Shown here one piece after another: positions 1-64,000 of a stretch of DNA of 64,000 bases. The stretch lies in the IMG/VR virus record IMGVR_UViG_3300024344_000001, one strand, 5' to 3'. Made by a program: the position numbers and the translations under genes. Position 1 is the stretch's first letter, and every line of letters starts with the position of its first letter. The stretch comes from a virus. Taxonomy: Duplodnaviria; Heunggongvirae; Uroviricota; Caudoviricetes. The notes beneath the pieces are model-generated. The model made no database searches. It had not been told where the DNA came from and saw only the letters and a program-made list of their open reading frames with translations.

Positions 1-1354
1 CACCAACCTTGATTTCAAATAAACATTTTTGACCACTTGGTGTAATCACAACCGTATCTAGGGATAAACATTTGTTGAACGAGTATCTAGCTGACTTTTC
101 AATCCAACCGAAGATCTCATCAGCTTCTTCTTGATTAACTATCTTTGTAATTATACACCCGTTTTCGAACTTTACACGCACTTTTTTCATCAAATCGGCC
201 TTTTTTTTGCCAATTGCCTTACGAAGGTCATCTGCCTCCTGTAAGTTAAAGTCCGCTAGCTCTACTGAGATTGTCATCGCCTGCTCTTGGTATACAAGTA
301 CACCTTGAGTAGCAGCCAAGATAGGTTCTAGTGCAATATGAATGTATTCTAGTGGCTCTGTCCCGTTCTTACGGTCCACATACCACTGAGTCATTGACTT
401 ACCATCCATTATAGCCTTGGTACAATTATGGACAACGACGTTCCCAGCAATGAAATTATGATTTGGAGCAAGCATGGAGATATCATAGGTATCTTTTACC
501 CCTACACTCTCTTTTCCAGTAAAAGTTCCCCACACAAAACCCTTATATTGAGGCAATATAAGTTCTTTTCTGGCTCTCAATAGGCGGAATCTTGGAATTT
601 GACCTTCAGTATATTCCCTATGATGATTTGGACATAGGAAACACAAATTCTCTGCCGAGTTATCTACATATCTATTTCCATCAATATGATTAACATCTAG
701 ACTAGCTTTATTCCAGTCACAGAATAGACATTTCACCTCATAATTTTGATAGCATATCTCCTGAAAATATTTATTCCCACGCACGGGTTCAGTTAATCCA
801 TCTTTAACTGAATTAGATGAAGTTCGGTCGCCATTTTTAGCTAAAACGGCAATCCTATCTCCTACCTTTAGATCCTTTAATTCTATCCAACCATTTGGCG
901 TAAGTAGTTTGTGATCATCAGTACATTCTAGATTATACCAATTACCAGACATTCTTCGATTAATTGCATCCTGAAGATATCTAACAACATTAACCCGAAA
1001 ACACTCCTTTTTACCAGAGTAAATAACGTCTTCTACTGTATTTTCGTATAGTTTAGACGTACCATGAGTGGTATCCAAAGACATTATTGTATCATACTTA
1101 TCACTATCTTTGAATATATCTCTAATTGCCACTTTCTTATGCCCACGCTTGTCATATTTCTTCACGTACACTTTCGTGTCGCCAGAAACACAACCTGGGC
1201 GAATGATAGCAATCAAGTCAGATAGCTGTTCAAGATTTTCTGGTTCGGTCTTTTTTGACCAGTTTGACTGTCTATCTAACTGGAAAATACCTTTTGTACG
1301 CCCTTCAGCGAACAATTCGACCATTTCTTGTGTAAAACTGTATCTACCCATCAT
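1..1354 (-). CDS. dnaE: DNA polymerase III alpha (DnaE) C-terminal fragment, 3' end beyond window edge; carries an intein
   Basis: Minus-strand frame from ATG at 1354 reads MMGRYSFTQEMVELFAEGRTKGIFQLD...LIAIIRPG|C...|CTKAIMDG..VLVYQEQAM..LRKAIGKKK. This aligns with E. coli DnaE from about residue 615 (SFDMLQR..AVFQLES..ALFRPGP..YQEQVM..RAMGKKK). The frame stays open to coordinate 1. Confidence 0.75.
   Translation of the reverse strand, partial: MMGRYSFTQEMVELFAEGRTKGIFQLDRQSNWSKKTEPENLEQLSDLIAIIRPGCVSGDTKVYVKKYDKRGHKKVAIRDIFKDSDKYDTIMSLDTTHGTSKLYENTVEDVIYSGKKECFRVNVVRYLQDAINRRMSGNWYNLECTDDHKLLTPNGWIELKDLKVGDRIAVLAKNGDRTSSNSVKDGLTEPVRGNKYFQEICYQNYEVKCLFCDWNKASLDVNHIDGNRYVDNSAENLCFLCPNHHREYTEGQIPRFRLLRARKELILPQYKGFVWGTFTGKESVGVKDTYDISMLAPNHNFIAGNVVVHNCTKAIMDGKSMTQWYVDRKNGTEPLEYIHIALEPILAATQGVLVYQEQAMTISVELADFNLQEADDLRKAIGKKKADLMKKVRVKFENGCIITKIVNQEEADEIFGWIEKSARYSFNKCLSLDTVVITPSGQKCLFEIKVG
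425..1192 (-). mobile_element. Intein (256 aa) inserted after the RPG motif of DnaE, with an embedded HNH homing-endonuclease domain
   Basis: N-terminal block CVSGDTKVY directly after RPG. Block B is NLECTDDHKLLT (TxxH). C-terminal splice junction is NVVVHN|C. HNH motif present: CLFCDWNKASLDVNHIDGN...CFLCPNHH. Flanking exteins restore a contiguous DnaE alignment. Confidence 0.7.
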
Positions 1355-1607
1355 TTTTGTAACCACTCTCCATTATATCCATCGCACGATGGATAAAATC
1401 CCATCTTGCGTCTGTAGCATGTTCTACCATAAAATCGATTACTTCATTAACCGCTTCAACAAACTCGCCCTTTAGTGCTAATTCTTCAAGTGGTGTCAAT
1501 CTGTAACCGCTGGGAACAGTAATTTTATACTCACCAGACATGGTTAGAATCTCAAGTTCTTGTATACAGCCCTGTGGGTCTGTAGAAATCTTGTCATAAC
1601 TTGGCAA
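1344..1607 (-). CDS. 87-aa ORF between the exonuclease gene and dnaE-C; possibly a 5' extension of dnaE-C via +1 frameshift at an A5 run
   Basis: ORF ends ..ESGYKNDG* and overlaps dnaE-C ATG-ATG (1349-1354) in the +1 frame; a run of five A (tacAAAAAtgatg) sits at the junction. Confidence 0.3.
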   Translation of the reverse strand: MPSYDKISTDPQGCIQELEILTMSGEYKITVPSGYRLTPLEELALKGEFVEAVNEVIDFMVEHATDARWDFIHRAMDIMESGYKNDG

Positions 1608-2188
1608 GTGTGCTTAACGTCAACCAACGCATCATGAGCACCCTCGCCGTCAATCCCCATCATTTTCCTAATAGCGTCCATACTGATGGAGGTAACATCA
1701 TGGTCATTCTCCATCCACATATACAAGTTATCCATCATATCGATCTTGAATACCTGACTAAACAGGGCCTGATCATTTCTCTTACTGTCCCACGGACCAT
1801 ATTCTTTACAGATACGGCGGATAATGGGTATGTCATAGTTAATTATATTATATCCTGCTGGAACTGGATTGAAGAATGGTTTACCGCTTGGGTTCATCTT
1901 ATTAACAAACTGTTGGAACTTAGGCCATACATTCTTCAACTTAGGGGCAGCAGCTATTTCCTCCCTAGTCTGCCCTGTTACTTTAAGGGCGTCTGCTTCC
2001 AATGGAGCAAGGTTAGCTGCGACAGCCTTTTCATCATCAGTCTCGGCCCAAATCATAGACTGAAATTCGCCCATAGGTTTCAAAGTTCGCCCGTGTAAAC
2101 CTATAGCAGCAATCTGAGTAGGTTGGCAGGTATCTGGGTCTCTACCGCCAGTTTCAAGGTCAAAACAAACAATATGCCTGGTATGCAT
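1544..2188 (-). CDS. dnaQ: DnaQ-like DEDDh 3'-5' exonuclease (proofreading epsilon-like)
   Basis: Exo I motif MHTRHIVCFDLETGG; Exo III-like GAHDALVDV; lies between the two dnaE fragments. Confidence 0.75.
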   Translation of the reverse strand: MHTRHIVCFDLETGGRDPDTCQPTQIAAIGLHGRTLKPMGEFQSMIWAETDDEKAVAANLAPLEADALKVTGQTREEIAAAPKLKNVWPKFQQFVNKMNPSGKPFFNPVPAGYNIINYDIPIIRRICKEYGPWDSKRNDQALFSQVFKIDMMDNLYMWMENDHDVTSISMDAIRKMMGIDGEGAHDALVDVKHTCQVMTRFLQTHRAVYKNLRF

Positions 2189-2191
2189 AAT

Positions 2192-3856
2192 TTACTTTCC
2201 GTTGCTTAGCGGAGTTAGAACGCCGCCGTGTCTTTCTTGTACAAGTTCTTCCATCAACATTACCTTATCCAAGTGTGTTAATCCAAGAACGTCAAACTTT
2301 TCTTGCCCAAGATCACCAAGATCGCCCATTTCCAATGCCGCCTTAACGTTACCATCTTCGTCTGTAAGCATAGGGCATACATCTGCTAGACAGTCTCTAG
2401 AGATTACTACACCCGCCGCGTGCTTACCATGTGACTTAAAGGTTCCCTCAAGGTCAATAGCCTGCTGGAAATATGGGGCAAAAACACCTTCTAACTTACC
2501 ATCATAGTTAATATGACAGTAATCAATCAACTCTTTCTTGTTATGTAAGAGCGACCAACGAATAATGGATGGGTCATCCATAGATGAAAGCTGGTCAGAG
2601 ATCAAAGATTCATCAGGAATGAACTTGGTCATTTCATTCATTTCACCAAAACCACAAGCCTCATTGACTCTCAGAACTTCCTTAAGGGCAGATTTACCCT
2701 GTAGTCGTCCAAAAGTAATCACCTGACCTACCTTGTCATGGCCGTAGGTATCCTTGATGTAGTCAATAATTTCATCACGCTTGCTGGCTGGCACGTCCAT
2801 ATCAATATCTGGTAGGGAGATATGGTCACCTGTATTACGTCCAGCGTTGTAGAAACGCTCGAAGATTAAACCGTATTCAATAGGGTCAATGGTTGTCACC
2901 CCTAGTAAATACGAAATTAAACAGCCTGCCGCAGAGCCTCGTCCGGGTCCAGTAAGCCACCCGTTATCTCTACAAAATCTGATGATATCCCAAACGATTA
3001 AAAAGTAACCGAATAGGTCAGCGTCCTTAATAACGGTGAATTCATGTTCGAATCTTTTACCGTACAGGTCTCTACCTTCACCCTCAATCCTACTAGTACC
3101 ACCCAGTTCTCTCTTCCACCCCTCACGACATAGTTCCTTAAGGAATTCTTCCTCAGTCTCGCCGTTTGGTGTAGAGAAGTTAGGTAGAATAGGGCCGCTT
3201 AGAATGTTGTATTCTTCGCACTTATCAAAGATCTCCTGGAGAGAATTATGATTCTCTTCGTCCAGCATGTGCATCGCCGTTACTTGATCGTTATCTCTCA
3301 CATACCAGTCATCAAACTCAAAGAATTTGTGTAGACCATCAGGAACGGCGGTATTACCCTTCTTGATCTTAGGGAGAGTGGTTTTTAGACTAGTACATAG
3401 TAATATGCGATGTAGTTCAGCCTGTTCTTTCTCTACGTAGTATGAGGAACGCAGTAATTCCGTCTTGACATAGAAATCATCACCGGAGATTGGTGAGTCG
3501 GCCTCATAGTCTCCTACAGAAATAAGGTTTCCCCTAGCACAACGCTCACGTAGGACGTGGTTGTCTACCTTTCCATCAACAATCGACGATACGATCTTAA
3601 TTAGATCGAACCAACCATCCTTATTTTTGGCAAACAACTTGAATTTCTCAAATGAACAACCGATGATCGGTCTAATACCAGCTTTCTGACAGGCTTTGAA
3701 GAACTGCACGGAACCTGAAATAGAGTGATAGTCAGCAATACCACAGGCGGGGAATTCACATTTCGCACACTTTTTAGCAAGTTCGGCTGGTTTTGAGAAC
3801 CCTCTTAGAAGAGAGTAGTGAGTGAAGTTACATAGGGGAAACCACATATTAGTCAA
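2192..3856 (-). CDS. dnaE: DNA polymerase III alpha (DnaE) N-terminal fragment (PHP + palm/fingers), ends with TAA
   Basis: PHP-domain start MWFPLCNFTHYSLL; catalytic region GYFLIVWDIIRFCRDNGWLTGPGRGSAAGCLISYLLGVTTIDPIEYGLIFERFYN; ends ..KFDVLGLTHLDK..TPLSNGK, matching E. coli DnaE ~res 560-610. Confidence 0.85.
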   Translation of the reverse strand: MTNMWFPLCNFTHYSLLRGFSKPAELAKKCAKCEFPACGIADYHSISGSVQFFKACQKAGIRPIIGCSFEKFKLFAKNKDGWFDLIKIVSSIVDGKVDNHVLRERCARGNLISVGDYEADSPISGDDFYVKTELLRSSYYVEKEQAELHRILLCTSLKTTLPKIKKGNTAVPDGLHKFFEFDDWYVRDNDQVTAMHMLDEENHNSLQEIFDKCEEYNILSGPILPNFSTPNGETEEEFLKELCREGWKRELGGTSRIEGEGRDLYGKRFEHEFTVIKDADLFGYFLIVWDIIRFCRDNGWLTGPGRGSAAGCLISYLLGVTTIDPIEYGLIFERFYNAGRNTGDHISLPDIDMDVPASKRDEIIDYIKDTYGHDKVGQVITFGRLQGKSALKEVLRVNEACGFGEMNEMTKFIPDESLISDQLSSMDDPSIIRWSLLHNKKELIDYCHINYDGKLEGVFAPYFQQAIDLEGTFKSHGKHAAGVVISRDCLADVCPMLTDEDGNVKAALEMGDLGDLGQEKFDVLGLTHLDKVMLMEELVQERHGGVLTPLSNGK

Positions 3857-4037
3857 TCCAATTCAACTGAAATTCTTCTCGTAGTACCACTTCTCTTTGA
3901 GATATAGCCCATTCGCAGTTCACATAAATGGAATCATTAACGTTTACTTCGATCATATCATCCTCCACACTGTATTATACGGGATCTGGGCCGTTTGTCA
4001 ACCGATTTCCGCCCAGATTCCCAAAAAACGCCAACTA

Positions 4038-5060
4038 TTAACCTGGGGCCTCGTAGTAACCAATACTGTGACCAGGGGCCGTTAGATCCACAACGGTTTT
4101 ATCCATACCGTGTTCATCTAGATAGTCACCTACATACTGGCACATGTTAGTATTAGTGCCTTCCCAGTCATTCTTACAGTAGTGACAAATCCTCGTACAC
4201 TTCCAGTGACTTCTATCTCTTGATAGAGGTTTTGGGTTATCGTTCTTGACAATGTCCTTATATCGATCCTTCAAGATTCCAAGGAATCTATCTCGGTCTT
4301 CATCCTCGAAGAATAAGGTGAACGGGCCACCCTGGTCTGGTCTGATAAAGTAGATGGTCATAATCACATTTTTGTAATCAGGAAACATCTTGGAGATAGC
4401 GTAGTGATACAATAATAGCTGCGGATCATTCTGCAACTTATCATAGTCCTTAACTTCGCCGGTTACCCAGTCTTTTCTTTGGCCGGTCTTCCAGTCTACT
4501 ACCTCAATAGTGTCATCGTCAACCTTAGTTACAAGGTCGATAGTACCCTTGATGGCAAGCTGGCCCTCTAAATGATTACCCTGGGCGTCTACGAAGTCGT
4601 ATTTAGCCCAAGGTTCCTCAATAGCCATATCAAAGTGAGGCTCTGGGTAGAGTATATCACGCTTACGCGGATCAAAAACGCCGTGCTCCATCACGACGTT
4701 CACAAGTTTAGTGACTTCCTTGCGGTCGCCCTTAGTCCACTTATGCTTAGAATCCTTAGTGTAGGACTCAAAACAAAGATCTTCCAGGGTACGTAGGAAA
4801 TCGTCTGTGTAAAGTTCCTCTGCCTTGATTCTTATTTTACCAGTTACCTCGTCAGTACATTCGAGAGTCTTACGCTTAGGATTATCCTGCTCAAATTTCT
4901 TGAGGAAAGAGATAACTTCCATCACCTTATGGACAATGGTCCCTAACTCTGCCTTCTTCCCTGAATCTGTTCTATAGCCTAGTACGTAGGTCATGAAATA
5001 CTGCATTTCGCAGAACTTGTAATTGACCATACTAGAACTTCTGATATACGCACACTGCAT
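4038..5060 (-). CDS. PD-(D/E)XK Cas4/RecB-family exonuclease with C-terminal Cys cluster
   Basis: Motif IEVVDWKTG (RecB nuclease motif III); C-terminal HWKCTRICHYCKNDW..C (4 Cys, Fe-S like). Confidence 0.65.
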   Translation of the reverse strand: MQCAYIRSSSMVNYKFCEMQYFMTYVLGYRTDSGKKAELGTIVHKVMEVISFLKKFEQDNPKRKTLECTDEVTGKIRIKAEELYTDDFLRTLEDLCFESYTKDSKHKWTKGDRKEVTKLVNVVMEHGVFDPRKRDILYPEPHFDMAIEEPWAKYDFVDAQGNHLEGQLAIKGTIDLVTKVDDDTIEVVDWKTGQRKDWVTGEVKDYDKLQNDPQLLLYHYAISKMFPDYKNVIMTIYFIRPDQGGPFTLFFEDEDRDRFLGILKDRYKDIVKNDNPKPLSRDRSHWKCTRICHYCKNDWEGTNTNMCQYVGDYLDEHGMDKTVVDLTAPGHSIGYYEAPG

Positions 5061-5061
5061 A

Positions 5062-5304
5062 CTATTTCCAATCTGTTAATGGGTCATCTGTAAGAACGGT
5101 TATATCCGTGACTCCGTTCCCAGTATATCCCCTAAATTTGATTCCGCCGTCTACTTCTCTGATATATCTCAATGTTCCCGGCGGGTACTTGTGTCTACAT
5201 GACTCCGATATACCAATAATCACCTTTTTCACCTTGGGATGCTTCTCCAGTTGTGTTACACTTTTACGTAACTCTTTAGCGACCGAAGTATGCTTACCTC
5301 TCAT
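5062..5304 (-). CDS. hypothetical small protein
   Basis: ORF in minus-strand gene array. Confidence 0.35.
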   Translation of the reverse strand: MRGKHTSVAKELRKSVTQLEKHPKVKKVIIGISESCRHKYPPGTLRYIREVDGGIKFRGYTGNGVTDITVLTDDPLTDWK

Positions 5305-5305
5305 T

Positions 5306-6148
5306 TTACTGCTCCACTATAGGTAATTCGTCTACGATAGGAGTGAATAGTAGTTCAAGTTCCTTCTTGAGTTCCAGTAGACTACCATCCTTAAGTATCC
5401 TGGTGAAGATAGATTCATCAATATCATCAACGGAGGTTTCGCTGGCATGACCATCGGTGAATATATCACGCGGTAGTCTCAACACATTACCTGGTAGATT
5501 ACGAATGGCCTCAGCCTCATTGGGAAATCTTACGTCCGCTATGATAGCAATTTCACTGCCGTCATTAACGATACGTCTCATAGTATCTGCGATCCATACC
5601 GGCTCCCAGATCTTACGCATAACATCGGTACCAAAGAACTGCATAAACTCACGGGCAGTCATTGCTCCTGCGGGGTGAAACACTAAACCCTCTGTCGTTC
5701 TCTTGTAGTATTCACCCAACCGACCACTTACTGATCTACCCCTATTGCCGACTTCGGGTGGTACTTCTGTCACCACCCCCGGCATATTTTCCCACAACAG
5801 ATGTTCAATCTTTGTGTTCTTCTGTTCGTCTGTCCCGAATACGCACTCAGCCGGAACCCCAAACATATGAATACAGATATCCTTGAGGGTATCCGCAAAA
5901 CTATACAGCTTCACATACGGCCAGATAGTAGTCTCCGCATACTCAGAGAACTCTGGGTCACGGCGAGTAATATCAAATACGGGCCAGGAATCATCCATCT
6001 GCCCCTTATTCTGAATTAGTAGTTGACCCTTATCACTAATAGTCCAATCCTTAATGGCCCCGATCTTTTTCAGGACCATACCGTGAATTACATTAGCACA
6101 AGTTCCTTTACCGGACTGCTTCTTGCCCGCAAACCCAAACACTTTCAT
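5306..6148 (-). CDS. deoxynucleoside monophosphate kinase-like P-loop protein
   Basis: N-terminal P-loop MKVFGFAGKKQSGKGT resembling phage dNMP kinases. Confidence 0.55.
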   Translation of the reverse strand: MKVFGFAGKKQSGKGTCANVIHGMVLKKIGAIKDWTISDKGQLLIQNKGQMDDSWPVFDITRRDPEFSEYAETTIWPYVKLYSFADTLKDICIHMFGVPAECVFGTDEQKNTKIEHLLWENMPGVVTEVPPEVGNRGRSVSGRLGEYYKRTTEGLVFHPAGAMTAREFMQFFGTDVMRKIWEPVWIADTMRRIVNDGSEIAIIADVRFPNEAEAIRNLPGNVLRLPRDIFTDGHASETSVDDIDESIFTRILKDGSLLELKKELELLFTPIVDELPIVEQ

Positions 6149-7140
6149 AGTAATAATTCCCTTACTTTATCAATACTCATATCCCCGATGTCCTTTTTGT
6201 CCATCTTCGGAAATACCAATCTAAACATACGATTCAAGTCTCTCAAGATATTCTGCTTTGCCTCTCTACCGGGCTGATCATTATCAACCAGTACGGTAAG
6301 GGTAGTAGCCCCAGAGGATAGCAGCAATCCTTTTTGATAAGGTGAGATACTTTTTCCAAGGATACCTACACAGTTGTGGATACCCGCCTCATTCAAACGC
6401 CAGATATCACCCTGGCCCTCTGTGATATAGATGTTTCTCTCCACATGCTCAATAGCTTTGTGGTAGTTATACAGATACTTAGACTTACTAAAGCCATCCG
6501 AGTATATGTACTTCGGCTCCATGAACTCTTTTAGTCTACGTGCAATGAACGCTACCTTATTACCCTCTTCGTCGTGAATAGGTATGATAGCTCGCCTATG
6601 GTACTTACTACCATTCCAGCAATCCTCAACGCCGTATTCTCTAAGGGTGTCATGCTTAAAGCCGCGTTCGTCTTCAAAGTATTCTGACTTCCCAATAGTA
6701 TTAGGCCAGATAACAGGTGGAGGGTTACCTCTTTCTACCCGTTTACCGAATATCTTCACAATGTCGTGTAGGTCAGTCCGCTCGATGTGCTCGGTTTGGA
6801 TATGACCGCCGTCCAGATTATACAAACTTAAGAGGAAGCTAAGTGCTCCACTGAAGTCGCATTCTAAAACGCCGCTTACAAAGTCAAAAATACTAGTACC
6901 AAGATCAGAATGGCACTCATGACTCCAACATGCCCAACATCGCTTATCCAACGATATAGACAAGGACTTATCATTATCACTTCCATGAATAGGACAGCAC
7001 ATGAACACACTACCACTGTACTCTGTGTAGTCCAGGTTCAGTTCACTTAGTAGAAGATCGATGTTGTCAAGGACGACCGCTTCGACTTTTCTAAGATCCA
7101 GTGTGTTTTGTGTACTCATATACTTTTCTACACATATCAA
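6145..7140 (-). CDS. dnaG: DnaG-type DNA primase (zinc finger + Toprim)
   Basis: CHC2 zinc finger CCPIHGSDNDKSLSISLDKRCWACWSHEC; Toprim motifs ITEGQGD and VLVDNDQPG. Confidence 0.8.
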   Translation of the reverse strand: MICVEKYMSTQNTLDLRKVEAVVLDNIDLLLSELNLDYTEYSGSVFMCCPIHGSDNDKSLSISLDKRCWACWSHECHSDLGTSIFDFVSGVLECDFSGALSFLLSLYNLDGGHIQTEHIERTDLHDIVKIFGKRVERGNPPPVIWPNTIGKSEYFEDERGFKHDTLREYGVEDCWNGSKYHRRAIIPIHDEEGNKVAFIARRLKEFMEPKYIYSDGFSKSKYLYNYHKAIEHVERNIYITEGQGDIWRLNEAGIHNCVGILGKSISPYQKGLLLSSGATTLTVLVDNDQPGREAKQNILRDLNRMFRLVFPKMDKKDIGDMSIDKVRELLL

Positions 7141-7159
7141 GGAAGTAGCTTTGTTTGAA

Positions 7160-7318
7160 TTTGTTTTTCATAATATTCAAGTCTTTATGTACCCAATGCC
7201 ACTTTCGAGCGTTTATTTCTCCTGATTTTGGATAAAATGCCATAAAAGTCCGCAATTAGCAAGAGCGTAAGCCGCCCATACTAATCCATGAGGATAATCC
7301 TTACGTCTTACGCAATCA
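7160..7318 (-). CDS. possible small membrane peptide (~52 aa, below ORF-track cutoff)
   Basis: Minus-strand ORF MGIPAIIIATCCYLITAFDCVRRKDYPHGLVWAAYALANCGLLWHFIQNQEK read by eye in the 7141-7460 intergenic region; coordinates approximate. Confidence 0.2.
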
Positions 7319-7460
7319 AATGCGGTAATCAAATAGCAACATGTTGCAATTATTATTGCTGGAATACCCATATTAACACACCGTAGCAATTACGATAAAT
7401 AGGATTGACATTAATATATTGAGCCAACTGTTAGTTTGAAACAGAATTTCCTGACTTAAC

Positions 7461-7667
7461 CTAGACATCTCTTTCATCTGTTCTCTCTCCTGTGTATTCC
7501 CACCTGAATCCTAGGATTAGGCGTTGCATGAGTCTATGAAACCAGTTAGGGATTTTACGTGTCAAACTGGGTCTAAATACTAATCCGTCCGTAATATTAC
7601 AGGACCAACCAGAAGGTTTTGCCCACTGTACTTCGAACTTAGAGTCTTCAAAATTATGTGGAGACAT
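7461..7667 (-). CDS. hypothetical small protein
   Basis: ORF directly downstream of dnaB. Confidence 0.3.
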   Translation of the reverse strand: MSPHNFEDSKFEVQWAKPSGWSCNITDGLVFRPSLTRKIPNWFHRLMQRLILGFRWEYTGERTDERDV

Positions 7668-7668
7668 T

Positions 7669-9111
7669 TCATTCCTCTATCTCAATAGGGTCTTCCGCAC
7701 CTTGGATAGCCCCGGTTCTATTTCGTTCCTCAAGTAATTCATCCCTAGTATGCAATTCAGCTATTCTAGAGTATGCACCTTCCATGAATAGGTTGATGTA
7801 GTTACCATCTTCCATTCCTGGCCCGTGACGAGCTACAACTACTACCATCTTACGGTTACCGTTATCCGGCCCGTCTTCTGCTATTTCCTCATCGGCCTTA
7901 GTCTTGAATACGGTCCATGAAGTACATAGCCAGATCAAACGGTCAGAACCACTAATAGCCGAGGTAGACTCTGATGTAATACCATCGCGGTTCAACTGAG
8001 TAAGTGCAACACATGCAAAGTCATACTTTACGGCCATGTTATGCAGAGAAGTAATCTGGAAACCCAGGGCCTGGTACTCTTGTACGGAGGCACTAAGACC
8101 GTCACTACTTGTTAGCTTCAGGTAGTCATAGATGACCAAACAGTCATTGGTACGGCCATTTTCATCCACACCAACCGTTCTTACGATCCACCGTTTAATC
8201 ACATTTAAGATGTTCTCAATAGGCTCGCCCGACACATTTAAGTAATGAACTGGTAGTTCTGCGACTTCCTTAGAGGCGTCCCACAGATCCGCCAGCATTT
8301 CCTCATTCTCATCGAATCCACCAGTTGCTACCGTGTTAATAGGTACGTTGGATAGATTAGACAGATATCTGTTAAGCTGGTCTTCCTTACTCATTTCCGT
8401 ATCTAGTAGGAGCACAGGAATTCCCTGACGGCCTACATTGATAGCGGTATTAAGGGCGAATACGGACTTACCGGTCTTAGGGCGTGCTGAAATTAAGTCA
8501 ACACACTTACGGCGGAAACCTCCACCAATGGCAGCATCGTATCTAGGAAAGCCACTAGATATACCAATTTGATCACATTTGTTTGCAATAAGATAATCAA
8601 CGTATTCTTCAACGGCCTCCCCAATCAGTTCAGGATTCTTTGAAGTTGAATCCTCCCTTAGTAGTTCATTTACGGGGTTTTCAATCATGTTGATGATAGA
8701 GTCAATACTTTCATCGCCCGTTACATTTTCAATCTCCCTGATAAGGGTACCCATTGTCTTCTTAGCTTTTCGTAGAAACTCATACTTCTTGACCTGAACG
8801 GCCTGGTGAAATACGTTTGCCTTACGAATAGGGAACTGCATGAGTAGGTTAATGTACTCAAGTTCCTGTGGGGTATTGATAACATCTGTAAGCTTCAAGT
8901 GACCAGCAGCACCAAGGATGGACGGAACATCTACTTCCGCCCCATCCATAAGTACCTTTTCTACGCACTTGAATAGTACAGCATTATTACCATGTGTGAA
9001 GCACCCAGGGGTAATAAAGTCCGACACGTCGATATAGCATTCCATACCATACGACAGCAAGCCAGCTAGAACTGCTCGTTCTGCACCGGCGTCCACTAAT
9101 ACGCTATCCAC
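7669..9111 (-). CDS. dnaB: DnaB-like replicative helicase
   Basis: Walker A ISARPKTGKSVFALNTAIN; DnaB C-terminal RecA-like domain; N-terminal domain MDSVLVDAGAERAVLAGLL. Confidence 0.85.
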   Translation of the reverse strand: MDSVLVDAGAERAVLAGLLSYGMECYIDVSDFITPGCFTHGNNAVLFKCVEKVLMDGAEVDVPSILGAAGHLKLTDVINTPQELEYINLLMQFPIRKANVFHQAVQVKKYEFLRKAKKTMGTLIREIENVTGDESIDSIINMIENPVNELLREDSTSKNPELIGEAVEEYVDYLIANKCDQIGISSGFPRYDAAIGGGFRRKCVDLISARPKTGKSVFALNTAINVGRQGIPVLLLDTEMSKEDQLNRYLSNLSNVPINTVATGGFDENEEMLADLWDASKEVAELPVHYLNVSGEPIENILNVIKRWIVRTVGVDENGRTNDCLVIYDYLKLTSSDGLSASVQEYQALGFQITSLHNMAVKYDFACVALTQLNRDGITSESTSAISGSDRLIWLCTSWTVFKTKADEEIAEDGPDNGNRKMVVVVARHGPGMEDGNYINLFMEGAYSRIAELHTRDELLEERNRTGAIQGAEDPIEIEE

Positions 9112-9516
9112 TTATCTTCTTCCTCCACAATCATTACACACATTGTACTTACCGTAAATGTGGTCTGCTCTTTTTTCGAACTCGTCGTGACACAGATTAC
9201 ACCTTACGGTCTTATACGTAGGGGCGTTCCTAACTCGTGCCGCTAACTTAATCTCAGGGGTATCAAATTCTTCCCCCTTAGACTCTGCTCCGTCATCTGT
9301 CCACTGGTTTCCCTGCCAAGCTACAGCTTCGTTCTTAGCCTTAATCTTTCTACTTGGAGCGATGAATTCAGACTGGTCCCTTTTTTGAACCGTTTCTGAT
9401 ACTCGTTCCTGTTCTTCTTCTACTTGTGCTTCCTGAACCATATTCTTCAGAAGTTCCGCCCTCTGATCATCAGTTAGTGAGTCTATAAATTCAGGTGATA
9501 GGTCAGCAAATTTCAT
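9112..9516 (-). CDS. hypothetical acidic protein with C-terminal zinc ribbon
   Basis: CNLCHDEF..CNDCGG at C-terminus. Confidence 0.45.
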   Translation of the reverse strand: MKFADLSPEFIDSLTDDQRAELLKNMVQEAQVEEEQERVSETVQKRDQSEFIAPSRKIKAKNEAVAWQGNQWTDDGAESKGEEFDTPEIKLAARVRNAPTYKTVRCNLCHDEFEKRADHIYGKYNVCNDCGGRR

Positions 9517-9998
9517 AGCCGTTTCCCCTTTTCGTTTAATAAGTCTATCTTTTTTCTTAGGTTGAAGTCCTTACTTGTAAGTGACGCGATCCTGGCCTTC
9601 GCCACTTCTCTGAACTGATCTAGTTTTACGGCGACCGTATTCTCTCTAATAAGCATCTGCTCTTTAAGTTCATACGGCCCGTATACATCGGTCAGATTAT
9701 GATACTCACGGGCAACCATACGTCTAATATGGTAATCACAATAGTCTATGACCACCTGTTGTTTAGCTTTCTGGCTGGCTACATGATCGAGGTAACTCAT
9801 AAGGGTGAGAGCATAGTTAAAGCACTCGTCCTGAGATAACTCCCTTAGTTGATCCATACTTAAAGACTCAGCTTCTCTGAAGTTGTCAAGCTGAACAGGA
9901 GCCGCTAAGTCTTTGTTCTCCAGATATTCGTCTACTCGTAATAGGAAAGACTCTAATCTGTCATCAGTCTCTGTATTAAATTTGTTTTCCCCAGTCAT
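9513..9998 (-). CDS. hypothetical protein (position suggests replication accessory or helicase loader)
   Basis: ORF between dnaB and the recA-like gene; no motif recognised. Confidence 0.4.
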   Translation of the reverse strand: MTGENKFNTETDDRLESFLLRVDEYLENKDLAAPVQLDNFREAESLSMDQLRELSQDECFNYALTLMSYLDHVASQKAKQQVVIDYCDYHIRRMVAREYHNLTDVYGPYELKEQMLIRENTVAVKLDQFREVAKARIASLTSKDFNLRKKIDLLNEKGKRL

Positions 9999-10380
9999 CT
10001 TCCTCGTCCCATCTGAACACTACAAGGTGAATATCATTTAGTTCGCACCACTCCCGTTTGATTCTGTCTCGTCTCAGGGCGTCTATCCACCCTGCACGGC
10101 CCTTATGGAAGTGGGCAACAAACTCATAGTGCTGCCTGCCATTAACTTCTATAGCCAACGATAGTGTTGGTATGAAGAAGTCAAGGTATAAATTACGGGC
10201 GTTACTGTTACTAATCTTCATTTCCTCAAGAATTTGGTAACTCTTGAACTTATCCTGAAGTAAGGTTCGTGCTTTCCTATGGGGGGCAGAGCGTTTCTGT
10301 CTCCCATCATTATCCGCGATTACCCTGTACTTGTGTACATTAACAGTAAAGTCCCGCCCGTTTAGTCCTTTGAATTTCAT
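9976..10380 (-). CDS. DUF559/Vsr-like PD-(D/E)XK endonuclease (homing-endonuclease-like)
   Basis: Motif DFFIPTLSLAIEVNGRQHYE resembles the DUF559 D..EVDG core; the same motif recurs at the C-terminus of ORF 49825-50430. Confidence 0.5.
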   Translation of the reverse strand: MKFKGLNGRDFTVNVHKYRVIADNDGRQKRSAPHRKARTLLQDKFKSYQILEEMKISNSNARNLYLDFFIPTLSLAIEVNGRQHYEFVAHFHKGRAGWIDALRRDRIKREWCELNDIHLVVFRWDEEDDWGKQI

Positions 10381-11510
10381 AGTGGAATTGCCTGAATTTC
10401 ATCATATAGCAGTTCACCGATTTCCGGGTTATCATCCATCCACCTTACAAGGTTAAGGATGCCCTGGAATTGGAATAGTTTACCTACGGCGTCTTCGTCC
10501 GATGGATCTACATCGTTACGCTTACAAACCTTTTTCATTTTAGGTGTGTCTTTGTTATCGATAGCTGCTGTAATAGTGTACCATGAACCAGCGGGTTTAA
10601 TGAAACCAAGTTCTGCGGCCTGATGTACGATTTCCTTATTCTTATCGACACCAACACCCCAACGTAACCAACCTTCAGCTTTAGATCCAGGCTTACCGCC
10701 CGCACCAGAAGTCTTAATCTTCCAATACAACTGCTGACCTATTGATTCCTTACCTTGTTCCCAAGGGGAGAATCCACCTAGATCAAGGATGGTGCTAGCC
10801 TGGTATTGCAACTGGTTACCACCGTCCATAACAGTCTTTGCTGCTCGTGGGGAGATCGCACCAGTATTAGCAATCTTATGGGTAATGAAGATAAGGATTG
10901 CTCCAGTTCTCGGAACGTCTCCACTTGTTCTCTTGAGAAACGATCCAAGTAGCTTAGGTAACCCCGCTCTAATACCCGATCTGATTTCACCTGCTAGTTC
11001 TTCTGCTGGTAACATGTTAGATGTACTATCGACAATCAATACAAGGTTAGGAACCTGTCTAACCAATAGTTCCGCCGTATTAAGATACATTTCAGCGGAG
11101 ATCTCAAGTTGTTCCGGTGTAGGTCCAATGATATTCATTGACTTATGATCAAGGTTAGTTATCTGGCATAGGTGATGCTCAGTCAATCTACCTTCAGTAT
11201 CGAAGTAGTAAATATTCTTGTCATGGTATTTCTGGCAATGTGCTGCGAAACTTAGTGCGGATACTGACTTACCAGCTTTAGGTGGGCCTGAGATAACATT
11301 GACTGTTCCTTCTCTAAGACCGCCCCCAAGTAAATCATCTAGTGCTGGGGAGAACGGAATAACCTTCAATTCCTGTAACTGATCAAGAACTTCATGACCT
11401 TCACTTGCGATCTTTCCAATCTTTTGATTGATTGTGTTTAGTAGTGGGTTATCATACTTAGTCTTGACTTTGTTGATGTTTATCTTTGGTTTCTTCTTGT
11501 CGTCCGCCAT
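10377..11510 (-). CDS. RecA-superfamily recombinase/ATPase (UvsX/Sak4/RadA-like)
   Basis: Walker A VISGPPKAGKSVSAL; Walker B LVLIVDSTSNM. Confidence 0.65.
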   Translation of the reverse strand: MADDKKKPKININKVKTKYDNPLLNTINQKIGKIASEGHEVLDQLQELKVIPFSPALDDLLGGGLREGTVNVISGPPKAGKSVSALSFAAHCQKYHDKNIYYFDTEGRLTEHHLCQITNLDHKSMNIIGPTPEQLEISAEMYLNTAELLVRQVPNLVLIVDSTSNMLPAEELAGEIRSGIRAGLPKLLGSFLKRTSGDVPRTGAILIFITHKIANTGAISPRAAKTVMDGGNQLQYQASTILDLGGFSPWEQGKESIGQQLYWKIKTSGAGGKPGSKAEGWLRWGVGVDKNKEIVHQAAELGFIKPAGSWYTITAAIDNKDTPKMKKVCKRNDVDPSDEDAVGKLFQFQGILNLVRWMDDNPEIGELLYDEIQAIPL

Positions 11511-11937
11511 CTAAACCTCTCAATGTGTTAATGCCACCCTTCTTTCCGAAGGTAGACTTGCGTTGTACGGGATTTGTTTTTACATCAAGATCCTGAGTTT
11601 TCTTAGGAGCCGCATCCAGGATCTTTTTATACTTCTTGATCGCTCTCTCTACACGCTGGTTATTAAGTGAAAAAACCCCCTTCAAATCGGGGGATTGTAC
11701 GGCCTGCACTACAGGCTTTTCACCATATTTATTTATCAGTCCGAGTGCCAGCATGACTTGCTTCTTGAACTTCCAACTCCACTTTTTATGATTCCAGAAC
11801 TTGTATGGTAAGGAGCCTACATTCTCAAACTCCGCAAAGTTCATAATCATCTTCTCGGCTACAAACGCAGCACACGTACAGTAGCCACCAGTTGATACAT
11901 GCTTGTACTTACTCTTCTCCGAACGTTCTCTCTTCAT
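11458..11937 (-). CDS. hypothetical basic protein; ORF contains an internal terminator-like hairpin
   Basis: ORF; the 11670-11693 GC hairpin + U-run lies inside the coding frame. Confidence 0.35.
   Translation of the reverse strand: MKRERSEKSKYKHVSTGGYCTCAAFVAEKMIMNFAEFENVGSLPYKFWNHKKWSWKFKKQVMLALGLINKYGEKPVVQAVQSPDLKGVFSLNNQRVERAIKKYKKILDAAPKKTQDLDVKTNPVQRKSTFGKKGGINTLRGLDGGRQEETKDKHQQSQD
11670..11693 (-). terminator. terminator-like hairpin inside ORF 11458-11937
   Basis: cccccgatttgaaggggg followed by TTTTTT on the minus strand. Confidence 0.35.
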
Positions 11938-12343
11938 AGTTGATCACCATATCCTCAAAGCACTTTTCCAGTGGGTCCAGCATTGATCTTTCAACTACTA
12001 ACTCAGGAACCTGCCACCATTGTTTGGAGACTAGTCCACCACGTTTCACTCTACCAGTAACAATAAACTCGATTGTATCTCCACCAAACTGACCCTTAGC
12101 GGCCTTAGCAAGATACATTCCATGCTTACTAGTTTCTATATTCACTTCGTGTGATCTGAACTGTAGAGACATTTCCGAAATAACTGCCCCAGTCGTCTCG
12201 ACTATGTTTTTGACCTCTGTCCATTTATCCACAAGATCCACCCCAGTAAAGAAGAAATACTCTCCACTACTAAGATAGACCTTGATCCACACTTGTGACT
12301 TATCAGATCGATAAGCTTCTAACCAAGCTTCCTTCTTGTTCAT
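11909..12343 (-). CDS. hypothetical protein
   Basis: ORF in the array. Confidence 0.4.
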   Translation of the reverse strand: MNKKEAWLEAYRSDKSQVWIKVYLSSGEYFFFTGVDLVDKWTEVKNIVETTGAVISEMSLQFRSHEVNIETSKHGMYLAKAAKGQFGGDTIEFIVTGRVKRGGLVSKQWWQVPELVVERSMLDPLEKCFEDMVINYEERTFGEE

Positions 12344-12666
12344 TACTGCTTCTTACTAGGGGCAATACACTTGGACATACGATCAGTGATTTTAGGTCCG
12401 CTACCTCGCATTTCATGTAGTAAGTCACCTATCTGAGATTCACCCTCAGTCATTACAACCGGGTTGTTCTGCGTAGGAATAGGTTGCCCTACATCGAAAG
12501 ACTTTTCGTGTAATTCCTGCTCTGCATCAGCTAGAGCAAGCACATACTTGGAAATGGAAGACTTAGAGCGATCCATTTCTTTAGCCAGTTCGTCAACACT
12601 CATAGTGTCAATATGACCCTCGATGTAATATTTCTCGTACTTGTTTAGTGGTCCTGTTTTAGCCAT
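12343..12666 (-). CDS. hypothetical protein
   Basis: ORF in the array. Confidence 0.4.
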   Translation of the reverse strand: MAKTGPLNKYEKYYIEGHIDTMSVDELAKEMDRSKSSISKYVLALADAEQELHEKSFDVGQPIPTQNNPVVMTEGESQIGDLLHEMRGSGPKITDRMSKCIAPSKKQ

Positions 12667-12979
12667 TAGTTCTACCCCTTTCGGCGGATCTTAAGAATGT
12701 CTGTTTCTTCGTAGTGAGAAACAACATGTAATCATTAAAAATGTTTGGTCTAACTCTCACCATACGAATTTCTTCGGGGTGAAACTTTTTATACTTGTAG
12801 GGGCCGTTCGGATCGAAAAGCGTCCCGCCGTACTCCCTTACGTAATATACCGTGGAGCCGTTTTTTGTCGTCATTTTCGCGAAGAATTTCTCGTTTTCGC
12901 CGGAAATCACGCCGCCATCTTTGTTAAACCAGACTTCATTATTCTCTTCTAAGAGAACTTCGTCTTCTATGAATCGCAT
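12659..12979 (-). CDS. hypothetical protein
   Basis: ORF in the array. Confidence 0.4.
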   Translation of the reverse strand: MRFIEDEVLLEENNEVWFNKDGGVISGENEKFFAKMTTKNGSTVYYVREYGGTLFDPNGPYKYKKFHPEEIRMVRVRPNIFNDYMLFLTTKKQTFLRSAERGRTNG

Positions 12980-13329
12980 TAATCACCTTCCATTATGTAT
13001 TTACGTTTCTGGTCGGCATTCATTTTTGCGATTTTCTTATTGGTACCTTTATCGGCTTCCCACCACTCTTTTTTAGGTGGTGGATTAAGTTCCAATTCCC
13101 TGGCTTCTTTTTCTCTAATTCGACTCTTGTTCTTATTAAAGTTACGTTCAGCCAGTTGACCAATAGTGGTAGCATCCCCCTTTACAAAAGAGGTTAACCC
13201 ACCAAAAACTATTCTTTCTAAACTATTCTTTCCGCACTGCGGACACTTTCTCTTTACATTAGCCTTGATGGACTGCTGTATTTCGAAATTGTGTTCACAC
13301 TCGGAACACTCATACTCATAGAGAATCAA
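12979..13329 (-). CDS. FmdB-family zinc-ribbon protein
   Basis: YECSECEHNFE...CPQCGK zinc-ribbon pattern. Confidence 0.5.
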   Translation of the reverse strand: MILYEYECSECEHNFEIQQSIKANVKRKCPQCGKNSLERIVFGGLTSFVKGDATTIGQLAERNFNKNKSRIREKEARELELNPPPKKEWWEADKGTNKKIAKMNADQKRKYIMEGD

Positions 13330-14069
13330 TTACAATACTCCTTATATTTATTGTATTTTCTGTCCAGATAGATAGTAGAATCTTTGTATAAAAAATCAAG
13401 GATTCTTCTAACTTGAACATTACCACTTATAGGTAAGTGGTATGTATTCCTAGATGACCTTTGATATAACTTAACATTAATACCAAGTCTTTTCTGAATA
13501 GAAGTTAACATTTCTTTAGTTCCAATAATAGCCAGTCTAATATTGGATTTTTTCACATCAAATGTGATACATCCATCCCCATCAAAATATCCTCTAATGA
13601 AATGTTTATCAATCTCTGAGGGAATTTGTGGATATTTCAGTATCAAACTTTTCCTTGGCACACAGCCCAAGCTCATCAAATCTTGACAAAGCTTGTTAGA
13701 CACATGAGAGCTATGGCAAGATGAATTTTTGTCTAATTGACGAACCTCTAGCATCGAATTGACACATTTATGAAATTTCTCTAAATGTTTATAGTCTGAT
13801 TGCTTCAGATTTATATCTAATCTAAAAGAATCACCATAATATGAACCAACACTACCGTCAGCCATAATAAATCCAAGCCAGTATCCAGATTCTTCTGAAT
13901 CAATAGATTCAAAAAAGTTCTCATTTAGTATTGGTGGTTTTTTAACCCCCCATTTTCTCATTCTACTGTAGAGAGTATTTCTAGATACTCCCAATTTTTG
14001 GGCGATGTCTGTAATACTGACACCATCGGATAATTCTTGCTTGACCAGTTCTTGGTTTATTTCTTTCAT
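13326..14069 (-). CDS. LAGLIDADG homing endonuclease with N-terminal HTH
   Basis: Two LAGLIDADG motifs, YWLGFIMADGSV and GYFDGDGCI; HTH ITDIAQKLGVSRNTLYSRM. Start moved to the internal ATG at 14069, which has a GGAGG RBS. The annotated ATG at 14096 lies inside the -10 element of the 14088-14125 promoter. Confidence 0.65.
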   Translation of the reverse strand: MKEINQELVKQELSDGVSITDIAQKLGVSRNTLYSRMRKWGVKKPPILNENFFESIDSEESGYWLGFIMADGSVGSYYGDSFRLDINLKQSDYKHLEKFHKCVNSMLEVRQLDKNSSCHSSHVSNKLCQDLMSLGCVPRKSLILKYPQIPSEIDKHFIRGYFDGDGCITFDVKKSNIRLAIIGTKEMLTSIQKRLGINVKLYQRSSRNTYHLPISGNVQVRRILDFLYKDSTIYLDRKYNKYKEYCN

Positions 14070-14087
14070 TATTACACCTCCAGTAGT

Positions 14088-14125
14088 ATTATACACTGGA
14101 TCTGTATATGAATGCTCAATAAACT
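14088..14125 (-). promoter_or_regulatory. promoter-like (TTGAGC-N18-TGTATAAT) upstream of the LAGLIDADG gene
   Basis: rc ttgagcattcatatacagatccagtgtataatac. Confidence 0.45.
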
Positions 14126-14153
14126 GGTATTTTCTACAAAATCATACAAACAA

Positions 14154-14828
14154 TCATTCCTCACTCTCCACGGCCCGTAGGATACGCCCGATAATATCGT
14201 GACGTTGAATGTCTCTGTTACTCATACGTGTAACACCAACACCCTCAATTCCATCTACAAGTTCAATAAAACGGTTAAGCCCGCTTCTGGCTGATAGGTC
14301 AGTCTGTTTTACGTCTCCGTTTACCAGAACCTTAGACCCCTTACCGATACGGGTTACGAACATTTTAATCTGCTCGAACGTACAGTTCTGAGCTTCATCC
14401 AAGATCATATAAGTGTTATCAAAGGTGGAGCCACGCATCATTTCTACAGGGCGATACTCAATTCTCGGAGGAACGTCGTTTACGTATTCGCCGTAATATT
14501 TACCAAGGAAGTGCCTGAAATGTTCTTGCATAGGCATCAAGTAAGGGGCGATCTTATCCATGATTTCTCCTGGAAGGTGACCAATCTCTTTACCTGTCGC
14601 TACTAGCGGCCTAGCAATAACTACTCTATTGATTTTGTTGTAGAATAAATGTTCAGAGGCTATGCCAGCGGCAATATAGGATTTACCTGAACCACTCGGC
14701 CCCGTACAAAATACTACATCATTCTCCGAAATGGAGATAATGTAGTCCTTCTGATTATTAGTTTTTGCCTCTACGCTTCTAAACTTGAAGCCCTCATCTT
14801 TTTTTCTTGATGACCTTCTTTTTGTCAC
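14154..14828 (-). CDS. phoH: PhoH-like ATPase
   Basis: Walker A FCTGPSGSGKSYIAAG; PhoH core. Confidence 0.8.
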   Translation of the reverse strand: MTKRRSSRKKDEGFKFRSVEAKTNNQKDYIISISENDVVFCTGPSGSGKSYIAAGIASEHLFYNKINRVVIARPLVATGKEIGHLPGEIMDKIAPYLMPMQEHFRHFLGKYYGEYVNDVPPRIEYRPVEMMRGSTFDNTYMILDEAQNCTFEQIKMFVTRIGKGSKVLVNGDVKQTDLSARSGLNRFIELVDGIEGVGVTRMSNRDIQRHDIIGRILRAVESEE

Positions 14829-14845
14829 TTTGTTGACCTTTACGG

Positions 14846-15202
14846 TTATTCTGAACCCCCATTTTTATCCGCCCTCTCTATTGAGGCAGCGGTGGTGAAT
14901 CCATCTGGGTATCGTTTTTGTAACTTGATTTGGTTAAGTTCTGCACATTCTTGCAGATCAGTCCCTGTACATAGGCATAACGCCTTGAGATAGTACAGCA
15001 TATCGCCAATTTCTTCCTTGACGTTATCCATATCCAGTTCTCTATCATAACACTGCCACCTTTTAATGGCATCAGCTATCTCACCTGCTTCTCCGCAGAT
15101 TCCTAATGTAGCATGAAGCGAATCGAACGCCCCCCAGTTTTCTTTCAGGTTATATGTCCTTGTAACTGTCTCTTCCAAAATCTGATCTACTGGTTTGCTC
15201 AT
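14846..15202 (-). CDS. mazG: MazG-like nucleoside triphosphate pyrophosphohydrolase
   Basis: EAGEIADAI and EEIGDMLYYL MazG helices. Confidence 0.7.
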   Translation of the reverse strand: MSKPVDQILEETVTRTYNLKENWGAFDSLHATLGICGEAGEIADAIKRWQCYDRELDMDNVKEEIGDMLYYLKALCLCTGTDLQECAELNQIKLQKRYPDGFTTAASIERADKNGGSE

Positions 15203-15344
15203 TTTTCTTCCTTTCGTTTTTGATCCCCATCAGTGTTTCTATACACATTCTGGGAGGTTTTCGAGTTTAATTTCGCCCATTTTTCCTGTAATTTGGCTAA
15301 TTGAGCCTGTTTTGCACGAATATCGTGTGTTTTATCGTAATTCA

Positions 15345-15818
15345 CTAGTCGTCTCCACTAAGAATATCTACGGTGTTCTCGAACACCCTTACTAACTGTG
15401 GTGACATGTTGAACCTATCTGCATTAACCTCAATGGATTTGCGAATGTTACCATCGTTGTGCCTTTCCGATGCGGCTTTCCAGTCGCATAACATTTCCAT
15501 TAGGTCAATAAGGTTCATATCATCGATACCATTCTTATGGTGTTCAGGATGATGCCTGTTCTTAGCGTAATGATGATCTAATGCTGGAGCCAGGGCCTCT
15601 CTAAATCCATTGTATTCCTCACTGCCATAAGTACATGCGGCTAGCTTAGGGGTATACTCCGTAAATAGACTGACCTCTGGTTCTTCTAGTTTACTTTGGT
15701 CATGGGTTTCACCTCTTCTAATAAGTACATTAACACACCTATTGATAAGATTACGAACACGTTCAATATGTCTGAACGTATGAAAATTGGTTGCTTCTTC
15801 TTCTTGTTTAAGAGTCAT
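15345..15818 (-). CDS. HD-domain phosphohydrolase (5'-deoxynucleotidase-like)
   Basis: HTFRHIERV...HHYAKNRHHPEHH...D metal-binding pattern; start placed at MTLKQ (15818) because the upstream part overlaps the next ORF. Confidence 0.55.
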   Translation of the reverse strand: MTLKQEEEATNFHTFRHIERVRNLINRCVNVLIRRGETHDQSKLEEPEVSLFTEYTPKLAACTYGSEEYNGFREALAPALDHHYAKNRHHPEHHKNGIDDMNLIDLMEMLCDWKAASERHNDGNIRKSIEVNADRFNMSPQLVRVFENTVDILSGDD

Positions 15819-16026
15819 AGTTAAACCTCTCTTTTTTGAATCCACACCTTGGGCAGGTATAGATTCCCATACAAAAACAGTGTGATCCAGATGCAGACAT
15901 CCAGCATCCACACTCTTCACAGTGAATTGATCCTAAGCAGCCACCACCCTTAAGTCTCCATGAATAATCGGGTGGATTATCAAGATCAACAGTTTGACCT
16001 GTATCTCTTACATACTCTATTGGCAT
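15808..16026 (-). CDS. small zinc-ribbon protein
   Basis: CEECGCW...CPRCG. Confidence 0.4.
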   Translation of the reverse strand: MPIEYVRDTGQTVDLDNPPDYSWRLKGGGCLGSIHCEECGCWMSASGSHCFCMGIYTCPRCGFKKERFNYDS

Positions 16027-17099
16027 TATAGTAATCCTCCAAGATCCATATCGTATAAATCGTTCTTACTAGCTCCCTTCTTGTAACTAGTAATCTCATG
16101 TTCTTGTGGGGCCACTTGAACGGCTCCACTGTTCATCCAGGCATCAGTCCAACCTAATGGATTTTTACCTACACTATCGTATGGTAGACCAATAGCCTTA
16201 CGGCGACTCATACACAACCAATCAATATAGTGGTGTAGTGCAGTCTCAGACAAACCAATTATACTACCGTCTTTGAATAGATACGAGGCCCACTCTTTTT
16301 CTTCGTGTGCCGCCGTCTCAAACATCTTAACTGCCATGTCCTGGCATTCATTTGCCGTTTCAATAAATCCTTCTTCCTTCACTCCGTGAAGAATCTTAAG
16401 GATCTCTTGTGTGTTGTATAGGTGAAGGGCTTCGTCTCGCTTAATCTGCTTAACAATATCGGCGTTGCCCACCATCTTCTTATTCTCTGCAAAAGCGAAG
16501 GCACATACGAAGCTTACATAAAATCTAATAGCCTCAAGTATGTTGATACTTACAATAGTCATATAGATTTGCTTCTTAACATCCTTCTTAGAACGCCCCT
16601 GAGCAATCTTATTCAATACATCGTATTCTTTTACGGCCACGTCAGCACGCCGCATGATCTCATTGTCAGTTAGAATGTTATGGAATACATCACTGGGGTC
16701 ATTGTACACATTCTGAATAATGTACGTATAGGCATATGAGTGAATCTGCTCAAACGCCGCCCATGTATTCAAGCAGGCTTCTACTTCGTTGTTACTAACA
16801 AACTTCTGTAGTACCGGAACGCCCCTACAAATCACAGAATCCATCATAGTCTGATATTTCAGATTACTGGTAAAGATGAATTTCTCATTAGGGGTCATGA
16901 TCGCATCATCTTTGAAGTCATTACGGTCCTTCTTCAACTCGATCTCTTCAGGAAACCATACAAACTCCCACTGCTTACGGAACAGGTCCGCAAACACAGG
17001 ATACTTAGGATCGTGGTACATCTGAATACCTAGACCTTCTCCCAGGAAGATAGGCTGTTTCTTTTGATCTACAAACTCTCTGTTTAGTAGTGTGTCCAT
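16026..17099 (-). CDS. nrdB: ribonucleotide reductase class Ia small subunit
   Basis: NrdB-like di-iron carboxylate ligand arrangement; downstream of nrdA. Confidence 0.9.
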   Translation of the reverse strand: MDTLLNREFVDQKKQPIFLGEGLGIQMYHDPKYPVFADLFRKQWEFVWFPEEIELKKDRNDFKDDAIMTPNEKFIFTSNLKYQTMMDSVICRGVPVLQKFVSNNEVEACLNTWAAFEQIHSYAYTYIIQNVYNDPSDVFHNILTDNEIMRRADVAVKEYDVLNKIAQGRSKKDVKKQIYMTIVSINILEAIRFYVSFVCAFAFAENKKMVGNADIVKQIKRDEALHLYNTQEILKILHGVKEEGFIETANECQDMAVKMFETAAHEEKEWASYLFKDGSIIGLSETALHHYIDWLCMSRRKAIGLPYDSVGKNPLGWTDAWMNSGAVQVAPQEHEITSYKKGASKNDLYDMDLGGLL

Positions 17100-17903
17100 T
17101 ACTTGATACCTCTCAGAATGTGGGCGATCATATCAACGGTCCACCCATTTCCAATCATTTTATAGCGTTGTGTGTTACTCACACCTTCAGTGTAGTTATC
17201 AGGGAGAGTCTGAAGTCTTTCGCATTCCAACGGCGTCAACATACGATACTCCAGATCCTCTTTGTCTCTATCAATCTTCTCCAGGAAGACCAACTGCCGT
17301 CTACTCTTCTCAAAGTATTGTTTCAGGTTACCGCCCTTAGCATAGTTTGCGTCTATGCAGTAGGACTTGTCTCTATCTACCACACCGCCCTGGATAATAT
17401 CCTTTAGTAGAACACCCTTATCTTCAGGGGGAGTGAATGGAATGTTAGTCCAGTACAATCTATTACGGAGTTGTGCTGAGACCAGGCTGCTGTTCATCTT
17501 TACGGGCTGTACGCCAAGTGCCTTAGAGATCACGTCCTGTGACTCCTGCTTCATGTTAACGTTCTCTAACAGGAAGTATTTTGGCTCACACTCGTCCAAC
17601 AGTCTCTTGAATTCAAAGAATAGTTTACTACGGGGATCATCAAAGTTCAGTTGTCTACCAGCGAATGAGAATCCCTGACATGGACTACCGCCCATAACTA
17701 GGTCATATCTAGAAAGGAAATCTCCCTTGATAGTAGTAATGTCCCCTATCTGAAGGGTTTCTGGGTAGTTTTTTTGAGCGATCTGTATCGCGTACTTATC
17801 AATCTCAGATGAATAATACACTTCTGTATCAATTCCCGCTCGCTCAAGAGCTACCTGCCCACATGATATTCCATCAAACGTACTTAATACGCTTAAACTC
17901 ATC
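17099..17903 (-). CDS. DNA (cytosine-5)-methyltransferase (Dcm-type)
   Basis: Motif I STFDGISCG, motif IV PCQGFS, ENV, QRYKMIGNGWTV; start moved to the ATG at 17903. Confidence 0.85.
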
Positions 17904-18084
17904 GCATTAGTCCTACAAATACTCCACCAACACAAAATCCAATTAGAAAAGTGCTCAACACCAAAAGGCCCGCAATCAAACAACCTCTATCAAGGATAGG
18001 TTCTTTATATTTTGGCGGTTCGTATGGATTCTTTTCACTTTCCTCACACAAATCCAAAACATCACGTACAATGTTGATTCCCAT
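17899..18084 (-). CDS. small membrane protein
   Basis: Hydrophobic segment LLVLSTFLIGFCVGGVFVGL. Confidence 0.3.
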   Translation of the reverse strand: MGINIVRDVLDLCEESEKNPYEPPKYKEPILDRGCLIAGLLVLSTFLIGFCVGGVFVGLMR

Positions 18085-18500
18085 TAGTAACTTCCTAGTA
18101 AGGTACCTTCTTCACATTCCAAAATCATAAGTTCAATATCGTTACAGACTAAAACACCTTTACAAACATCCTCATACCATTTAAGGTACTCTTTCATGGT
18201 CTTGTGAAAGACCTCCGTTATAGGAATACCTAGAAACAATTTTAATCTTTCGTGTTTATATTCCTTGTAATCAAGGGGATTGTGAACACATTCTTGGATT
18301 AAATCGTCGTATGCAGTTTCATCAACATAGAACCTTTTTGGTGTCAATTCATTCCTATGAGCTACTTTGGTCATAAGGAAACATAATCTTTTGGTTAACC
18401 TACCTGCTAGGGCATCACAATCGTACACTAATATGTTACGATCAATCCCATCTTCTATTAAATTTAATATATCATTAGATACTACAAACTCCACCTTCAC
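18084..18500 (-). CDS. hypothetical protein
   Basis: ORF between nrdA and the MTase gene. Confidence 0.4.
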   Translation of the reverse strand: MKVEFVVSNDILNLIEDGIDRNILVYDCDALAGRLTKRLCFLMTKVAHRNELTPKRFYVDETAYDDLIQECVHNPLDYKEYKHERLKLFLGIPITEVFHKTMKEYLKWYEDVCKGVLVCNDIELMILECEEGTLLGSY

Positions 18501-18553
18501 ACCCCATTTCCTATAAACTTAATTCTTGCTTCAATAGTAATCAAAAACCTGAC

Positions 18554-20779
18554 TTAAATAGCACATGCACCACTCTCACAATTTAGATCTTTTTCCGTAT
18601 CCCCATCGGAATCAGGAGTATTACAGTAATAAAAGTTCTTCAGGCCATACTTGTATCCGTATACCTGATCCTTAACAATTGCACTTAGGGGGATATGACC
18701 GCCCTCATAGTGATTATAGTTGTAGTACAAGTTCGTACTCATACCCATATCCATGAACTTCTGGATAACTGCGGACATATGGATAATAGGCTTATTGCTC
18801 TCCATATCCCATGCCAGGTCATAATACGAGCGACGGTTATAGAAGTTCGGTACAAGTTGTTTCAGGACGCCGTTCTTCGCCTTCTTAAATGACAGCAAAG
18901 CACGAATGAGTTCGATTCCATTGGTGCTATTTTGAATTAAACTGGACGACTCACACGGCATCTGTGCTGACAGCGTAGAATGCCTCAGACCAAATTCCGC
19001 GATTCTGGCTCGCAGACCTTCCCAGTCCATTGTATACGACGGAGCCACGATTGTGTCAACGTTTTTTTCGTACCAATCAATCGGAAGTAAACCTTTTGCA
19101 TATTTGGTATCTTCAAAACCCTCACATGGACCTAGTTTTTCTGCTAATCTACAACTTTCGTTAAGTAAGTGCCACTGAATTTTTTCCATCATTTCGTGGA
19201 CCATTTCCAGTGCCTCTTGTGAAATATAGCTGACCTTGTGCTTCGCGAGGTATCCTGCTAGATTGGTTATGCCAACACCTAGAGATCTTCTTTTTTTTGT
19301 AAAATTCTCACCGGCCTTAACTGGATAATCTTGGTAGTCTATAACACTGTCTAGTGATTTAACTACAATCGCACAAGCCTTCTGAATATCCTGATCGGTA
19401 TCTAGTTCAAGTAGGTTTAGGGCGGATAGTACACAAATACCAATTTCACCGTCTGGATCTTCAATATTGTAGATAGGCTTAGTGGGCTGAGTAATCTCAA
19501 CACATAAGTTGGTCATCTTAACCGGGATATCCCAAGGCCCGTTAGTATTCACATGATCTATGTTCATCGAGTAGATGCGGCCCGTTTGTAGGCGTTCTCT
19601 AGCAAAGATCTCTACAACCTTTCTTGCAGGAACTTTCTTCTTGAACTTAATAGAGTATGCGTTTTCATACTTAAGGTAGAGTCTTTCAAACTCTTCATTG
19701 TCCCCAAAAGCGTCGTACAACCCCTTACATTCATGTGGAGAAAATAGTGTGATATCCTCATTAGCAATCAACCTATCATAGAATAGCTTACAGAACTGAA
19801 CTGTGTAATCCAGTTTTCTAACACGATTATCATCAGTGCCAGCATTATCCTTAAGGACTAGTACATCCTCAATCTCGTAATGCCAAAACGGAATGTTCAC
19901 GTTAGCGGAGCCACCACGTAAACCATTCTGAGACGTGGATTTTACGGCGGATTCAAAGTTCTTCAAATAAGGAATAAGCCCAGTATGAATTACTTCTCCA
20001 CCCCTAATGGGTGAGTTAATAGGGCGAATCCTACCAATGTTCACACCAATACCTGCTCTACGGGCAGTGTACTTACCAACGGCGTGTACGTTGGAAAAGA
20101 TACTGTCAAGTTCATCATCTACGTCTACTAATACACAGGAAGCGAACTGCTTGATGGTAGTCCTCACTCCCGCCATAATAGGGGTTGGAAGGTTCACCTT
20201 GAACGTAGAATAGGCATCATAAGCGGCCTTTACTTCTTTTGGTTCGTCAAATAAACACATAGCAATAAGCATATAGGCAGACTGCGGCGTTTCATACAAT
20301 TCGCCGTTCGACCTATTCTTAACCAGGTACTTATCTACCATCTGCTGTAGACCAGCATATGTGTACTGATCGTCTCTGTCATGAGAAATGAAGTCACCGA
20401 ACATTCTTATTTGCTCAGGCGTCCACTTCTTTAGAATCTCCCTATCATACAGGCCGTTGTCTACATTTACCTGTATAAACTGCAAAAAGTCTGGCGGGGT
20501 CATCCCTTTCCAGACTTCTTTTCGAATCGACATGTTTAGGAGTCTTGCTGCTGCATACTGATAATTAGGGGCCGCTTCCGAAATAAGATCATTAGCGGAT
20601 CTTATCAGAATCTCATGAATTTGCATAGACTCAATTTTATCATAAATAGATAGGCCCGCATTCATTTCGATATCTGATGAAGAAATACCTGCTAGACCAT
20701 CAGTTGCCCACTCAACTACTTTATGGATTTTCTCCACAGAATACGGCTCTAGCGTGCCGTTTCGCTTAGTAACTTGCAT
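18554..20779 (-). CDS. nrdA: ribonucleotide reductase class Ia large subunit
   Basis: N-terminal ATP-cone; catalytic Cys/Asn/Glu region; C-terminal CESGACAI tail. Confidence 0.9.
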   Translation of the reverse strand: MQVTKRNGTLEPYSVEKIHKVVEWATDGLAGISSSDIEMNAGLSIYDKIESMQIHEILIRSANDLISEAAPNYQYAAARLLNMSIRKEVWKGMTPPDFLQFIQVNVDNGLYDREILKKWTPEQIRMFGDFISHDRDDQYTYAGLQQMVDKYLVKNRSNGELYETPQSAYMLIAMCLFDEPKEVKAAYDAYSTFKVNLPTPIMAGVRTTIKQFASCVLVDVDDELDSIFSNVHAVGKYTARRAGIGVNIGRIRPINSPIRGGEVIHTGLIPYLKNFESAVKSTSQNGLRGGSANVNIPFWHYEIEDVLVLKDNAGTDDNRVRKLDYTVQFCKLFYDRLIANEDITLFSPHECKGLYDAFGDNEEFERLYLKYENAYSIKFKKKVPARKVVEIFARERLQTGRIYSMNIDHVNTNGPWDIPVKMTNLCVEITQPTKPIYNIEDPDGEIGICVLSALNLLELDTDQDIQKACAIVVKSLDSVIDYQDYPVKAGENFTKKRRSLGVGITNLAGYLAKHKVSYISQEALEMVHEMMEKIQWHLLNESCRLAEKLGPCEGFEDTKYAKGLLPIDWYEKNVDTIVAPSYTMDWEGLRARIAEFGLRHSTLSAQMPCESSSLIQNSTNGIELIRALLSFKKAKNGVLKQLVPNFYNRRSYYDLAWDMESNKPIIHMSAVIQKFMDMGMSTNLYYNYNHYEGGHIPLSAIVKDQVYGYKYGLKNFYYCNTPDSDGDTEKDLNCESGACAI

Positions 20780-20795
20780 AATTTCCCTATTGTAA

Positions 20796-20852
20796 CAAAA
20801 AGATCTAGGACGAAAGAAAGGAACGAATGAAAAAAAAGTTCGTCCTAGATCT
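20796..20852 (-). terminator. Rho-independent terminator-like long hairpin (14-bp perfect inverted repeat) abutting the nrdA RBS
   Basis: agatctaggacgaa (20801-20814) / ttcgtcctagatct (20839-20852), followed by a U-run on the minus strand. Confidence 0.5.
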
Positions 20853-21318
20853 TAAGAACTGTTTTGATTAGCCCCATCATAGTTGATTTATCTAAAGCCC
20901 CAATTCTTTGTAAGACTGGGTTCTCTCGATCATCGTTAGAAAAAATGAGTATGGTAGGGTAGTTAATTAAAGAATCGTTAGTCTTACGCATAAACTTACT
21001 GTACTTCTTAAAGTACGGTCTATGCTTATCAACGGTGTCGTCCAGAAGGAATAATCTAATGCGATTCTTATCTAGAAAATCCTTCATGTCGTCATTAGGA
21101 TCAATTTTCCTACCGTCCTCAGTTTCTCCATCATTTGGCCAAACATTATACTTCATTCTCATGCATGGAGCACACCACTTGGCTCCCATGTGGTATATAG
21201 TATACTTATACTTTTGCTTTGCAGTTACTGCGACCACTTCCTCACCCTCCTGTGCGTAGACCTCTACGCTACATAATGGTAGGAAACTAATCAAAAGTAG
21301 CAATACAAAAAATCTCAT
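20845..21318 (-). CDS. secreted thioredoxin-fold protein (CxxC) with signal peptide
   Basis: Signal peptide MRFFVLLLLISFLPLCSVEVYA; active site WCAPC. Confidence 0.6.
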   Translation of the reverse strand: MRFFVLLLLISFLPLCSVEVYAQEGEEVVAVTAKQKYKYTIYHMGAKWCAPCMRMKYNVWPNDGETEDGRKIDPNDDMKDFLDKNRIRLFLLDDTVDKHRPYFKKYSKFMRKTNDSLINYPTILIFSNDDRENPVLQRIGALDKSTMMGLIKTVLKI

Positions 21319-21398
21319 CGATCTCTCCTGCCAGTTAAAGAAGCGGCTCCATCAGGACGTAACGCCCTAGTGAAACCGCTTCATAAAACTCAAATTTT

Positions 21399-21620
21399 TC
21401 ACTCTTCGTCAGAATTATCTCTTAGCCATTTTACTATTCCATCAATTGCCACTGCTGCTACAGGAACAACAAGTGGACCCCACTGACCGAAATCAATTTC
21501 GGACATTACTGAACCAATCCATGTTAGGGCTGCTGCTAATCCGACAAATGCGGCAGTTCTAGCTAATTCTGGAAGATCATTGTTATCCAGCTTAAACTTT
21601 TTTGAAGTTGGTGTAGTCAT
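21399..21620 (-). CDS. small membrane protein (holin-like?)
   Basis: TM segment AAFVGLAAALTWIGSV..; charged C-terminus. Confidence 0.35.
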   Translation of the reverse strand: MTTPTSKKFKLDNNDLPELARTAAFVGLAAALTWIGSVMSEIDFGQWGPLVVPVAAVAIDGIVKWLRDNSDEE

Positions 21621-21625
21621 TTAGA

Positions 21626-22069
21626 TTACCCCCTTATCAGAATCAGACACCATGCATACAATATAGCAAGCACAATACTGAAAGATGTGACCCTCTTTAA
21701 GAAGGTGTCCTGAATGTCAGATTCCTGTTCATGCATAGTATAGCTCTTGATGTGACAAAAAGCCGCTACACTACCTAAAATCTGTCTGAATGGGATATTA
21801 GCAATTACTCCATGTTCAAAGAAGTCATCTGCCTTGGAATGCCTAATGAAGTCTAACGACCACGGGATATTCCAGTACATATTATCTAATGTCTCCCCAA
21901 GGAAACCAATTGCTACACCAATAATAAACCACTCAGCGGCGTCTTGTGGTCCTCTTTTGAAGATCTGAATAGACTTCGGACCCCAAAGAAACACAACGAC
22001 GGCTGATAGAATAATGGTTGGAGTTGTCAAGATAACGGAAATCAGTTCCGCTATTTCTAGATAGGACAT
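21626..22069 (-). CDS. integral membrane protein
   Basis: Multiple hydrophobic segments. Confidence 0.4.
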   Translation of the reverse strand: MSYLEIAELISVILTTPTIILSAVVVFLWGPKSIQIFKRGPQDAAEWFIIGVAIGFLGETLDNMYWNIPWSLDFIRHSKADDFFEHGVIANIPFRQILGSVAAFCHIKSYTMHEQESDIQDTFLKRVTSFSIVLAILYAWCLILIRG

Positions 22070-22464
22070 TATTCATCCTTTTTAAGGAGGGCAATAACAT
22101 TGTTACTTAGCTCCTTCAGGTCTTCTCTAGCTTGATTATGACCCTCCATCATTCCTTCTAGTTTACCAACTTTTTCAGACATTGCAACGGCCCATAAGTT
22201 TTGCTCGTGGTGCTTTTCTTCACACTGGTCAAGCTTGGCCGTTAGTTCTGTTTTACTCTCTATGAGTTGAGTTTGAGTATCATTCATTTGTTTATACACA
22301 GCTTTCCAGAGAACTGTTACTGCACCAGATAACGCAACGACTATTGGAGTAGCGTATTTAACGAACTGCCAAAAAACGTCTTTGTTTACCTCTTGCTCTA
22401 CGGCCTCTTTTACACTATTAACGATATCCGCATTTTCTACGGCTATTACGAGAAACTCGAACAT
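22069..22464 (-). CDS. membrane-anchored coiled-coil protein
   Basis: One TM segment plus a heptad-like C-terminal region. Confidence 0.4.
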   Translation of the reverse strand: MFEFLVIAVENADIVNSVKEAVEQEVNKDVFWQFVKYATPIVVALSGAVTVLWKAVYKQMNDTQTQLIESKTELTAKLDQCEEKHHEQNLWAVAMSEKVGKLEGMMEGHNQAREDLKELSNNVIALLKKDE

Positions 22465-22488
22465 TCCTTACTCCCCTTTCCGAACTTT

Positions 22489-22514
22489 GAAAAAGACCCC
22501 CACCGAAGTGGGGG
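22489..22514 (-). terminator. Rho-independent terminator
   Basis: cccccaccgaagtggggg hairpin followed by a U-run on the minus strand. Confidence 0.6.
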
Positions 22515-22534
22515 TTGAAATCACTTTTCAAAGA

Positions 22535-23203
22535 TTAGACAGAGTTCGCAGAATCGCGAGCCTGATACTCATCCGTAATAGGTTCAGCACTACCGTCCAT
22601 GTAGGTTAGTTCACCTGGAACTGCCGCTGTTGGGTTAGCCGCATCATCAGTAGCAGCATGAATACCGCCACCGGATGGAGCAACGTGAGTAGACAAGCTA
22701 CCTGCGTTAGAACCCTTAGTGTAGTTCGGAGTAATGTCTGTACTTGGTACAGCGTATACATCGAATGTTCCGCCACCCTCACCCAACTTGTAGGTAGATA
22801 GAGTAGACTGGATTGAACTACGAGTAGTCTGCTGACCATTAAAGTCAGTATTACCACCCTGCATAATAGTGTTTGCTACACCACCAATTGTAGTAGTATG
22901 GTTACCACCAACAATCAGCCAGTTATTAGCCGTCATAGTGTAAGCGATGGTACCTGCGGCAACAGCCTTAGTGGTACCTGCACGGTCAGTAGTAGCTGCA
23001 CCACTACCGCCGATTTCATAGACCTTAGAACCAATAGACTTAGCAGGAACGCCGTCTGTGGTCTCGGTCATCTGGAAGTTACGAGTTACTATACCCGCGT
23101 TAGTGTCAACGTTACCACCATGTAGAACGGTAGCTCCGTCATTAACTTTGTTTGCTGTGGTAGATGGAGCGTTTCCATCACCAGAAGCTGCGACAATAGC
23201 CAT
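22535..23203 (-). CDS. Gly/Thr/Ala-rich repeat protein (beta-helix/fibre-like)
   Basis: Low-complexity GGN/TT repeats; own promoter upstream and own terminator downstream. Confidence 0.4.
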   Translation of the reverse strand: MAIVAASGDGNAPSTTANKVNDGATVLHGGNVDTNAGIVTRNFQMTETTDGVPAKSIGSKVYEIGGSGAATTDRAGTTKAVAAGTIAYTMTANNWLIVGGNHTTTIGGVANTIMQGGNTDFNGQQTTRSSIQSTLSTYKLGEGGGTFDVYAVPSTDITPNYTKGSNAGSLSTHVAPSGGGIHAATDDAANPTAAVPGELTYMDGSAEPITDEYQARDSANSV

Positions 23204-23275
23204 AATTAAATCTCCAACGTCAAATTGGCTTTGTCCCGATTATCCCGAAAATTTGTGATCCTATATTCCTAGGGT

Positions 23276-23310
23276 ATTATACACTAGACTGGAGTCGTCT
23301 TTTCAGTAAA
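23276..23310 (-). promoter_or_regulatory. promoter-like TGTGTATAAT upstream of the repeat-protein gene 22535-23203
   Basis: rc tagtgtataatac. Confidence 0.4.
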
Positions 23311-23765
23311 TTAAGGTTTTTTCCTATTTTTTGAGCAACATTTTGACGGCGGTAGCCGTTTTTTTCAGCAATTTCTTGTAAAGTCATGCTGTTGTAGAAT
23401 CTGTCAAACATAATCTCTGGATCTGGGACAGTTTCTAGTTCGTCCAGCATATCTACTCGATCATCCGTGAGATAGTCAGAGTCAATATGTCTACTAATGT
23501 TACCTCGCTCTTGTGGGAATTCCTTACTCATTACGGTCCTTTGTCGATAGTTTAGGCATTCCAACTTGACAACGGTATACAAGTAAGTAGTGAATTCACA
23601 GTCACCTTGTTTTTCATCATACTTATCTAAAGCTCTCCAAATGGCATGTAGAATGCAGTTATAAATTTCGTCCTCAGAAAGCCTCCCAGCGAACTTTAAG
23701 CCCGCTGAGAAGGCAATCTGCATACACTTCTTATTGTCCAACACTTCCTGAATTTCCTGATTCAA
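23277..23765 (-). CDS. sigma-70 family (ECF-like) sigma factor
   Basis: Region-2-like FTTYLYTVVKLECLNYRQR; region-4 HTH MTLQEIAEKNGYRRQNVAQKIGKNLNLLKRRL. Confidence 0.55.
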   Translation of the reverse strand: MNQEIQEVLDNKKCMQIAFSAGLKFAGRLSEDEIYNCILHAIWRALDKYDEKQGDCEFTTYLYTVVKLECLNYRQRTVMSKEFPQERGNISRHIDSDYLTDDRVDMLDELETVPDPEIMFDRFYNSMTLQEIAEKNGYRRQNVAQKIGKNLNLLKRRLQSSV

Positions 23766-24225
23766 AGTTCTCGCCCTTTCCTAGAGTTTCTTCAATTCCT
23801 TTTCTTACGTCACTAAACTCGAAGGCACGTCCTGCCCCTACAAAGAATCTGTATCGCGTAATGATCTTCAGGGCCTCGACGCCGTGAACCTTATTGATTT
23901 GCATCATCATCTTCTCTGTAATATCGAAGTTAGCGTGTCCTACCCAACAATCATAACTTGATGATAGATATATCTCGTTACTGATATCATTAGGCATTGC
24001 CAACATAGGCTTGGTGGTTATGCGTTCCCTTTCCATTTCTTCAAACTCGTTAGATAGGAAGTCATCATTAGGTGACATTTCTTGTTCTAGTAGTTTTTGA
24101 ACTTCGTTATTATGATGATCTGTAATCATCTTAACTATAGGAGACTTGAATTGTTCTTCGATTAGATCTTCGAATTTCTGCCATAGGATTTTCTTTTGCA
24201 TAGTGGTATCCTCATAGCACGTCAA
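23731..24225 (-). CDS. hypothetical acidic protein
   Basis: ORF. Confidence 0.4.
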   Translation of the reverse strand: MTCYEDTTMQKKILWQKFEDLIEEQFKSPIVKMITDHHNNEVQKLLEQEMSPNDDFLSNEFEEMERERITTKPMLAMPNDISNEIYLSSSYDCWVGHANFDITEKMMMQINKVHGVEALKIITRYRFFVGAGRAFEFSDVRKGIEETLGKGENFESGNSGSVGQ

Positions 24226-24571
24226 TGGGTCTGATTAGCGGCCCGTCAGATGGTCCCCCTGGTGACTTTGCTATATCTTTTTGTTTGCGTCTTAAAAAAC
24301 TGATAATGAACTTGTTATAGTCATCCCCTTTACCATTTCCTTCAAGACCTTCTTTTACAGTCTCTACTGTCGTTCTTACACCATCAGGTGAACTTATGAA
24401 GTGGATAAATTCCGCAAGAGTATCCAAATCAAAATTTTCTTCTGAGGCATCAACGGAGACTATGATTTGTTTGTTAACAAGTGCATATCTCACAAGAAAG
24501 TCAGGACTACCGTCAATTAGGTTGTCTAGTTCTTCTTTGGTACCGTCCAGGTCTTCATCACTCTGATACAT
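24212..24571 (-). CDS. hypothetical protein
   Basis: ORF. Confidence 0.4.
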   Translation of the reverse strand: MYQSDEDLDGTKEELDNLIDGSPDFLVRYALVNKQIIVSVDASEENFDLDTLAEFIHFISSPDGVRTTVETVKEGLEGNGKGDDYNKFIISFLRRKQKDIAKSPGGPSDGPLIRPIDVL

Positions 24572-25625
24572 GTTTTATTATCTCCCGTGCTGCATTGTCC
24601 CATGTAAACTTCTCGGCTGTTTCTACACCCTTATCGTTATACACGGGCCACTCAGCAAAACTAACCATTTCTTTCACAAATTGTTCTATCTCTTGATCAT
24701 CTATCTTAGCCCAGTTTCCGCTACCAAAGAACCACTTTCCATCGAAGGCGGCTTCTTTATTCGGGGTTTCTATCAAAGTTGCATTATCAGGGCTACAGAA
24801 CTCTGTATGTGCTGCATAGTTGGTAGTAATACACCACTTGCCTGCTGCCATTAACTCTAGTAGTTCGAGATTCCACCCCTCGCCACGCGAAGGGAAAATA
24901 CCACAACCCACTTGAGACATTATATTATACACCTCTTCGTGCGTTTCCACCCTGGGAATTAACCTAATGTTGCCTCTTTGGTAAGTTTTAGTCCATAATC
25001 TCTCTTCTTGAGGCGAATTGAACGGATTACCACACATCATCCACAACTGGAAGTCATGGTTGGGTAATTCTTCACAGAACCTATCCCACATTTGTATCAG
25101 CACGTCATGGCCTTTACGGACCTCCCATTTACCGCAATTAAAAAAGACTTTAGGGATCACGGCGTCTCGGTCGTACTGCTTAAATATGTTTAGATCCACG
25201 CCCAGAGGAACCACCTTACACGGAACTTCTATACCGTTTTTACGTACCATGTCCACAGCCCACTGGCTCGGAACGAACAGGCGATCCGTAGACTTTAGGT
25301 GATACAGTTCAACTTCTGAGAAGGTATCTAGCTCAAAAATGGGAAAACCAATCTTGAGTCCCGTAAGATGACCCGGGAGAGTCATATCATGCTGGTGCCA
25401 TATTTTAATGCATGGGGCCTGTAGATCTGCCGTCGCGTTATTGTTAATCGCAGACTCAATGATCTTAGAATCTTCAGGACTTGCCGCTTGTGGCGTCCCG
25501 ATAGGCCATAGGCTTACTTCAGCACAATTAGAAAGAGCTTTAAGAATGTTTAATGAAGTGTACCCATAACCTAAAGAGTTGATTGGGGCCACCAAGTTCA
25601 ATTTCTGCATGATACCTCTTTGCAT
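24558..25625 (-). CDS. GT-B (GT4-like) glycosyltransferase
   Basis: EX7E motif EGWNLELLELMAAG; Rossmann-like C-terminal half. Confidence 0.6.
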   Translation of the reverse strand: MQRGIMQKLNLVAPINSLGYGYTSLNILKALSNCAEVSLWPIGTPQAASPEDSKIIESAINNNATADLQAPCIKIWHQHDMTLPGHLTGLKIGFPIFELDTFSEVELYHLKSTDRLFVPSQWAVDMVRKNGIEVPCKVVPLGVDLNIFKQYDRDAVIPKVFFNCGKWEVRKGHDVLIQMWDRFCEELPNHDFQLWMMCGNPFNSPQEERLWTKTYQRGNIRLIPRVETHEEVYNIMSQVGCGIFPSRGEGWNLELLELMAAGKWCITTNYAAHTEFCSPDNATLIETPNKEAAFDGKWFFGSGNWAKIDDQEIEQFVKEMVSFAEWPVYNDKGVETAEKFTWDNAAREIIKHVSE

Positions 25626-25649
25626 AGATTGATAAATTTCTCTTGCGTA

Positions 25650-26045
25650 TTACCTTTTCCTGAATATTTCAGTGAGGAATTTCTCCACACTGTCTGTATC
25701 AGGGTTAGACTTTAGAAAAACACTAGCAGCCCTCCTGGCGTCTATGTTAGAGTGACCAATCGCTCTAAGGGCTAGAACACAATCGTGGAACAGTGAATGC
25801 ACCGGTTTCTTTGCTTGTTTCTTCTTTGGCTTTGGTTTGTCTACTACAGATACCAGACCTATATCCTCATGTCCTTCTGGAAAGATAGGAGTTGACCTAG
25901 CAATCTCAAAAGTATCCATGTCTCGGAATGCTGCACCCAAATCGACCTTACCCAGGACTACGGCAATTAGCCAACCTAGTACCAAGAGAATAACACCGAA
26001 ATGGATAATTGCAGCGAAGGCCGTAGAGGACTGCTCGTGAATCAT
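25650..26045 (-). CDS. membrane-anchored protein
   Basis: TM segment AIIHFGVILLVLGWLIAVVLG. Confidence 0.4.
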   Translation of the reverse strand: MIHEQSSTAFAAIIHFGVILLVLGWLIAVVLGKVDLGAAFRDMDTFEIARSTPIFPEGHEDIGLVSVVDKPKPKKKQAKKPVHSLFHDCVLALRAIGHSNIDARRAASVFLKSNPDTDSVEKFLTEIFRKR

Positions 26046-26159
26046 CTAGTTAACCCAAAATAGAGTTGCATGTAAAATGAAATACCTACCGCCAACGTGA
26101 CGAGTAGAGAAAAAAAGGCAGCAACCTTAAATATAGCTGCTACCCTATAGAATAATTCG

Positions 26160-26363
26160 TTAATCATCAGACTCGGTGCTCTCAGTTAGACTTTCATCAT
26201 AAGTCTGAATAGCAGCAACGCCGTCATTAAATTCTTCTGTTAGTTGACCAATTCTAGTCTCGATCTCTGCTCTCTGGTTCGCAAGTTGCTGAATAGCCTC
26301 TTGTACTGACCCCAGACGAGCCTCCGCTAGATTACGTAGTTTGGTTACTGTTTCCTGGTCCAT
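26160..26363 (-). CDS. small coiled-coil protein
   Basis: ORF. Confidence 0.35.
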   Translation of the reverse strand: MDQETVTKLRNLAEARLGSVQEAIQQLANQRAEIETRIGQLTEEFNDGVAAIQTYDESLTESTESDD

Positions 26364-26465
26364 ATCTTACCTTTCAGTTTTATTAAAACGCCTACGAAGG
26401 TCACCCATAAACCTAATATGAGGACTGCTATACCTTCCATTAGGGCGATAAAGCCCCATGCTATG

Positions 26466-26921
26466 TCAATTGGTTTCCACATTAGCTTCTCTCACATTCT
26501 GTAGAATGATATCGTTGGTTATTTTCAATGAGAAGAGTGTGGTATGAATGTTCTTTATCATGGTTAGTAGTTCGTCTGAGTTCTCAAGAACTGTCTCCAT
26601 TGTATCTGGAAATTCTTCAGGGGGCAGTTCTTCTGCAATATCAATCCCATCCTGAGTTGTTACCTGGGGAGCACCTGCACATTCTGGACATAACTTACGC
26701 CCCTTACCATGATTCTTATTAATGTAGTGACCGACACGCCACAAGTCATCCTGTATAGCATATATACGGGAGTTTACGGCGATTACTGTATCCATAATCT
26801 CTGCGTTCTTTTCGAGCGTGTAGTCAATTGCATCTTGAGATCTCATTTTCTCAATACCGATACCCATACCTACGCCACAGATAGCTCCAACTAGTAATAG
26901 TGGAATTATATTCGTTTTCAT
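26466..26921 (-). CDS. membrane-anchored protein
   Basis: N-terminal TM segment IIPLLLVGAICGVGMGIGI. Confidence 0.4.
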   Translation of the reverse strand: MKTNIIPLLLVGAICGVGMGIGIEKMRSQDAIDYTLEKNAEIMDTVIAVNSRIYAIQDDLWRVGHYINKNHGKGRKLCPECAGAPQVTTQDGIDIAEELPPEEFPDTMETVLENSDELLTMIKNIHTTLFSLKITNDIILQNVREANVETN

Positions 26922-27442
26922 GTCAGTCTTTCAATATTACCGAGAGATTCATCAAACCCCTCTGGGACGTTAAGGATGTATGAGTCGTCTACTACAATTC
27001 CGGCTTTGATGAATTCATCGATACTACCCTGAATACTCTCTTCCCATCTTTCCACGGTGTTCTTAAGAGACACTACGCGAATGATACCGGAGTTGAGGTA
27101 CTTGATAGCACAAGGCTTACATGGGAGAAACGGGTAAGTATAAAGAGTACACCCTGTTAGATCTCGACCAGCCTTCTCAGCGAATCTCTTAGCATTGATT
27201 TCGCCGTGAACCATTAAACCCAGTTTAGTATCTCTGTCTTCGTACCATTCTGGGCGGTCGTCAACATCTTCTGGAAAACCATTGTAACCAACGGCGACGA
27301 TCTCTTTGAAGTCCGTAATAACCGCTCCAACTTGTGTGCTGGGGTCTTTGGACCATGTTGATACGTGGCTGGCAAGGTTTAGAAACCTTAGATCCCACTT
27401 AATCTGCTGTTCTTCATTAGTATTCATTGTCCCACCAGTCAT
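26918..27442 (-). CDS. dCMP deaminase
   Basis: Zinc motifs HGEINA and PCKPCAIK. Confidence 0.8.
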   Translation of the reverse strand: MTGGTMNTNEEQQIKWDLRFLNLASHVSTWSKDPSTQVGAVITDFKEIVAVGYNGFPEDVDDRPEWYEDRDTKLGLMVHGEINAKRFAEKAGRDLTGCTLYTYPFLPCKPCAIKYLNSGIIRVVSLKNTVERWEESIQGSIDEFIKAGIVVDDSYILNVPEGFDESLGNIERLT

Positions 27443-27662
27443 AAAACTTATCTATTAACTTATCATAGATGTTCCCATACTTGATATCACTGTTTATTAG
27501 TTCTCGGAGTTCTTTGGGGAATGAGACATAGCCCAGTTCCTCAAAACGTTCAACCTTAATAGGTCGTCTATCTTTTTTATTGAGAGCAACGACAATAGAG
27601 GCAGGGGACGGTCTGACTCGAAGCCTTACCGTCCACTGCCCGAAAGTGCTTTTAACTGCCAC
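27417..27662 (-). CDS. hypothetical protein
   Basis: ORF. Confidence 0.35.
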   Translation of the reverse strand: MAVKSTFGQWTVRLRVRPSPASIVVALNKKDRRPIKVERFEELGYVSFPKELRELINSDIKYGNIYDKLIDKFYDWWDNEY

Positions 27663-27867
27663 CTAAATCCCTTTCAATGGTTTCTTCCCAATCCTTATTA
27701 CGGCGATCCAATTCTTCAGCGATGATACGTAGCTCATATGAGCTAATACCGCCACCACCACATGGACCCCAATAGTAGAAACCATCATCCATCGGAAAGA
27801 TATCCTTTTCAGCGTGTTTGAGAATTCTTTCTCTCATATTCCACTCTGTCATAAGAATTCTCTCCAT
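27652..27867 (-). CDS. hypothetical protein
   Basis: ORF. Confidence 0.35.
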   Translation of the reverse strand: MERILMTEWNMRERILKHAEKDIFPMDDGFYYWGPCGGGGISSYELRIIAEELDRRNKDWEETIERDLGGS

Positions 27868-28373
27868 TCTTTAGGGGCGTTTGCAGGATGCTCGAAGTAA
27901 ACCGGCTTACCTGGCTGACTCCGAAGAGGCATTCCTGCCTGATCTGGAGTACGATTAGCTTTGGTATGGTTACAAGTCTTACATGCTGCTACCATGTTAT
28001 CCCATGTGTTAGCGTAACTCTTCTTCTTGAAGAAACTAACGGGCTTAACGTGGTCAATAGTCTTAGTGCTATTAGTCAACGGAGCCAGGCAGTATTGACA
28101 GGTCATTCCGTCCCTGTTGTAAATACTACTTCTACTTGGAGTAGACTTAGGGCTGATCTTCACATACTTTCTGTAGTGAAAAACCGCTGGCACTTCAAAC
28201 ATTTCATCTTCACTTTCAATTACCTTATCATAGTATTTTACTACTGTGATACGATCAGTTTTGAAAGAGAGTTTAATAATCTTCCGTAGACCAAACTGAA
28301 TGCCTAGCGGAGTGTAGTCAAGGTTTAGAACTAGTGCTCTCATCGTCTTGCCACTCTTTCCATTCAGTGTCAT
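27849..28373 (-). CDS. HNH endonuclease
   Basis: CQYCLAPL...IDHVKPVS...CKTCNHTKANR. Confidence 0.7.
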   Translation of the reverse strand: MTLNGKSGKTMRALVLNLDYTPLGIQFGLRKIIKLSFKTDRITVVKYYDKVIESEDEMFEVPAVFHYRKYVKISPKSTPSRSSIYNRDGMTCQYCLAPLTNSTKTIDHVKPVSFFKKKSYANTWDNMVAACKTCNHTKANRTPDQAGMPLRSQPGKPVYFEHPANAPKEWREFL

Positions 28374-28536
28374 CTTCGGGTTCTACAAAACAGATCTTGT
28401 ATTCATCGACAAATTCCTTCCATCTTTCTTCAGGAATACAAATAACCCTACTTCTGTTAGTAGTCATAGGGTTAACAAGTTGCATAAATGAGGACTTTTG
28501 CATTGCCTCAAATGCTCGCTTCAAATCTCCGAACAT
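28318..28536 (-). CDS. hypothetical protein
   Basis: ORF. Confidence 0.35.
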   Translation of the reverse strand: MFGDLKRAFEAMQKSSFMQLVNPMTTNRSRVICIPEERWKEFVDEYKICFVEPEDDTEWKEWQDDESTSSKP

Positions 28537-28622
28537 TACATGCTTTCAAAAGGGTTTAAGTTGTGTGTTTCACAACTCCATTATAGCACGCTTATTCAAA
28601 ATTTCAAGGGAAAACCGCGAAG

Positions 28623-28695
28623 ATTTCCAAAATACCCGACGTGGAATCGAACCACGGTCTCCAGGGTCAGAGCCTAGCGTAATAGACCATTATAC
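28623..28695 (-). tRNA. tRNA-Gln (anticodon CUG)
   Basis: Cloverleaf folded by eye: acceptor 7 bp, T-arm cgugg-UUCGAUU-ccacg, anticodon loop CUCUGAC. Confidence 0.65.
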
Positions 28696-28823
28696 GACCG
28701 GGTAATAAAATGTAAGTAGGTTGTGCTACTACGCCAAATGCTTACAGGTAAGGCACACCTGCATGTGCCCCACAGTGCCTTTCTTCCCGGGAGGCGACTT
28801 TTAATCTACCACGACTTCTAAAG

Positions 28824-28894
28824 TACCCCTTGATGGAATCGAACCACCTTCTACTCGTTCAAAGCGAGTTATAATACCAATATACCAAAAGGGC
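28824..28894 (-). tRNA. tRNA-Gln (anticodon UUG), tentative
   Basis: T-loop signature ggaatcgaacc; anticodon stem actcg/cgagt with loop codon CAA. Confidence 0.5.
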
Positions 28895-28932
28895 GTGTTG
28901 TCAGACATTACCAATATGTTAATGGGTAATAT

Positions 28933-29163
28933 TTAGTCCTTTTTCAGTCTATCAAAGACCTCATCCATTGTGTAGATATGATTCATTTTTACATCTGCCA
29001 GACTCATATAGAAAGAGTGATATTCCCCCAAAGATATTTGTCTTTCATGGTCTGGTTGACGAAACCACCACCATATACATGAAACGTAGTAGTAAGGTTT
29101 CCATCGCAACCACCGATACATTCGTATCGGTAAGATTTGATTTTGATACCTATCATCTTTCAT
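28933..29163 (-). CDS. hypothetical protein
   Basis: ORF between tRNA genes. Confidence 0.3.
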   Translation of the reverse strand: MKDDRYQNQILPIRMYRWLRWKPYYYVSCIWWWFRQPDHERQISLGEYHSFYMSLADVKMNHIYTMDEVFDRLKKD

Positions 29164-29183
29164 ATCATTCTCACGTTATGTAG

Positions 29184-29252
29184 AGGTCACACGAGGAATC
29201 GAACCCCTTTGACTGAGTTGCAATCAGACTGCTCTCCATCTGCTCTGCGACC
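29184..29252 (-). tRNA. tRNA, isotype unresolved (possibly Cys GCA)
   Basis: Acceptor ggtcaca/tgcgacc; T-loop aatcgaa. Confidence 0.4.
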
Positions 29253-29325
29253 TTATTCGTGAACCAAATCATTCTCTCTCACTTTCTAAACTTTCTTTCC
29301 ACGTTTCACGACACACCAATACAAG

Positions 29326-29415
29326 CGGAAGCATAGGGATTCGAACCCTAAAACCGACGTTCCCGCCGATTTACAAAGTTAGCAACTTTGCCCCTCATCC
29401 AACCGGATTACTTCC
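29326..29415 (-). tRNA. tRNA-Ser (GCU), type II
   Basis: T-arm taggg-attcgaa-cccta; long variable arm; anticodon stem caaag/ctttg, loop codon AGC. Confidence 0.6.
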
Positions 29416-29590
29416 GTATCACATGATTTATATACCCATATGAGCGGCCTTATGTTGTTCCATCGCCCGTTGAGCATTCTCTTCTGCGATATGTGCAGAA
29501 ATTACCTCAAAGGAACTTTCGTATTTACACGGACAAAATTCTGCTATGAAAATTGTTTGCATCACGAGAAATCTCCGATTTTGATGTAAG

Positions 29591-29690
29591 TGGACCCGAC
29601 AGGAGTCGAACCTGTATGAGATTATGCAATCTCTGCTTCGTCAAGCATCCCCGGGAGCAGCTACTCTCCCAGTTCGTGTATACCACAAGA
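29591..29690 (-). tRNA. tRNA-like, long/atypical, unresolved
   Basis: T-arm acagg-agtcgaa-cctgt present; no clean 5' acceptor found by eye. Confidence 0.3.
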
Positions 29691-29765
29691 TTCTCCTAGA
29701 GAATCTTTATTCCACCACGGGACCATATTATACTATGTCCTAACTGTCATACAGTTGAACACAAG

Positions 29766-29848
29766 TAGCGGTGACAGGAGTCGAACCTGCATAGCCGAAG
29801 CCACATGTTCCTAAGACATGCGTGTATCCCTAATTCCACCACACCGCC
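29766..29848 (-). tRNA. tRNA-Leu (UAG), type II
   Basis: Acceptor agcggtg/caccgcc; variable hairpin; anticodon stem catgt/acatg, loop codon CTA. Confidence 0.6.
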
Positions 29849-29881
29849 ATAACGGGAGCAGATTTGTTCTCTGCTACCCGT

Positions 29882-29909
29882 ATTATACACCATTTACTCC
29901 GTTTGTCAA
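29882..29909 (-). promoter_or_regulatory. sigma70-like promoter (TTGACA-N16-TGTGTATAAT) upstream of a tRNA block
   Basis: rc: gttgacaa...gtgtataata. Confidence 0.55.
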
Positions 29910-30018
29910 CCAAAAAACGCATCTAATACGAAAGTTGATGCAAAAACAGCGATAATCACCCAAATCCACGCTTTACTTTCCTCACCCTCTTGGGCGGTTT
30001 TTCTGGGATAGTCTTGCA

Positions 30019-30684
30019 TTACTTAGTTGCCTTTTTACGATCTGAATCGCTGTAATCGATTTGCTCGTAAATCTCTACGGGTCCACGTTCAAATGTCTGG
30101 TTACGGAGACATTCTACACCGGAAGACATTGAGTTATACGCATGAGCAAGGTTTGAGTTTTTAGATACCGACAGTGAGGAACTCTTAGCGAATCCTCTGG
30201 CACCACCTTCTGTAACGGCGTTCTGGTTGGCACCAATAAAGGTAAACTTCCAGTTGTAGGTATTAGTCTGTAGATCAATCATTTCCTTGAGGCGTTCATT
30301 ACCTCTGTCATATCCTGGGAATTCCTTACTAGCATTCTCGCCGCCGTCAGTTACCACACAGAACATAACAAGTCCTGGGCGTTCTTCTTCTGGTAGTTCG
30401 GCCAGTCTCTGACCAGTCTTGTTGATAGCCATAGCAATGGCATCATTTAGGGCCGTCATACCCCTAGGTTCAAGAGTATACCCAGTTGTGTCCTTAATGT
30501 TTACGGCGTCATACACATAATTGAATTCATCATCAAACTCCAGTAGACTAATATTACATTCGCCCTTAGCCTGTTTTTGCTTGTTAAAGAATTCATCCAG
30601 GCCCTCTTGAGCCTGCTTCAGACCTCTATGCATACTTCCGCTGCGGTCAATAACCATCGTTAGGTCTGTAAGATCCTGTCTCAT
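30019..30684 (-). CDS. von Willebrand factor A (vWA) domain protein with MIDAS motif
   Basis: DRSGSM (DxSxS) MIDAS; start moved to the ATG at 30684, which has a GGAGG RBS. Confidence 0.65.
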   Translation of the reverse strand: MRQDLTDLTMVIDRSGSMHRGLKQAQEGLDEFFNKQKQAKGECNISLLEFDDEFNYVYDAVNIKDTTGYTLEPRGMTALNDAIAMAINKTGQRLAELPEEERPGLVMFCVVTDGGENASKEFPGYDRGNERLKEMIDLQTNTYNWKFTFIGANQNAVTEGGARGFAKSSSLSVSKNSNLAHAYNSMSSGVECLRNQTFERGPVEIYEQIDYSDSDRKKATK

Positions 30685-31106
30685 TTTTCCTCCATTTGGG
30701 AATCGGGGTTTTCCTCTTCTCTCATCTTTCTCATATGTTCCATCATTTCTTCGTGTTCTTCTTCTGTGGCCGCATTCAGGCCATCTTCTGGAATACACAT
30801 TAGTGATTGAGTAGGTACGTTATCATACTCCCACTCAAGGAACTCTTTTTTGATTTGCGGGTTCTGTTCTTCGAATTCGTGTCGTGATACAATCTTCTTA
30901 GGCTCCGTATACTTCACATAGTAGACGGCCTTATCTTTCCAATCAGGAAAGTCAATATCCCATTGCATACGAATACTCTTAGTATTCGAGTGCATAGCGA
31001 CATAGAAGTTTGGTTCTACAATACCAACGATCACCCCAAGATCTGACACTAAGGATCTTAGTGGGTAAATTGGGTCATCTTCGTAAGTCATTTTTTCTTC
31101 CATCAT
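30681..31106 (-). CDS. hypothetical acidic protein, translationally coupled to the vWA gene
   Basis: Stop overlaps the downstream ATG (ATGA). Confidence 0.45.
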   Translation of the reverse strand: MMEEKMTYEDDPIYPLRSLVSDLGVIVGIVEPNFYVAMHSNTKSIRMQWDIDFPDWKDKAVYYVKYTEPKKIVSRHEFEEQNPQIKKEFLEWEYDNVPTQSLMCIPEDGLNAATEEEHEEMMEHMRKMREEENPDSQMEEK

Positions 31107-31201
31107 TTCTTAGGTTTATGATCTGGTAAGTACCATATTAAATCTTCTTCGTTTGTATCAGTCCAATGCTGACGTTTGGATATCTGCATCCTTTGCAGAT
31201 T

Positions 31202-32782
31202 TTACTCATTGCTCTCAGTGACTTCCTTTACCTTTACTTTTTGCTTTTGCATTTGCTGTAGCATACCAGCCATTACCGCTGGGTCAAGGCTTGCACCTTC
31301 GCCCATAACAAGCACTTCTGGTCCTACACCTTCAAGTTCAGGTAGGTTGTTAATAAGGTTGTCAAGAATATAGAATCCGATACCGCCGTAGGCAGAAATC
31401 TTCTCTCTAACAGCTTCCGCTTCACCCTTAGCTCTACGGGCTTCAGCCTGACCCTCATTCTCTTCAGCTTCAATCTTGATCTTAGATTCTGTAAGGCGAG
31501 CCTGTTCCTTAGCGGCAGTACGGGCCTCAACAGTATCCTTCTCTACTTCCGCAGCAAGCTTCTGTTCCTCAAAAGCTTTAATCTGCTGTTTAGCAAGTTC
31601 CTGGTCAGTCTGAGTGGTAAGTAGTTCCTTACCTTCAGGTGTGCTATCAAGTCCAATATCAGCGATACGAACAGCGATAACATCTACCTTAAACTCAGCA
31701 ATAGCTTCACGTAGTTGTTCAGTAGCCTCAGTTTCTACTGTAGAACGAGAATTCAGGTAATCTAGGGCACTGGTATGTTCAGCGTTATTTCTGAAGATAC
31801 TTCGTACTGCGGGTAGAATTACCTTTGTTTCCAAAGTATCAAACCCATCCTTATCTAGATCTACGTCTGGTTCACCAATTTCTGATACAAGGTGAGGGGC
31901 ATTATCCTGCCTTACGGTTACCTCAACCCTAATATCAACGGGAAACTTATAACCATCGACGGTCTTAACTCCAATGGAGTGGTCAACTGTAGGGCGGTCA
32001 CTAGCACCCAACTGGGATGTACTGGTATAAGAGTAAACTCTCTTAGTAGTATTTACCTTAATCGGGTAGTAAGCCTCAGTATTGATATAATGAGTACCTG
32101 GGCCATACGGTGTATCCCAAATACCTACCTGACCAACTGGAACTAACTTACTAGTCGATACCGCTTCACCTTCGGCCTTAGTGCCGTGGTGAGACTGAAT
32201 AACCACACACTCATTCTGCTTGATAATAAGTGCTGGTTTTACCTCAACGGTGAATAGGTTAGGATTGTATGCGACAGTTTTACCAGCGGGAATAACTGTA
32301 ATCTGTGGACCTGCAAAACCTTTTGCTCCAAAGGTAGCACCATCCAACATGTCTTCTACAGAATCCCATTCATCAGCATAAGCCTGACCACTAAGTGCCT
32401 TACCGTCCTTAGCAGTTACCAATCCCATACTACCAGCAGGAATAGGCATGTTTGGGTTTTGTGATAGTTCATACTGCCACGGCCATAGACCAAAGTTCCA
32501 ACCTGGTCCCAATGTCGCAGCTTGCGGACCACGTTCGCCGTTAAAGGCTACTACGTGACCGCCTTGTAGTGGAGACCCAAACTTTGTTGAGACAATTCCA
32601 CGAGAGTCACCATCCACATAAAGGGCGGTCTGCCAACCGGTAAGTACGATAAACAAACCCGTAAACAAAAAGAGACCAAATCTACCAGGGCCAAGAATCT
32701 GTTTTGTAATGGGTACGAATGGTAGAACCAACGTAACCAATGCTAGAAACATAAAAGCCGCAAAAAACACTGTTGACATCAA
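31202..32782 (-). CDS. SPFH/band-7 (flotillin/prohibitin-like) membrane protein with coiled-coil tail
   Basis: N-terminal TM segments; SPFH core; long Ala/Glu/Lys/Gln-rich heptad C-terminus. Confidence 0.65.
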   Translation of the reverse strand: MMSTVFFAAFMFLALVTLVLPFVPITKQILGPGRFGLFLFTGLFIVLTGWQTALYVDGDSRGIVSTKFGSPLQGGHVVAFNGERGPQAATLGPGWNFGLWPWQYELSQNPNMPIPAGSMGLVTAKDGKALSGQAYADEWDSVEDMLDGATFGAKGFAGPQITVIPAGKTVAYNPNLFTVEVKPALIIKQNECVVIQSHHGTKAEGEAVSTSKLVPVGQVGIWDTPYGPGTHYINTEAYYPIKVNTTKRVYSYTSTSQLGASDRPTVDHSIGVKTVDGYKFPVDIRVEVTVRQDNAPHLVSEIGEPDVDLDKDGFDTLETKVILPAVRSIFRNNAEHTSALDYLNSRSTVETEATEQLREAIAEFKVDVIAVRIADIGLDSTPEGKELLTTQTDQELAKQQIKAFEEQKLAAEVEKDTVEARTAAKEQARLTESKIKIEAEENEGQAEARRAKGEAEAVREKISAYGGIGFYILDNLINNLPELEGVGPEVLVMGEGASLDPAVMAGMLQQMQKQKVKVKEVTESNE

Positions 32783-32838
32783 AATTTTCCTTTCAGTCTA
32801 TCCTAGTAAAAGTGGGACCGAACATCGGCCCCACCTAT

Positions 32839-33951
32839 TCAACCCTTAATGTTGATAATTGGTTTAACGTGATGGGTAACGTCTACCAATTCCTTCTGTT
32901 GTTCCATGACAGCAAAAATATCCTTGTAGGCGAACGGCGATTCGTCCAGGGTATCCTTATCTACCTTAGCACGAACACCCTCCATAGTCTTCTTGAAATC
33001 CTGAACATCTAATTCTCTCTTAGCGGCCTTACGTCCTAGGACGCGACCAGCACCGTGAGAAGAAGAGTGCATGGATTCTTCGTTCCCTTTACCTACTACT
33101 ATGAACGAACCGTCTCTCATGTTACCAGGAATTACGCCTTTCATCCCTTTTTCAGCATGAGTGGCACCCTTACGGTGAATCCAGCGGCCATCTTTCAATT
33201 CCGCATGATTATGATTACGGTTGATAAACGAATTCGAATCTGAAGACACACCTCCCAATCTACGGTCTAATACCGCTACTACAGCTTCAATCATAGCTGC
33301 ACGGTTAGCCAAGGCATAAGTAAGAGCATAGTTTAGGTCCACGATGTAATCCTGACCCAACTGTGAGTCTACATCAAGAGCACCATCTAGCCCCTCACCC
33401 TTAGCGATTTTCATATACTCACCCGCAATACCATGACCTAGGCCACGAGATCCTGAGTGAATAACGATCCAAATTTTATCATGCTCGTCATAGCCGATTT
33501 CAATGAAGTGGTTTCCACCACCCAATGTACCTAACTGTCTACGGGCATTACGGCGACCGTACATTTCTTCAGCAATCGCCGTATGTGGAAGTTTTTCGTC
33601 TACCCACACCTTGTCTTCCTTATGAGTATTAAAACCAACTGGAATATCACGGTAGATGTTCTGAAATAGGTAGTCGGCTCTTGCTTCAACGTCAGTTCTA
33701 TCGGCGTCTGTGCATATGCTGCTCATCCCGCAGCCTATATCGAAACCAACCCAAGCGGGGTATATTACCTCTCTTGTTGCGAATACTGAGCCAATAGGTG
33801 CATCATATCCAGTATGGGCGTCAGGCATCATAGCCCCTTGCTCAACAAATGGAGAATCCATACAATTATCAAACTGCTCCATAGCGGAGTCTTCAACAAC
33901 TTCTGCAAATATCTTTGATGGTTTCATTTCTCTCTTCTCCCTCTTATTCAC
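32839..33951 (-). CDS. rtcB: RtcB RNA 3'-phosphate/5'-OH ligase
   Basis: Motifs MPDAHTGYD, NRNHNHAE, HSSSHGAGR. Confidence 0.85.
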   Translation of the reverse strand: MNKREKREMKPSKIFAEVVEDSAMEQFDNCMDSPFVEQGAMMPDAHTGYDAPIGSVFATREVIYPAWVGFDIGCGMSSICTDADRTDVEARADYLFQNIYRDIPVGFNTHKEDKVWVDEKLPHTAIAEEMYGRRNARRQLGTLGGGNHFIEIGYDEHDKIWIVIHSGSRGLGHGIAGEYMKIAKGEGLDGALDVDSQLGQDYIVDLNYALTYALANRAAMIEAVVAVLDRRLGGVSSDSNSFINRNHNHAELKDGRWIHRKGATHAEKGMKGVIPGNMRDGSFIVVGKGNEESMHSSSHGAGRVLGRKAAKRELDVQDFKKTMEGVRAKVDKDTLDESPFAYKDIFAVMEQQKELVDVTHHVKPIINIKG

Positions 33952-33957
33952 GACATG

Positions 33958-34152
33958 TTACCATTCACTGTAATCAGTTACATCTTCTTCTTCTTTACTA
34001 ATATTACAGCGAATTACAGTTACCGTTCCTAGTGTAGTGGGCGTGTAAATCCACGAGAACTGTCCACCACTAGCACCAGTATATTCACGGCGATGTTTGT
34101 TCATAAATGCCGTAATTCTTTCTTGTTCTTTATCAGTTCTTGACGGTCTCAT
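33958..34152 (-). CDS. hypothetical small protein
   Basis: ORF. Confidence 0.3.
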   Translation of the reverse strand: MRPSRTDKEQERITAFMNKHRREYTGASGGQFSWIYTPTTLGTVTVIRCNISKEEEDVTDYSEW

Positions 34153-34448
34153 AGATTCCTCTCACCTTCCCAGTCGTAGATACAGTCGTCATCAATATCA
34201 ACCAATTTGATACCGTAATGATCGGCTGCGGCAATTACTTCTTGCCTCAACTCTGCAATTTCTTCCTTGTCTGATCCATCGTACCAAAATGTACGCCATT
34301 CACTTTCCCACAACTGAGTGCCGCACCTATCTTTTACTGTTGCATAGATAGCAACATAGTATGCACCACAGCATTCAGGACCACATGACCATACATCTAA
34401 ATAGAGACGCTCAGCCCATTCTGAGATTGGTTGGTATTCTTCAGTCAT
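34149..34448 (-). CDS. hypothetical protein
   Basis: ORF. Confidence 0.4.
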   Translation of the reverse strand: MTEEYQPISEWAERLYLDVWSCGPECCGAYYVAIYATVKDRCGTQLWESEWRTFWYDGSDKEEIAELRQEVIAAADHYGIKLVDIDDDCIYDWEGERNL

Positions 34449-34506
34449 TTTTCCTTATTTCCCATGTAAACTGCATATGTGCCGCTGGTTCCCACCCAAA
34501 TGGAAT

Positions 34507-34531
34507 TGGAGACGACGGGATTCGAACCCGT
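34507..34531 (-). pseudogene. tRNA 3'-fragment (acceptor 3' strand + T-arm) with no matching 5' half
   Basis: ggagacg + acggg-attcgaa-cccgt; no complementary 5' acceptor found within 150 nt. Confidence 0.3.
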
Positions 34532-34847
34532 GTGTTGATTAGCAATCATAATAACTTCTACGTGTGTAGGTATGTGCCACATACCAGAGGATAGTCTTCG
34601 CCAGGCGGGTCTATCATACCTTGTCCCTCATGGGCACGGCGATTAAGTCGCTACTCTCGTCTGTTATCCGATATATTCTACGATTGGGTAAAAAGGCTCG
34701 CAGAGAAGCCCGCAGCTTACGCTGCCATTAGTACAGATGTTTTTGCATCTATTGTTCGATCTATTTTTTAACTGGCCCTTAGATCAACCAGTACACGCGA
34801 TCATTACTCTCTACTATCAGTCGATTCCAAAACGTCCCCGTTATTTT

Positions 34848-35219
34848 CTAATGATCCAAATCTTTCACTACCGAAGGTAGTTCTTCTATCCTCTTAGCTT
34901 TATCATCTATTACCAAGTCAAAATGCGGTTTCTCGTCTCCACACTTAAGGTTATGGAACTTACAACCCCACTCACTTAGTTGTTTTAAGGTGTGAGTCTT
35001 GTAGTCTTTCCCACTCACTGACCCACGGGCAGTCCAGTATGTGATATGCCATCCCTCGTCATACAGCTTATTGATCTTAGCTATGTTATCGAAGTGAGGC
35101 TCAGACAGGTCATAACGGCGTTCGCCGCTGTAGAAGCAGATAGTCTCGTCAATATCTACGAAAGCCCGTTTCTGCTGACCTTCTGGGGTTAGTCTGTTGG
35201 CTATATGAAAGTCGGTCAT
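34848..35219 (-). CDS. HAD-superfamily phosphatase (DxDxT)
   Basis: Motif I VDIDETICF. Confidence 0.5.
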   Translation of the reverse strand: MTDFHIANRLTPEGQQKRAFVDIDETICFYSGERRYDLSEPHFDNIAKINKLYDEGWHITYWTARGSVSGKDYKTHTLKQLSEWGCKFHNLKCGDEKPHFDLVIDDKAKRIEELPSVVKDLDH

Positions 35220-35402
35220 TTACCGGCCTTCTTTCTATTACTAAGCCACTGACGAAGTCCCTTTTTAGATTCTACCATCATTTCCTCCAGCTTTCTACGT
35301 GTGATATCTACTATCTTCTGAGCGTATGGACCTAGTTCACATGGTTCATCATACACCATCAACGCTTTGTCTACGTTCATTGTAGCACCGTTTTACGAAA
35401 TG

Positions 35403-35744
35403 TCAAGGACAAATCCAGCCGATTGACAAAATAAACCGAGATCCTTCCAAAACGGTCGTTACGGAATGCTCTTGAACGTCTGGTCTAAACAGCTTTATAC
35501 GGGGCGTGTTGATAAGTGCGTTCAAGCATATAAACTCTCCACCCTTCTTACACTTACGCAGTACAATGTTCAGTCTAAAGTGTCTTCCTCTTGGAACTGT
35601 ATCAATGTGAGTATTGATATTAGATCCCTCTGGGAAACGTATTAGGTATACATCAAAGAAGAGAAGGCTACATAAGCATAATTTCTCATACCCAGTACCC
35701 AATCTACCTTTTACCCATTTGAACATTACTCTATCACATTTCAC
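35403..35744 (-). CDS. small 2OG-Fe(II) oxygenase-like protein
   Basis: HxD...H...R pattern: THIDTV ... EHSVTTVLEGSRFILS. Confidence 0.4.
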   Translation of the reverse strand: MKCDRVMFKWVKGRLGTGYEKLCLCSLLFFDVYLIRFPEGSNINTHIDTVPRGRHFRLNIVLRKCKKGGEFICLNALINTPRIKLFRPDVQEHSVTTVLEGSRFILSIGWICP

Positions 35745-35784
35745 TACACGTAAAAAAAACCCGCCCCAAAAGGACGGGCTAAGG

Positions 35785-35874
35785 GCAGCTAAACGAGAAT
35801 CGAACCCGCATAACCCCGTTAGGGGTCTCCTGATTCACAGTCAGGCCCAGCAAACCAATATCTGGCTTTAACTG
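35785..35874 (-). tRNA. tRNA, type-II-like; anticodon loop reads GUG
   Basis: Acceptor cagctaa/ttaactg; extra hairpin cccc-gtta-gggg; anticodon stem cctga/tcagg, loop codon CAC; D stem ccag/ctgg. Confidence 0.4.
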
Positions 35875-35914
35875 CATACTATATCCCATAAAATTGGGAA
35901 TTCAGTGAAATAAA

Positions 35915-35944
35915 TCGAACCTCAGTTACTAAATTGGTGTATAA
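35915..35944 (+). promoter_or_regulatory. plus-strand promoter-like element (extended -10 TGTGTATAAT) ahead of an HNH gene
   Basis: ggtgtataat at 35936-35944. Confidence 0.35.
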
Positions 35945-35964
35945 TATACCAACGGTTCATTAAA

Positions 35965-36035
35965 TGCGGCATGACTGAATCGAACAGACATTTTTTGTGT
36001 GGAAAACAAAAGTAATACCATTATACCAATGCCGC
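35965..36035 (-). tRNA. tRNA-Gly (UCC)
   Basis: Acceptor gcggcat/atgccgc perfect; T-arm gactg-aatcgaa-cagac; anticodon stem tttgt/acaaa, loop codon GGA. Confidence 0.55.
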
Positions 36036-36048
36036 AAAAGAGAGAATG

Positions 36049-36689
36049 TTATGAATACTAAAAGATGTAATCATTGTTTCGAAGAACTACCAGCGTCACA
36101 ATTTTACAAAAAGGGTAATGGGTTGTGGGCCTATTGTAAGTCGTGCGAATCTATTCGTAAAAAACAACAGCTTGTGAATTTCAAGAAACAGTGCTTAGGA
36201 TATAAACAACAGTTTTCTTGTACGAAATGCGGTTATGATCATAATATAGTCGCACTTGATTTTCACCACACGGACCCAACACAGAAAGATTTTAACATTT
36301 CTAAATGCAGAAACCTTGTTTTGAATGATAGAATCAAGGCAGAACTTGATAAGTGTGTAGTAATATGCTCTAATTGCCATAGAGAAGAACACTCGTTGGA
36401 GTGTGGATTGTTTACCCCTAAAATCCTAAAACCTAGATCGCCATCGTTATGTACTGAATGTGGATCAGAATGTTCTCATGGTGTACAGAGATGTAAATCT
36501 TGCTATATTAAAGAACAAAAGAAAAATATTCCTTCAAGAGAGGATCTGATATTGGATATCAAATCTCTCAAGTATGCCACTTCTATTGCTAATAAGTATA
36601 AAGTAACTGGGAACGCAGTGAAGAAATGGATGAAAGGATATAAGCTTTTTGATTTTTATAAATCTAACAAAAGTGCTAGATACCATTAG
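36049..36689 (+). CDS. HNH homing endonuclease with N-terminal zinc ribbons
   Basis: CNHCFE..CKSCE; CTKCG..LDFHHTDP..CSNCHREEH. Start moved to the internal ATG (MNTKRCNHC) because the annotated ATG at 35997 lies inside the antisense tRNA-Gly. Confidence 0.65.
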
Positions 36690-36701
36690 ATCACACTCAC
36701 G

Positions 36702-36905
36702 TTACTTCTTATTACAATACTCATAATAGATATCACAAGCATTTGCGAATTCAGTTCCACACCTGATATGATCAAACCAAGCACTGAACTTTTTAATTGG
36801 TCTAAAGTGTGAAGTTGATTTATATCTATTAAGAGAGTCTTCCCACATTTTACCTGCTAGGTTAACTCTTTCAGCAAATACTCGTTCTATATTCACTTTT
36901 TGCAT
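36702..36905 (-). CDS. hypothetical small protein
   Basis: ORF. Confidence 0.3.
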   Translation of the reverse strand: MQKVNIERVFAERVNLAGKMWEDSLNRYKSTSHFRPIKKFSAWFDHIRCGTEFANACDIYYEYCNKK

Positions 36906-36944
36906 ACTTTTTCGGTTTCCTACTGTTAGGCAACCCCTTTAGAT

Positions 36945-36985
36945 TGCCAAGCGGAAGCTGAAGGAATCGAAAATTGATTTTTATT
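36945..36985 (-). repeat. duplicated tRNA-Ser 3' fragment (acceptor + T-arm), near-identical to 49712-49745
   Basis: ccaagcggaag..ggaatcgaaa shared with the start of the tRNA-Ser(GGA) copy at 49712. Confidence 0.45.
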
Positions 36986-37010
36986 CCATTTCCGTATATA
37001 ATATATAGAG

Positions 37011-37093
37011 CAGAGGGTGGAATAATCGAAATCCGAACGAACTAACGCTCCCCGAGGGTTCAAACCTCGTTTGCCACCTTGACGGCACCCTCT
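37011..37093 (-). tRNA. tRNA-Ser (UGA), type II; paralog of the tRNA at 49717-49799
   Basis: Acceptor agagggt/accctct; anticodon stem cgagg/cctcg, loop codon TCA; aligns position-by-position with the 49717 copy. Confidence 0.5.
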
Positions 37094-37446
37094 GTATTAA
37101 CAATCATAAATAGGAGTACTCATATGAAAGTTAAGTGTTTAACTTGTGAGCAAAGTGTTGAAATACATCGTCATCTTTGTATTCAGTTTCGTTACCATGA
37201 TCGTCCATAGTTTTATCCTAATATATCGTAAAGAAAGTGACTCACCCTATCTACTACATACAGGGTGACTTTTCGGGGAATTATTAACCGGCCCCCAGTA
37301 GTGGATACTCCCAACAGGTTCAAGAATGTAAACAGGTTCGCCTCTTAAGCTCCCTATCACATTTATGCCCTAGGAGCGACCTAGTGCATTTCCCCGAAGG
37401 TTTCTGAGTCACATGATCTAAAATAGGTATTAGAACAACCCATTGA

Positions 37447-37533
37447 TCAGAGAGAAGGGAATCGAACCCTCATACAGTCTTACGACACTCCTGCTTCCAA
37501 GGCAGGCGGCATACCAATATTGCCCACTCTCTG
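37447..37533 (-). tRNA. tRNA with Pro (UGG) anticodon arm and ~18-nt extra segment between T and anticodon arms
   Basis: Acceptor cagagag/ctctctg perfect; D stem ggca/tgcc; anticodon stem cctgc/gcagg, loop codon CCA; extra acagtcttacgacact. Confidence 0.45.
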
Positions 37534-37536
37534 TGG

Positions 37537-37607
37537 TCAGGGTAGAAGGGATCAAACCTTCTCCTCTGGTATCCAAGACCAGAACGCTATCATTACGCCA
37601 TACCCTG
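37537..37607 (-). tRNA. tRNA-Pro (UGG)
   Basis: Acceptor cagggta/taccctg perfect; T-arm gaagg-gatcaaa-ccttc; loop codon CCA. Confidence 0.55.
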
Positions 37608-37611
37608 TTGG

Positions 37612-37681
37612 TCGCCCCTGAAGGAATTAAACCCCCGCCTCTTCCACCGAAGGAAGTGTGCTTACATTACACTATAGGGCG
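37612..37681 (-). tRNA. tRNA, isotype unresolved
   Basis: Acceptor cgcccct/tagggcg; T-loop aattaaa. Confidence 0.35.
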
Positions 37682-37942
37682 TTAGGAATTTAGTGCAAGC
37701 ACCTCATTCCGAATTTCTGTTTTTACCATTCTGATATTTTCTCGAAGAAATTGCTCAAGAGCTTCTTTCCTAGCCGCTACTCGAAGAAGCACTTCATATG
37801 TACTATCAGGCATTTCACCTTCGAGTTCTTCTATTCCGTCTATGATTTCCAGAACATCATATAAAGAAACCATATTACAACAATTTGTTGGAAGATCACC
37901 AGATCCACAAATGCATCCCTTTTGAACCATTATATCTCCCAC
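37682..37942 (-). CDS. hypothetical Cys-rich protein
   Basis: ORF. Confidence 0.35.
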   Translation of the reverse strand: MGDIMVQKGCICGSGDLPTNCCNMVSLYDVLEIIDGIEELEGEMPDSTYEVLLRVAARKEALEQFLRENIRMVKTEIRNEVLALNS

Positions 37943-38130
37943 CCTTCTCTATACCACAGGCGAAGGAAGAATTCTCCCTCACCAGTATGGTGAGTTTCCA
38001 CATTAACTGGAAGTAAGGGTCTTTCACCCTCATTGATGAACTTATTCATCTTCTCAACCAGTTGCTTCATGTTCTGACGATCCTTGTAACCGTCATCACG
38101 AACGAAGTCTTTGTATCCTACAGGTTTCAC
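37930..38130 (-). CDS. hypothetical protein
   Basis: ORF. Confidence 0.35.
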   Translation of the reverse strand: MKPVGYKDFVRDDGYKDRQNMKQLVEKMNKFINEGERPLLPVNVETHHTGEGEFFLRLWYREGWEI

Positions 38131-38147
38131 GTTGCGTTATCCTAAAG

Positions 38148-38218
38148 AGGTTCCACAGGGAATCGAACCCTGATCTCCTGATTACAAAACAGGAATAATA
38201 CCATTATACCACAGAACC
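38148..38218 (-). tRNA. tRNA-Thr (UGU), tentative
   Basis: T-arm caggg-aatcgaa-ccctg; loop codon ACA. Confidence 0.5.
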
Positions 38219-38222
38219 ATAA

Positions 38223-38426
38223 TTACCCGTTAGGGTTATAGTATTTCGGACTACCTTGAACTGCATAAGAGCAGACCGATCTACGTTTTTGATTGCCTTC
38301 CCAGACAATATCACATTGACTACAGTGGTGCTTGCATGAATGTGTCATACCATTATAGTCATTTCGTTTAGTTACGAACAATGTATCATTACACTTAGGG
38401 CAGATTGGTAATACTAAGTTGTTCAT
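38223..38426 (-). CDS. small Cys-rich (zinc-binding) protein
   Basis: CPKC..C..C..CSQC. Confidence 0.35.
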   Translation of the reverse strand: MNNLVLPICPKCNDTLFVTKRNDYNGMTHSCKHHCSQCDIVWEGNQKRRSVCSYAVQGSPKYYNPNG

Positions 38427-38746
38427 TTACTTGTTCCATCTGGATTGACTTCGGTGAATTCACCAATCGGATGACCGTATCCACCACACTCCAAACAGTC
38501 TTCTAGTCCCCTTGCATCATCACCCATAGGAACTAGCCCACTACCCTCACAAACATCACACCCTCGAATTCTAGTCATACTCGAACCCTCATAAGGATCT
38601 TCGTAAACTCTCAGCCAGACGTTCTTGAAGCCTGACTTGATATAGTGTATTGTAAAGGGGATTCATCCTCTGTCAAGACCCAATGTTCTTGTTTTTTCCA
38701 CCTCAGTGTCATTTCCGCCCCGTCACCACTGGCTATCGCCAGATTG

Positions 38747-38941
38747 CTAAAGATCCTCACCCATTGCCTGTTCCCAAGCATCATACAGTCTCTCTTCAAG
38801 ATCCTCTATTTTAGATTCCAGCTTATCAATCTTGGATTGTGCATGTTCATGCCTTACCCATTCACCTTCATCATCTGGTCTCGCAACGACACCAGCATGA
38901 GTATCCCAAAAAAGTGTATATCTTTTGTCTTCATAACTCAT
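38747..38941 (-). CDS. hypothetical acidic protein
   Basis: ORF. Confidence 0.35.
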   Translation of the reverse strand: MSYEDKRYTLFWDTHAGVVARPDDEGEWVRHEHAQSKIDKLESKIEDLEERLYDAWEQAMGEDL

Positions 38942-39183
38942 AATAGTGAGTATCTCCTAAGCAGTTTCCTCTTATCCCCATGCAGTGGCTGAGTAGCCAC
39001 CGCAGTGATCTCATCACTGAAGATATCATCCCGCCACACTACGAAATCAATTTCGTTATCGATCAGTTCCCTGATGACCTTTCGAAGTTTCGCCTCATTC
39101 TTTACCCGAAGGTAAACCAAAGATGGATGATTGTCCTCTTTGAATTTTCGTGCAGATTCTAATGCTGCATGACCGCCCTGCAC
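38938..39183 (-). CDS. Pth2-family peptidyl-tRNA hydrolase-like protein
   Basis: GGHAAL ~ Pth2 CSHAAL; VYLRVKNEAKL..VIREL..FVVWRDD ~ Pth2 VVLKV..EEL..ALIRDAG. Confidence 0.5.
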   Translation of the reverse strand: MQGGHAALESARKFKEDNHPSLVYLRVKNEAKLRKVIRELIDNEIDFVVWRDDIFSDEITAVATQPLHGDKRKLLRRYSLL

Positions 39184-39234
39184 AGCCTTCTGGGAGTCAG
39201 GGATATCATTCCGAACAAAGACATAGGTATGACC

Positions 39235-39669
39235 CTATGGATCGTTCAGTCTCTCACAAAATTTCTTTCCACGCCTGTTGACTTGTTTGTACTTGATCTT
39301 GAAGCTGGTTGATTCAATACCGCCGAACATTTCTGCATTCGCATGAAGTTCAGCTAGTGATGCAAGTAGTAGGGTTGAAAGTTGTTCGTTGGTCAGTGTT
39401 GACTCTTCAACATCTTTCGCTTTGCAGGTATGGAAGAACATATCGTTTCTGATAAGTTCACCAACCTCTTCACTACCACCATTCTCTAACCAGTAGTTCG
39501 CAGAAGCATTTACATGATCTGGATAATGGACTTTTTCTTCGTCATCATAGTATCTTACGAGGTGTTTACCGCAATCGTGATATACAGTATACTGCCTCAG
39601 TGTTTCAATGTCTGGTAAGTTTGAGACCAGTTGCGAGTGATACTCCAACAACCAATCCGGGATCTTCAT
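39235..39669 (-). CDS. HD-domain protein (putative phosphohydrolase)
   Basis: TVYHDCGKH ... HYPDH. Confidence 0.4.
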   Translation of the reverse strand: MKIPDWLLEYHSQLVSNLPDIETLRQYTVYHDCGKHLVRYYDDEEKVHYPDHVNASANYWLENGGSEEVGELIRNDMFFHTCKAKDVEESTLTNEQLSTLLLASLAELHANAEMFGGIESTSFKIKYKQVNRRGKKFCERLNDP

Positions 39670-39800
39670 CCCTTCCCAATCCCCACTTATGATTCTTTGC
39701 AGGTATTCCCAAACAAGTTCGCCGTGTTTCAGAAATTCGTCGTGAGTCTACAACATCAAAATTTTCCTTTGTAAAATTTCTCGAAAGTACTTAGTAACCA

Positions 39801-39873
39801 AGAAGACAATGGGACTCGAACCCATGACACACGAGGTTAGAACTCGCTGCTCTGCCAACTGAGCTATGTCTTC
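39801..39873 (-). tRNA. amber suppressor tRNA (anticodon CUA)
   Basis: Acceptor gaagaca/tgtcttc 7/7; T-arm atggg-actcgaa-cccat; D stem gctc/gagc; anticodon stem acgag/ctcgc; plus-strand loop gtTAGaa gives RNA loop UUCUAAC. Confidence 0.6.
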
Positions 39874-39892
39874 ATAACGGCGTTAGCCGAAG

Positions 39893-39968
39893 TAGCGACG
39901 GTGGGAGTCGAACCCACAAACAAATAGTTTTAAGCTATTCAGGTATACCGAGTTCCCGTCACGTCGCC
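39893..39968 (-). tRNA. tRNA, anticodon UAA (Leu-like) in a short-variable-arm scaffold
   Basis: T-arm gtggg-agtcgaa-cccac; anticodon stem aatag/ctatt, loop codon TTA. Confidence 0.45.
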
Positions 39969-40259
39969 ATATTTTTATCTAATTGAATAGTACATCCAAC
40001 TTCGGACGAAGTTTAGTATTCCATGTCCTAGAACACAAAAACCTAAAAAGTAGATAGAGTCTTCCATCATTCCACCATATTCTAAAATAGATTACCCTGA
40101 GAGTCTATCATTCCTTCATACCCACACCAATTACACTTTGCATGTACTGAACATCCGTCATCCCCAGTATATGTTCTTGTTCCATGCCATCCTATTTTAC
40201 ATATAATTCTCTTGAGAAGTTTGATCATGTATTGTTCTTTTTCGAGATCCTAGATTGAG

Positions 40260-40336
40260 TAGCGATAGTGGGGATCGAACCCACAAAACACCTATTTTTG
40301 AAACAGGTAGGTATGCCAAGTTCCACTCATATCGCC
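40260..40336 (-). tRNA. tRNA, anticodon CAA (Leu-like)
   Basis: T-arm gtggg-gatcgaa-cccac; anticodon stem cctat/acagg (wobble), loop codon TTG. Confidence 0.45.
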
Positions 40337-40339
40337 ATG

Positions 40340-40522
40340 CTATTCGTCATTCATAAACACTGGAGGCTTCCAACCTTTAGGGGCATTAGCCCAAGGTTCA
40401 CGATGCTTACTTGTAGCAGAGTTAACTCTACCACGCATTTCTCGGTTCTGTGAAGTGTGGTGTCTACCTTCTTCATGATTCTTACCACGAATTCTAAAAC
40501 CACAACTTGTATACCTAGCCAT
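40340..40522 (-). CDS. hypothetical basic protein
   Basis: ORF. Confidence 0.3.
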   Translation of the reverse strand: MARYTSCGFRIRGKNHEEGRHHTSQNREMRGRVNSATSKHREPWANAPKGWKPPVFMNDE

Positions 40523-40722
40523 TATTCTTCCTTTTTAACCCACTTAGAAACACTTGTCATTTCACTTGGAACACGCTCAACTACTTTCTTGTAACCAAGC
40601 TCGTGCATCTTTTGAATATGCTGTCTATTTGTCGCTTCAGAATAGCAACAACCACCAATCACCGTAGATGAAAAAACTAGAACAGCAGTTCCAAATACGC
40701 AAAACCATGAACCTTCAGTCAT
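40522..40722 (-). CDS. small membrane protein
   Basis: TM segment WFCVFGTAVLVFSSTVIGG. Confidence 0.35.
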   Translation of the reverse strand: MTEGSWFCVFGTAVLVFSSTVIGGCCYSEATNRQHIQKMHELGYKKVVERVPSEMTSVSKWVKKEE

Positions 40723-40757
40723 TTTACTATCCTTTTCCTAGTTGTCAAGCCTTAAAG

Positions 40758-40830
40758 TGGAACTATCTGGAGTTGAACCAGACCCCGCAGGACTTCAATC
40801 TTCTGTGCGTACCTCCTACACCATAGTTCC
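40758..40830 (-). tRNA. tRNA, isotype unresolved
   Basis: Acceptor ggaacta/tagttcc perfect; T-arm tctgg-agttgaa-ccaga. Confidence 0.5.
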
Positions 40831-40858
40831 AGTATTTTCGCGGTTTTAGTGTATAATA
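40830..40858 (+). promoter_or_regulatory. plus-strand promoter-like element (TGTATAAT) ahead of an HNH gene
   Basis: agtgtataat at 40850-40858; RBS ggag before the ATG at 40898. Confidence 0.35.
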
Positions 40859-40897
40859 TAATGAACTTCGAATCATTTCATCAACACGGAGACTACT

Positions 40898-41581
40898 ATG
40901 TCAAAAACCGCTATTTTGTGTGACTTTTGCAGCAAAACCTTTGAAAAAAGGAATGTTGATATTTCCAGAACAGTCAGTCACTTTTGTTCTAAAGAATGTT
41001 TTAAGAAGGGAAAACGTAAACGGATCATTACTAAGTGTGATTACTGTAGTAAAGATGTTGAAAAAGTACCGTCAGAGATTTCCGATCATAATTTTTGTAA
41101 TAAATCTTGTTCTGCCTCTTATAATAATTCAGTATCCCCTAAGAGGGAGAAAGGGGTTCATTATGAAAATGATAATAATGGAAATACATATAAGGTAAAA
41201 AGACGAGAAAAGAAATGTATGACTTGTATGCGATCTATGAGTCATAAACATAAGAAATTTTGCTCTCATTCCTGTTATAGTCAAGATAGGCGAAATAAGG
41301 CATTAGCACAAATTAAATCTTCTGGACTACTTACCAATAATAATACACATAGATGTTCACCTTCTATGAAGTCTTGTCTAGCCGAACTAAATGGCTCAAA
41401 CTGTTCTATCTGTAACCAAGAACCATTTTGGAATGGTAAACCAATGATAATGATTTTAGATCATATCAATGGTATTTCGAACGACTGGCGTTTAGAAAAC
41501 GTGAGACTTGTTTGTCCTAACTGTGATACACAGCTTGATACCTTTAAGTCCCGTAATAAAAACGGTAATCGTCCAAGATAA
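40898..41581 (+). CDS. HNH-family homing endonuclease with multiple zinc ribbons
   Basis: Repeated CxxC..C..C modules; C-terminal CSICN...DHINGISND..CPNCD. Confidence 0.6.
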   Translation: MSKTAILCDFCSKTFEKRNVDISRTVSHFCSKECFKKGKRKRIITKCDYCSKDVEKVPSEISDHNFCNKSCSASYNNSVSPKREKGVHYENDNNGNTYKVKRREKKCMTCMRSMSHKHKKFCSHSCYSQDRRNKALAQIKSSGLLTNNNTHRCSPSMKSCLAELNGSNCSICNQEPFWNGKPMIMILDHINGISNDWRLENVRLVCPNCDTQLDTFKSRNKNGNRPR

Positions 41582-41582
41582 G

Positions 41583-41655
41583 CACCACCTACGAGATTCG
41601 AACTCGCAACGACTACTTCGACAGAGTAGTATCCCTCCCAGGGGGTCCAGATGGT
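41583..41655 (-). tRNA. tRNA-Asp (GUC)
   Basis: T-arm acgag-attcgaa-ctcgc; anticodon stem ctact/agtag, loop codon GAC. Confidence 0.55.
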
Positions 41656-41905
41656 ATGTTGTATGTACGAAAGTGGGTAGGATTACCAGTATAAGCTATT
41701 ACGCCCCTTGCAGCAGGGTTAATATACTGACCTACATCATCCGATTAGTCAGATCGAATGGAAGAGTGACTAATTCTTCTTCTGCCCCTAAACACTTCGA
41801 TAGGTCTTACTAATTGCCTGTCTTACGCACCAAGACTAACTAACTGCTTGACACTTGTATAAAGGAACAGTGCTCTTTTCAGCCACCACTTTGTAATAAG
41901 CACCC

Positions 41906-41990
41906 CAGGGAGGATTCGAACCTCCACCCCCCGACTAAGGGGAGACTCTTAGTTAACAGCTAAGTACAATACCATTCTGTCACCGAGGTA
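41906..41990 (-). tRNA. tRNA-like, unresolved
   Basis: T-arm ggagg-attcgaa-cctcc; no clean acceptor pairing found. Confidence 0.3.
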
Positions 41991-42090
41991 TATCCCAGTT
42001 CTTTATGCGACTTCTGGAAAAGTCGTAGCACACCACCGAGGTTACGATCCCCGTTCTTCTGGTTTGGAATCAGATGTTCTTCCGATTGAA

Positions 42091-42501
42091 CTAGTGGCGT
42101 TCATTGTAGTGATGCTTAAAGTGGCAGTTTGCACACAATACATCACACTTATCTATTTCTTCTAAGATTCGCTTCTTCCCCCAACCACTTTGCATCGCTG
42201 ATGAAATTGCTAGATCTTTTTGGGATGGATCTCTATGATGAAACTGAAGACATGCTGGATGATTTTCTGGGCAGTTTTTACATTTTAACCCAGACTTTAA
42301 GTTCTCAAACCAGTCTTTCATTTCAATTTTACGTTTTGCCGCATTCTGAATATAAACTGATTTAGTTGCCTCATAATGCTTTTTTGTACCAGCAGCCTGA
42401 CAAGTCTTGCAATAATATTGGAAACCGTCCTTCTTAGTCTTATTTTTGTTGAATTGAGAAGTGAGCTTCACTTCTTTACATCTTGAACACTGCTTTGGCA
42501 T
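42091..42501 (-). CDS. HNH homing endonuclease
   Basis: CSRC..CKTC; CKNCPENHPACLQFHHRDP...CANCH. Confidence 0.7.
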   Translation of the reverse strand: MPKQCSRCKEVKLTSQFNKNKTKKDGFQYYCKTCQAAGTKKHYEATKSVYIQNAAKRKIEMKDWFENLKSGLKCKNCPENHPACLQFHHRDPSQKDLAISSAMQSGWGKKRILEEIDKCDVLCANCHFKHHYNERH

Positions 42502-42510
42502 AGTGTGTGG

Positions 42511-42576
42511 GCCGCTGTAAGGGATTTGAACCCCTATCTCCTCGTGTACCAGGGATCTTGTTTAGACGAACAGCGG
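42511..42576 (-). tRNA. tRNA, isotype unresolved
   Basis: Acceptor ccgctgt/acagcgg perfect; T-arm aaggg-atttgaa-cccct. Confidence 0.4.
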
Positions 42577-42602
42577 ATAATCGAGAAGTCAAAGACTTCG
42601 AG

Positions 42603-42695
42603 TGGCCGAGGCGGGAATCGAACCCACATCCCTGTTTCCAGGGGGTAGCTTATGAGACTACTAAGGAAAGCCATTATCCTCATCACGGCGGCATT
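42603..42695 (-). tRNA. tRNA-like, long, unresolved
   Basis: T-arm gcggg-aatcgaa-cccac; internal hairpins; end coordinate approximate. Confidence 0.3.
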
Positions 42696-42867
42696 AAAAA
42701 ACGGGTAGGAATCCTATAAGGTAGTCAACATGGATGTACGGTCCACTATTCTACTGCCAGTCACCTACTACTTTACTATGCAGCTTTCTCTTGTAAAGAG
42801 TAGCACTCTCAGAAGGTCGTTCGACCCTTGCACGTCTTGTTCTATTGTAACAGCGATTCGCTCACTG

Positions 42868-43116
42868 TCAAGGGTTTACTGGGTATTTTTCATCAGATTC
42901 GATGAATCTTTTCGCCAAACCCACAACTTCCCTTTGTGACATTCCCGCAAACGGCCCCTTAATAAATATCTGAGTTAGAGAGTCGTTGTTCTTATATTTG
43001 TCTAGAATGAACTCTGCCCATTCTAAAGTTTTATCTGTTAGATCTGACATTATCTTTTCCAAGTGGGCGAGGTGGGACTCGAACCCACGTACTCTTCCGT
43101 GTAAAAGAAGCTCCAT
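42868..43116 (-). CDS. hypothetical protein
   Basis: ORF. Confidence 0.35.
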   Translation of the reverse strand: MELLLHGRVRGFESHLAHLEKIMSDLTDKTLEWAEFILDKYKNNDSLTQIFIKGPFAGMSQREVVGLAKRFIESDEKYPVNP

Positions 43117-43138
43117 AGCCGCTAGGATCTACACGCCC
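43064..43138 (-). tRNA. tRNA-Val (UAC), tentative
   Basis: T-arm gtggg-actcgaa-cccac; anticodon stem cttcc/agaag, loop codon GTA. Confidence 0.45.
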
Positions 43139-43163
43139 GTATTTATCTAACTTTCGTTAGAAA

Positions 43164-43238
43164 GTAGCTAATGCAGGAGTCGAACCTGTAAAGCACTGAC
43201 TTATGAAATCAGTTGAATAACCCTATTCGCCACTAGCT
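43164..43238 (-). tRNA. tRNA-Met/Ile (CAU)
   Basis: Acceptor agctaat/actagct; anticodon stem ctgac/atcag, loop codon ATG. Confidence 0.55.
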
Positions 43239-43265
43239 ATGTGAACAGCGTTAGCCGTTATGTGG

Positions 43266-43334
43266 TGCCGGGGGTAGGACTTGAACCTACAACCTCTCCT
43301 CGAAGGGGAGTGCTCTAATTGGAGCTACCCCGGC
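43266..43334 (-). tRNA. tRNA-Arg (UCG), tentative
   Basis: Acceptor gccgggg/ccccggc perfect; T-arm gtagg-acttgaa-cctac; loop codon CGA. Confidence 0.45.
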
Positions 43335-43352
43335 ATATATTACTCTACTACT

Positions 43353-43380
43353 ATTATACACGACATTTGGCTTTTGTCAA
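43353..43380 (-). promoter_or_regulatory. sigma70 consensus promoter (TTGACA-N16-TGTGTATAAT)
   Basis: rc: cttgacaaaagccaaatgtcgtgtataatag. Confidence 0.65.
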
Positions 43381-43423
43381 GCGATTTTTCGCCGGTTTTC
43401 GCAAATTTCCGTCGTTCAGCGAC

Positions 43424-43684
43424 TTATTTGCTCAGTTGCTCGAAATTATCCAGTTCGTCGTGCAATTCTGAAACTTCTTGTTCCAGTTCTTCTACTCTGT
43501 CTTCTAGTTCGTAACAGCGATCTTCCTGGTACTCATACTGACGCTGAGCATCCTCAAGATCATACTCCATATCCTGGAGTGCATCCTCAAGTTCATCTAC
43601 TTGACTTTTAAGGTCAGCAATAGTCTTAAGGTGTTCTGGTTCTCTAAGTTCTGGATAATCTGGATAATCTGGTTCAAATGCCAT
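43424..43684 (-). CDS. acidic coiled-coil protein
   Basis: Repetitive Glu/Leu/Asp heptads. Confidence 0.4.
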   Translation of the reverse strand: MAFEPDYPDYPELREPEHLKTIADLKSQVDELEDALQDMEYDLEDAQRQYEYQEDRCYELEDRVEELEQEVSELHDELDNFEQLSK

Positions 43685-43946
43685 CGCCGTCTACCCCTTC
43701 ATAATTGATATCAGCCAAGTCCACGTACTCAATACCGTTCTCTATGCTTCTCAGAGATCCTGCCACGGGCTTAAAATCTCTATGAAGTTCTGCTTCATCA
43801 CGCCATATCCAACTGGCAGCATTATTCTCATAGCCATCATCAAGACACTTAAGTGCGGCCCATAAGTGGGGACCGTAGTATGATCGCGTAGGAGTACCTT
43901 CAGGTATCTTAGCTTCTGTTATCCACTGGTAGTTCTTAGCAACCAT
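43674..43946 (-). CDS. hypothetical protein
   Basis: ORF. Confidence 0.4.
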   Translation of the reverse strand: MVAKNYQWITEAKIPEGTPTRSYYGPHLWAALKCLDDGYENNAASWIWRDEAELHRDFKPVAGSLRSIENGIEYVDLADINYEGVDGDGI

Positions 43947-43949
43947 TAC

Positions 43950-44165
43950 TTATCCTTCTCTCAGGTAAACATAAACCGAATCTCTAAAGACCGTATCTGA
44001 TAGTCCCCATGAATATGCTGTGCCTATCATGTCGTCTGGTAACGAGAGAAAGATGTCTCTTAGTTCGTCGTCCGTATGTGAAACCTGATTGACCTCATAT
44101 ACACAGTCATGAAAAGAGCCTACGTCATGCTTGAGTTTTTTCCAAATTAACTCTTTATCTGTCAT
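43950..44165 (-). CDS. hypothetical protein
   Basis: ORF. Confidence 0.35.
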   Translation of the reverse strand: MTDKELIWKKLKHDVGSFHDCVYEVNQVSHTDDELRDIFLSLPDDMIGTAYSWGLSDTVFRDSVYVYLREG

Positions 44166-44170
44166 TGAAG

Positions 44171-44241
44171 TACCCTCACCAGGACTCGAACCCGGAATGT
44201 CACGTTAAGAGCGTGAGTGTTACCCGTTACACCATGAAGGC
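44171..44241 (-). tRNA. tRNA-Lys (CUU)
   Basis: Anticodon stem tcacg/cgtga perfect, loop codon AAG. Confidence 0.55.
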
Positions 44242-44340
44242 ATGTCGCCCATATGGGCGTTATTTTAGTGAATCATTCATCTTAGCCAAGTGTTATTAGC
44301 ATTCCTACAAGCCAAATCATTAAGTATATCATACTGAAAG

Positions 44341-44412
44341 TACCCCCACGAGGACTCGAACCCCGTCCGAAATGTTAAAAGCATCATGTGCTACCCGTTA
44401 CACCATGAGGGC
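44341..44412 (-). tRNA. tRNA-Lys (UUU)
   Basis: T-arm cgagg-actcgaa-ccccg; loop codon AAA. Confidence 0.5.
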
Positions 44413-44899
44413 GTCGTTTATGTACCATCCACTTGGGATCGTACTCTTCCTCACAGGGAAGAAGACCCTCAGTGTTTAGCTTTCCAGCATGAATCTTTCG
44501 GTGACAGTTTGTACATACTACTACACATTTATTGATTTCGTCAATCATCCTTTGATAGTTTTTGTGGGCTGCGAGCCAAGATACTTCTTTGTCTTTATCT
44601 GATGGGTCAAGATGATGGAAGTCTAAGCAACAAGGATCTTTCTCTGGACACTTTTGACATCCATGTTTATCTTTTATTGTATTACAGATTTCATACATCG
44701 CCCTTTTCTTTTCTAGGGCCTGTTGTTTTAATTCAGCTTTACGCTCTGGGGTTTGTCTTCTGTATGCGGCCTTAGCTTTCTCAATAGAGCATGTTTTGCA
44801 ATACGAATGCCTACCGTCTTTACTAGATTTCTTACCGTCTTTGTGAAAGTCGTCCAACGACTTCGTCTCTCCGCAATTGCGGCACTGTTTAGTCTTCAT
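44384..44899 (-). CDS. HNH homing endonuclease
   Basis: CRNCGE..CKTC; CQKCPEKDPCCLDFHHLDP..CTNCHRKIH; overlaps the 3' end of tRNA-Lys by ~28 nt. Confidence 0.65.
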   Translation of the reverse strand: MKTKQCRNCGETKSLDDFHKDGKKSSKDGRHSYCKTCSIEKAKAAYRRQTPERKAELKQQALEKKRAMYEICNTIKDKHGCQKCPEKDPCCLDFHHLDPSDKDKEVSWLAAHKNYQRMIDEINKCVVVCTNCHRKIHAGKLNTEGLLPCEEEYDPKWMVHKRRPHGVTGST

Positions 44900-44915
44900 A
44901 GCTCACCTCCAGTGT

Positions 44916-44945
44916 ATTATACACCAGTAACGGTTAAAATCAGAC
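44916..44945 (-). promoter_or_regulatory. promoter-like TGTGTATAAT upstream of the HNH gene
   Basis: rc gtgtataatac; weak -35. Confidence 0.4.
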
Positions 44946-44994
44946 TAAAATCTTTAATCTTTTTCCATTTTGCGGAAAATTGTTGCCCGAAGGG

Positions 44995-45288
44995 CTATAG
45001 TCCTAACTCGTCCAGTTTTTTCAAAACTAAGCAAAAAGCGAAATCGTGACCAGCACTGGTAGCTCCATCAATCCTATCATTCAGCCAATCTCTCAGATCT
45101 TGGATCTGTAGTCCCTTAGTTGCCCTAATACGCTCATTCTCTTCAGCAAAGGACAAACGATTGCGATTTTCAGGACAGTAGATATACTCTTTATGTGGGA
45201 TATCATTATTTCCGGTCTCTTCCCACCATACGGTATAGAAACCGTCTTTATCCCAATATACTGCACTGTCCCTACTGTGTTGATCCAT
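44995..45288 (-). CDS. hypothetical protein
   Basis: ORF. Confidence 0.4.
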   Translation of the reverse strand: MDQHSRDSAVYWDKDGFYTVWWEETGNNDIPHKEYIYCPENRNRLSFAEENERIRATKGLQIQDLRDWLNDRIDGATSAGHDFAFCLVLKKLDELGL

Positions 45289-45359
45289 TTCGGTTCCCTA
45301 GTCTTCACCAAAGATTGCTTTTCCTAGTAACCAAATAGGCTTCACGTTCGTTCCTCACG

Positions 45360-45605
45360 CTATCCTGAATGAGCCGCCTTGTAACCATGAAAGTATGCGT
45401 CTGCATAATAGTTGTCAATAGTCCATTCTCTTGGAATCTCATGAATACATGTTCTGTACCCATCACCAGCAACACCCCAGTCTACAAATTATTCATAGAC
45501 AATAACAGGGAATTTTGTTTTGTCCAATTCTTGTATATCAGTAAGCGGACCTCCGTAAAAGTCCTTACTGATTTCGTATTCTTCTAAGTCCCAAACGATT
45601 TTCAT
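45360..45605 (-). CDS. small ORF interrupted by an in-frame TAA (38 aa + 42 aa in one frame)
   Basis: MKIVWDLEEYEISKDFYGGPLTDIQELDKTKFPVIVYE*FVDWGVAGDGYRTCIHEIPREWTIDNYYADAYFHGYKAAHSG*; the downstream part has no start codon. Confidence 0.3.
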
Positions 45606-45610
45606 GAGAG

Positions 45611-45682
45611 TGCTCCAGCACGGAATCGAACCGAGATTTCTTCGTTGGCAACGAAACGTAATAGCCATTATACCACAAGAGC
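45611..45682 (-). tRNA. tRNA-Gly (GCC)
   Basis: Anticodon stem cttcg/cgaaa, loop codon GGC. Confidence 0.5.
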
Positions 45683-45689
45683 ATGTAAA

Positions 45690-45761
45690 ATCCGCAACCG
45701 AGAATCGAACTCGGATCTCTTCTCTACCAAAGAAGTGTCATACCATTAGAACCATCGCGGA
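45690..45761 (-). tRNA. tRNA-Thr (GGU)
   Basis: T-arm ccgag-aatcgaa-ctcgg; anticodon stem cttct/agaag perfect, loop codon ACC. Confidence 0.55.
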
Positions 45762-45811
45762 GTGTCGTGGTGACTATCACCACTCACAAAATTGTAGTTG
45801 GCGGCACCTCT

Positions 45812-45894
45812 ACCAAGGAATTATGGAATCGAACCTACCGCCGTATGAAGCAACCCGCCACCCAGCACTAGCTATATTGCTTGGATATTGGAAT
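45812..45894 (-). tRNA. tRNA-like, atypical T region, unresolved
   Basis: Acceptor ccaagga/tgcttgg; ggaatcgaacc present with an irregular stem. Confidence 0.35.
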
Positions 45895-46016
45895 ACTTCA
45901 TACTGTTTTATGGCGGTCGCTAAACCGCCCGCTAGTCAGAGGCTTTACCCGCTGTCCTCTGTATCTGCTCGTACCTATCGGGACTAGACGTTAGCACATC
46001 CTAGCTTAAACATGAG

Positions 46017-46085
46017 TGGACCTGTAGGTACTCGAAACCTAAAAACTTCCGTGCAAGGGAAGTTCCTACCCCTGTAGACAAGCCC
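46017..46085 (-). tRNA. tRNA-Ala (UGC), tentative
   Basis: T-arm taggt-actcgaa-accta; anticodon stem cttcc/ggaag perfect, loop codon GCA. Confidence 0.5.
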
Positions 46086-46248
46086 TATAGAAGTATAACC
46101 TTGTTGGCGTTTCTGCTCAATCTAGTTGCAAAGTCAGTGACTTCTTTCTTTAAGAGTGCAGAGCAGCGACTTTCTAGGAGTAAGGTCGCAGTATACCTAG
46201 AACTAACCTTTTATGATACACTGTATACTGAGTAACCCAACCAGGCTG

Positions 46249-46320
46249 TTCATAGAGACGGGACTCGAACCCGACATTACTCTGATTTCTGTATGTTTCT
46301 TATAACTATTCTCTCATTCC
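46249..46320 (-). pseudogene. tRNA-like fragment (T-arm acggg-actcgaa-cccga) without a convincing 5' half
   Basis: No complementary acceptor found. Confidence 0.25.
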
Positions 46321-46607
46321 TATAGTCAACCAGTACTCGGTCTTAGCTCATGGTAGGCTGAGACTACACCTATCAGCGATAATCTTTAGTTACCGTACCA
46401 TCCTGTTTGCATACGTCTGAAGGTTTATTCTTACGACACTCCATATCACAATACGCGGAGACCCCATGTTGTGTTAATGACCTTAGTTTTGACTTGGCAA
46501 GCAGCAGCGGTTACGCTATCCTCTATATAAACTCTACACTACTTATCGCGAAATATTCGTGTAAAGTCCGGTAACATGCACCAAAACCCTAGCTTCTAAG
46601 TTTAGGT

Positions 46608-46782
46608 CATAAAACCATTGATGAAGCTTCGGTACATCCTTTATGGGCGATATTGGTACATTTTGTACCGTCCCTAAGTCTGTTGGAGCATTCTCTATGA
46701 TGCCTTTCACAAACTCCATCAATTAAGGCTTCATTTTTACATGGTCCGATATATGGTTCATCATATCCACATTTCATGTTCA
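46608..46782 (-). CDS. 58-aa Cys-rich small protein (below ORF-track cutoff)
   Basis: MNMKCGYDEPYIGPCKNEALIDGVCERHHRECSNRLRDGTKCTNIAHKGCTEASSMVL read by eye. Confidence 0.3.
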
Positions 46783-46800
46783 TATCCTCACGCCATGTAA

Positions 46801-46890
46801 GTAGGAGTGCAGGGAATCGAACCCTGTTCTCGGATTTATCAGATCCTAAACCGCTTATAAAACGGCTGCCGCACCATTTGGCCTCACTCC
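46801..46890 (-). tRNA. tRNA, type-II length; anticodon loop reads UAU (or Ile GAU if the first hairpin is the anticodon arm)
   Basis: Acceptor aggagtg/cactccc; T-arm caggg-aatcgaa-ccctg; hairpin ggat-ttatcag-atcc; second stem accgc/acggc with loop ttataaa. Confidence 0.4.
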
Positions 46891-46904
46891 CGTCTCATGT
46901 ATTG

Positions 46905-46932
46905 TATTATACTCGATCACGGCGTTTTGTCA
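46905..46932 (-). promoter_or_regulatory. sigma70 consensus promoter (TTGACA-N16-TGTATAAT), first of a tandem pair
   Basis: rc: cttgacaaaacgccgtgatcgagtataatac. Confidence 0.65.
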
Positions 46933-46996
46933 AGCGATTCTTCCGAAGATTCCAAAAAAAATCCGCCGATCCGCTTTTCTCGTCTCCACGTCATGT

Positions 46997-47024
46997 ATTA
47001 TACACGAAGTGGCCCGTTTGTCAA
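46997..47024 (-). promoter_or_regulatory. sigma70 consensus promoter (TTGACA-N16-TGTGTATAAT), second of the tandem pair
   Basis: rc: cttgacaaacgggccacttcgtgtataatac. Confidence 0.7.
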
Positions 47025-47063
47025 GCGATTTTCGGCGGCTTTTTCAGAATTTTTCTGGAATTG

Positions 47064-47546
47064 CTATTGAGGCGGAATCACTTTGGTTTCTACCTTATAG
47101 TCAAATTCTCGAAGTTCAATCTGTGGAGCCGCTGGTTCTGGTGCTGCGGGGGCAGGTTGCATAGCTTGCAATACACCCCATAAGATGCCACCACCCACGG
47201 CCATCGCCCCTACTGTCTGTAGAAGTCCACCACCATTCTTGATCTCTGTTCTCGTTATATCATCAGCAATTATCATGCCGTCTGAGTCCTCTATATCAGA
47301 GGTTGGACCTTCTTTTTTCACGCCAAACACCTTTTCATCTTGGTAACGCTGGTTAGTTTTCCTTTCATGGTCCAGCAGTTTATACATATCATCAGTAAAA
47401 GCAGCTTCGTATCCAGTATGAAGCTTGCTACTCTTATCCAATCTCTGTTTTGCGGCCTCACCAACAGGTGTTTCCGAGTCCTTCCTCAATTGTCTTCGAA
47501 CAAATTTGGGTAACAGGTTTCTCATGTTTCTCTTTTTTAGTTTCAT
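47064..47546 (-). CDS. hypothetical protein with C-terminal hydrophobic/Ala-Pro-rich segment
   Basis: LLQTVGAMAVGGGILWGVLQAM TM-like segment; PAPAAPEPAAP. Confidence 0.4.
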   Translation of the reverse strand: MKLKKRNMRNLLPKFVRRQLRKDSETPVGEAAKQRLDKSSKLHTGYEAAFTDDMYKLLDHERKTNQRYQDEKVFGVKKEGPTSDIEDSDGMIIADDITRTEIKNGGGLLQTVGAMAVGGGILWGVLQAMQPAPAAPEPAAPQIELREFDYKVETKVIPPQ

Positions 47547-47845
47547 TCTTGAGCCACCTCATCATCCTTTGGGCATTCCTTGTCCGGGTGTATGGAGTCA
47601 TATCCGTATTTAAGAAATTCCGCTTGACGTTGTTCCAGTAGAGAACGGTAGTCGTTGTTGTCTTCTGGTACAGACCTAACAACCATGTTCATATTCTCAA
47701 CTTCCAGCCTTACTTCATCATACTCTACTACCTGACCATCTTTGATTAGAGAGATACTCCCCACTTCCATCTTGTTCTGGCCACCAACAGCTAAGAGGAT
47801 TTCTACATGTTCCTCTTTACTAAGTGTAATTGTTTGTCTTGGCAT
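47543..47845 (-). CDS. hypothetical protein
   Basis: ORF overlapping neighbours by 4 nt (operon). Confidence 0.4.
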   Translation of the reverse strand: MPRQTITLSKEEHVEILLAVGGQNKMEVGSISLIKDGQVVEYDEVRLEVENMNMVVRSVPEDNNDYRSLLEQRQAEFLKYGYDSIHPDKECPKDDEVAQE

Positions 47846-47865
47846 ACTTTCCTATCCTCGTATAT

Positions 47866-47895
47866 GAAAAAAGGGGGCGGCGTAAGCCACCCCCC
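47866..47895 (-). terminator. Rho-independent terminator
   Basis: gggggcgg-cgtaag-ccaccccc hairpin followed by a U-run on the minus strand. Confidence 0.55.
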
Positions 47896-47924
47896 TAAAC
47901 TGGTAAATATTACTTTACCGTTTC

Positions 47925-48137
47925 TTAGGTAGGTGTTCCACCCTGGCCTGCGGCCTGCTGTGAACGTGTCTGCCCACCACCGGATTCACCGATAATGCGA
48001 TGAGTAAGACCTTCACGGTATCCAACCTTACCTTCTAGCATACCTAGTCTACCCTGTTCCATTGCGAATGCATGACCCTGAGTAGAAGTAACGATAACAT
48101 GTTCCATTGCCTCTGCGGCTCTTTCACTTGCTGCCAT
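47925..48137 (-). CDS. small Gly/Gln-rich protein
   Basis: ORF with RBS; C-terminus GESGGGQTRSQQAAGQGG. Confidence 0.4.
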   Translation of the reverse strand: MAASERAAEAMEHVIVTSTQGHAFAMEQGRLGMLEGKVGYREGLTHRIIGESGGGQTRSQQAAGQGGTPT

Positions 48138-48155
48138 TTTAATTCTCCTGTTTAA

Positions 48156-49478
48156 TTATTTGGAGGTACGTACCACCTCATATCTCTCAAGTTCTACAAC
48201 CACTGTAGACCCGGATACAAGGTCATTATATGAATCATCAGGCGTAGATTCATTCTTTCTTTGAATAATAACATTGACTGTGCCTGGTGGACCTACTGGT
48301 CCTACGCCGCCTGTGGCACCATCTACACCGTCTTCGCCATGTTCTCCGTCCTCTCCCTTAAGTTGAGTACCGAAGTTTTTGACGATAGTTGCTGCTAGCT
48401 TATCAATATCGATTGATAGCTGACCTGAATTCCCATCTTCACATTTACATCCAGAATCGCCGTCACACTTACAGTCGGCATCATTACCATGAAGACCATC
48501 TAAACCGTCTTCTCCATCGACGCCATCTTTACCATCTTCACCTTTGAATTCATCAGCGTTCTCAGTAAAGTATCTTCTTACTTCTGCCTGTACGGCCTGT
48601 TCGACTTCTGACCTAACAATATTCTGGACAACTGTGTCATTCTTAAGAATGTTCCTAATAATGACTGTCACCTGATCTTTATCTACATCAGGAGTAGGTT
48701 GAGGTTTAGGTCTTCTCTCAGGTCTAGGAACAGGATCTGGTCCACGCTCTCTGTATCTTTCGATATTAGGTGGTCTAAATAGACCCGGTGGAGTATAGCG
48801 TTCATATTCCCTGTATTGACCTGGTGGAATGTTTCTTTGTGGTAATTGTTGTGGGCAAGATCCGCCAGGACAGATCTGAGTATACGTTTGACAGTATTGA
48901 CTATTACGACCATACACTCTTCTTAGAAGCTGGCAACAATCTGCTGTTGACACAAATCTAGTATTGTTGCTATCATCATAAGCGTAAATGATACCAGCTA
49001 CGTAATTCTTCTTTTCGCCCTCAACAACAATAGCTCCACCACTATCGCCCTGAATGACGTGTTGTTTGTTTTTTGCTACGACAACGTCTTCGTAAAACAC
49101 AGCATCAAAACAGAAGTTACGGCGATCTGAATAACCACAGACTTCTACAGGTACCCTATTTGGTACATCTTCTACAAGTCTTGTAGTTTTCCAATTACCC
49201 TTCTTAACTTCAAAAGAGATAAGATCTGACTTATCACTACGTTCTACATTTATTGCTCTATGCCAATCATTGCCATCATGAATGTATAAAGCAGATGTAT
49301 TCTCTATAACATGCTTATTGGATAAGAAGACATAAGAGTCATTTTGAAGAGTTCCAACACATGTGCCGCTTGCCTTATTTCTGAACCCGTCCCCAATAGC
49401 CTGAACGGGGTATGTCTCCGCTATAGCTACTGACGGTACCAGAGCGAGCAAGAGCAATGCTAGTAATTGTCTAAACAT
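48156..49478 (-). CDS. secreted trypsin-like serine protease with C-terminal collagen-like (G-x-y) repeats
   Basis: Signal peptide MFRQLLALLLLALVPSVAIA; active-site GDSGG; SNKHV His region; PRPERRPKPQP linker; GEDGKDGVDGEDGLDGLHG...GEDGEHGEDGVDGATGGVGPVGPPG. Start placed at 49478 because the upstream ATG at 49598 lies inside the promoter. Confidence 0.6.
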   Translation of the reverse strand: MFRQLLALLLLALVPSVAIAETYPVQAIGDGFRNKASGTCVGTLQNDSYVFLSNKHVIENTSALYIHDGNDWHRAINVERSDKSDLISFEVKKGNWKTTRLVEDVPNRVPVEVCGYSDRRNFCFDAVFYEDVVVAKNKQHVIQGDSGGAIVVEGEKKNYVAGIIYAYDDSNNTRFVSTADCCQLLRRVYGRNSQYCQTYTQICPGGSCPQQLPQRNIPPGQYREYERYTPPGLFRPPNIERYRERGPDPVPRPERRPKPQPTPDVDKDQVTVIIRNILKNDTVVQNIVRSEVEQAVQAEVRRYFTENADEFKGEDGKDGVDGEDGLDGLHGNDADCKCDGDSGCKCEDGNSGQLSIDIDKLAATIVKNFGTQLKGEDGEHGEDGVDGATGGVGPVGPPGTVNVIIQRKNESTPDDSYNDLVSGSTVVVELERYEVVRTSK

Positions 49479-49602
49479 ATTTTCTGGATATCCGATAGAA
49501 GTTAACCCTAAAAAGGAATCGTGCCTCCTAGCCGACGCCAGTAACATACTAGCAACGCATAAAAAAGCCCGCTTTTCGTGCATTTCTAGCGTTTCCACTA
49601 GT

Positions 49603-49635
49603 ATTATACACTAAAACGGGCGTGAGATCAGAAAA
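49603..49635 (-). promoter_or_regulatory. promoter-like TGTGTATAAT upstream of the protease operon
   Basis: rc tagtgtataatac. Confidence 0.4.
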
Positions 49636-49679
49636 AAAACGAATTTTTTGAGCGGAAGGAAGGTATATTTACCGAAAAT

Positions 49680-49708
49680 GTATTTTTGTTGAAATTATTG
49701 TGTATAAT
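49680..49708 (+). promoter_or_regulatory. plus-strand promoter-like element (TGTGTATAAT)
   Basis: attgtgtataatat at 49698-49710. Confidence 0.35.
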
Positions 49709-49716
49709 ATACCAAG

Positions 49717-49799
49717 CGGAAGGTGGAGTAATCGAAACTCTGACGTGTTAACGCCCCCCGAATATTCCAAATTCGTTTGCCACCTTGGCGGCACCTTCC
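49717..49799 (-). tRNA. tRNA-Ser (GGA), type II
   Basis: Acceptor ggaaggt/accttcc perfect; T-arm ggagt-aatcgaa-actct; anticodon stem cgaat/attcg, loop codon TCC. Confidence 0.55.
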
Positions 49800-49824
49800 A
49801 GACTATAACCAATAGGAGACCTCA

Positions 49825-50430
49825 ATGAAAGTAAAATGTTTACACTGCGAAACTATCTTTTCTAAAAAACCTTATGAAATAAAGCGGAGTCCAAATCACT
49901 ATTGTTCAAGAAAGTGTTGGAATTCATATGAGTCTTGTCACAAGACAAATAAAATTATTGTTATATGTGCAGAATGTGGGGCTACGACTAAAAGAAGACC
50001 GAAATCAGTACAGGATGCTGATAACAACTTCTGTTCCAGATCATGTTCCGTATCTTACAACAATAAAAACAAATCTAAAGGAACGAAGCGGTCCAAACTA
50101 GAGTATTGGATAGAAAACCAGCTTACATCAAGATATCCAACTATAGATATTCACTTCAATCAGAAGGATGCTATTGATTCGGAACTTGATATATATGTAC
50201 CTTCATTAAAACTCGCATTTGAACTCAACGGTATCTTTCATTATGAGCCAATCTTCGGCAAAGATAAACTATCTCAGATTCAAAATAATGATAACCGTAA
50301 ATTTCAAGCCTGCTTAGATCAGGAAATTGAGTTGTGTATCATTGATACCTCACAACAAAAATACTTCAAACCTAAATCTTCACAAAGGTTTTTAGATATT
50401 ATTTGCAATATCATCGATACAAAACTTTAA
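49825..50430 (+). CDS. zinc-ribbon + DUF559/Vsr-like endonuclease (free-standing homing endonuclease candidate)
   Basis: CLHCET..CSRKC; CAECG; C-terminal ELDIYVPSLKLAFELNGIFHYE resembles 9976-10380. Confidence 0.5.
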   Translation: MKVKCLHCETIFSKKPYEIKRSPNHYCSRKCWNSYESCHKTNKIIVICAECGATTKRRPKSVQDADNNFCSRSCSVSYNNKNKSKGTKRSKLEYWIENQLTSRYPTIDIHFNQKDAIDSELDIYVPSLKLAFELNGIFHYEPIFGKDKLSQIQNNDNRKFQACLDQEIELCIIDTSQQKYFKPKSSQRFLDIICNIIDTKL

Positions 50431-50501
50431 TACCCCGAGAAGGAATCGAACCTTCTTTTTCCGCTTATCAGACGGATGCCTTTCCATTAGACGACCGGGG
50501 T
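50431..50501 (-). tRNA. tRNA-Ile (GAU)
   Basis: T-arm gaagg-aatcgaa-ccttc perfect; anticodon stem tccgc/acgga, loop codon ATC. Confidence 0.6.
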
Positions 50502-50569
50502 GTATGGGAGTTAGTGATATACTGGCATGTAGCCCCTCTATCTACCTTTTAGCTCACTCCCAGAGCAAT

Positions 50570-50908
50570 TTATCTATCTAGTAGTTCTTTCACCTTAGCT
50601 TCAGCGGCATCCTTACGGATCTTAAAGGCGTCATACCAAGTGTCTTGTTCTCTCTTCAGGCAATCAATATTCTTGTATGCGTCCAGTAGAGGATCATCTG
50701 TGTTGAGATTACATTTATTGCAATACCAACCATCATTACTTCCGACCACATGTACTCCATGTGAGTATCCTACACCAACGCCGCCGTTCTTTTCACAGTT
50801 CCAGCAAACATCTTTACCGCAACATAGACACTTATGATAACAGTTTTCCTCATTATCAGTACAGAAATCACAAACGTTTATTTCAATAGTGGATGTTTTA
50901 GTTGTCAT
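50570..50908 (-). CDS. Cys-rich (multi CxxC) protein
   Basis: CDFC..C..C.CCGKDVCWNCE...CNKCN. Confidence 0.4.
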   Translation of the reverse strand: MTTKTSTIEINVCDFCTDNEENCYHKCLCCGKDVCWNCEKNGGVGVGYSHGVHVVGSNDGWYCNKCNLNTDDPLLDAYKNIDCLKREQDTWYDAFKIRKDAAEAKVKELLDR

Positions 50909-50920
50909 TTTCCGCCCTCT

Positions 50921-51133
50921 CTAAATTAGGCTTGACCCACATTGTTCTGTAAAATGAAAATGACAGTAAGGCTTACCTTCTCCTGTACCAGTAGGTTGGC
51001 CCTTACATCCTTCGATAGAACACGTTTGTGTCTTTAACCAAATCGACCAATCGTCCATCTTCTTCTGAAATTCTTTGTATTCATCAGACTTTAGATATTC
51101 GCCGTATTCTTCTTCATATTCTTCGTTAGTCAT
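50921..51133 (-). CDS. small Cys-containing acidic protein
   Basis: ORF. Confidence 0.35.
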   Translation of the reverse strand: MTNEEYEEEYGEYLKSDEYKEFQKKMDDWSIWLKTQTCSIEGCKGQPTGTGEGKPYCHFHFTEQCGSSLI

Positions 51134-51150
51134 CTTTTCCTCACGTAAAG

Positions 51151-51221
51151 TAACCCATACGAGAATCGAACTCGTCTCTCCTGACTGAGAATCAGGTATC
51201 CTGCCAATAGAAGAATGGGCT
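51151..51221 (-). tRNA. tRNA-Glu (CUC)
   Basis: T-arm acgag-aatcgaa-ctcgt perfect; anticodon stem cctga/tcagg perfect, loop codon GAG. Confidence 0.6.
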
Positions 51222-51376
51222 ATGTTGGGGCCGTTAAGTCTGCTAAGGATATCCTAATCACAGACCTCAGTAGGATTTCAACAGGTCTCACCTACCTTAA
51301 CACGGGACAACCAGCCCGCCCTGTTATATCTTGAGTATGGATACTGTCTTGACTGCCGCCGCAAGTACCCGCATAC

Positions 51377-51604
51377 CTAGACTTTTTTCTTCCACGTTGG
51401 AAAACCTTTGTTTGAGTGAAGATCTGCCAGTCTATTAGTACCAAAACAGCCTTCACATACATCAAACTTTCGATCAATGGGAATAAGAGTGCCAGCAGGT
51501 ATTCTTAACGTAACCTTTACCCAATTATTAGCAATATACAACCCATTTTCAGGAGATATCTTGCCACATCCGTCACATCCGTCACATTGTTTAACATCAG
51601 CCAT
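51377..51604 (-). CDS. small Cys-rich protein
   Basis: CDGCDGCG...CEGC. Confidence 0.35.
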   Translation of the reverse strand: MADVKQCDGCDGCGKISPENGLYIANNWVKVTLRIPAGTLIPIDRKFDVCEGCFGTNRLADLHSNKGFPTWKKKV

Positions 51605-51613
51605 GTTTGTTTC

Positions 51614-52333
51614 CTAAGTATAACGCCTTGGCGTAAAACCACCCTGAGTACATCCTGGAATAGGAAGCATCAAGTCTCCACCTTGGTCACACTCGTCACC
51701 AAAGTAATTCTGTACTTCAACATACCAGTTTTTATCATTTGAAATTACCTTACTAGGCTCAATCAAAACATGACAACCACCGCGAGTCTCAAAGATAGTA
51801 GTAGCATAGCTACCCAGCAACCAATGCATAGACTTGCGAATGTTTACTAGCCTTTCCTCACGAGATATTTCCGCAGGAAAATCGATGTCAAAGTGTACGT
51901 GACATGTTCGACTCTTACACTTGTGGACTTGCCTATCCGCCCACCTGGCTGGGTTAAACCTATAGTTAGGATCGCCCCATCCCTTTTGCATGTGGTCAAC
52001 TAGATCCTTAACTGTAGCAGAAGTCGCCGCTTTAGTATCACGAGGATTAGTTGTGATATAGACGACGAGTCCCTCGTCGTTAACTACTTGACCCTTTTTA
52101 GTCTTATAGCATCCAATAGGACATTCTAGCTGATGTAGTTTCTCTAACATTCTTTCCTTATTAGTAGTAAAACGGCGAATCTCCACCGTGTCACTAGAAC
52201 TTAGCTCAGGCATATACTTCTTGCGGGCCTGTAGAACAATGTAGAACGTTTCATGATCTTCATTGATCTCTGGAAGCCACGCAATGAAGTTTTGAAGTTC
52301 CATTGAGTCACGAATTATTTTGTGGTGGCTCAT
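51614..52333 (-). CDS. archaeo-eukaryotic primase (AEP)/PrimPol-like protein, tentative
   Basis: Motif I CHVHFDIDF (hhDhD); motif II TRGGCHVLIE (sGxGxH); motif III GDLMLPIPGCT (D..h.hPGs). Confidence 0.4.
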   Translation of the reverse strand: MSHHKIIRDSMELQNFIAWLPEINEDHETFYIVLQARKKYMPELSSSDTVEIRRFTTNKERMLEKLHQLECPIGCYKTKKGQVVNDEGLVVYITTNPRDTKAATSATVKDLVDHMQKGWGDPNYRFNPARWADRQVHKCKSRTCHVHFDIDFPAEISREERLVNIRKSMHWLLGSYATTIFETRGGCHVLIEPSKVISNDKNWYVEVQNYFGDECDQGGDLMLPIPGCTQGGFTPRRYT

Positions 52334-52520
52334 AATCTTCTCCTACTGCGATGAATTCATCCATCGTACAGAGTTCCTCGTCCCTATTTCCATTTCTTGT
52401 ACCAGCAACTAAAACCTGTAAGGTAGGATTACCATTGATATCATAAACGGTACAGTGCTCGCTTAAAATAGATACTTCAGTCAATTTATCGAACCATGTT
52501 CCATCAGAAATAAATTTCAC
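52308..52520 (-). CDS. hypothetical protein
   Basis: ORF. Confidence 0.3.
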   Translation of the reverse strand: MKFISDGTWFDKLTEVSILSEHCTVYDINGNPTLQVLVAGTRNGNRDEELCTMDEFIAVGEDYEPPQNNS

Positions 52521-52711
52521 GTTACGTTATCCCGATCTTTGATCGTAAGTACCCACCAAGGGAGTTGCACCCCGTGACTCTCCCCTCCTGTTTAACGTCG
52601 CTCGGTTAGAAGCCGAGTGGAGGAATGGCGGGCAAGTTTATTTAGCACGTCTATAATCCAAATGATAGTGTAGCTTACTATGACAGTTATGGCACAGTAC
52701 GTTACACTTCT

Positions 52712-52909
52712 TCATTTCCTATCGACGTATTCCTGATATTCACCGTGGACATACATTCCAGCTAAAGTTTTATTTTCTCTAGCCGCCCATTCTTCAGTAA
52801 GGTCTACTATAATATCTGAAAAAGTGTCTCCATAAAATGGGTGACCAGCAAACCACGCCAAACAGTCAGCGGCCTTTTCCGTTATCTCAATAGTTACCTT
52901 ATCCATCAC
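52712..52909 (-). CDS. hypothetical protein
   Basis: ORF. Confidence 0.35.
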   Translation of the reverse strand: MMDKVTIEITEKAADCLAWFAGHPFYGDTFSDIIVDLTEEWAARENKTLAGMYVHGEYQEYVDRK

Positions 52910-52927
52910 TTTTCTTCCTTAAAAGTA

Positions 52928-52997
52928 GCCCGTGAGGGAATCGAACCCAATCCCAGCCGAGTTTCGTAGACTCAGTGCCCCAATCCAGAGGACAGGC
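52928..52997 (-). tRNA. tRNA-like, unresolved
   Basis: gaggg-aatcgaa-ccc; acceptor agcccgt/acaggcc with wobbles; no clean anticodon arm. Confidence 0.3.
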
Positions 52998-53035
52998 CAA
53001 GTTATTCCCAGCGATTAGGCCAGGTTTTTCTATAG

Positions 53036-53107
53036 TGACACCACGGGGAGTTGAACCCACGTCCTCCAGGTTGAAAGCCTAGTATTCTACCAGTAAAATA
53101 TGGTGCC
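53036..53107 (-). tRNA. tRNA-Glu (UUC)
   Basis: Acceptor gacacca/tggtgcc; anticodon stem ccagg/cctag, loop codon GAA. Confidence 0.55.
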
Positions 53108-53121
53108 ATGTTTTTTTTGAG

Positions 53122-53193
53122 AGGGACGGGTGAGACTCGAACTCACGCACTGTTGCTTAACGGGCAACTGCTCTGCCGCTGAGCTACCGACCC
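53122..53193 (-). tRNA. tRNA-Asn (GUU)-like, with C at position 33 by eye
   Basis: T-arm gtgag-actcgaa-ctcac perfect; anticodon stem gttgc/gcaac, loop ttaacgg. Confidence 0.45.
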
Positions 53194-53492
53194 TAACATT
53201 CGTCATCTTCAACTAATCTAAAATCAGCAGTATGACGCATTGTTTCTATTTGTTGAGTCTCCATGTTAATCAAAACACAGTGACCCACTTGGGGACTATG
53301 CTCGCACAGGAATGTGAATAGCAACGGCCTATCCGTATTAGTCCTACCGTAGCCAAGAGGACCGTAATATGTAATACGATTCACTTCAGATAGATTATCC
53401 CAATACTCAAGATTGAAATTATCTGGCTCAAAAACTACAGTATCACCCATTTTGAATGGACAAGTCATGTCAATCTTCCTTAAAAGATACAA
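53193..53492 (-). CDS. hypothetical protein
   Basis: ORF. Confidence 0.4.
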   Translation of the reverse strand: MYLLRKIDMTCPFKMGDTVVFEPDNFNLEYWDNLSEVNRITYYGPLGYGRTNTDRPLLFTFLCEHSPQVGHCVLINMETQQIETMRHTADFRLVEDDEC

Positions 53493-53730
53493 CTACCTTT
53501 TTAACTTCGGGCGGTCCTGGAATCCAATCATGAATATCAGCACCTTGACAGCCTTCACCGTCACCAATAACAAACTCAACATTTTGTAATTCTTCACCGA
53601 AATGACCAAATCCATGTTGCTTTGCAACCGCATCAGCAATGATACTTGTGATTTCTGCCATATCATACTCAAGAGTTGTAATCGTTTCGCTTTTAGGCAT
53701 GATTTCTTCCTTTCGTGAGTTATTATACAC
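53470..53730 (-). CDS. hypothetical acidic protein
   Basis: ORF directly downstream of the promoter at 53722-53750. Confidence 0.4.
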   Translation of the reverse strand: MYNNSRKEEIMPKSETITTLEYDMAEITSIIADAVAKQHGFGHFGEELQNVEFVIGDGEGCQGADIHDWIPGPPEVKKVVVSFKED

Positions 53731-53750
53731 GATCTCCCCCGAAATGTCAA
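53722..53750 (-). promoter_or_regulatory. sigma70 consensus promoter (TTGACA-N17-TGTATAAT) with -35 inside a 10-bp inverted repeat
   Basis: tcccccgaaa-TGTCAAGTGT-tttcggggga at 53731-53760 (TTGACA of the minus-strand -35 sits in the hairpin loop); -10 attata at 53722-53727. Confidence 0.7.
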
Positions 53751-53784
53751 GTGTTTTCGGGGGATTTTTCGCGATTTTCTGAAA

Positions 53785-55245
53785 TTAGTGCGTTCTTGAG
53801 AAACGAGAAGGATCAGCCAGTCCAGTGTCCAGTCTATCCGCATGGGTTACATACTCCCCACGGTCATCCTTACAGACTACAACGCCCCCATTATTAAGCA
53901 AACGACTCCCCTTTGCTTCATTACATGATTTGCATAACATTTGCAAATTATTGTACTCGGTACTACCGCCCAAACTATGAGGATGAATATGATCTCCCGC
54001 CATTTCATGGAAATCAAACGTTTGATTGCAAGATGGACAGATTTTATCTTGTTCGTGATACCTCATCTGCTTATCGTATTCAGAAAAGTATCTATGAGGA
54101 TCTTTTACTTCAAGAGAGACAGAACCACTAGCGTTAGGATGTGAAGTAATGAAGTCAAACAATATGGAATGTCTAATTCTTCTAAAGTTCTGACCATTAG
54201 CCGCATGGTGAGCATGACCGCTATAACGATAGAACTCATCTACAAATCCATGCTCTGTGATTTTATCCATCTGAGGCAGACTTTGAGTAAAGTAGACTAG
54301 GGCTTCAGAAAACTCTGTTGTATGAATTTCATAGCCTCTCTCATATAGATCCGCAATTAGACATAATATGCTTAAAAGGGCGTTCTTTTTCTTGAAATGT
54401 AAAGACCTAAGACCGCCACAGAGGGAGGCCACTTCTCTAAGAGTTTGAAAAATTCTATCAACCTTTTTGGCAATCTCATACCATTTAATTGTGGTGTCAT
54501 TAGCGTAGTTTTGGAAAAATGGCTCTAATTCATAATTGTTTGGATGATCGTGCTTAATCATAAAACTAATTAAGCAACCCAAAATCTTACCATCATCCTG
54601 TTGTCTAATTCCCTTTTTACCGACTGTAGACTCCGAGAAGATATCTGCATACTTACCATCTAAGGTAGTAAACGGCATAATTACTTCCTGCACCAAAGGT
54701 GATCTTCTAAATTGAGATCTTAGTAGTTCCTGTGGATTTACTTTGCAGCTAAGATTCAAGGACTGAAACAAATAGTCTTTTAGTTCGTCAATATCATCTT
54801 CACTTAAACCTGCTGTTTCATAAATAACAGTGCATAGTTCATAACGTCTAAACACATTTTTCTCGCTAGATGTGAGATCTTCCCATTTTTTACCATCAAG
54901 ATGACTATCAAACAAATACGGTATAGCCGCTTTGTTTTGCTTCAATCTAAGTTCATTATTTATGAACTTTTTTAGAGTCTCAGATCTTTGCTGACCATCA
55001 ATAGACTCATACCATACTTTTACTTCTACTCCATTAGCATCTTCTTCTGATCTTTCAAGCATATAGATTTTAGGAATATCTACTCCTAGATAGACAGAGT
55101 TTATGAAACTAACCTCATAGGCATATGACCACACAAAATCCCTTTGGTGTTTACCCCCTAACTGGATCTCTCCCTCATTTATTTGCCTAACAATATCACT
55201 AACAGACACAACCTTTGTCTTAGAATTCCATCTTTTTGTATTCAT
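53785..55245 (-). CDS. DUF262 (ParB/GmrS-like) + C-terminal HNH nuclease fusion (GmrSD/BrxU-type architecture)
   Basis: DUF262 motifs LGGKHQRDFVWSYAYEVSFINSVYLGVDIPKIYM and IDGQQRSETL; C-terminal HNH CPSCNQTFDFHEMAGDHIHPHSLGGSTEYNNLQMLCKSCN. Confidence 0.7.
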   Translation of the reverse strand: MNTKRWNSKTKVVSVSDIVRQINEGEIQLGGKHQRDFVWSYAYEVSFINSVYLGVDIPKIYMLERSEEDANGVEVKVWYESIDGQQRSETLKKFINNELRLKQNKAAIPYLFDSHLDGKKWEDLTSSEKNVFRRYELCTVIYETAGLSEDDIDELKDYLFQSLNLSCKVNPQELLRSQFRRSPLVQEVIMPFTTLDGKYADIFSESTVGKKGIRQQDDGKILGCLISFMIKHDHPNNYELEPFFQNYANDTTIKWYEIAKKVDRIFQTLREVASLCGGLRSLHFKKKNALLSILCLIADLYERGYEIHTTEFSEALVYFTQSLPQMDKITEHGFVDEFYRYSGHAHHAANGQNFRRIRHSILFDFITSHPNASGSVSLEVKDPHRYFSEYDKQMRYHEQDKICPSCNQTFDFHEMAGDHIHPHSLGGSTEYNNLQMLCKSCNEAKGSRLLNNGGVVVCKDDRGEYVTHADRLDTGLADPSRFSRTH

Positions 55246-55816
55246 TATACACCTTTACTATAGTAGGTTTTAGCCACTGATTCTTAGGAGAGATAATATC
55301 GGTCTCCGTTACCCGAATAAACAAACGGCGTTCTGATACATTACTTACGGAAGCACGATGTACCAGTCGCCCATAAGTAATAAAACGTGATGGTGGAATG
55401 ATAGCTACTTCCTGACCATTGCAGAAGTTGTTGAACTTCGTAAGGTATCCACTCTCAGGAATATCAACGACTAAGTCGTTAGCTAAAAACGAAGTCAAAC
55501 ACTTACCAAAACAGATAAGGTGGTTAACTTCTTCACGGCGATCATCGCATGGATGGTTTACGGAGTCAATATGCCAGTTAGGCAACGCCGGTACCACACT
55601 AGGCTCAAGATCATGAACTTTGATATCGATCACAACGTGCTTATGATTACCCACTAACGGGGCCTTATCTACCAATCCGCATATCTCTGGTGAGAAGTGC
55701 TTGCCCACAAAGCTGCGTGAAGCATACTTTACGGACTTCTCAGGGTAACCACTAGCAGGAAAATCCTGGAAGTTACCTATTGTGGCGTGATTAAAGCCCC
55801 TTAGTGTGTATTTCAT
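55220..55816 (-). CDS. putative 2OG-Fe(II) oxygenase-like protein (HxD...H...R), overlapping the DUF262-HNH gene
   Basis: NWHIDSVNH (HxD) ... RLVHRASVSNVSERR (distal His + Arg ~10 aa later); 26-nt overlap with the downstream gene. Confidence 0.35.
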   Translation of the reverse strand: MKYTLRGFNHATIGNFQDFPASGYPEKSVKYASRSFVGKHFSPEICGLVDKAPLVGNHKHVVIDIKVHDLEPSVVPALPNWHIDSVNHPCDDRREEVNHLICFGKCLTSFLANDLVVDIPESGYLTKFNNFCNGQEVAIIPPSRFITYGRLVHRASVSNVSERRLFIRVTETDIISPKNQWLKPTIVKVYNEYKKMEF

Positions 55817-56178
55817 TAGTTCATTTCCAGTTCAGTAACCTGGTGAAGAATAATTCCGTACTTATCGAAGAACTCTACACGTTCCTGTAGAGAGACCTTC
55901 TTAAAGTCAAAGTTAGAACCCCATTCCCACTCGCCGCCGAAGTATTTATCGATATCTTCAGCATCTGGTTGTTTCCAACCAAATACATCAGAGACCGTCA
56001 TATCGAATGAGCCAATGTCGTTACTAATGAATTCCCCTACTTTGGATTCATCACTGGTAACAAAACAGGCTGGCTCCCATCCTGACTCGTCATAGGTTTC
56101 GTCGTTGTACTGATAGTGACGACGATGCACTACATAGACTTTAGTACCCACATTCATACCAATCTTTCTGAATACCAT
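55816..56178 (-). CDS. small acidic protein (member of a tandem array)
   Basis: ORF; acidic; start/stop overlaps with neighbours. Confidence 0.4.
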   Translation of the reverse strand: MVFRKIGMNVGTKVYVVHRRHYQYNDETYDESGWEPACFVTSDESKVGEFISNDIGSFDMTVSDVFGWKQPDAEDIDKYFGGEWEWGSNFDFKKVSLQERVEFFDKYGIILHQVTELEMN

Positions 56179-56521
56179 TTTTAGTAATGATCAGACGAAA
56201 GTCTGTATCCCAGATAGCCTGCTCAATCACAGTAGGAATAGAGCGGAACAACTTAGAAATCTTGTTGTTGTTATTATTCCACTGTTTTCCATCATGAATT
56301 TCAAAGTCACCATTCGCAACCCAGTCATAATCTATACCAGAGGTATGCTCACAGGGATCGCCGTCATTAAAACCAGGGGTCCATCCGATATATGAATACG
56401 AATGATCCTCATGATCGTCAGCCAAAATCTCACGGACTTCAGCTTCAACCTTATCCTTAACTTCGTTCTTGGCTTTAGCAAAAGCTTCATTAAAGTCCGC
56501 TACAGCAGTTTCAACAGACAT
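56141..56521 (-). CDS. small acidic protein, paralog of 56531-56956
   Basis: Shared motif GFNDGDPCEH vs YFNDGDACEY. Confidence 0.4.
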   Translation of the reverse strand: MSVETAVADFNEAFAKAKNEVKDKVEAEVREILADDHEDHSYSYIGWTPGFNDGDPCEHTSGIDYDWVANGDFEIHDGKQWNNNNNKISKLFRSIPTVIEQAIWDTDFRLIITKNGIQKDWYECGY

Positions 56522-56530
56522 AATTACCCC

Positions 56531-56956
56531 CTAGTCGTGGTTGTGATATTCTTCAACGGTAAATCCATCTTTGGAAAGATAGAATTTTGTATGAGAACCG
56601 AAAGTGTCTTCCAACACATCTTCTGGAATAGAATAGATTAGTTCTTCAACCTTCTTGAACCAAGGCTTGTCATAGAAACTAACCCATTCGCCAGTCTCTT
56701 CATCTTCAGCCTCTTCAATAACATAGACACTGTATTCACAAGCATCGCCGTCATTGAAATAAGGGACGTAAGCATTAACCTCAACCGTAAGGTTAATATC
56801 TTCCTGTTCAAACAGTTCTTTAATGGCTGGACTTAGAAGCCTACTAACCTCTTCGCCCAGAATCTTCTTCTGCTTCTCATAAGCTTCGGTAATAGGACCG
56901 ATCTTATCCTTATATGTCTGTACTGCGTCATTGACACTCATTACCGTACTCCACAA
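56531..56956 (-). CDS. small acidic protein, paralog of 56141-56521
   Basis: Shared NDGD.CE motif. Confidence 0.4.
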   Translation of the reverse strand: MWSTVMSVNDAVQTYKDKIGPITEAYEKQKKILGEEVSRLLSPAIKELFEQEDINLTVEVNAYVPYFNDGDACEYSVYVIEEAEDEETGEWVSFYDKPWFKKVEELIYSIPEDVLEDTFGSHTKFYLSKDGFTVEEYHNHD

Positions 56957-57146
56957 TTCTAGCTAGACATTCTAGCTCAAAGGCTGACATACCCCACGGC
57001 ACGTCATAGGATTCAAACGTATCCGTTAGTTTAGGATCATCGTAACGATAGATGCACCCAATATAACGGTTATTCATAAACACTGATTCAATATGATTCC
57101 CCTGTTCGCGTACAGTGAACAGGTTAGGAACCGAAGAACAAATCAT
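56928..57146 (-). CDS. small protein
   Basis: ORF. Confidence 0.35.
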   Translation of the reverse strand: MICSSVPNLFTVREQGNHIESVFMNNRYIGCIYRYDDPKLTDTFESYDVPWGMSAFELECLARIVEYGNECQ

Positions 57147-57666
57147 AAACTATGTACCCTCTATGAGTATGTTTCTTGTGCATTATCCAATCCTCAAGAA
57201 AAACATGATCTGTAATATCGGAATTTACATGATCAGAGGCAAACTGCATAATATCTCGACAGGTAGGATTAGTCAATACTTTGTAGTGAACTATTTCCTG
57301 TTCAGACCCATCGTCATCATATCCCCAAGTGACCAATCGTAGGGCAACCTCGTCCTCAATCATCGCCTTATCAGTCCATAGATCGTCCTCATGACCTGCT
57401 GACCATTGAACATCGCCATCAAACTCTTCAGTAAACTTATACTCTAAAATCATACGGCGTTCAATTTCAGTATTTTTCATATCTTGAAACACTTTTTCTT
57501 CTGGACTTAATACATAATCCCAAGCAGTAACACGAATACCTGCCCCATGAATTTCAGACAGCATATCCTCAAGTCGGTTTGGAATTTTTGATATTTCGCC
57601 GTCTGGAATATCCATCTTTTGAACACCAGAGAACTCTTTAACAAACTGGAATGTTACTTTAGCCAT
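57124..57666 (-). CDS. acidic protein
   Basis: ORF. Confidence 0.4.
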   Translation of the reverse strand: MAKVTFQFVKEFSGVQKMDIPDGEISKIPNRLEDMLSEIHGAGIRVTAWDYVLSPEEKVFQDMKNTEIERRMILEYKFTEEFDGDVQWSAGHEDDLWTDKAMIEDEVALRLVTWGYDDDGSEQEIVHYKVLTNPTCRDIMQFASDHVNSDITDHVFLEDWIMHKKHTHRGYIVYDLFFGS

Positions 57667-57868
57667 GCTGGCTTACCTCTCTGTAATAGTGAATGTTACC
57701 TTCGGAATCAAGACCACCGTTGTAGCCCCAATAAAATTCCCTAGCAAAACCAAATTTACTATCTTCTTTCCTAAAGCCACAAATCTCAACATATGTATTT
57801 GGTGATACGGGCATAGACCAATGAAGTCGTTCTTTCCATTCTGGTTTATCGGCCATCACACCCTCCAA
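57659..57868 (-). CDS. small protein
   Basis: ORF. Confidence 0.35.
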   Translation of the reverse strand: MEGVMADKPEWKERLHWSMPVSPNTYVEICGFRKEDSKFGFAREFYWGYNGGLDSEGNIHYYREVSQHG

Positions 57869-58122
57869 GGATTAGGTACCATGTGATCGTCAATACTATG
57901 TTCATCAATGAAACGCTGAAAGTAGTTTAGGTCTGGGCCGCGAAGTTTTACTTCCCTATGACAAGGGACGTGTCCTTCTTTAAGTTGCCTGTAATAGACC
58001 AACTCTAAGTCTAGCTCATTACGCTCAATGAAGTCAAGAATGTATCCTTCAATGATATGATGCTCGTTCTCAGTCAAGTCAAGACAGAAGTATGATTCAT
58101 CCCTCATGTTCCGTAACCCCAT
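57856..58122 (-). CDS. small protein, first gene after the promoter at 58159-58186
   Basis: ORF. Confidence 0.4.
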   Translation of the reverse strand: MGLRNMRDESYFCLDLTENEHHIIEGYILDFIERNELDLELVYYRQLKEGHVPCHREVKLRGPDLNYFQRFIDEHSIDDHMVPNPWRV

Positions 58123-58158
58123 GCCTTCAATGAATACTCAAATGGTTTACCTAGATGG

Positions 58159-58186
58159 ATTATACCACGCCGTCCGCCGTTGTCAA
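58159..58186 (-). promoter_or_regulatory. sigma70 consensus promoter (TTGACA-N16-TGGTATAAT)
   Basis: rc: cttgacaacggcggacggcgtggtataatcc. Confidence 0.7.
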
Positions 58187-58363
58187 GTGCTTTTGGGCGA
58201 TTTTTCGGACCAAATCCAGAAATTGGTCGCTGGTCAGCCCTACAAACTCCCCCGTAGATTCAGTCCAGGACTTATCTTCAGGGGGAGTGCTAGGAGCGTG
58301 TGGAGTGCTAGGAGCCTTACGAATATAAGTTTGCCTTGGAGGCTCTGGTTTCTCAGCAGTCAT
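58160..58363 (-). CDS. Pro/Ser/Thr-rich small protein
   Basis: ORF; its 3' end overlaps the promoter. Confidence 0.3.
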   Translation of the reverse strand: MTAEKPEPPRQTYIRKAPSTPHAPSTPPEDKSWTESTGEFVGLTSDQFLDLVRKIAQKHLTTADGVV

Positions 58364-58651
58364 CCAAGAAAAATCAGCCTCGTTAACTCCAGCCGCAGCT
58401 ATAATAACAACTACTGCTAGACAAAGCTAGGCTAATACCTTATGCCTGGTTGTACTCATATCTAAATACTTCCGAGCTATCCTTCTAACGTCCATACCTA
58501 ATCCTTTCCCATGCCCTCTGTGGACAGTATATTACTAGATACAACACTATTAGCACAGATACGGCTAACAACGCAACAGAGTAGTTTCTAACTTCCTTGA
58601 AAGAGAAAGCTAGTCCAAGTAACCCTAATATAATCATGACTGCCCAAACGT

Positions 58652-58948
58652 TCATGGGTCGCCCTTTCTAAAACGGTACTGTCTGTAATAAACATACGTA
58701 GAATTAAAGTGCTTCTTAATGATACTGGCTAATGCCTGATCTCTAGCACTCTCTGTTGAATATTTCCTGTATAACTTCCAAGTATGACCATCACGACCAA
58801 ACCCAAACTGAGAGTCAGGGTTTGGGTGACGCATGTACTCAATAGTGAACTTCTTCTTTTTCTTCTTCTTCTTCTTCGAAGGCTTTACACATTCGCTCTC
58901 ATTGATCTGTGGACCCTTATCGCGGGGTGCATTCCAATCACTGCCCAT
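58652..58948 (-). CDS. hypothetical protein with an 11-residue poly-Lys tract
   Basis: KKKKKKKKKKK encoded by (ctt)n at 58850-58882. Confidence 0.4.
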   Translation of the reverse strand: MGSDWNAPRDKGPQINESECVKPSKKKKKKKKKFTIEYMRHPNPDSQFGFGRDGHTWKLYRKYSTESARDQALASIIKKHFNSTYVYYRQYRFRKGDP

Positions 58949-59555
58949 GCCAATCTTCCTCAGTGAACCAATTACTAAACTGATCAGAGTCTAAGATAAA
59001 ACCCATCTTATCACCCATATAGGGGATAGGATAGCAATTATCTACATACTTATCATACAGTCTCTTAACAGTATCATTACACATGATACCCCATCGCAAA
59101 GCTTTATGTTCAATAGCATCTTCAATGTTCTCAACATGACTCTCCCAGTCATGATTCTTTGGCTTACGGAGATTTCTAATACTGGAGTTACTGTTATAGA
59201 CAAACAGAATACCAGCATTCTCATTCACGTAAGCTTTAAGGTCAGCAATCTTCAGGGTGAACTTACCAGCAGTAGGAACCCACTTGACCTCAAGGGGCAT
59301 ACCTTCGTACACATGACCGGCGTATTTCATAGTAACCCGGTAGTCTGCACCAAAGGTACTCTTACCAGTCTCAATGTACTCGCCGTCGTTATTAACGCCG
59401 TTGTCGGACCAGTGAGTAACGTTGATGTTACTATACAGTTCCGTTTCTTTCAACCAACCTTGAAAAAAGTAAGACTCCAGCTTAGTACCGAACTTAATGT
59501 CTTTCTTAAACTGGGCCTTACTTCTATTATCGAATCTGCGATCAGACATGCTCAT
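58938..59555 (-). CDS. hypothetical protein (possible PD-(D/E)XK fold)
   Basis: GADYRV...LEVKWV resembles the D..ExK pattern. Confidence 0.4.
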   Translation of the reverse strand: MSMSDRRFDNRSKAQFKKDIKFGTKLESYFFQGWLKETELYSNINVTHWSDNGVNNDGEYIETGKSTFGADYRVTMKYAGHVYEGMPLEVKWVPTAGKFTLKIADLKAYVNENAGILFVYNSNSSIRNLRKPKNHDWESHVENIEDAIEHKALRWGIMCNDTVKRLYDKYVDNCYPIPYMGDKMGFILDSDQFSNWFTEEDWHGQ

Positions 59556-59557
59556 TC

Positions 59558-60289
59558 CTAAACATCAAAAGTTAAGGGAGGATTGACCGTCACATAAACG
59601 ATCTTCTTCAGTCCTTGGTCATACTTGTGAATAGTGTTTGAGGCATTCACAAACATAGGACCGTTACCGCATTTGATACCATGATTAGTAACGCCCGTTC
59701 TATTGTGAATGTGACCAAAGATGTGAGCGGACAGATTATCTAACTGATCTACTCTCCACCTAAGAGAACCACAACCACACTGAACGTAACCACCATTCTT
59801 ATCTTCCTTATCAACAGAAATGTCAAGATAACCCTGCGGTGGACCGTGAGTAATCAAAACATTCGTATCATCAGGAATACCATTCCAGACATGACCGATT
59901 CTATGACGCTTCATATTCCACGCCCAACCACTTCCGTAATTAGGAGTGTACGGCGAGCCAAAGAATCTAACCCCATCAATCATAATGGGGCGGTTAATCA
60001 AAATCTCAAGGTTGTACCACTCGTCATCATCCCATCTGATTAGACCAGCACACATAGACGTATCATGGTTACCAGGGACAAAGATTTTGTGTTCCCAGTT
60101 AGGAATAGCACTAAACCAATTCAGAAAGTCAATCAGTTCCTTTTCATTTAGGATAGGATTCTTTTGATTAGCACCATCACCCGCATGAACGAGAACTTCG
60201 CCGCCTGTTTTCAAAATATCTGTGAGATCGTCGTGTCTGCCGTGTGTATCACTAATAGCCGTGATCTTCATTGGACTGTTGTAAATCAT
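59558..60289 (-). CDS. calcineurin-like metallophosphoesterase (lambda PPase/ApaH-like)
   Basis: Motifs ISDTHG, GDG, GNHD, THGPP. Confidence 0.7.
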   Translation of the reverse strand: MIYNSPMKITAISDTHGRHDDLTDILKTGGEVLVHAGDGANQKNPILNEKELIDFLNWFSAIPNWEHKIFVPGNHDTSMCAGLIRWDDDEWYNLEILINRPIMIDGVRFFGSPYTPNYGSGWAWNMKRHRIGHVWNGIPDDTNVLITHGPPQGYLDISVDKEDKNGGYVQCGCGSLRWRVDQLDNLSAHIFGHIHNRTGVTNHGIKCGNGPMFVNASNTIHKYDQGLKKIVYVTVNPPLTFDV

Positions 60290-61001
60290 AATCCACTATC
60301 ACAATTTCTTTGGACGAATACTGAATGAGATATGTCCCACTCTCTACCCAATCCCCGCAGTTGTAATAGTCTATACCATTTACCCTTTTCTTCTCTGCAA
60401 TGTGCGTATGTCCGCATACGATGGTACCGCAATTTAGCCTCTTAGCGGTTGATGCGGCGTTCTCATAAAATCCGTTCAAATGACTGAATATCTTCTTACC
60501 AGTCTGTTTAATCAATTTAGATGGGGCGAAGGGATCGCGTATCACCTTAGACAGAGGGAACCTTAACCAGCGGTTCATTCTCTGAATCATGTTATACGCG
60601 AAGTCACCCAAATGGTAGATGATTCTCTGTTCTTCGGACAGATTATCAAAAGAATCGCCGTGAATAAAGAGAGTGTCATCTGCAACGTAGTGATTCATGA
60701 TCTCAATACCAAAGGCTTTATGCCCGTCAAATATCTTCAGGTATTCGTCATGATTACCAGGAATGTATATTACCCTGGTTGTTTTTGCAATATCAAGTAT
60801 GGTTTCTATTAGCTCAGAATACTTCTCGCCGTCCCACTTGATCTTATACTTCATTCTCCAGAAGTCTAGAATATCCCCGCATAGAATCAGTTCCCTACAC
60901 TTGTACGTGTTTAGTACATCGAGTAAACCTTTGATTCTAGTGTATCCACCCCCTAGATGTATGTCAGAGATACAAAGTCTCTTGACTGGGATTTTATACA
61001 T
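60252..61001 (-). CDS. LpxH-like metallophosphoesterase (UDP-2,3-diacylglucosamine hydrolase family)
   Basis: CISDIHLG, ILCGDILDFW, IPGNHDE, FIHGDSF, CGHTH - these match the LpxH motif order. Confidence 0.65.
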   Translation of the reverse strand: MYKIPVKRLCISDIHLGGGYTRIKGLLDVLNTYKCRELILCGDILDFWRMKYKIKWDGEKYSELIETILDIAKTTRVIYIPGNHDEYLKIFDGHKAFGIEIMNHYVADDTLFIHGDSFDNLSEEQRIIYHLGDFAYNMIQRMNRWLRFPLSKVIRDPFAPSKLIKQTGKKIFSHLNGFYENAASTAKRLNCGTIVCGHTHIAEKKRVNGIDYYNCGDWVESGTYLIQYSSKEIVIVDYDLQQSNEDHGY

Positions 61002-61022
61002 AACCGGTTCTGACTTCTTGTC

Positions 61023-61481
61023 TTACCAGCCGCAATAGAACCTAATAGCCTCGGTGATAGGTGTGTTAGATATTCTGTTACTGAAGTTAAACAATGACCC
61101 CTCTGCATAGAAGGATAGATAGCAGAATAACAGTAGTTGAAAAAACAATACTGCGATCAAGGCTATCCTATATCTACTGTAAGCTACCCGTATAGCAAGA
61201 AAACATGCTAACAGAGTTGTAAAGGCTTTAACAGTTACGAGTAATGATACTCCACCGTATTCGATGAACCACTTGGCAATTGGATTTTCCTCGTGCTCTA
61301 ACAGATTGTCTCCGTATATGACATTCAGGGTGTTATCGTACACTGAAATCATACACACAATAAAGACAATTGCTAAATACAGGAGGTTGCGACGAGTTTC
61401 TTGTGGAAGCGTTGGCATGGGTAAGACAAGGTTAGAGTCTTGTGAGCTTACCCTATTATACACTAATCCATCAGATAACAT
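61023..61481 (-). CDS. integral membrane protein
   Basis: 3-4 hydrophobic helices. Confidence 0.45.
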   Translation of the reverse strand: MLSDGLVYNRVSSQDSNLVLPMPTLPQETRRNLLYLAIVFIVCMISVYDNTLNVIYGDNLLEHEENPIAKWFIEYGGVSLLVTVKAFTTLLACFLAIRVAYSRYRIALIAVLFFQLLLFCYLSFYAEGSLFNFSNRISNTPITEAIRFYCGW

Positions 61482-61485
61482 AAGA
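61455..61485 (-). promoter_or_regulatory. promoter-like TGTGTATAAT
   Basis: rc tagtgtataatag. Confidence 0.35.
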
Positions 61486-61776
61486 TTATTTCTCTTGTCG
61501 GAGAGTTCTATCGTATGCTACGCCGTCTTCAATCTCTAAGAAGAAGCTATGAGTAATACAAAAAGTAGGAACAACACTATCATGGGTCATTTTTTTAATC
61601 CAGATGTTTACTCTATAGAAGTTGTCGAATACATGTTTGGTATCTACCTTGTGTATCTTTGTAGAATCACCTAGTGTTAGGTGTGTTTCAAGAAAAGCCT
61701 GTATAGCCTTTTCAGACGACGGTTCTTCTTTTTTATCAACCATCTGAGCCTTAGTTTCTTGGGTGACCGTGTTCAT
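61486..61776 (-). CDS. hypothetical protein
   Basis: ORF. Confidence 0.4.
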   Translation of the reverse strand: MNTVTQETKAQMVDKKEEPSSEKAIQAFLETHLTLGDSTKIHKVDTKHVFDNFYRVNIWIKKMTHDSVVPTFCITHSFFLEIEDGVAYDRTLRQEK

Positions 61777-61780
61777 TGTC

Positions 61781-62152
61781 TTACCTCGAAAAGTCTGCGA
61801 AATCTATCTCGCCATCCAGAAACTTATCCAGATTAGCGGTTTTACCCGACCTATGATCCTTCACGGTACCACGCTTGAAGTGGTATGTGCGAACAGTCTG
61901 AGTATTTTTGATTTTGTAATCACGTCTCTGCTTTTTCTTTGCAGCACGTTCCTCTCTTTCAGCTTCCTTCAGTAGACTCTGAATCTTTTTCAGGGCCTTC
62001 TTCTCGTTCCTGTGATAGTTACGACCACAGACCTTGGTACTGATACCAGTAGGTAAATGTGTAACTCTACATCCAGACTCGGTCTTGTTGATATGCTGAC
62101 CGCCTGGACCTTGACATTTTACTTTTTCAATTTTGAGATCTTTTTTGTTCAC
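61781..62152 (-). CDS. arfB: ArfB/YaeJ-like GGQ-motif peptidyl-tRNA hydrolase (alternative ribosome rescue factor)
   Basis: CQGPGGQHINKTESGCRVTHLPTGI; basic C-terminal tail rich in K/R. Confidence 0.7.
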   Translation of the reverse strand: MNKKDLKIEKVKCQGPGGQHINKTESGCRVTHLPTGISTKVCGRNYHRNEKKALKKIQSLLKEAEREERAAKKKQRRDYKIKNTQTVRTYHFKRGTVKDHRSGKTANLDKFLDGEIDFADFSR

Positions 62153-62350
62153 CGTTCCACTCTTAGTTAATAACCACGACGGGGATTACTTCATCCTCGT
62201 CATCTAATTCAGTTTGAGTATCTTCTTCACATAAGAGATCTGGACGATACTCGTCTTTATCCTGTTCTAGCACATACATCTTACTACCACCTACTAAAGT
62301 CCAGTAAGCATAAATGACCAGCAGGCACAGAATGAACTACCCTGCATCCG

Positions 62351-62378
62351 ATTGTAGCACGCCTTTCGCCTTTGTCAA
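62351..62378 (-). promoter_or_regulatory. sigma70 consensus promoter (TTGACA-N16-TACAAT) upstream of arfB-like gene
   Basis: rc: cttgacaaaggcgaaaggcgtgctacaatcg. Confidence 0.6.
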
Positions 62379-62956
62379 GCGTTTTCTTCCGCGAAATCTT
62401 CTTCGTCGTACGTTAGTTCATTTAACTCTGTGGTAAATGTATCATTGTCTGGGAGATTATCCAGATCATAAGACTTCAGAAGTTTGATTGGGTAGTATTG
62501 CTCACCAACACTATAATCACGCAGTTCTTCTGAATAGAATCTTTCTGTCTCTGCGATTGGTTCTGTCTGGAACCCAGTATACACTTCGAGTGTAGTATTA
62601 TCGAAGTCAATGATGTATGCCCACTCACAGAATAGTGAGTATTTCGCAAACTCGATAGAGTTTACAAGGCCGAGAGGCTCGTCCAGAACCATATTGAGAA
62701 TGTCTGCCCCATGATCTCTGGATAGTTGAGGATATGTTTGCATCCAATCGTCACCTAAGTCATCGATCTCTTTTTCTGTGTAGAAATAGCACGCATGTAG
62801 GTTATTGAGGAATTGCTCAAATGATTCTTCACTCAAGCTATTGAGGAAGTTAATCACTGTAGCACCCTGGCCTTCAGGATAACCATCCCACTGCCCGTAC
62901 TGAGCTACTTTTAATTCACCATTAGAGTATACAGCAGTAAGATTACGAGTTCCCAT
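62375..62956 (-). CDS. hypothetical acidic protein
   Basis: ORF. Confidence 0.4.
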   Translation of the reverse strand: MGTRNLTAVYSNGELKVAQYGQWDGYPEGQGATVINFLNSLSEESFEQFLNNLHACYFYTEKEIDDLGDDWMQTYPQLSRDHGADILNMVLDEPLGLVNSIEFAKYSLFCEWAYIIDFDNTTLEVYTGFQTEPIAETERFYSEELRDYSVGEQYYPIKLLKSYDLDNLPDNDTFTTELNELTYDEEDFAEENA

Positions 62957-62958
62957 GA

Positions 62959-63216
62959 TTATTCCTTCTTAGGTCGCTTCCAGGAAAGCATTTTGTTAAG
63001 CCACTGTTTGCGGCGAGTACAGTTACATTCTTCCAGGTTAAACCATTCCTTGTAACGCTCCTGAGTAACACCCATGTTTGTTAGGATGGTTTCCATAGCA
63101 TCCCCTAAGCCTACTTCGTCGTATTCTTGGGGGGTTTCGTGCATTTTGATACCGCGATTGTTCAGCTTATTGATCGCGGTTTCGATCTCTTTTTGGATTT
63201 TCTCTTTATCAGCCAT
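62959..63216 (-). CDS. hypothetical protein
   Basis: ORF. Confidence 0.4.
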   Translation of the reverse strand: MADKEKIQKEIETAINKLNNRGIKMHETPQEYDEVGLGDAMETILTNMGVTQERYKEWFNLEECNCTRRKQWLNKMLSWKRPKKE

Positions 63217-63251
63217 GACAACTCCCGTGTAAAAAAACTGCTAGACACAGT

Positions 63252-63282
63252 ATTATACACGGAATTGCCTATTATTTTAGGA
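63252..63282 (-). promoter_or_regulatory. promoter-like TGTGTATAAT
   Basis: rc cgtgtataatac. Confidence 0.35.
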
Positions 63283-63643
63283 AATCAGGCAGATCTGGAT
63301 CATCCAAAGGTTTGTTCTTCTTGTTATTTATGATGAATTTACCCTTTTCTGACCAATTCTCATAATTCTGGTCAAAAATCTCTAACGCCCGCAGAATACA
63401 CTCGAAGGCTTCGAGCATTTCTTCTGCTTCTTCTACGGACAGTTCAATACCATCTTCCCTTACTGAACCCATAATAGACTTCATCATAAGGGCCTTTAGG
63501 GATTCGTCATCACCCGCTAGTTCCTTACTCTTCATGATAAAGGGTCGGATCATAGCAATCTGCATAACCAACTCTCGGAGAGCCTTGCAGCATTGAATGT
63601 CTCTATCGACACTATTGAATAGATTCTCAAGATCATCAAACAT
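63272..63643 (-). CDS. hypothetical protein
   Basis: ORF. Confidence 0.4.
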   Translation of the reverse strand: MFDDLENLFNSVDRDIQCCKALRELVMQIAMIRPFIMKSKELAGDDESLKALMMKSIMGSVREDGIELSVEEAEEMLEAFECILRALEIFDQNYENWSEKGKFIINNKKNKPLDDPDLPDFLK

Positions 63644-63965
63644 CTATATCACCTTCTTGTTCTTGTAGTTTTTCAAGAGCTACATCTAGCGTTACACAAC
63701 ACTTTTTAGCCTTGAGATTCGATCCGCACAAACATGGTTTGTTTCTTGATAGCTTACGATTCATACTTCTGCCATCATCACGTCCGATGACTCTCCTAAG
63801 CTTAGATTTTTCCAGTCCCTTCTGAATACGCTGATCGGCTTCCTTCATCATCTTAGCCGCCATTTGGTTATTCATCATGTTCTGAATTATCAGTTTTCTT
63901 TCTTCCTTTTTTCTAACACTCTTCATTATTTCTTCTTGAGCGTTCTCTAAATCTTTTGACTTCAT
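63636..63965 (-). CDS. SEC-C motif-containing protein
   Basis: C-terminal KPCLCGSNLKAKKCC. Confidence 0.45.
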   Translation of the reverse strand: MKSKDLENAQEEIMKSVRKKEERKLIIQNMMNNQMAAKMMKEADQRIQKGLEKSKLRRVIGRDDGRSMNRKLSRNKPCLCGSNLKAKKCCVTLDVALEKLQEQEGDIDV

Positions 63966-64000
63966 ATCAATACCTCGAATGTTGTGGAACTGGTTGTTCC

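Follow-up and report, generated by a model that had tools for sequence, protein, structure and literature searches.

The dnaE gene at the beginning of the analysed stretch of viral DNA (64,000 nucleotides, hereafter the window) is distributed over three host pieces, not two, and the 837-bp gap between the first two of them (1355-2191) harbors an intact gene for a DEDDh exonuclease. This split is neither an assembly error nor the product of an intron or an intein. We regard the locus as probably forming the replication module of a marine phage that is uncultured and rich in tRNAs and produces its C-family (DnaE-type) polymerase in separately translated pieces. On the minus strand, it reads from 5' to 3' DnaE-N, DEDDh exonuclease, a 65-aa ORF and the DnaE continuation (1-1354):

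3974..4001, minus strand: promoter-like site TTGACA-16-TATAAT (12/12 consensus) upstream of DnaE-N; candidate operon promoter on consensus match only
2192..3847, minus strand: dnaE piece 1 (DnaE-N), 551 aa from the ATG at 3847; stop TAA at 2192-2194; Pfam PHP and DNA_pol3_alpha
1544..2188, minus strand: stand-alone DEDDh 3'-5' exonuclease, 214 aa; Pfam RNase_T; ExoI FDLET, ExoII NYD, ExoIII HDALVD
1344..1541, minus strand: 65-aa ORF with ATG at 1541 according to the gene calls in four assemblies; stop TAG; 11-nt overlap with the next ORF
1193..1354, minus strand: dnaE piece 2, extein 1, 54 aa (MMGRYSF...IAIIRPG); start of the fingers
425..1192, minus strand: contiguous HNH intein, 256 aa, inserted between RPG and C; Pfam Intein_splicing, NCBIfam intein_Nterm
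71..424, minus strand: dnaE piece 2, extein 2, 118 aa (CTKAIMDG...ARYSFNK); fingers with VYQEQ and LRKAIGKKK motifs
1..70, minus strand: N half of a split intein, first 23 codons (CLSLDTVVITPSGQ...), crossing the window edge

The ORF at 2192..3856 (minus strand) matched the Pfam families PHP and DNA_pol3_alpha, while the frame leaving the window at position 1 matched DNA_pol3_finger. These assignments confirmed the initial annotation in describing dnaE as separate ORFs with an intact exonuclease gene in between, within a gap that it had estimated at about 840 bp. The fragment it took for the C-terminal half of DnaE does contain the fingers, but also the HNH intein (425-1192) and the beginning of the split intein (70 down to 1), both of which had been missed. 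Its 87-aa ORF depended on starting at a TTG, which makes it overlap the exonuclease gene, whereas the ATG at 1541 gives 65 aa. This shorter ORF matched no Pfam or NCBIfam family, yielded just 8 homologues, weak or short ones, from 1.8 billion representatives, and is specific to the lineage of the window, being absent from other related loci. Within the 64-kb window, no polymerase besides DnaE was seen. Since terminator-like sites between the pieces were not commoner than in shuffled sequence, the promoter match and this absence of terminators suggest that the pieces may be co-transcribed.

Palm and thumb make up DnaE-N together with what remains of a truncated PHP domain. In the alignment with alpha of E. 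coli and Taq, all 3 catalytic Asp residues fall on this piece (DIDMD, corresponding to E. coli D401/D403, and KFDVLG, corresponding to D555). As features of a DnaE-type alpha, we required PHP, a palm with the Asp triad, thumb, fingers (RPG, YQEQ, RRAMGKK, GFNKSH) and a C-terminal OB fold. NCBIfam alpha models, Pfam domains, the Asp triad and the fingers motifs all point to a C-family alpha spread over three ORFs, with a weak match for the OB fold on the C pieces. A search for homologues of DnaE-N returned 6812 sequences at E<1e-20, the best 120 of which are all 537-568 aa long and contain PHP and DNA_pol3_alpha only; many of these 120 are of Tara or other marine origin. The PHP domain was compared with the intact motifs of unsplit phages and of two deep members of the split clade (L067 and L078). 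Instead of a functional metal-binding site (HxH, D, H, E, H, C/H, DxH), the window reads PLCNFTH / SLLRG / GCSFE, and approximately 100 residues are deleted. The HxH, DH, E and DxH ligands are kept in deep split-clade members and were lost in the window's subclade. As the PHP site looks intact in deep-branching members of the clade that already carry the split, the exonuclease was not acquired to replace a dead PHP.

The break maps to approximately residue 586 of E. coli alpha (Taq ~645-650), 25-30 residues away from the position first given (~610/~615), and lies in a variable surface loop where the fingers domain begins; compared with solved Pol III alpha, no residues are lost. On E. coli alpha, residue 576 is the counterpart of DnaE-N residue 543 (of 554) and residue 598 that of residue 13 in the following fragment, which bears out the claimed continuity of the DnaE alignment. 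The alignment reaches to 11 residues before the DnaE-N stop and resumes at residue 12-13 of the following piece. A split intein was rejected as the cause of this break: it would need some 100 additional residues, with Cys or Ser first, at the C-terminus of DnaE-N and some 35 more, with N last, at the N-terminus of the following piece, but the interval 1355-2191 has no room for intein halves and no Hint match. The locus is a candidate for the intein-less split of the gp43 type: colinear ORFs that together equal the unsplit homologue, no splicing element, and purifying selection on both parts were found, and its fragments would have to co-purify as an active enzyme.

The order DnaE-N, exonuclease, DnaE-C was found in approximately 60 viral contigs with DnaE-N identities of 35-61%, and it held in every related viral contig with enough downstream sequence. 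The exonuclease is the sole gene present in the break at every locus, while most of the clade also has a conserved ORF of approximately 75 aa between DnaE-N and the exonuclease. Identities of DnaE-N and exonuclease were correlated across 46 loci (r=0.89), and dN/dS values for DnaE-N, the exonuclease and both C segments ranged from 0.006 to 0.076 (8 locus pairs). The exonuclease, which co-diverges with the polymerase under strong purifying selection, is therefore a resident gene and not mobile cargo. Among more distant phages (33% or less), dnaE is unsplit and the exonuclease is absent; these outgroups include Moorella phage MTATph1 (one 1070-aa CDS), gut phage MT835501 and Pseudomonas phage Y1.

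The exonuclease itself shows the hallmarks of the DEDDh superfamily (D-x-E, D, H-x4-D and an RNase H-like fold). Upon careful alignment, all ExoI-III catalytic residues (D10, E12, D119, H185, D190) proved to be present and invariant in 18 homologous sequences, in agreement with the initial annotation. Its designation as DnaQ-like, however, holds at the superfamily level only. The AF2 model (pLDDT 89.6) has a generic DEDDh fold that matches ExoI, RNase T, PolC-exo and DnaQ domains at E ~1e-9 to 1e-10, and NCBIfam epsilon models scored 16-22 bits against cut-offs of 220-245, no better than generic exonuclease models. The protein thus resembles ExoI, RNase T or the PolC exonuclease domain at least as closely as it does epsilon. 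Because sequence and fold identify only a generic DEDDh enzyme, it is synteny and co-divergence that argue for a polymerase-associated role. By analogy with E. coli, where epsilon serves alpha, the exonuclease most likely acts as a proofreader in trans, and it may represent an epsilon-type proofreading subunit of Pol III, which would call for specific similarity to epsilon over other DEDDh families, a C-terminal segment binding the PHP of alpha and a clamp-binding motif. All 109 homologues are stand-alone proteins. Most homologues end in a C-terminal tail of about 10 aa (KAFADG-LY-) that the window's exonuclease lacks, which is puzzling if the tail is a docking element.

Alternative explanations for a divided dnaE were weighed against these data. 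That the metagenomic source gave rise to an artefact, be it a chimeric contig or an intact dnaE broken by a frameshift error, has a negligible probability: the exonuclease protein is encoded at identical loci in four independent assemblies (Logan, JGI and two from ENA), the same architecture recurs at about 60 diverged loci, and thousands of DnaE-N-only proteins of approximately 540 aa exist, so that the feared assembly error can be dismissed. It is also highly improbable that the pieces are joined at the level of RNA or translation, by a group I/II intron, stop readthrough, frameshifting or ribosomal bypass, even though DnaE-N and exonuclease are in frame with each other in the window (with TAA ATT between them) and the phage carries a suppressor-type tRNA with the anticodon CTA. 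This anticodon does not read TAA, the stop of DnaE-N, and the frames of exonuclease and DnaE-C differ here, with the 65-aa ORF lying between them. Furthermore, the frames of the pieces differ between related loci, the ORFs overlap by 8 nt (as DnaE-N and exonuclease do in close relatives) or stand 160-3100 bp apart, and the DnaE-N stops vary between TAA, TAG and TGA, although none lies more than about 20 codons from a common point in the alignment. A group I/II intron in particular was rejected, since the whole locus (7 kb, L081:8000-15000) gave no match to Rfam at E<=1 and the 3 nt between the DnaE-N stop and the exonuclease start leave no space for 5' intron structure. Together with the co-divergence of DnaE-N and exonuclease, this leaves the intron-like element considered in the initial annotation without support.

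More weight, albeit still little, is due to the idea that the exonuclease is an independent nuclease, acting in recombination, repair or degradation of host DNA, while the split polymerase proofreads otherwise or not at all. Its sequence and fold, which match ExoI, RNase T or DinG-exo at least as well as epsilon, would fit, as would the seemingly competent PHP site in deep-branching relatives and the occurrence of UDG, methyltransferases, glycosyltransferases and HNH at the junctions of some relatives. Nevertheless, none but the exonuclease occupies the break at every locus, its divergence follows that of DnaE-N, it is tied to the polymerase ORFs through coupled start and stop codons, and a transfer of proofreading to the exonuclease would predict just such a loss of PHP as the subclade shows. 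This PHP decay could also be taken to mean that the halves no longer cooperate, one or both having taken on a separate function, or that the gene is a decaying remnant while the host polymerase replicates the phage. We consider this very unlikely, given dN/dS values of 0.01-0.08 in all pieces, the conservation of Asp triad and fingers motifs despite their location on different pieces, and an order and adjacency held down to 35% identity. Moreover, selfish inteins, which are tolerated only in genes with a needed product, persist in the C part.

These inteins interrupt the downstream half. The HNH intein has the features of a contiguous intein, from Cys1 (CVSGDT...) through block B (TDDH), the HNH motif (DVNHIDGN...CPNHH), the C-terminal HN (VVVHN before C) and Cys+1 to the existence of intein-free alleles, and its splicing is predicted. 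It is absent from most relatives, with the same site being occupied in L039 and L078. Intein-free relatives read contiguously through RPG-C/T/S and FNK-S, and their C ORFs comprise 510-526 aa, compared to 521 aa for the predicted spliced product here. The split intein begins with only 23 IntN codons in the window; on the source contig, IntN is 95 aa long and closed by a stop, followed by a Vsr-like homing endonuclease gene and then by dnaE piece 3, which begins with a 38-aa intein C half (...LVTSN, followed by SHS). The endonuclease ORF between the intein halves (295 aa) had weak matches to Vsr (E=1e-3) and I-Bth0305I (E=6e-3). The best solved match of the rejoined intein was gp41-1 (E=1e-14), with Npu DnaE also matched, and its parts matched the NCBIfam models of cyanobacterial split DnaE-N/-C. 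With an IntN in the range of 88-105 aa, an IntC, and a free-standing endonuclease of the GIY-YIG or Vsr-like type, the second break is, as judged from its sequence, a "fractured gene" as in Dassa et al. 2009 (PMC2677866). Both inteins are predicted to splice.

We propose to read the locus as three layers. The first, clade-wide and ancient, is the intein-less break in the loop at the start of the fingers, with the DEDDh exonuclease nested inside. DnaE-N brings the catalytic aspartates, and the downstream part the dNTP- and template-binding fingers and the OB fold. With catalytic Asp residues and fingers on different parts, neither part should polymerise alone, so that non-covalent reassembly would be required; DnaE-N and DnaE-C thus presumably assemble in this manner. 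Of the readings offered initially, a two-piece, trans-assembled polymerase fits best, except that there are three host pieces. Within the window's subclade, PHP, which is the proofreader in many DnaE1 enzymes, was later truncated and lost its metal ligands. The second layer, sporadic, is the HNH intein between RPG and C, which would be removed by protein splicing in cis. The third, lineage-specific, is the split intein between YSFNK and SH with the Vsr-like endonuclease gene between its halves, where trans-splicing would restore FNKSH, a conserved motif. Three mature proteins would result: DnaE-N with 551 aa, the exonuclease with 214 aa and a spliced DnaE-C with 521 aa.

A bolder interpretation, which we put forward only tentatively and consider rather doubtful, is that DnaE fission and the nested exonuclease are adaptive, forming an obligate three-polypeptide core (alphaN, exonuclease, alphaC) that was fixed in an abundant marine phage lineage and is not a tolerated scar, with a trans-acting DEDDh proofreader having been gained before the PHP decayed. 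If true, this would be an independent replay, in a virus, of the proteobacterial Pol III switch from PHP to epsilon as the proofreader. The gene order may serve ordered co-translational assembly, and the ~75-aa ORF of most of the clade could encode a fourth, theta-like subunit.

Overall, the locus reads as a variant within the known split polymerase genes. The family-B polymerase gp43 of Aeromonas phages 25 and 44RR is split into 43A and 43B, whose fragments co-purify and are active, and the fragments of the split NrdA of phage Aeh1 likewise reassemble non-covalently (PMC2988022). As in these cases, an essential replication enzyme is encoded here in two colinear ORFs without an intein. However, the polymerase belongs to family C and is broken where palm and fingers meet, a conserved DEDDh exonuclease takes the place of an untranslated spacer or an inserted gene such as a homing endonuclease, and the split has become fixed in a large clade known from metagenomes, whereas gp43 and NrdA are split in a few isolates.

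Fractured genes, in which a split intein is combined with a free-standing Vsr-like/EDxHD homing endonuclease, include three DnaE loci in GOS data, one of which (DnaE-1) has a second, in-frame intein upstream, as is the case here (Dassa et al. 2009, PMC2677866). The shared layout, with IntN ending one ORF, a Vsr-like endonuclease ORF, and IntC opening the next host ORF, accounts for the second break alone, most of which falls beyond the window edge, while the break at 1355-2191 is devoid of intein halves. The cyanobacterial split DnaE (dnaE-n/dnaE-c, Ssp/Npu DnaE intein) is similar in that a split intein rebuilds the FNKSH region, but its genes are far apart, without an endonuclease between them and without an intein-less break or nested exonuclease. 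The cyanobacterial insertion point lies four residues upstream, between Y and CFNKSH.

A phage C-family catalytic module divided in two is also known from group 2.2 (T4-like) jumbo phages, whose split minimal Pol III alpha consists of an N-terminal nucleotidyltransferase and a C-terminal DNA-binding part that were proposed to reconstitute (Iyer et al. 2021, PMC7824862). In those phages, PHP, OB and further domains are missing from what is a minimal core, its genes lie far apart, and it accompanies a family-B replicase (PMC7824862), whereas DnaE is full length here and its genes are adjacent, with the exonuclease between them. Finally, both the E. coli Pol III core (alpha, epsilon, theta) and PolC resemble the locus in combining a C-family polymerase with a DEDDh proofreader, the role proposed for the exonuclease here, and a degenerate PHP metal site is common to E. 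coli alpha and the window's DnaE-N. Yet alpha is a single chain in E. coli and PolC, E. coli encodes epsilon at an unlinked locus, and the PolC exonuclease is an in-frame domain inside PHP, while here a separate exonuclease gene is nested within the divided polymerase.

Every gene within window positions 1-9000 lies on the minus strand, and ORFs together with Pfam matches bear out the initial annotation's description of dnaE as encoded in separate ORFs with an exonuclease gene between them, with coordinates corrected as follows.

Features at window positions 1-5060
4038-5060, minus strand: Cas4-like PD-(D/E)XK nuclease gene, upstream of DnaE-N
4001 to 3974, minus strand: perfect sigma-70 consensus site TTGACA-16-TATAAT (12/12), between the Cas4-like gene and DnaE-N
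3849-3956, minus strand: 35-aa ORF between the Cas4-like gene and DnaE-N, present in gene calls in several assemblies
3847 to 2192, minus strand: DnaE-N, the first dnaE piece, 551 aa from the gene-caller ATG; Pfam PHP and DNA_pol3_alpha
2188 to 1544, minus strand: exonuclease, 214 aa, RNase_T match, beginning three bases past the DnaE-N TAA stop
1541 to 1344, minus strand: small ORF, 65 aa, without a family match
ATG 1354 to beyond position 1, minus strand: downstream dnaE frame, overlapping the small ORF by 11 nt

The DnaE-N ORF can be extended to a TTG start at 3856, and its Pfam matches cover residues 12-93 only for PHP and 238-525 for DNA_pol3_alpha. In the downstream frame, DNA_pol3_finger was matched twice, the two stretches being separated by an Intein_splicing match. 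A host-type consensus promoter ahead of the replication genes would point to their early transcription by host RNA polymerase in its unmodified form. As in the window, a Cas4-like nuclease gene lies immediately upstream of the polymerase gene in Moorella phage MTATph1. Our analysis supports the earlier interpretation in part and extends it: dnaE is divided into three pieces and carries two inteins, and its split is shared across the clade and subject to selection.

The break between DnaE-N and the downstream part (DnaE-C) was located by phmmer alignment to solved Pol III alpha chains, in which DnaE-N residues 185-543 correspond to E. coli alpha 239-576 and the spliced downstream part is aligned over its residues 13-258 with 598-841; the limits flanking the break are 640 and 656 in Taq alpha. 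Once the 11 and 12 terminal residues that did not align are counted in, the break falls at about E. coli residue 586, in a variable loop of E. coli alpha, with no residues lost or doubled. The continuity of the alignment across the break, as originally noted, was retained, whereas the proposed break residues (~610/~615) were not. DnaE-N carries the equivalents of the catalytic Asp residues D401/D403 (DIDMD) and D555 (KFDVLG), and the downstream pieces hold the RPG, YQEQ, LRKAIGKKK, and FNKSH motifs as well as a weak OB-fold match. Since the Asp residues reside on DnaE-N and the fingers motifs downstream, the active site is composite, and neither part could act as a polymerase alone.

The exonuclease gene in the break is intact, as first described, with the ExoI-III catalytic residues of the DEDDh type (D10, E12, D119, H185, and D190) all present and invariant in an alignment of 18 sequences (36-64% identity). 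The AlphaFold2 model (pLDDT 89.6) scores similarly against the ExoI, RNase T, DinG-exo, PolC-exo, and DnaQ domains (E ~1e-9 to 1e-10, at 16-22% sequence identity), and the NCBIfam epsilon models score far under their cut-offs. The protein is a bona fide DEDDh enzyme whose likeness to epsilon is no greater than that to other DEDDh families; we infer a proofreading role because it always occupies the same position, is coupled to the polymerase ORFs, and diverges in step with them. In the window and in P0179, the exonuclease ends in ...KNLRF and lacks the C-terminal tail of approximately 10 residues (K.DKAFADG.LY.) that is kept in most homologues (alignment A1); in the window, the 65-aa ORF follows directly downstream. 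A tblastn lead to an exonuclease in three Bacteroides phages (23% identity), the only phage matches of the window's exonuclease, was discarded, as its neighbor is a terminase gene and not DnaE.

For the joining of the pieces at this first break, two-piece, trans-assembled, and intron-like readings had been offered. The intron-like element fails: a search across the locus returned no Rfam family at E<=1, and the 3-nt spacing between DnaE-N and the exonuclease leaves no room for an intron structure. Intein halves at the DnaE-N/DnaE-C break likewise have no room, and no Hint signal was detected there. DnaE-N and the exonuclease share one frame in the window (TAA ATT ATG); among relatives, frame and spacing vary, and the suppressor-type tRNA of the phage, with anticodon CTA, would decode TAG rather than TAA. 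The best-supported reading is that of separate polypeptides that reassemble, and the trans-assembled, piecewise polymerase stands. Such reassembly has been documented in two split phage enzymes: NrdA of Aeh1, and the family-B polymerase 43A/43B of Aeromonas phages 25 and 44RR (PMC2988022).

Elsewhere in the window, positions 28632-53193 (minus strand) hold a dense array of 29 tRNA genes and a tmRNA. The following features were recorded in the window outside the dnaE region.

34507-34839, minus strand: tmRNA, tag AKTSVLMAA
39801-39873, minus strand: suppressor-type tRNA, anticodon CTA, called 'Pyl' by ARAGORN
35783-35874 (His), 41900-41989 (Asn), 46801-46891 (Ile-TAT), and 37447-37533 (Pro), minus strand: unusually long tRNAs of 87-92 nt
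32839-33951: RtcB tRNA-splicing ligase gene, adjoining the tRNA array
53785-55245, minus strand: 486-aa ORF with N-terminal phrog_2598 / phrog_1583 matches (function unassigned) and a C-terminal HNH nuclease domain, which may be another free-standing homing endonuclease

The downstream dnaE part is broken twice more, which had been overlooked. An insert of 256 aa (window 1192 to 425) sits between IIRPG and CTKAIMDG and features Cys1, a block B TDDH, and an HNH motif (DVNHIDGN...CPNHH), and it ends in VVVHN with Cys as the next residue; by its sequence, it is a canonical intein that contains a homing endonuclease domain of the HNH type. The HNH intein occupies the same site after RPG in just two further loci (L039 and L078), and the +1 residue at this site is C (26), T (15), or S (4) in intein-free relatives and P in unsplit outgroups.

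A second intein-like sequence (CLSLDTVV...) starts past ARYSFNK at window position 70 and leaves the window. Four independently assembled contigs (Logan SRR5211068, JGI 3300011013, ENA ERZ27249630, and ENA ERZ27251151) match the exonuclease protein exactly, three of which reach beyond the window edge; the window subsequences that were checked match one of the four exactly. On this source contig, the ORF stops 73 codons past the edge, yielding a split-intein N half of 95 aa. The next ORF (295 aa) weakly resembles Vsr (E=1e-3) and the catalytic domain of I-Bth0305I (E=6e-3), and a third dnaE ORF (387 aa) opens with an intein C half of 38 aa (MDIAKIISIKK...NGLVTSN), after which it continues as SHSICYAANAY..., the remainder of DnaE. 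When joined, the two halves match the inteins gp41-1 (E=1e-14) and Npu DnaE (~1e-10). As read from these ORFs, the second break is the fractured-gene arrangement described by Dassa et al. 2009 (PMC2677866), i.e., split-intein halves with a free-standing endonuclease gene between them. Splicing at both sites would produce a DnaE-C of 521 aa with the expected junction peptides IIRPG-CTKAIMDGK and YSFNK-SHSICYAANAYDTAYYK. The split intein, the Vsr-like endonuclease, and the 65-aa ORF are confined to the window's own lineage. An SSB gene adjoins the last dnaE piece directly downstream. Moreover, approximately 4.4 kb past the window's start, a glycosyltransferase-like ORF of 922 aa on the same strand as dnaE (L083:9651-12419) has Hint and LAGLIDADG matches and probably represents a third intein in the same neighborhood.

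A scan of IMG/VR with DnaE-N yielded 80 loci (35-61% identity), and the order DnaE-N, exonuclease, C part was found by tblastn in every locus with enough downstream sequence, with differing relative frames. Each DnaE-N ORF ends with a TAA, TAG, or TGA stop within ~20 codons of one alignment position (~60 loci). DnaE-N and the exonuclease overlap by 8 nt in the nearest subclade and lie 3 nt apart in the window; most of the clade has a spacer of 160-235 bp with a conserved ~75-aa ORF, and in a few loci the distance reaches up to 3.1 kb, filled with cargo genes. The C part is encoded by a single unbroken ORF in all loci outside the lineage of the window itself (510-526 aa when intein-free). A word-indexed search of 5.8 billion proteins returned 6812 DnaE-N homologues at E<1e-20; the best 120 of these all measure 537-568 aa with PHP and DNA_pol3_alpha domains only, and many are of Tara or other marine origin. 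The 109 exonuclease homologues all stand alone as proteins of ~210-290 aa. No DnaE-N/exonuclease or exonuclease/DnaE-C fusions were found among these 109 and the best 120 DnaE-N homologues; therefore, descent from a PolC-like in-frame exonuclease domain is without support. Exonuclease identity follows DnaE-N identity across 46 loci (r=0.89), and DnaE-N, the exonuclease, and the two C segments show dN/dS values of 0.006-0.076 (Nei-Gojobori, eight locus pairs).

Megablast of window 1-3900 against INPHARED gave no match, the best tblastn matches of DnaE-N in deposited phage genomes reach <=33% identity, and neither search revealed a cultured member of the split clade. The three deposited phages inspected, Moorella phage MTATph1 (polymerase annotated as 1070 aa), gut phage MT835501, and Pseudomonas phage Y1, are unsplit and have no exonuclease there. 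Among 185,579 GTDB species genomes, the sole match was a partial DnaE-N (L088, CAXDOW010000054.1; residues 4-154, 41% identity) located terminally on a contig of 12.7 kb in the bin of an uncultured Flavobacteriales MAG, which may be a weak pointer to the host or bin contamination and is too weak for host assignment. A cluster look-up for NCBI names returned none that was informative. We conclude that a large uncultured, mostly marine phage lineage acquired the split with its nested exonuclease long ago, as a derived trait, and has maintained it by selection.

The dnaE/exonuclease junctions are evidently insertion hot spots. Some relatives carry HNH and endonuclease VII-like ORFs in the DnaE-N/exonuclease or exonuclease/DnaE-C junctions, and further inserts include family-4 uracil-DNA glycosylase, SAM methyltransferase-like and formyltransferase-like proteins, glycosyltransferases, and a glutamate dehydrogenase plus a GMP reductase/IMPDH-like gene (sampled at L004:7137-7603, L077:9638-10314, L014:3899-4296, L007:10326-10693, L067:6287-7133, and L073:9923-13030). 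The ~75-aa ORF between DnaE-N and the exonuclease (72-84 aa; L009:9596-9829, L031:9566-9783, also L051, L057, L079, and L026) is conserved in most of the split clade with the pattern ...YKSVIFSGC.IE...CNL...YQVWSDKH...DDAV.KFIELK and is missing from the window's subclade. The ORF is of a size, and lies in a place, that would fit a small theta-like core subunit, for which no homology support was found. The window's 65-aa ORF shows no resemblance to it; an exhaustive HMMER search of 1.8 billion representatives for the 65-aa ORF gave 8 weak or short homologues with no function assigned. In L067, L073, and L078, DnaE-C has an N-terminal extension of ~25-45 aa with a conserved F.CGC.F ... FNPDI..IPLDC, absent from the window, that could help reassembly as a site for docking or for binding metal.

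The PHP domain varies within the clade. The deep-branching split loci L067 and L078 resemble the unsplit phages in retaining a full-size PHP with HxH, DH, E, and DxH ligands. In the window and its wider subclade (L002, L009, L020, and L057), ~100 PHP residues and most ligands are gone, the ligand regions reading PLCNFTH, SLLRG, and GCSFE. Because the deep-branching split loci keep an intact-looking PHP, its decay came after the exonuclease acquisition and the split. This decay parallels E. coli-type alpha and epsilon, for which Barros et al. in 2013 and Rock et al. in 2015 are reportedly the sources.

The clade appears to run its C-family replicase, in a natural and strongly conserved manner, as two non-covalent halves, broken just past the palm at the start of the fingers, and annotation pipelines label each half 'DNA polymerase III subunit alpha', blind to its status as a half-enzyme. 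If the assembly is confirmed, the break would offer a natural split site for engineering DnaE-type polymerases and a second, independent case of a proofreading shift from PHP to a DEDDh partner, and it would mark an uncultured marine phage group that is abundant, with DnaE-N-only proteins numbering in the thousands and many of them coming from Tara data. Furthermore, one essential gene in this genome is interrupted and repaired in three ways: by fission, by an intein that splices in cis, and by a split intein accompanied by a free-standing endonuclease. The split intein itself, gp41-1-like with a Ser+1 junction, is a potential protein-ligation tool.

C-family replicases are normally one chain of ~1100 aa. 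Intein-less split polymerases are known from gp43 of Aeromonas phages and PolB of Methanothermobacter, and cyanobacterial DnaE is joined by a split intein. In the open-access literature, we found no description of a full-length DnaE with an intein-less split at the start of the fingers and a conserved DEDDh gene in the break; the Mic1 paper was rejected as a precedent, its subject being a PolA intron and terminase inteins. In a DnaE survey of bacterial genomes, fragmented genes were handled as errors or intein cases. PF07733 serves as a marker for one marine jumbo-phage cluster (Weinheimer and Aylward 2022, PMC9123017), and T4-like jumbo phages encode a split minimal Pol III alpha from distant genes (Iyer et al. 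2021, PMC7824862). Three fractured DnaE loci, one with an extra in-frame intein, have been described from ocean (GOS) metagenomes (PMC2677866).

What the first reader, a model, noticed from the sequence alone, without database searches (positions are those of the whole stretch)
425..1192. HNH-containing intein inserted at the conserved RPG motif of DnaE
A 256-aa insertion starts with Cys, carries a TxxH block and an HNH domain (CLFCDW...NHIDGN...CPNHH), and ends with VVHN followed by Cys. Removing it restores the DnaE FRPG-P...YQEQ alignment. Together with the split gene above, this phage dnaE has been invaded at least twice by selfish elements.
Basis: partly seen in the sequence, partly recalled or inferred. 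Interest (0 to 1): 0.6.

Follow-up and report, generated by a model that had tools for sequence, protein, structure and literature searches.

The report
HNH homing intein in phage DnaE

Summary
Window 1192..425 (minus strand) is 256 in-frame codons, beginning with Cys after ...IIRPG and ending ...VVHN before Cys.

- **Intein identity:** the segment passes Pfam Intein_splicing and NCBIfam intein_Nterm. Its model has a HINT fold (TM 0.84 to the Ssp DnaB mini-intein) with a ββα HNH domain inserted between the splicing lobes.
- **Empty site:** 119 of the 120 best extein relatives (49-85% identity) lack the segment and read straight through RPG|CT(K/R)A.
- **Family:** about 70 divergent DnaE proteins carry a homologous intein at this site or 2-3 residues downstream. 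Splicing and HNH catalytic residues are 91-100% conserved.
- **Mobility:** the closest inteins are 48-50% identical, more than their host exteins (36-40%). Intein GC3 is 0.28 against 0.42 in the exteins. Both point to horizontal acquisition.

One side claim needs correcting. The DnaE-N / exonuclease / DnaE-C gene split is a conserved operon in intein-free relatives, so it is not shown to be a selfish invasion.

A second invasion does exist. At FNK|SHS, starting at window 70 and running off the left edge, there is a split intein with a Vsr-like free-standing endonuclease gene, a "fractured gene" as described by Dassa et al. 2009.

Verdict: new member of a known kind; modest interest.

The parts
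425..1192 (-). Complete intein, 256 aa, from Cys1 (1192-1190) to Asn256 (427-425).
   Evidence: Searches give the translation and codon positions. Pfam PF14890 scores 38.8 bits against a gathering score of 35.8. TIGR01445 scores 25.6 against 24.5. The AF2 model has pLDDT 83.4. Foldseek matches the HINT fold of 1mi8, 4o1r and 2in9 with TMt 0.80-0.84. The segment is absent from intein-free homologs.
842..1192 (-). N-terminal splicing lobe, residues 1-117. Holds block A (Cys1) and block B (T91-x-x-H94, codons 922-911).
   Evidence: intein_Nterm covers residues 1-98.: β-strands run to residue 117. Cys1 and H94 are invariant and T91 is 91% conserved across 70 homologs.
773..841 (-). Low-confidence linker, residues 118-140, between the splicing lobe and the HNH domain.
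   Evidence: pLDDT is below 50 for residues 123-140; the region is poorly conserved and varies in length.
563..772 (-). HNH (ββα-metal) endonuclease domain, residues 141-210. Motifs: CxxC (C155, C158), D166, H169, N178, N182, CxxC (C184, C187), N189, H191.
   Evidence: - One search gives the motif positions.
- the catalytic and zinc-binding residues other than C184 (C155, C158, D166, H169, N178, N182, C187, N189, H191) are 99% conserved; C184 is conserved in 60-80% of homologs.
- the domain model has pLDDT 87.4 with a β-β-α core.
- all 50 best PDB matches are HNH nucleases (McrA, IscB, Cap5, VcaM4I, Cas9 HNH).
- the profile hits the McrA HNH domain at E=0.016.
- the IscB HNH region matches at E=5.5e-4.
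- Pfam HNH_2 and HNH_3 fall below threshold.
425..562 (-). C-terminal splicing lobe, residues 211-256. Holds block F (D237...N246) and block G (VVHN, H255-N256).
   Evidence: PF14890 matches through profile position 155 of 155; blocks F and G align with the Ssp and Npu DnaB inteins. D237 and N246 are invariant.
1193..1354 (-). N-extein. The first 54 aa of the DnaE C-half gene (start codon 1354-1352), ending ...IIRPG.
   Evidence: Searches give the gene call in identical contig L001. PF17657 DNA_pol3_finger is split into two stretches by the intein. One search gives the alignment.
71..424 (-). C-extein, 118 aa. Runs from the native +1 Cys (424-422), CTKAIMDGKSMTQ...YQEQ..., to ...RYSFNK (Lys codon 73-71).
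   Evidence: the spliced extein aligns with Taq Pol III alpha residues 656-844 and E. coli 598-785 (E=1.9e-34 and 4e-32).
2..70 (-). Start of a second element: the first 23 residues (CLSLDTVVITPSGQKCLFEIKVG) of a split-intein N half, inserted at FNK|SHS. The rest lies left of the window.
   Evidence: Searches give the Cys codon at 70-68. Searches show that in L001, which is 100% identical over window 1-4000, the ORF stops after about 93 intein residues. A 295-aa Vsr-like endonuclease gene follows, then a 387-aa gene that starts with a 38-aa IntC followed by SHS; the fused halves pass TIGR01445 (26.5 against 24.5) and TIGR01443 (16.5 against 15.6).
1344..1541 (-). Context: a 65-aa ORF of unknown function in a variable slot between the exonuclease gene and DnaE-C.
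   Evidence: no Pfam hit; the slot holds three other small ORFs in L005 and none in L006.
1544..2188 (-). Context: a DnaQ-like RNase_T-family 3'-5' exonuclease gene (214 aa) lying between the two DnaE genes.
   Evidence: PF00929, E=7.8e-12; the position is conserved in intein-free relatives.
2192..3847 (-). Context: the DnaE N-half gene (551 aa; PHP + palm/NTPase domain).
   Evidence: PF02811 and PF07733 (E=6e-63). TIGR00594, E=1e-102. One search gives the gene call.

Best explanation
Window 425-1192 (minus strand) encodes a canonical class-1, homing-endonuclease-bearing intein. It sits in the finger domain of the catalytic DNA polymerase III alpha (DnaE) of an uncultured marine tailed phage. 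In this lineage DnaE is made from two genes.

**Shown here**
- The element is a precise 768-nt in-frame insertion between the Gly of the conserved RPG motif and a native Cys.
- It has all the class-1 splicing residues: Cys1, block B T91-x-x-H94, block F D237, H255-N256 and Cys+1.
- Its model is a HINT fold with an HNH ββα-metal nuclease domain inserted at the usual place, between blocks B and F.
- Close DnaE relatives lack it.

**Inferred from the established intein mechanism**
1. After translation, Cys1 performs an N-to-S acyl shift.
2. Cys+1 attacks the thioester, giving a branched intermediate.
3. Asn256 cyclises and releases the intein.
4. An S-to-N shift leaves a normal peptide bond, ...IIRPG-CTKAIM..., and so an intact finger domain.

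**Inferred from homing-endonuclease biology**
The excised intein, or the precursor, uses its HNH domain to nick or cut the intein-less dnaE allele of a co-infecting related phage near the GGT|TGT junction. Recombinational repair from the intein-bearing copy then spreads the element.

The intein was probably acquired horizontally in this lineage.
For: **Splicing domain**
- Pfam Intein_splicing scores above its gathering score. TIGR01445 scores above its cut-off.
- PDB sequence hits are to DnaB and RecA inteins over blocks B, F and G.
- The AF2 model has pLDDT 83.4 and pTM 0.79. Foldseek gives probability 1.0 and TMt 0.75-0.84 to the Ssp DnaB, Npu DnaB and Mtu RecA mini-inteins. The alignment spans both ends of the query across the central insert.

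**HNH domain**
- The motif is read directly from the sequence.
- The core catalytic and zinc residues are 99% conserved across 70 cluster representatives. Only C184 is less conserved (60-80%).
- The separate domain model has pLDDT 87.4. Its top 50 PDB matches are all HNH nucleases.
- The profile hits the McrA and IscB HNH domains.

**Empty site**
- 119 of the 120 best extein homologs are 512-537 aa and collinear across the site. They include P0004 (85% identical) and P0005 (74%).
- The codon-level junction is shown.

**Family and mobility**
- Of 70 homologous inteins, 42 sit at RP[GAS]|C/S, 13 at RPGxx|S and 14 at RPGxxx|C/S.
- The closest inteins are 48-50% identical while their exteins are only 36-40% identical to this phage's extein.
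- Intein GC is 36.1% and GC3 0.281, against an extein GC3 of 0.42. That places it in the lowest 6% of 256-codon windows in the window's long ORFs.
- Distant relatives (25-30% identity) occur in other DnaE sites, in P-loop proteins and in ThyX.

**Essential host**
The finger domain PF17657 is split in two by the element. The identical sequence recurs in four metagenome assemblies, which suggests a viable phage.
Against: - No experiment has been done. Splicing and DNA cleavage are inferred only.
- TIGR01443 intein_Cterm scores 15.2, just under its cut-off of 15.6.
- Pfam HNH models are below threshold (E=0.07 and 0.36). PDB matches for the HNH domain have weak E-values (0.016-0.02), as expected for a 75-residue domain.
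- The compositional deviation is modest, about 1.9 SD.
- Intein identity exceeding extein identity was measured against 50%-clustered representatives without a phylogeny. Loss in many lineages cannot be formally excluded against gain.
- One relative (P0124) has lost the second half of the HNH motif, so endonuclease decay does occur in this family.
- The four metagenome contigs may not be independent samples.
Confidence: 0.9

Rival explanations
1. The intein splices normally, but its HNH domain is no longer an active homing endonuclease. The element would then be a vertically inherited passenger, fixed because imprecise loss would kill the polymerase.
For: Homing cycles predict endonuclease decay after fixation. 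P0124 carries a homologous intein whose HNH motif is truncated. All four contigs of this phage carry the intein, and no intein-less allele of the same phage was found. Pfam HNH models are sub-threshold.
Against: In this copy every HNH catalytic and zinc residue is intact. These residues are 99% conserved (C184 60-80%) across 70 divergent homologs, which implies ongoing selection for nuclease function. Distribution among close relatives is sporadic, and intein identity exceeds extein identity. Low GC3 also argues for recent movement.
Confidence: 0.25
2. The segment is a lineage-specific functional domain of DnaE, an HNH nuclease module retained in the mature polymerase, and not a spliced-out intein.
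For: It lies in frame within an essential gene and carries a nuclease domain. Polymerases do acquire accessory nuclease domains. In this lineage the proofreading exonuclease is a separate gene next to it.
Against: The segment is bounded by Cys1 and HN|Cys and has blocks A, B, F and G. It passes intein models. The HINT fold wraps around the HNH domain. 119 of the 120 closest homologs lack it with no gap at the site. Homologous elements occur in unrelated hosts such as ThyX and P-loop proteins, always ending HN|C/S.
Confidence: 0.02
3. The segment is a bacterial intein-like (BIL) or other Hint autoprocessing domain. It would cleave but not ligate, and so inactivate or process DnaE.
For: BIL and Hedgehog Hint domains share the fold. 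A BIL2 structure appears low in the Foldseek list (6y75, rank 41). Pfam PT-HINT gives a weak hit at E=0.098.
Against: The best matches by sequence and fold are true inteins. The terminal HN and a +1 Cys nucleophile are present and conserved. The host site is a conserved motif of an essential enzyme and the +1 residue is the native residue. That is the intein pattern, not the BIL pattern of hypervariable secreted proteins (general knowledge).
Confidence: 0.02

Closest known systems
Endonuclease-bearing class-1 inteins with an HNH domain (first recognised by Dalgaard et al. 1997, cited in PMC5050341). The nearest GenBank phage examples are the ThyX inteins of cluster C1 mycobacteriophages (Colt, Cane17, Blubba).
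   Same: They share the architecture: Cys1, block B, HNH, block F, then HN|C/S. The match is full length, 28.5% identical, E=9e-10. ThyX inteins of C1 mycobacteriophages are catalogued in PMC5050341.
   Different: The host protein is DnaE fingers, not ThyX. Sequence similarity is low. None of the 50,697 GenBank phage records has a homolog of this intein in DnaE at E<1e-5.
PolIII-alpha (DnaE) inteins of bacteria, including the cyanobacterial split DnaE intein (Ssp/Npu) and the finger-domain insertion hot spot described by Novikova et al. 2016 (PMC4760082).
   Same: The host protein and domain are the same. That paper reports several insertion points clustered in the DnaE finger domain. The fold matches Ssp and Npu DnaE intein structures (1zd7, 4kl5).
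   Different: The site is RPG|C. That is about 117 residues upstream of the cyanobacterial AEY|CFNKSH site. The cyanobacterial site itself is quoted from memory, not from a tool result. This intein is contiguous and HNH-bearing, not split, and its host is a phage two-gene DnaE. I could not tell from the text held whether RPG|C matches one of the catalogued points a-g.
'Fractured gene' DnaE loci from Global Ocean Sampling data (Dassa et al. 2009, PMC2677866), especially locus DnaE-1.
   Same: These are marine metagenomic DnaE genes with a split intein plus a free-standing Vsr-like or GIY-YIG endonuclease gene. [quoted passage not shown] That is the arrangement seen here: the HNH intein lies 118 residues upstream of a split intein, a Vsr-like endonuclease gene follows, and its 3' end overlaps the IntC gene.
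   Different: The published locus was a fragment whose upstream intein was incomplete and uncharacterised. Sequence identity to it could not be checked. Here the upstream intein is complete, typed as HNH, and placed in long-contig (50-138 kb) genome context.
Ssp DnaB, Npu DnaB and Mtu RecA mini-inteins (PDB 1mi8, 4o1r, 2in9).
   Same: These are the best structural and sequence matches for the splicing domain. Blocks B, F and G align residue by residue.
   Different: They are engineered or natural mini-inteins without an endonuclease. Sequence identity is only 13-16%.

Membership tests
Class-1 intein | Nucleophilic Cys or Ser as the first residue. | tested here: met
   Cys1 is at codon 1192-1190. 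It is invariant in 70 homologs, though the set was filtered for a C/S start.
Class-1 intein | Block B TxxH motif. | tested here: met
   T91-D-D-H94. T91 is 91% conserved and H94 100%.
Class-1 intein | Blocks F and G with a C-terminal His-Asn, followed by a +1 Cys, Ser or Thr. | tested here: met
   D237...N246...VVH255-N256 | Cys. PF14890 aligns to its last profile position. TIGR01443 alone is 0.4 bit under its cut-off.
Class-1 intein | HINT fold. | tested here: met
   The AF2 model has pLDDT 83.4. Foldseek gives TMt 0.84 to 1mi8 and 0.83 to 4o1r, probability 1.0. This is a prediction, not a solved structure.
Class-1 intein | In-frame insertion at a conserved host site that is absent from orthologs. 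The spliced sequence restores the host protein. | tested here: met
   Searches show zero-gap restoration against homologs up to 85% identical. The spliced extein aligns to Taq and E. coli Pol III alpha.
Class-1 intein | Autocatalytic protein splicing. | not testable with these tools
   This needs expression of the precursor and detection of ligated exteins and free intein.
HNH homing endonuclease domain | ββα-metal fold with the catalytic His...Asn...His and zinc-binding Cys pairs. | tested here: met
   The motif is and its conservation. The domain model has a β29-32, β46-49, α51-58 core. All 50 top PDB matches are HNH nucleases.
HNH homing endonuclease domain | Match to curated HNH family models above threshold. 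| tested here: inconclusive
   Pfam HNH_2 scores E=0.07 and HNH_3 E=0.36, both below gathering scores. The IscB HNH region scores E=5.5e-4. The McrA HNH domain scores E=0.016 with a family profile. Free-standing relatives P0130, P0131 and P0133 carry PF01844 and PF13391.
HNH homing endonuclease domain | Site-specific cleavage of the intein-less allele, and homing. | not testable with these tools
   Support is indirect only: sporadic distribution, intein identity above extein identity, and low GC3.
Fractured gene (split intein + free-standing endonuclease; Dassa 2009), for the neighbouring element at window 2-70 and leftwards | The upstream ORF ends with IntN. An endonuclease gene lies between. 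The downstream ORF starts with IntC and a +1 nucleophile. The host protein is collinear in relatives. | tested here: met
   The fused halves pass TIGR01445 and TIGR01443. The middle gene hits Vsr at E=1e-3, with a weak NUMOD3 hit. It overlaps the IntC gene by 37 nt. Relatives read FNK-SHS without interruption. Most of the element lies outside the window.
Bacterial intein-like (BIL) / Hedgehog Hint domains | A Hint fold without the canonical C-terminal HN plus +1 nucleophile ligation chemistry, found in variable non-essential proteins. | tested here: not met
   The HN|Cys junction is canonical and the host is a conserved essential protein. BIL structures rank far below inteins.

The most novel reading that the evidence does not exclude
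The intein may be more than a parasite. With Cys1 and a native Cys+1 flanking a loop of the polymerase fingers, and a second (split) intein 118 residues downstream, maturation of this phage's replicase would require two independent splicing reactions. These could act as a post-translational switch, for example redox-dependent or assembly-dependent, that times replication.

Separately, this one intein lineage occupies three insertion points within four residues (RPG|C, RPGxx|S, RPGxxx|C/S). It occurs in both two-gene phage DnaE and full-length DnaE. This suggests an HNH with relaxed target specificity that lets the intein 'slide' and cross between very different dnaE genes.
Probability: 0.1. 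Interest if true: 0.55.

Novelty: new member of a known kind. Interest (0 to 1): 0.3.

Why it matters
The finding adds a complete, well-bounded HNH-type intein to the DnaE finger-domain hot spot. It also shows that the family is fairly widespread in uncultured marine phages, with about 70 clusters at 50% identity.

Together with the adjacent fractured split intein, it gives a full-context example of one essential replicase gene carrying two different mobile protein-splicing elements. Both are on top of an ancestral two-gene DnaE with an interposed exonuclease gene.

Practical value is modest. It offers a candidate new cis-splicing intein with a Gly(-1)/Cys(+1) junction, and next to it a naturally orthogonal split intein with Ser+1 for protein engineering. 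It is also a test case for how neighbouring inteins affect each other's homing.

It does not change what is understood about inteins.

Tried and rejected
- **Megablast against GenBank phages.** Window 1-4000 found nothing. The phage has no sequenced close relative, and the DnaE N-half is at most 33% identical to any GenBank phage.
- **Word-indexed homolog search.** With the intein alone it returned only 3 fragments. With a 4-sequence profile it returned 13. This under-represents the family badly. The exhaustive phmmer search was needed to find it.
- **Pfam HNH models.** They did not reach threshold. I relied instead on motif conservation, a family profile against PDB and a separate domain model.
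- **E. coli numbering.** My first recollection, that RPG lies next to the third catalytic Asp, was wrong. The PDB alignment places the site in the fingers, at about Taq 698-700 by my count.
- **Catalogued insertion points.** I tried to map RPG|C onto the PolIII-alpha points a-g of Novikova et al.. The text held does not give residue contexts, so this is unresolved.
- **The N/C split as a selfish-element scar.** I considered this and rejected it as unsupported, because the operon is conserved in distant intein-free relatives.
- **Composition as evidence of foreign origin.** It is only suggestive: lowest 6% of windows, about 1.9 SD.
- **BIL/Hint domain or resident nuclease domain readings.** Rejected; see the rival explanations.
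Full report
**1. Observation**

The dnaE reading frame is on the minus strand. Translating it gives MMGRYSFTQEMVELFAEGRTKGIFQLDRQSNWSKKTEPENLEQLSDLIAIIRPG, then a 256-residue segment CVSGDTKVYV...NFIAGNVVVHN, then CTKAIMDGKSMTQWYVDRKNG...GVLVYQEQ...SARYSFNK.

- The codon positions are Cys1 = 1192-1190, Asn256 = 427-425 and +1 Cys = 424-422.
- All quoted motifs are present: T91-D-D-H94, C155-L-F-C158-D-W, D166-V-N-H169-I-D-G-N, N182-L-C-F-L-C187-P-N-H-H191 and V-V-H255-N256.
- The plus-strand ORFs listed over the region are short antisense artefacts.

**2. It is an intein**

Sequence evidence:
- Pfam Intein_splicing matches residues 18-256 at 38.8 bits against a gathering score of 35.8 (E=1e-9). 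The host's DNA_pol3_finger domain is split into two stretches around it.
- NCBIfam intein_Nterm scores 25.6 against a cut-off of 24.5. intein_Cterm scores 15.2 against 15.6, just under.
- Against PDB sequences, the segment hits the Ssp and Npu DnaB and Mtu RecA inteins over blocks B, F and G.

Structural evidence:
- An AlphaFold2 model built on a 13-sequence alignment has mean pLDDT 83.4 and pTM 0.79. Only the 123-140 linker is disordered.
- Foldseek against the PDB returns only inteins at the top. Examples are 1mi8 (TMt 0.84), 4o1r (0.83) and 2in9 (0.80), all at probability 1.0. The alignments span both termini of the query across a central insert.

**3. The central insert is an HNH nuclease**

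- Curated Pfam HNH models are sub-threshold (E=0.07 and 0.36). The IscB HNH region matches at E=5.5e-4.
- A profile of 33 family members hits the McrA and IscB HNH domains over the H...N...H core (E=0.016-0.02).
- A separate model of residues 138-212 has pLDDT 87.4 and a β-β-α core. All 50 best PDB matches are HNH nucleases, including McrA, IscB, CBASS Cap5, VcaM4I, ScoMcrA, Cas-HNH and Gme HNH.
- Across 70 divergent homologs, C155, C158, D166, H169, N178, N182, C187, N189 and H191 are 99% conserved. Only C184 is less conserved (60-80%).

**4. Empty-site test**

I searched with the conceptually spliced DnaE C-half.
- The search returned more than 4000 relatives.
- 119 of the best 120 are 512-537 aa and cover 96-100% of the 521-aa spliced query.
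- The nearest are P0004 (85% identical), P0005 (74%) and P0006 (69%). They read ...LIAIIRPG-CT(R/K)A(L/M)(M/L)DGKSMTQ... with no gap.
- The +1 Cys is the native residue in most relatives. A few have Ala or Thr.
- At nucleotide level, against L005, the element is a clean 768-nt insertion between GGT and TGT.
- The spliced extein aligns with Taq Pol III alpha 656-844 and E. coli 598-785. The site is therefore in the finger domain. By my count from that alignment, RPG is at about Taq 698-700.

**5. The family and its mobility**

Family size and insertion points:
- Word-indexed searches found only a handful of fragments with the same intein at the same site.
- Exhaustive phmmer against 1.84 billion cluster representatives found 907 hits at E<1e-3 and 82 at E<1e-30.
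- I parsed boundaries for 70 full-length homologs: 42 sit at RP[GAS]|C/S, 13 at RPGxx|S, 14 at RPGxxx|C/S and 1 elsewhere.
- The RPGxx|S group is mostly full-length DnaE proteins of 1350-1576 aa.
- More distant relatives (25-30% identity) sit at the DnaE FNK|SH and FG|SYGFNK sites, in P-loop proteins (G|CGKT) and in ThyX. The ThyX hits agree with the best GenBank-phage hits, the ThyX inteins of mycobacteriophages Colt and Cane17 (28.5% identity; catalogued in PMC5050341).

Evidence of horizontal movement:
- The closest inteins (P0136, P0138, P0137, P0144) are 48-50% identical. Their exteins are only 36-40% identical to this phage's extein. More than 100 intein-free DnaE-C proteins are 50-85% identical.
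- Intein GC is 36.1% and GC3 0.281, against an extein GC3 of about 0.42. That is the lowest 6% of 256-codon windows in the window's long ORFs.
- Together these favour relatively recent horizontal acquisition by homing. No formal phylogeny was made.

**6.

- The window is 100% identical over positions 1-4000 to four metagenome contigs, L001-L004, of up to 138 kb.
- The window carries phage-typical genes: RNR, RtcB, a DNA methyltransferase, tail-fibre-like proteins and HNH genes.
- Gene order is DnaE-N (551 aa, PHP + palm), an RNase_T exonuclease (214 aa), a 65-aa ORF, DnaE-C, then SSB.
- The same N-half / exonuclease / C-half / SSB order is found in intein-free relatives, including Tara Oceans contigs. 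In L006-L008 the stop and start codons overlap. The number of small ORFs before DnaE-C varies from 0 to 3.
- The two-gene DnaE is therefore an ancestral architecture of a large marine phage clade. It is not evidence of a selfish invasion.

**7. A second invasion**

- After ...RYSFNK the ORF continues CLSLDTVVITPSGQKCLFEIKVG (Cys codon 70-68) and runs off the window.
- In L001 the ORF stops after about 93 intein residues.
- A 295-aa gene follows. It hits Vsr at E=1e-3 over residues 185-278 and NUMOD3 weakly.
- Its last 37 nt overlap a 387-aa gene. That gene begins MDIAKIISIKKVGIIPTMDIEVDSNEHVFYGNGLVTSN|SHSICYAANAY... and continues with the rest of DnaE.
- The fused halves pass both intein_Nterm (26.5 against 24.5) and intein_Cterm (16.5 against 15.6).
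- Relatives read FNK-SHS without interruption.
- This is the 'fractured gene' arrangement of Dassa et al. 2009. That paper reported three GOS DnaE loci of this kind. Its DnaE-1 locus also carried the C-terminal part of an additional in-frame intein upstream. This matches the layout seen here, though I could not compare the sequences.

**8. Mechanism**

Shown: the anatomy, the residues, the fold and the empty site.

Inferred from established class-1 intein chemistry:
1. Cys1 performs an N-to-S acyl shift.
2. Cys+1 carries out trans-thioesterification.
3. Asn256 cyclises.
4. An S-to-N shift yields ...IIRPG-CTKAIM....

Inferred from homing-endonuclease biology: the HNH domain cuts or nicks the intein-less allele in a co-infecting phage, and repair copies the intein in.

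My confidence is about 0.93 that this is a genuine class-1 intein with an HNH domain, about 0.85 that it splices, and about 0.6 that the HNH domain is still active in homing.

**9. Novelty and score**

- HNH-bearing inteins, DnaE finger-domain inteins and fractured DnaE genes are all described (PMC4760082, PMC2677866, PMC5050341).
- No GenBank phage record has a homolog of this intein in DnaE. I could not match the RPG|C site to a catalogued insertion point.
- It is therefore a new member of a known kind.
- Interest is modest at 0.3. The case is well documented, has some protein-engineering value, and is a neat example of two different splicing elements in one replicase. A specialist would not be surprised by it.

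Noticed in passing
window 2-70 (- strand), continuing left of the window; L001 12128-14456: A second element interrupts the same gene. It is a split intein at FNK|SHS. The IntN half is about 93 aa. A 295-aa Vsr-like free-standing endonuclease gene follows, then a 38-aa IntC fused to the remaining 349 aa of DnaE. This is a 'fractured gene' in the sense of Dassa et al. 2009.
   Followed up: yes
window 1344-3847 (- strand); L005, L006-L008: DnaE is encoded as two genes, N-half (PHP + palm) and C-half (fingers to OB). A DnaQ-like RNase_T exonuclease gene lies between them. The operon is conserved in many intein-free marine relatives, so the split is ancestral. How the halves assemble is unknown.
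   Followed up: partly
window 1344-1541 (- strand): A 65-aa ORF with no family match sits in a variable slot between the exonuclease gene and DnaE-C. Relatives have three different small ORFs there (L005) or none (L006).
   Followed up: partly
L001 15044-17077; L002 11219-13987; L005 5285-8077 (left of the window): A glycosyltransferase gene of 922-930 aa carries a LAGLIDADG-type intein (CLTPNT...FCIHN|C). The ortholog in L006 is 561 aa without it. This would be a third intein in the same phage, in an unusual host protein.
   Followed up: no
window 13326-14096 (- strand): A 256-aa protein matches PHROG 4645 'endonuclease' (E=2e-57). It has the lowest GC3 of the long ORFs checked (0.268). It may be another mobile nuclease gene.
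   Followed up: no
window 53785-55245 (- strand): A 486-aa protein has an N-terminal domain of unknown function (PHROG 2598/1583) fused to a C-terminal HNH endonuclease domain (residues about 385-460). Its GC3 is low, at 0.32.
   Followed up: no
proteins P0158, P0167, P0171, P0176, P0179, P0181, P0190 and others: Homologs of this intein occupy three insertion points within four residues: RPG|C, RPGxx|S and RPGxxx|C/S. They occur in both two-gene and full-length DnaE proteins. Several hosts of 900-1200 aa appear to carry more than one intein.
   Followed up: partly
protein P0124: A homologous intein at the same DnaE site has lost the second half of the HNH motif (...GNRKTNNHPDNALPNTQHIQW...). 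This is an example of endonuclease decay within the family.
   Followed up: no
window 32839-33951 and 16026-20779 (- strand): The phage encodes an RtcB-like RNA ligase and class Ia ribonucleotide reductase subunits of normal length. These genes are common intein targets, and no intein is present in them.
   Followed up: no
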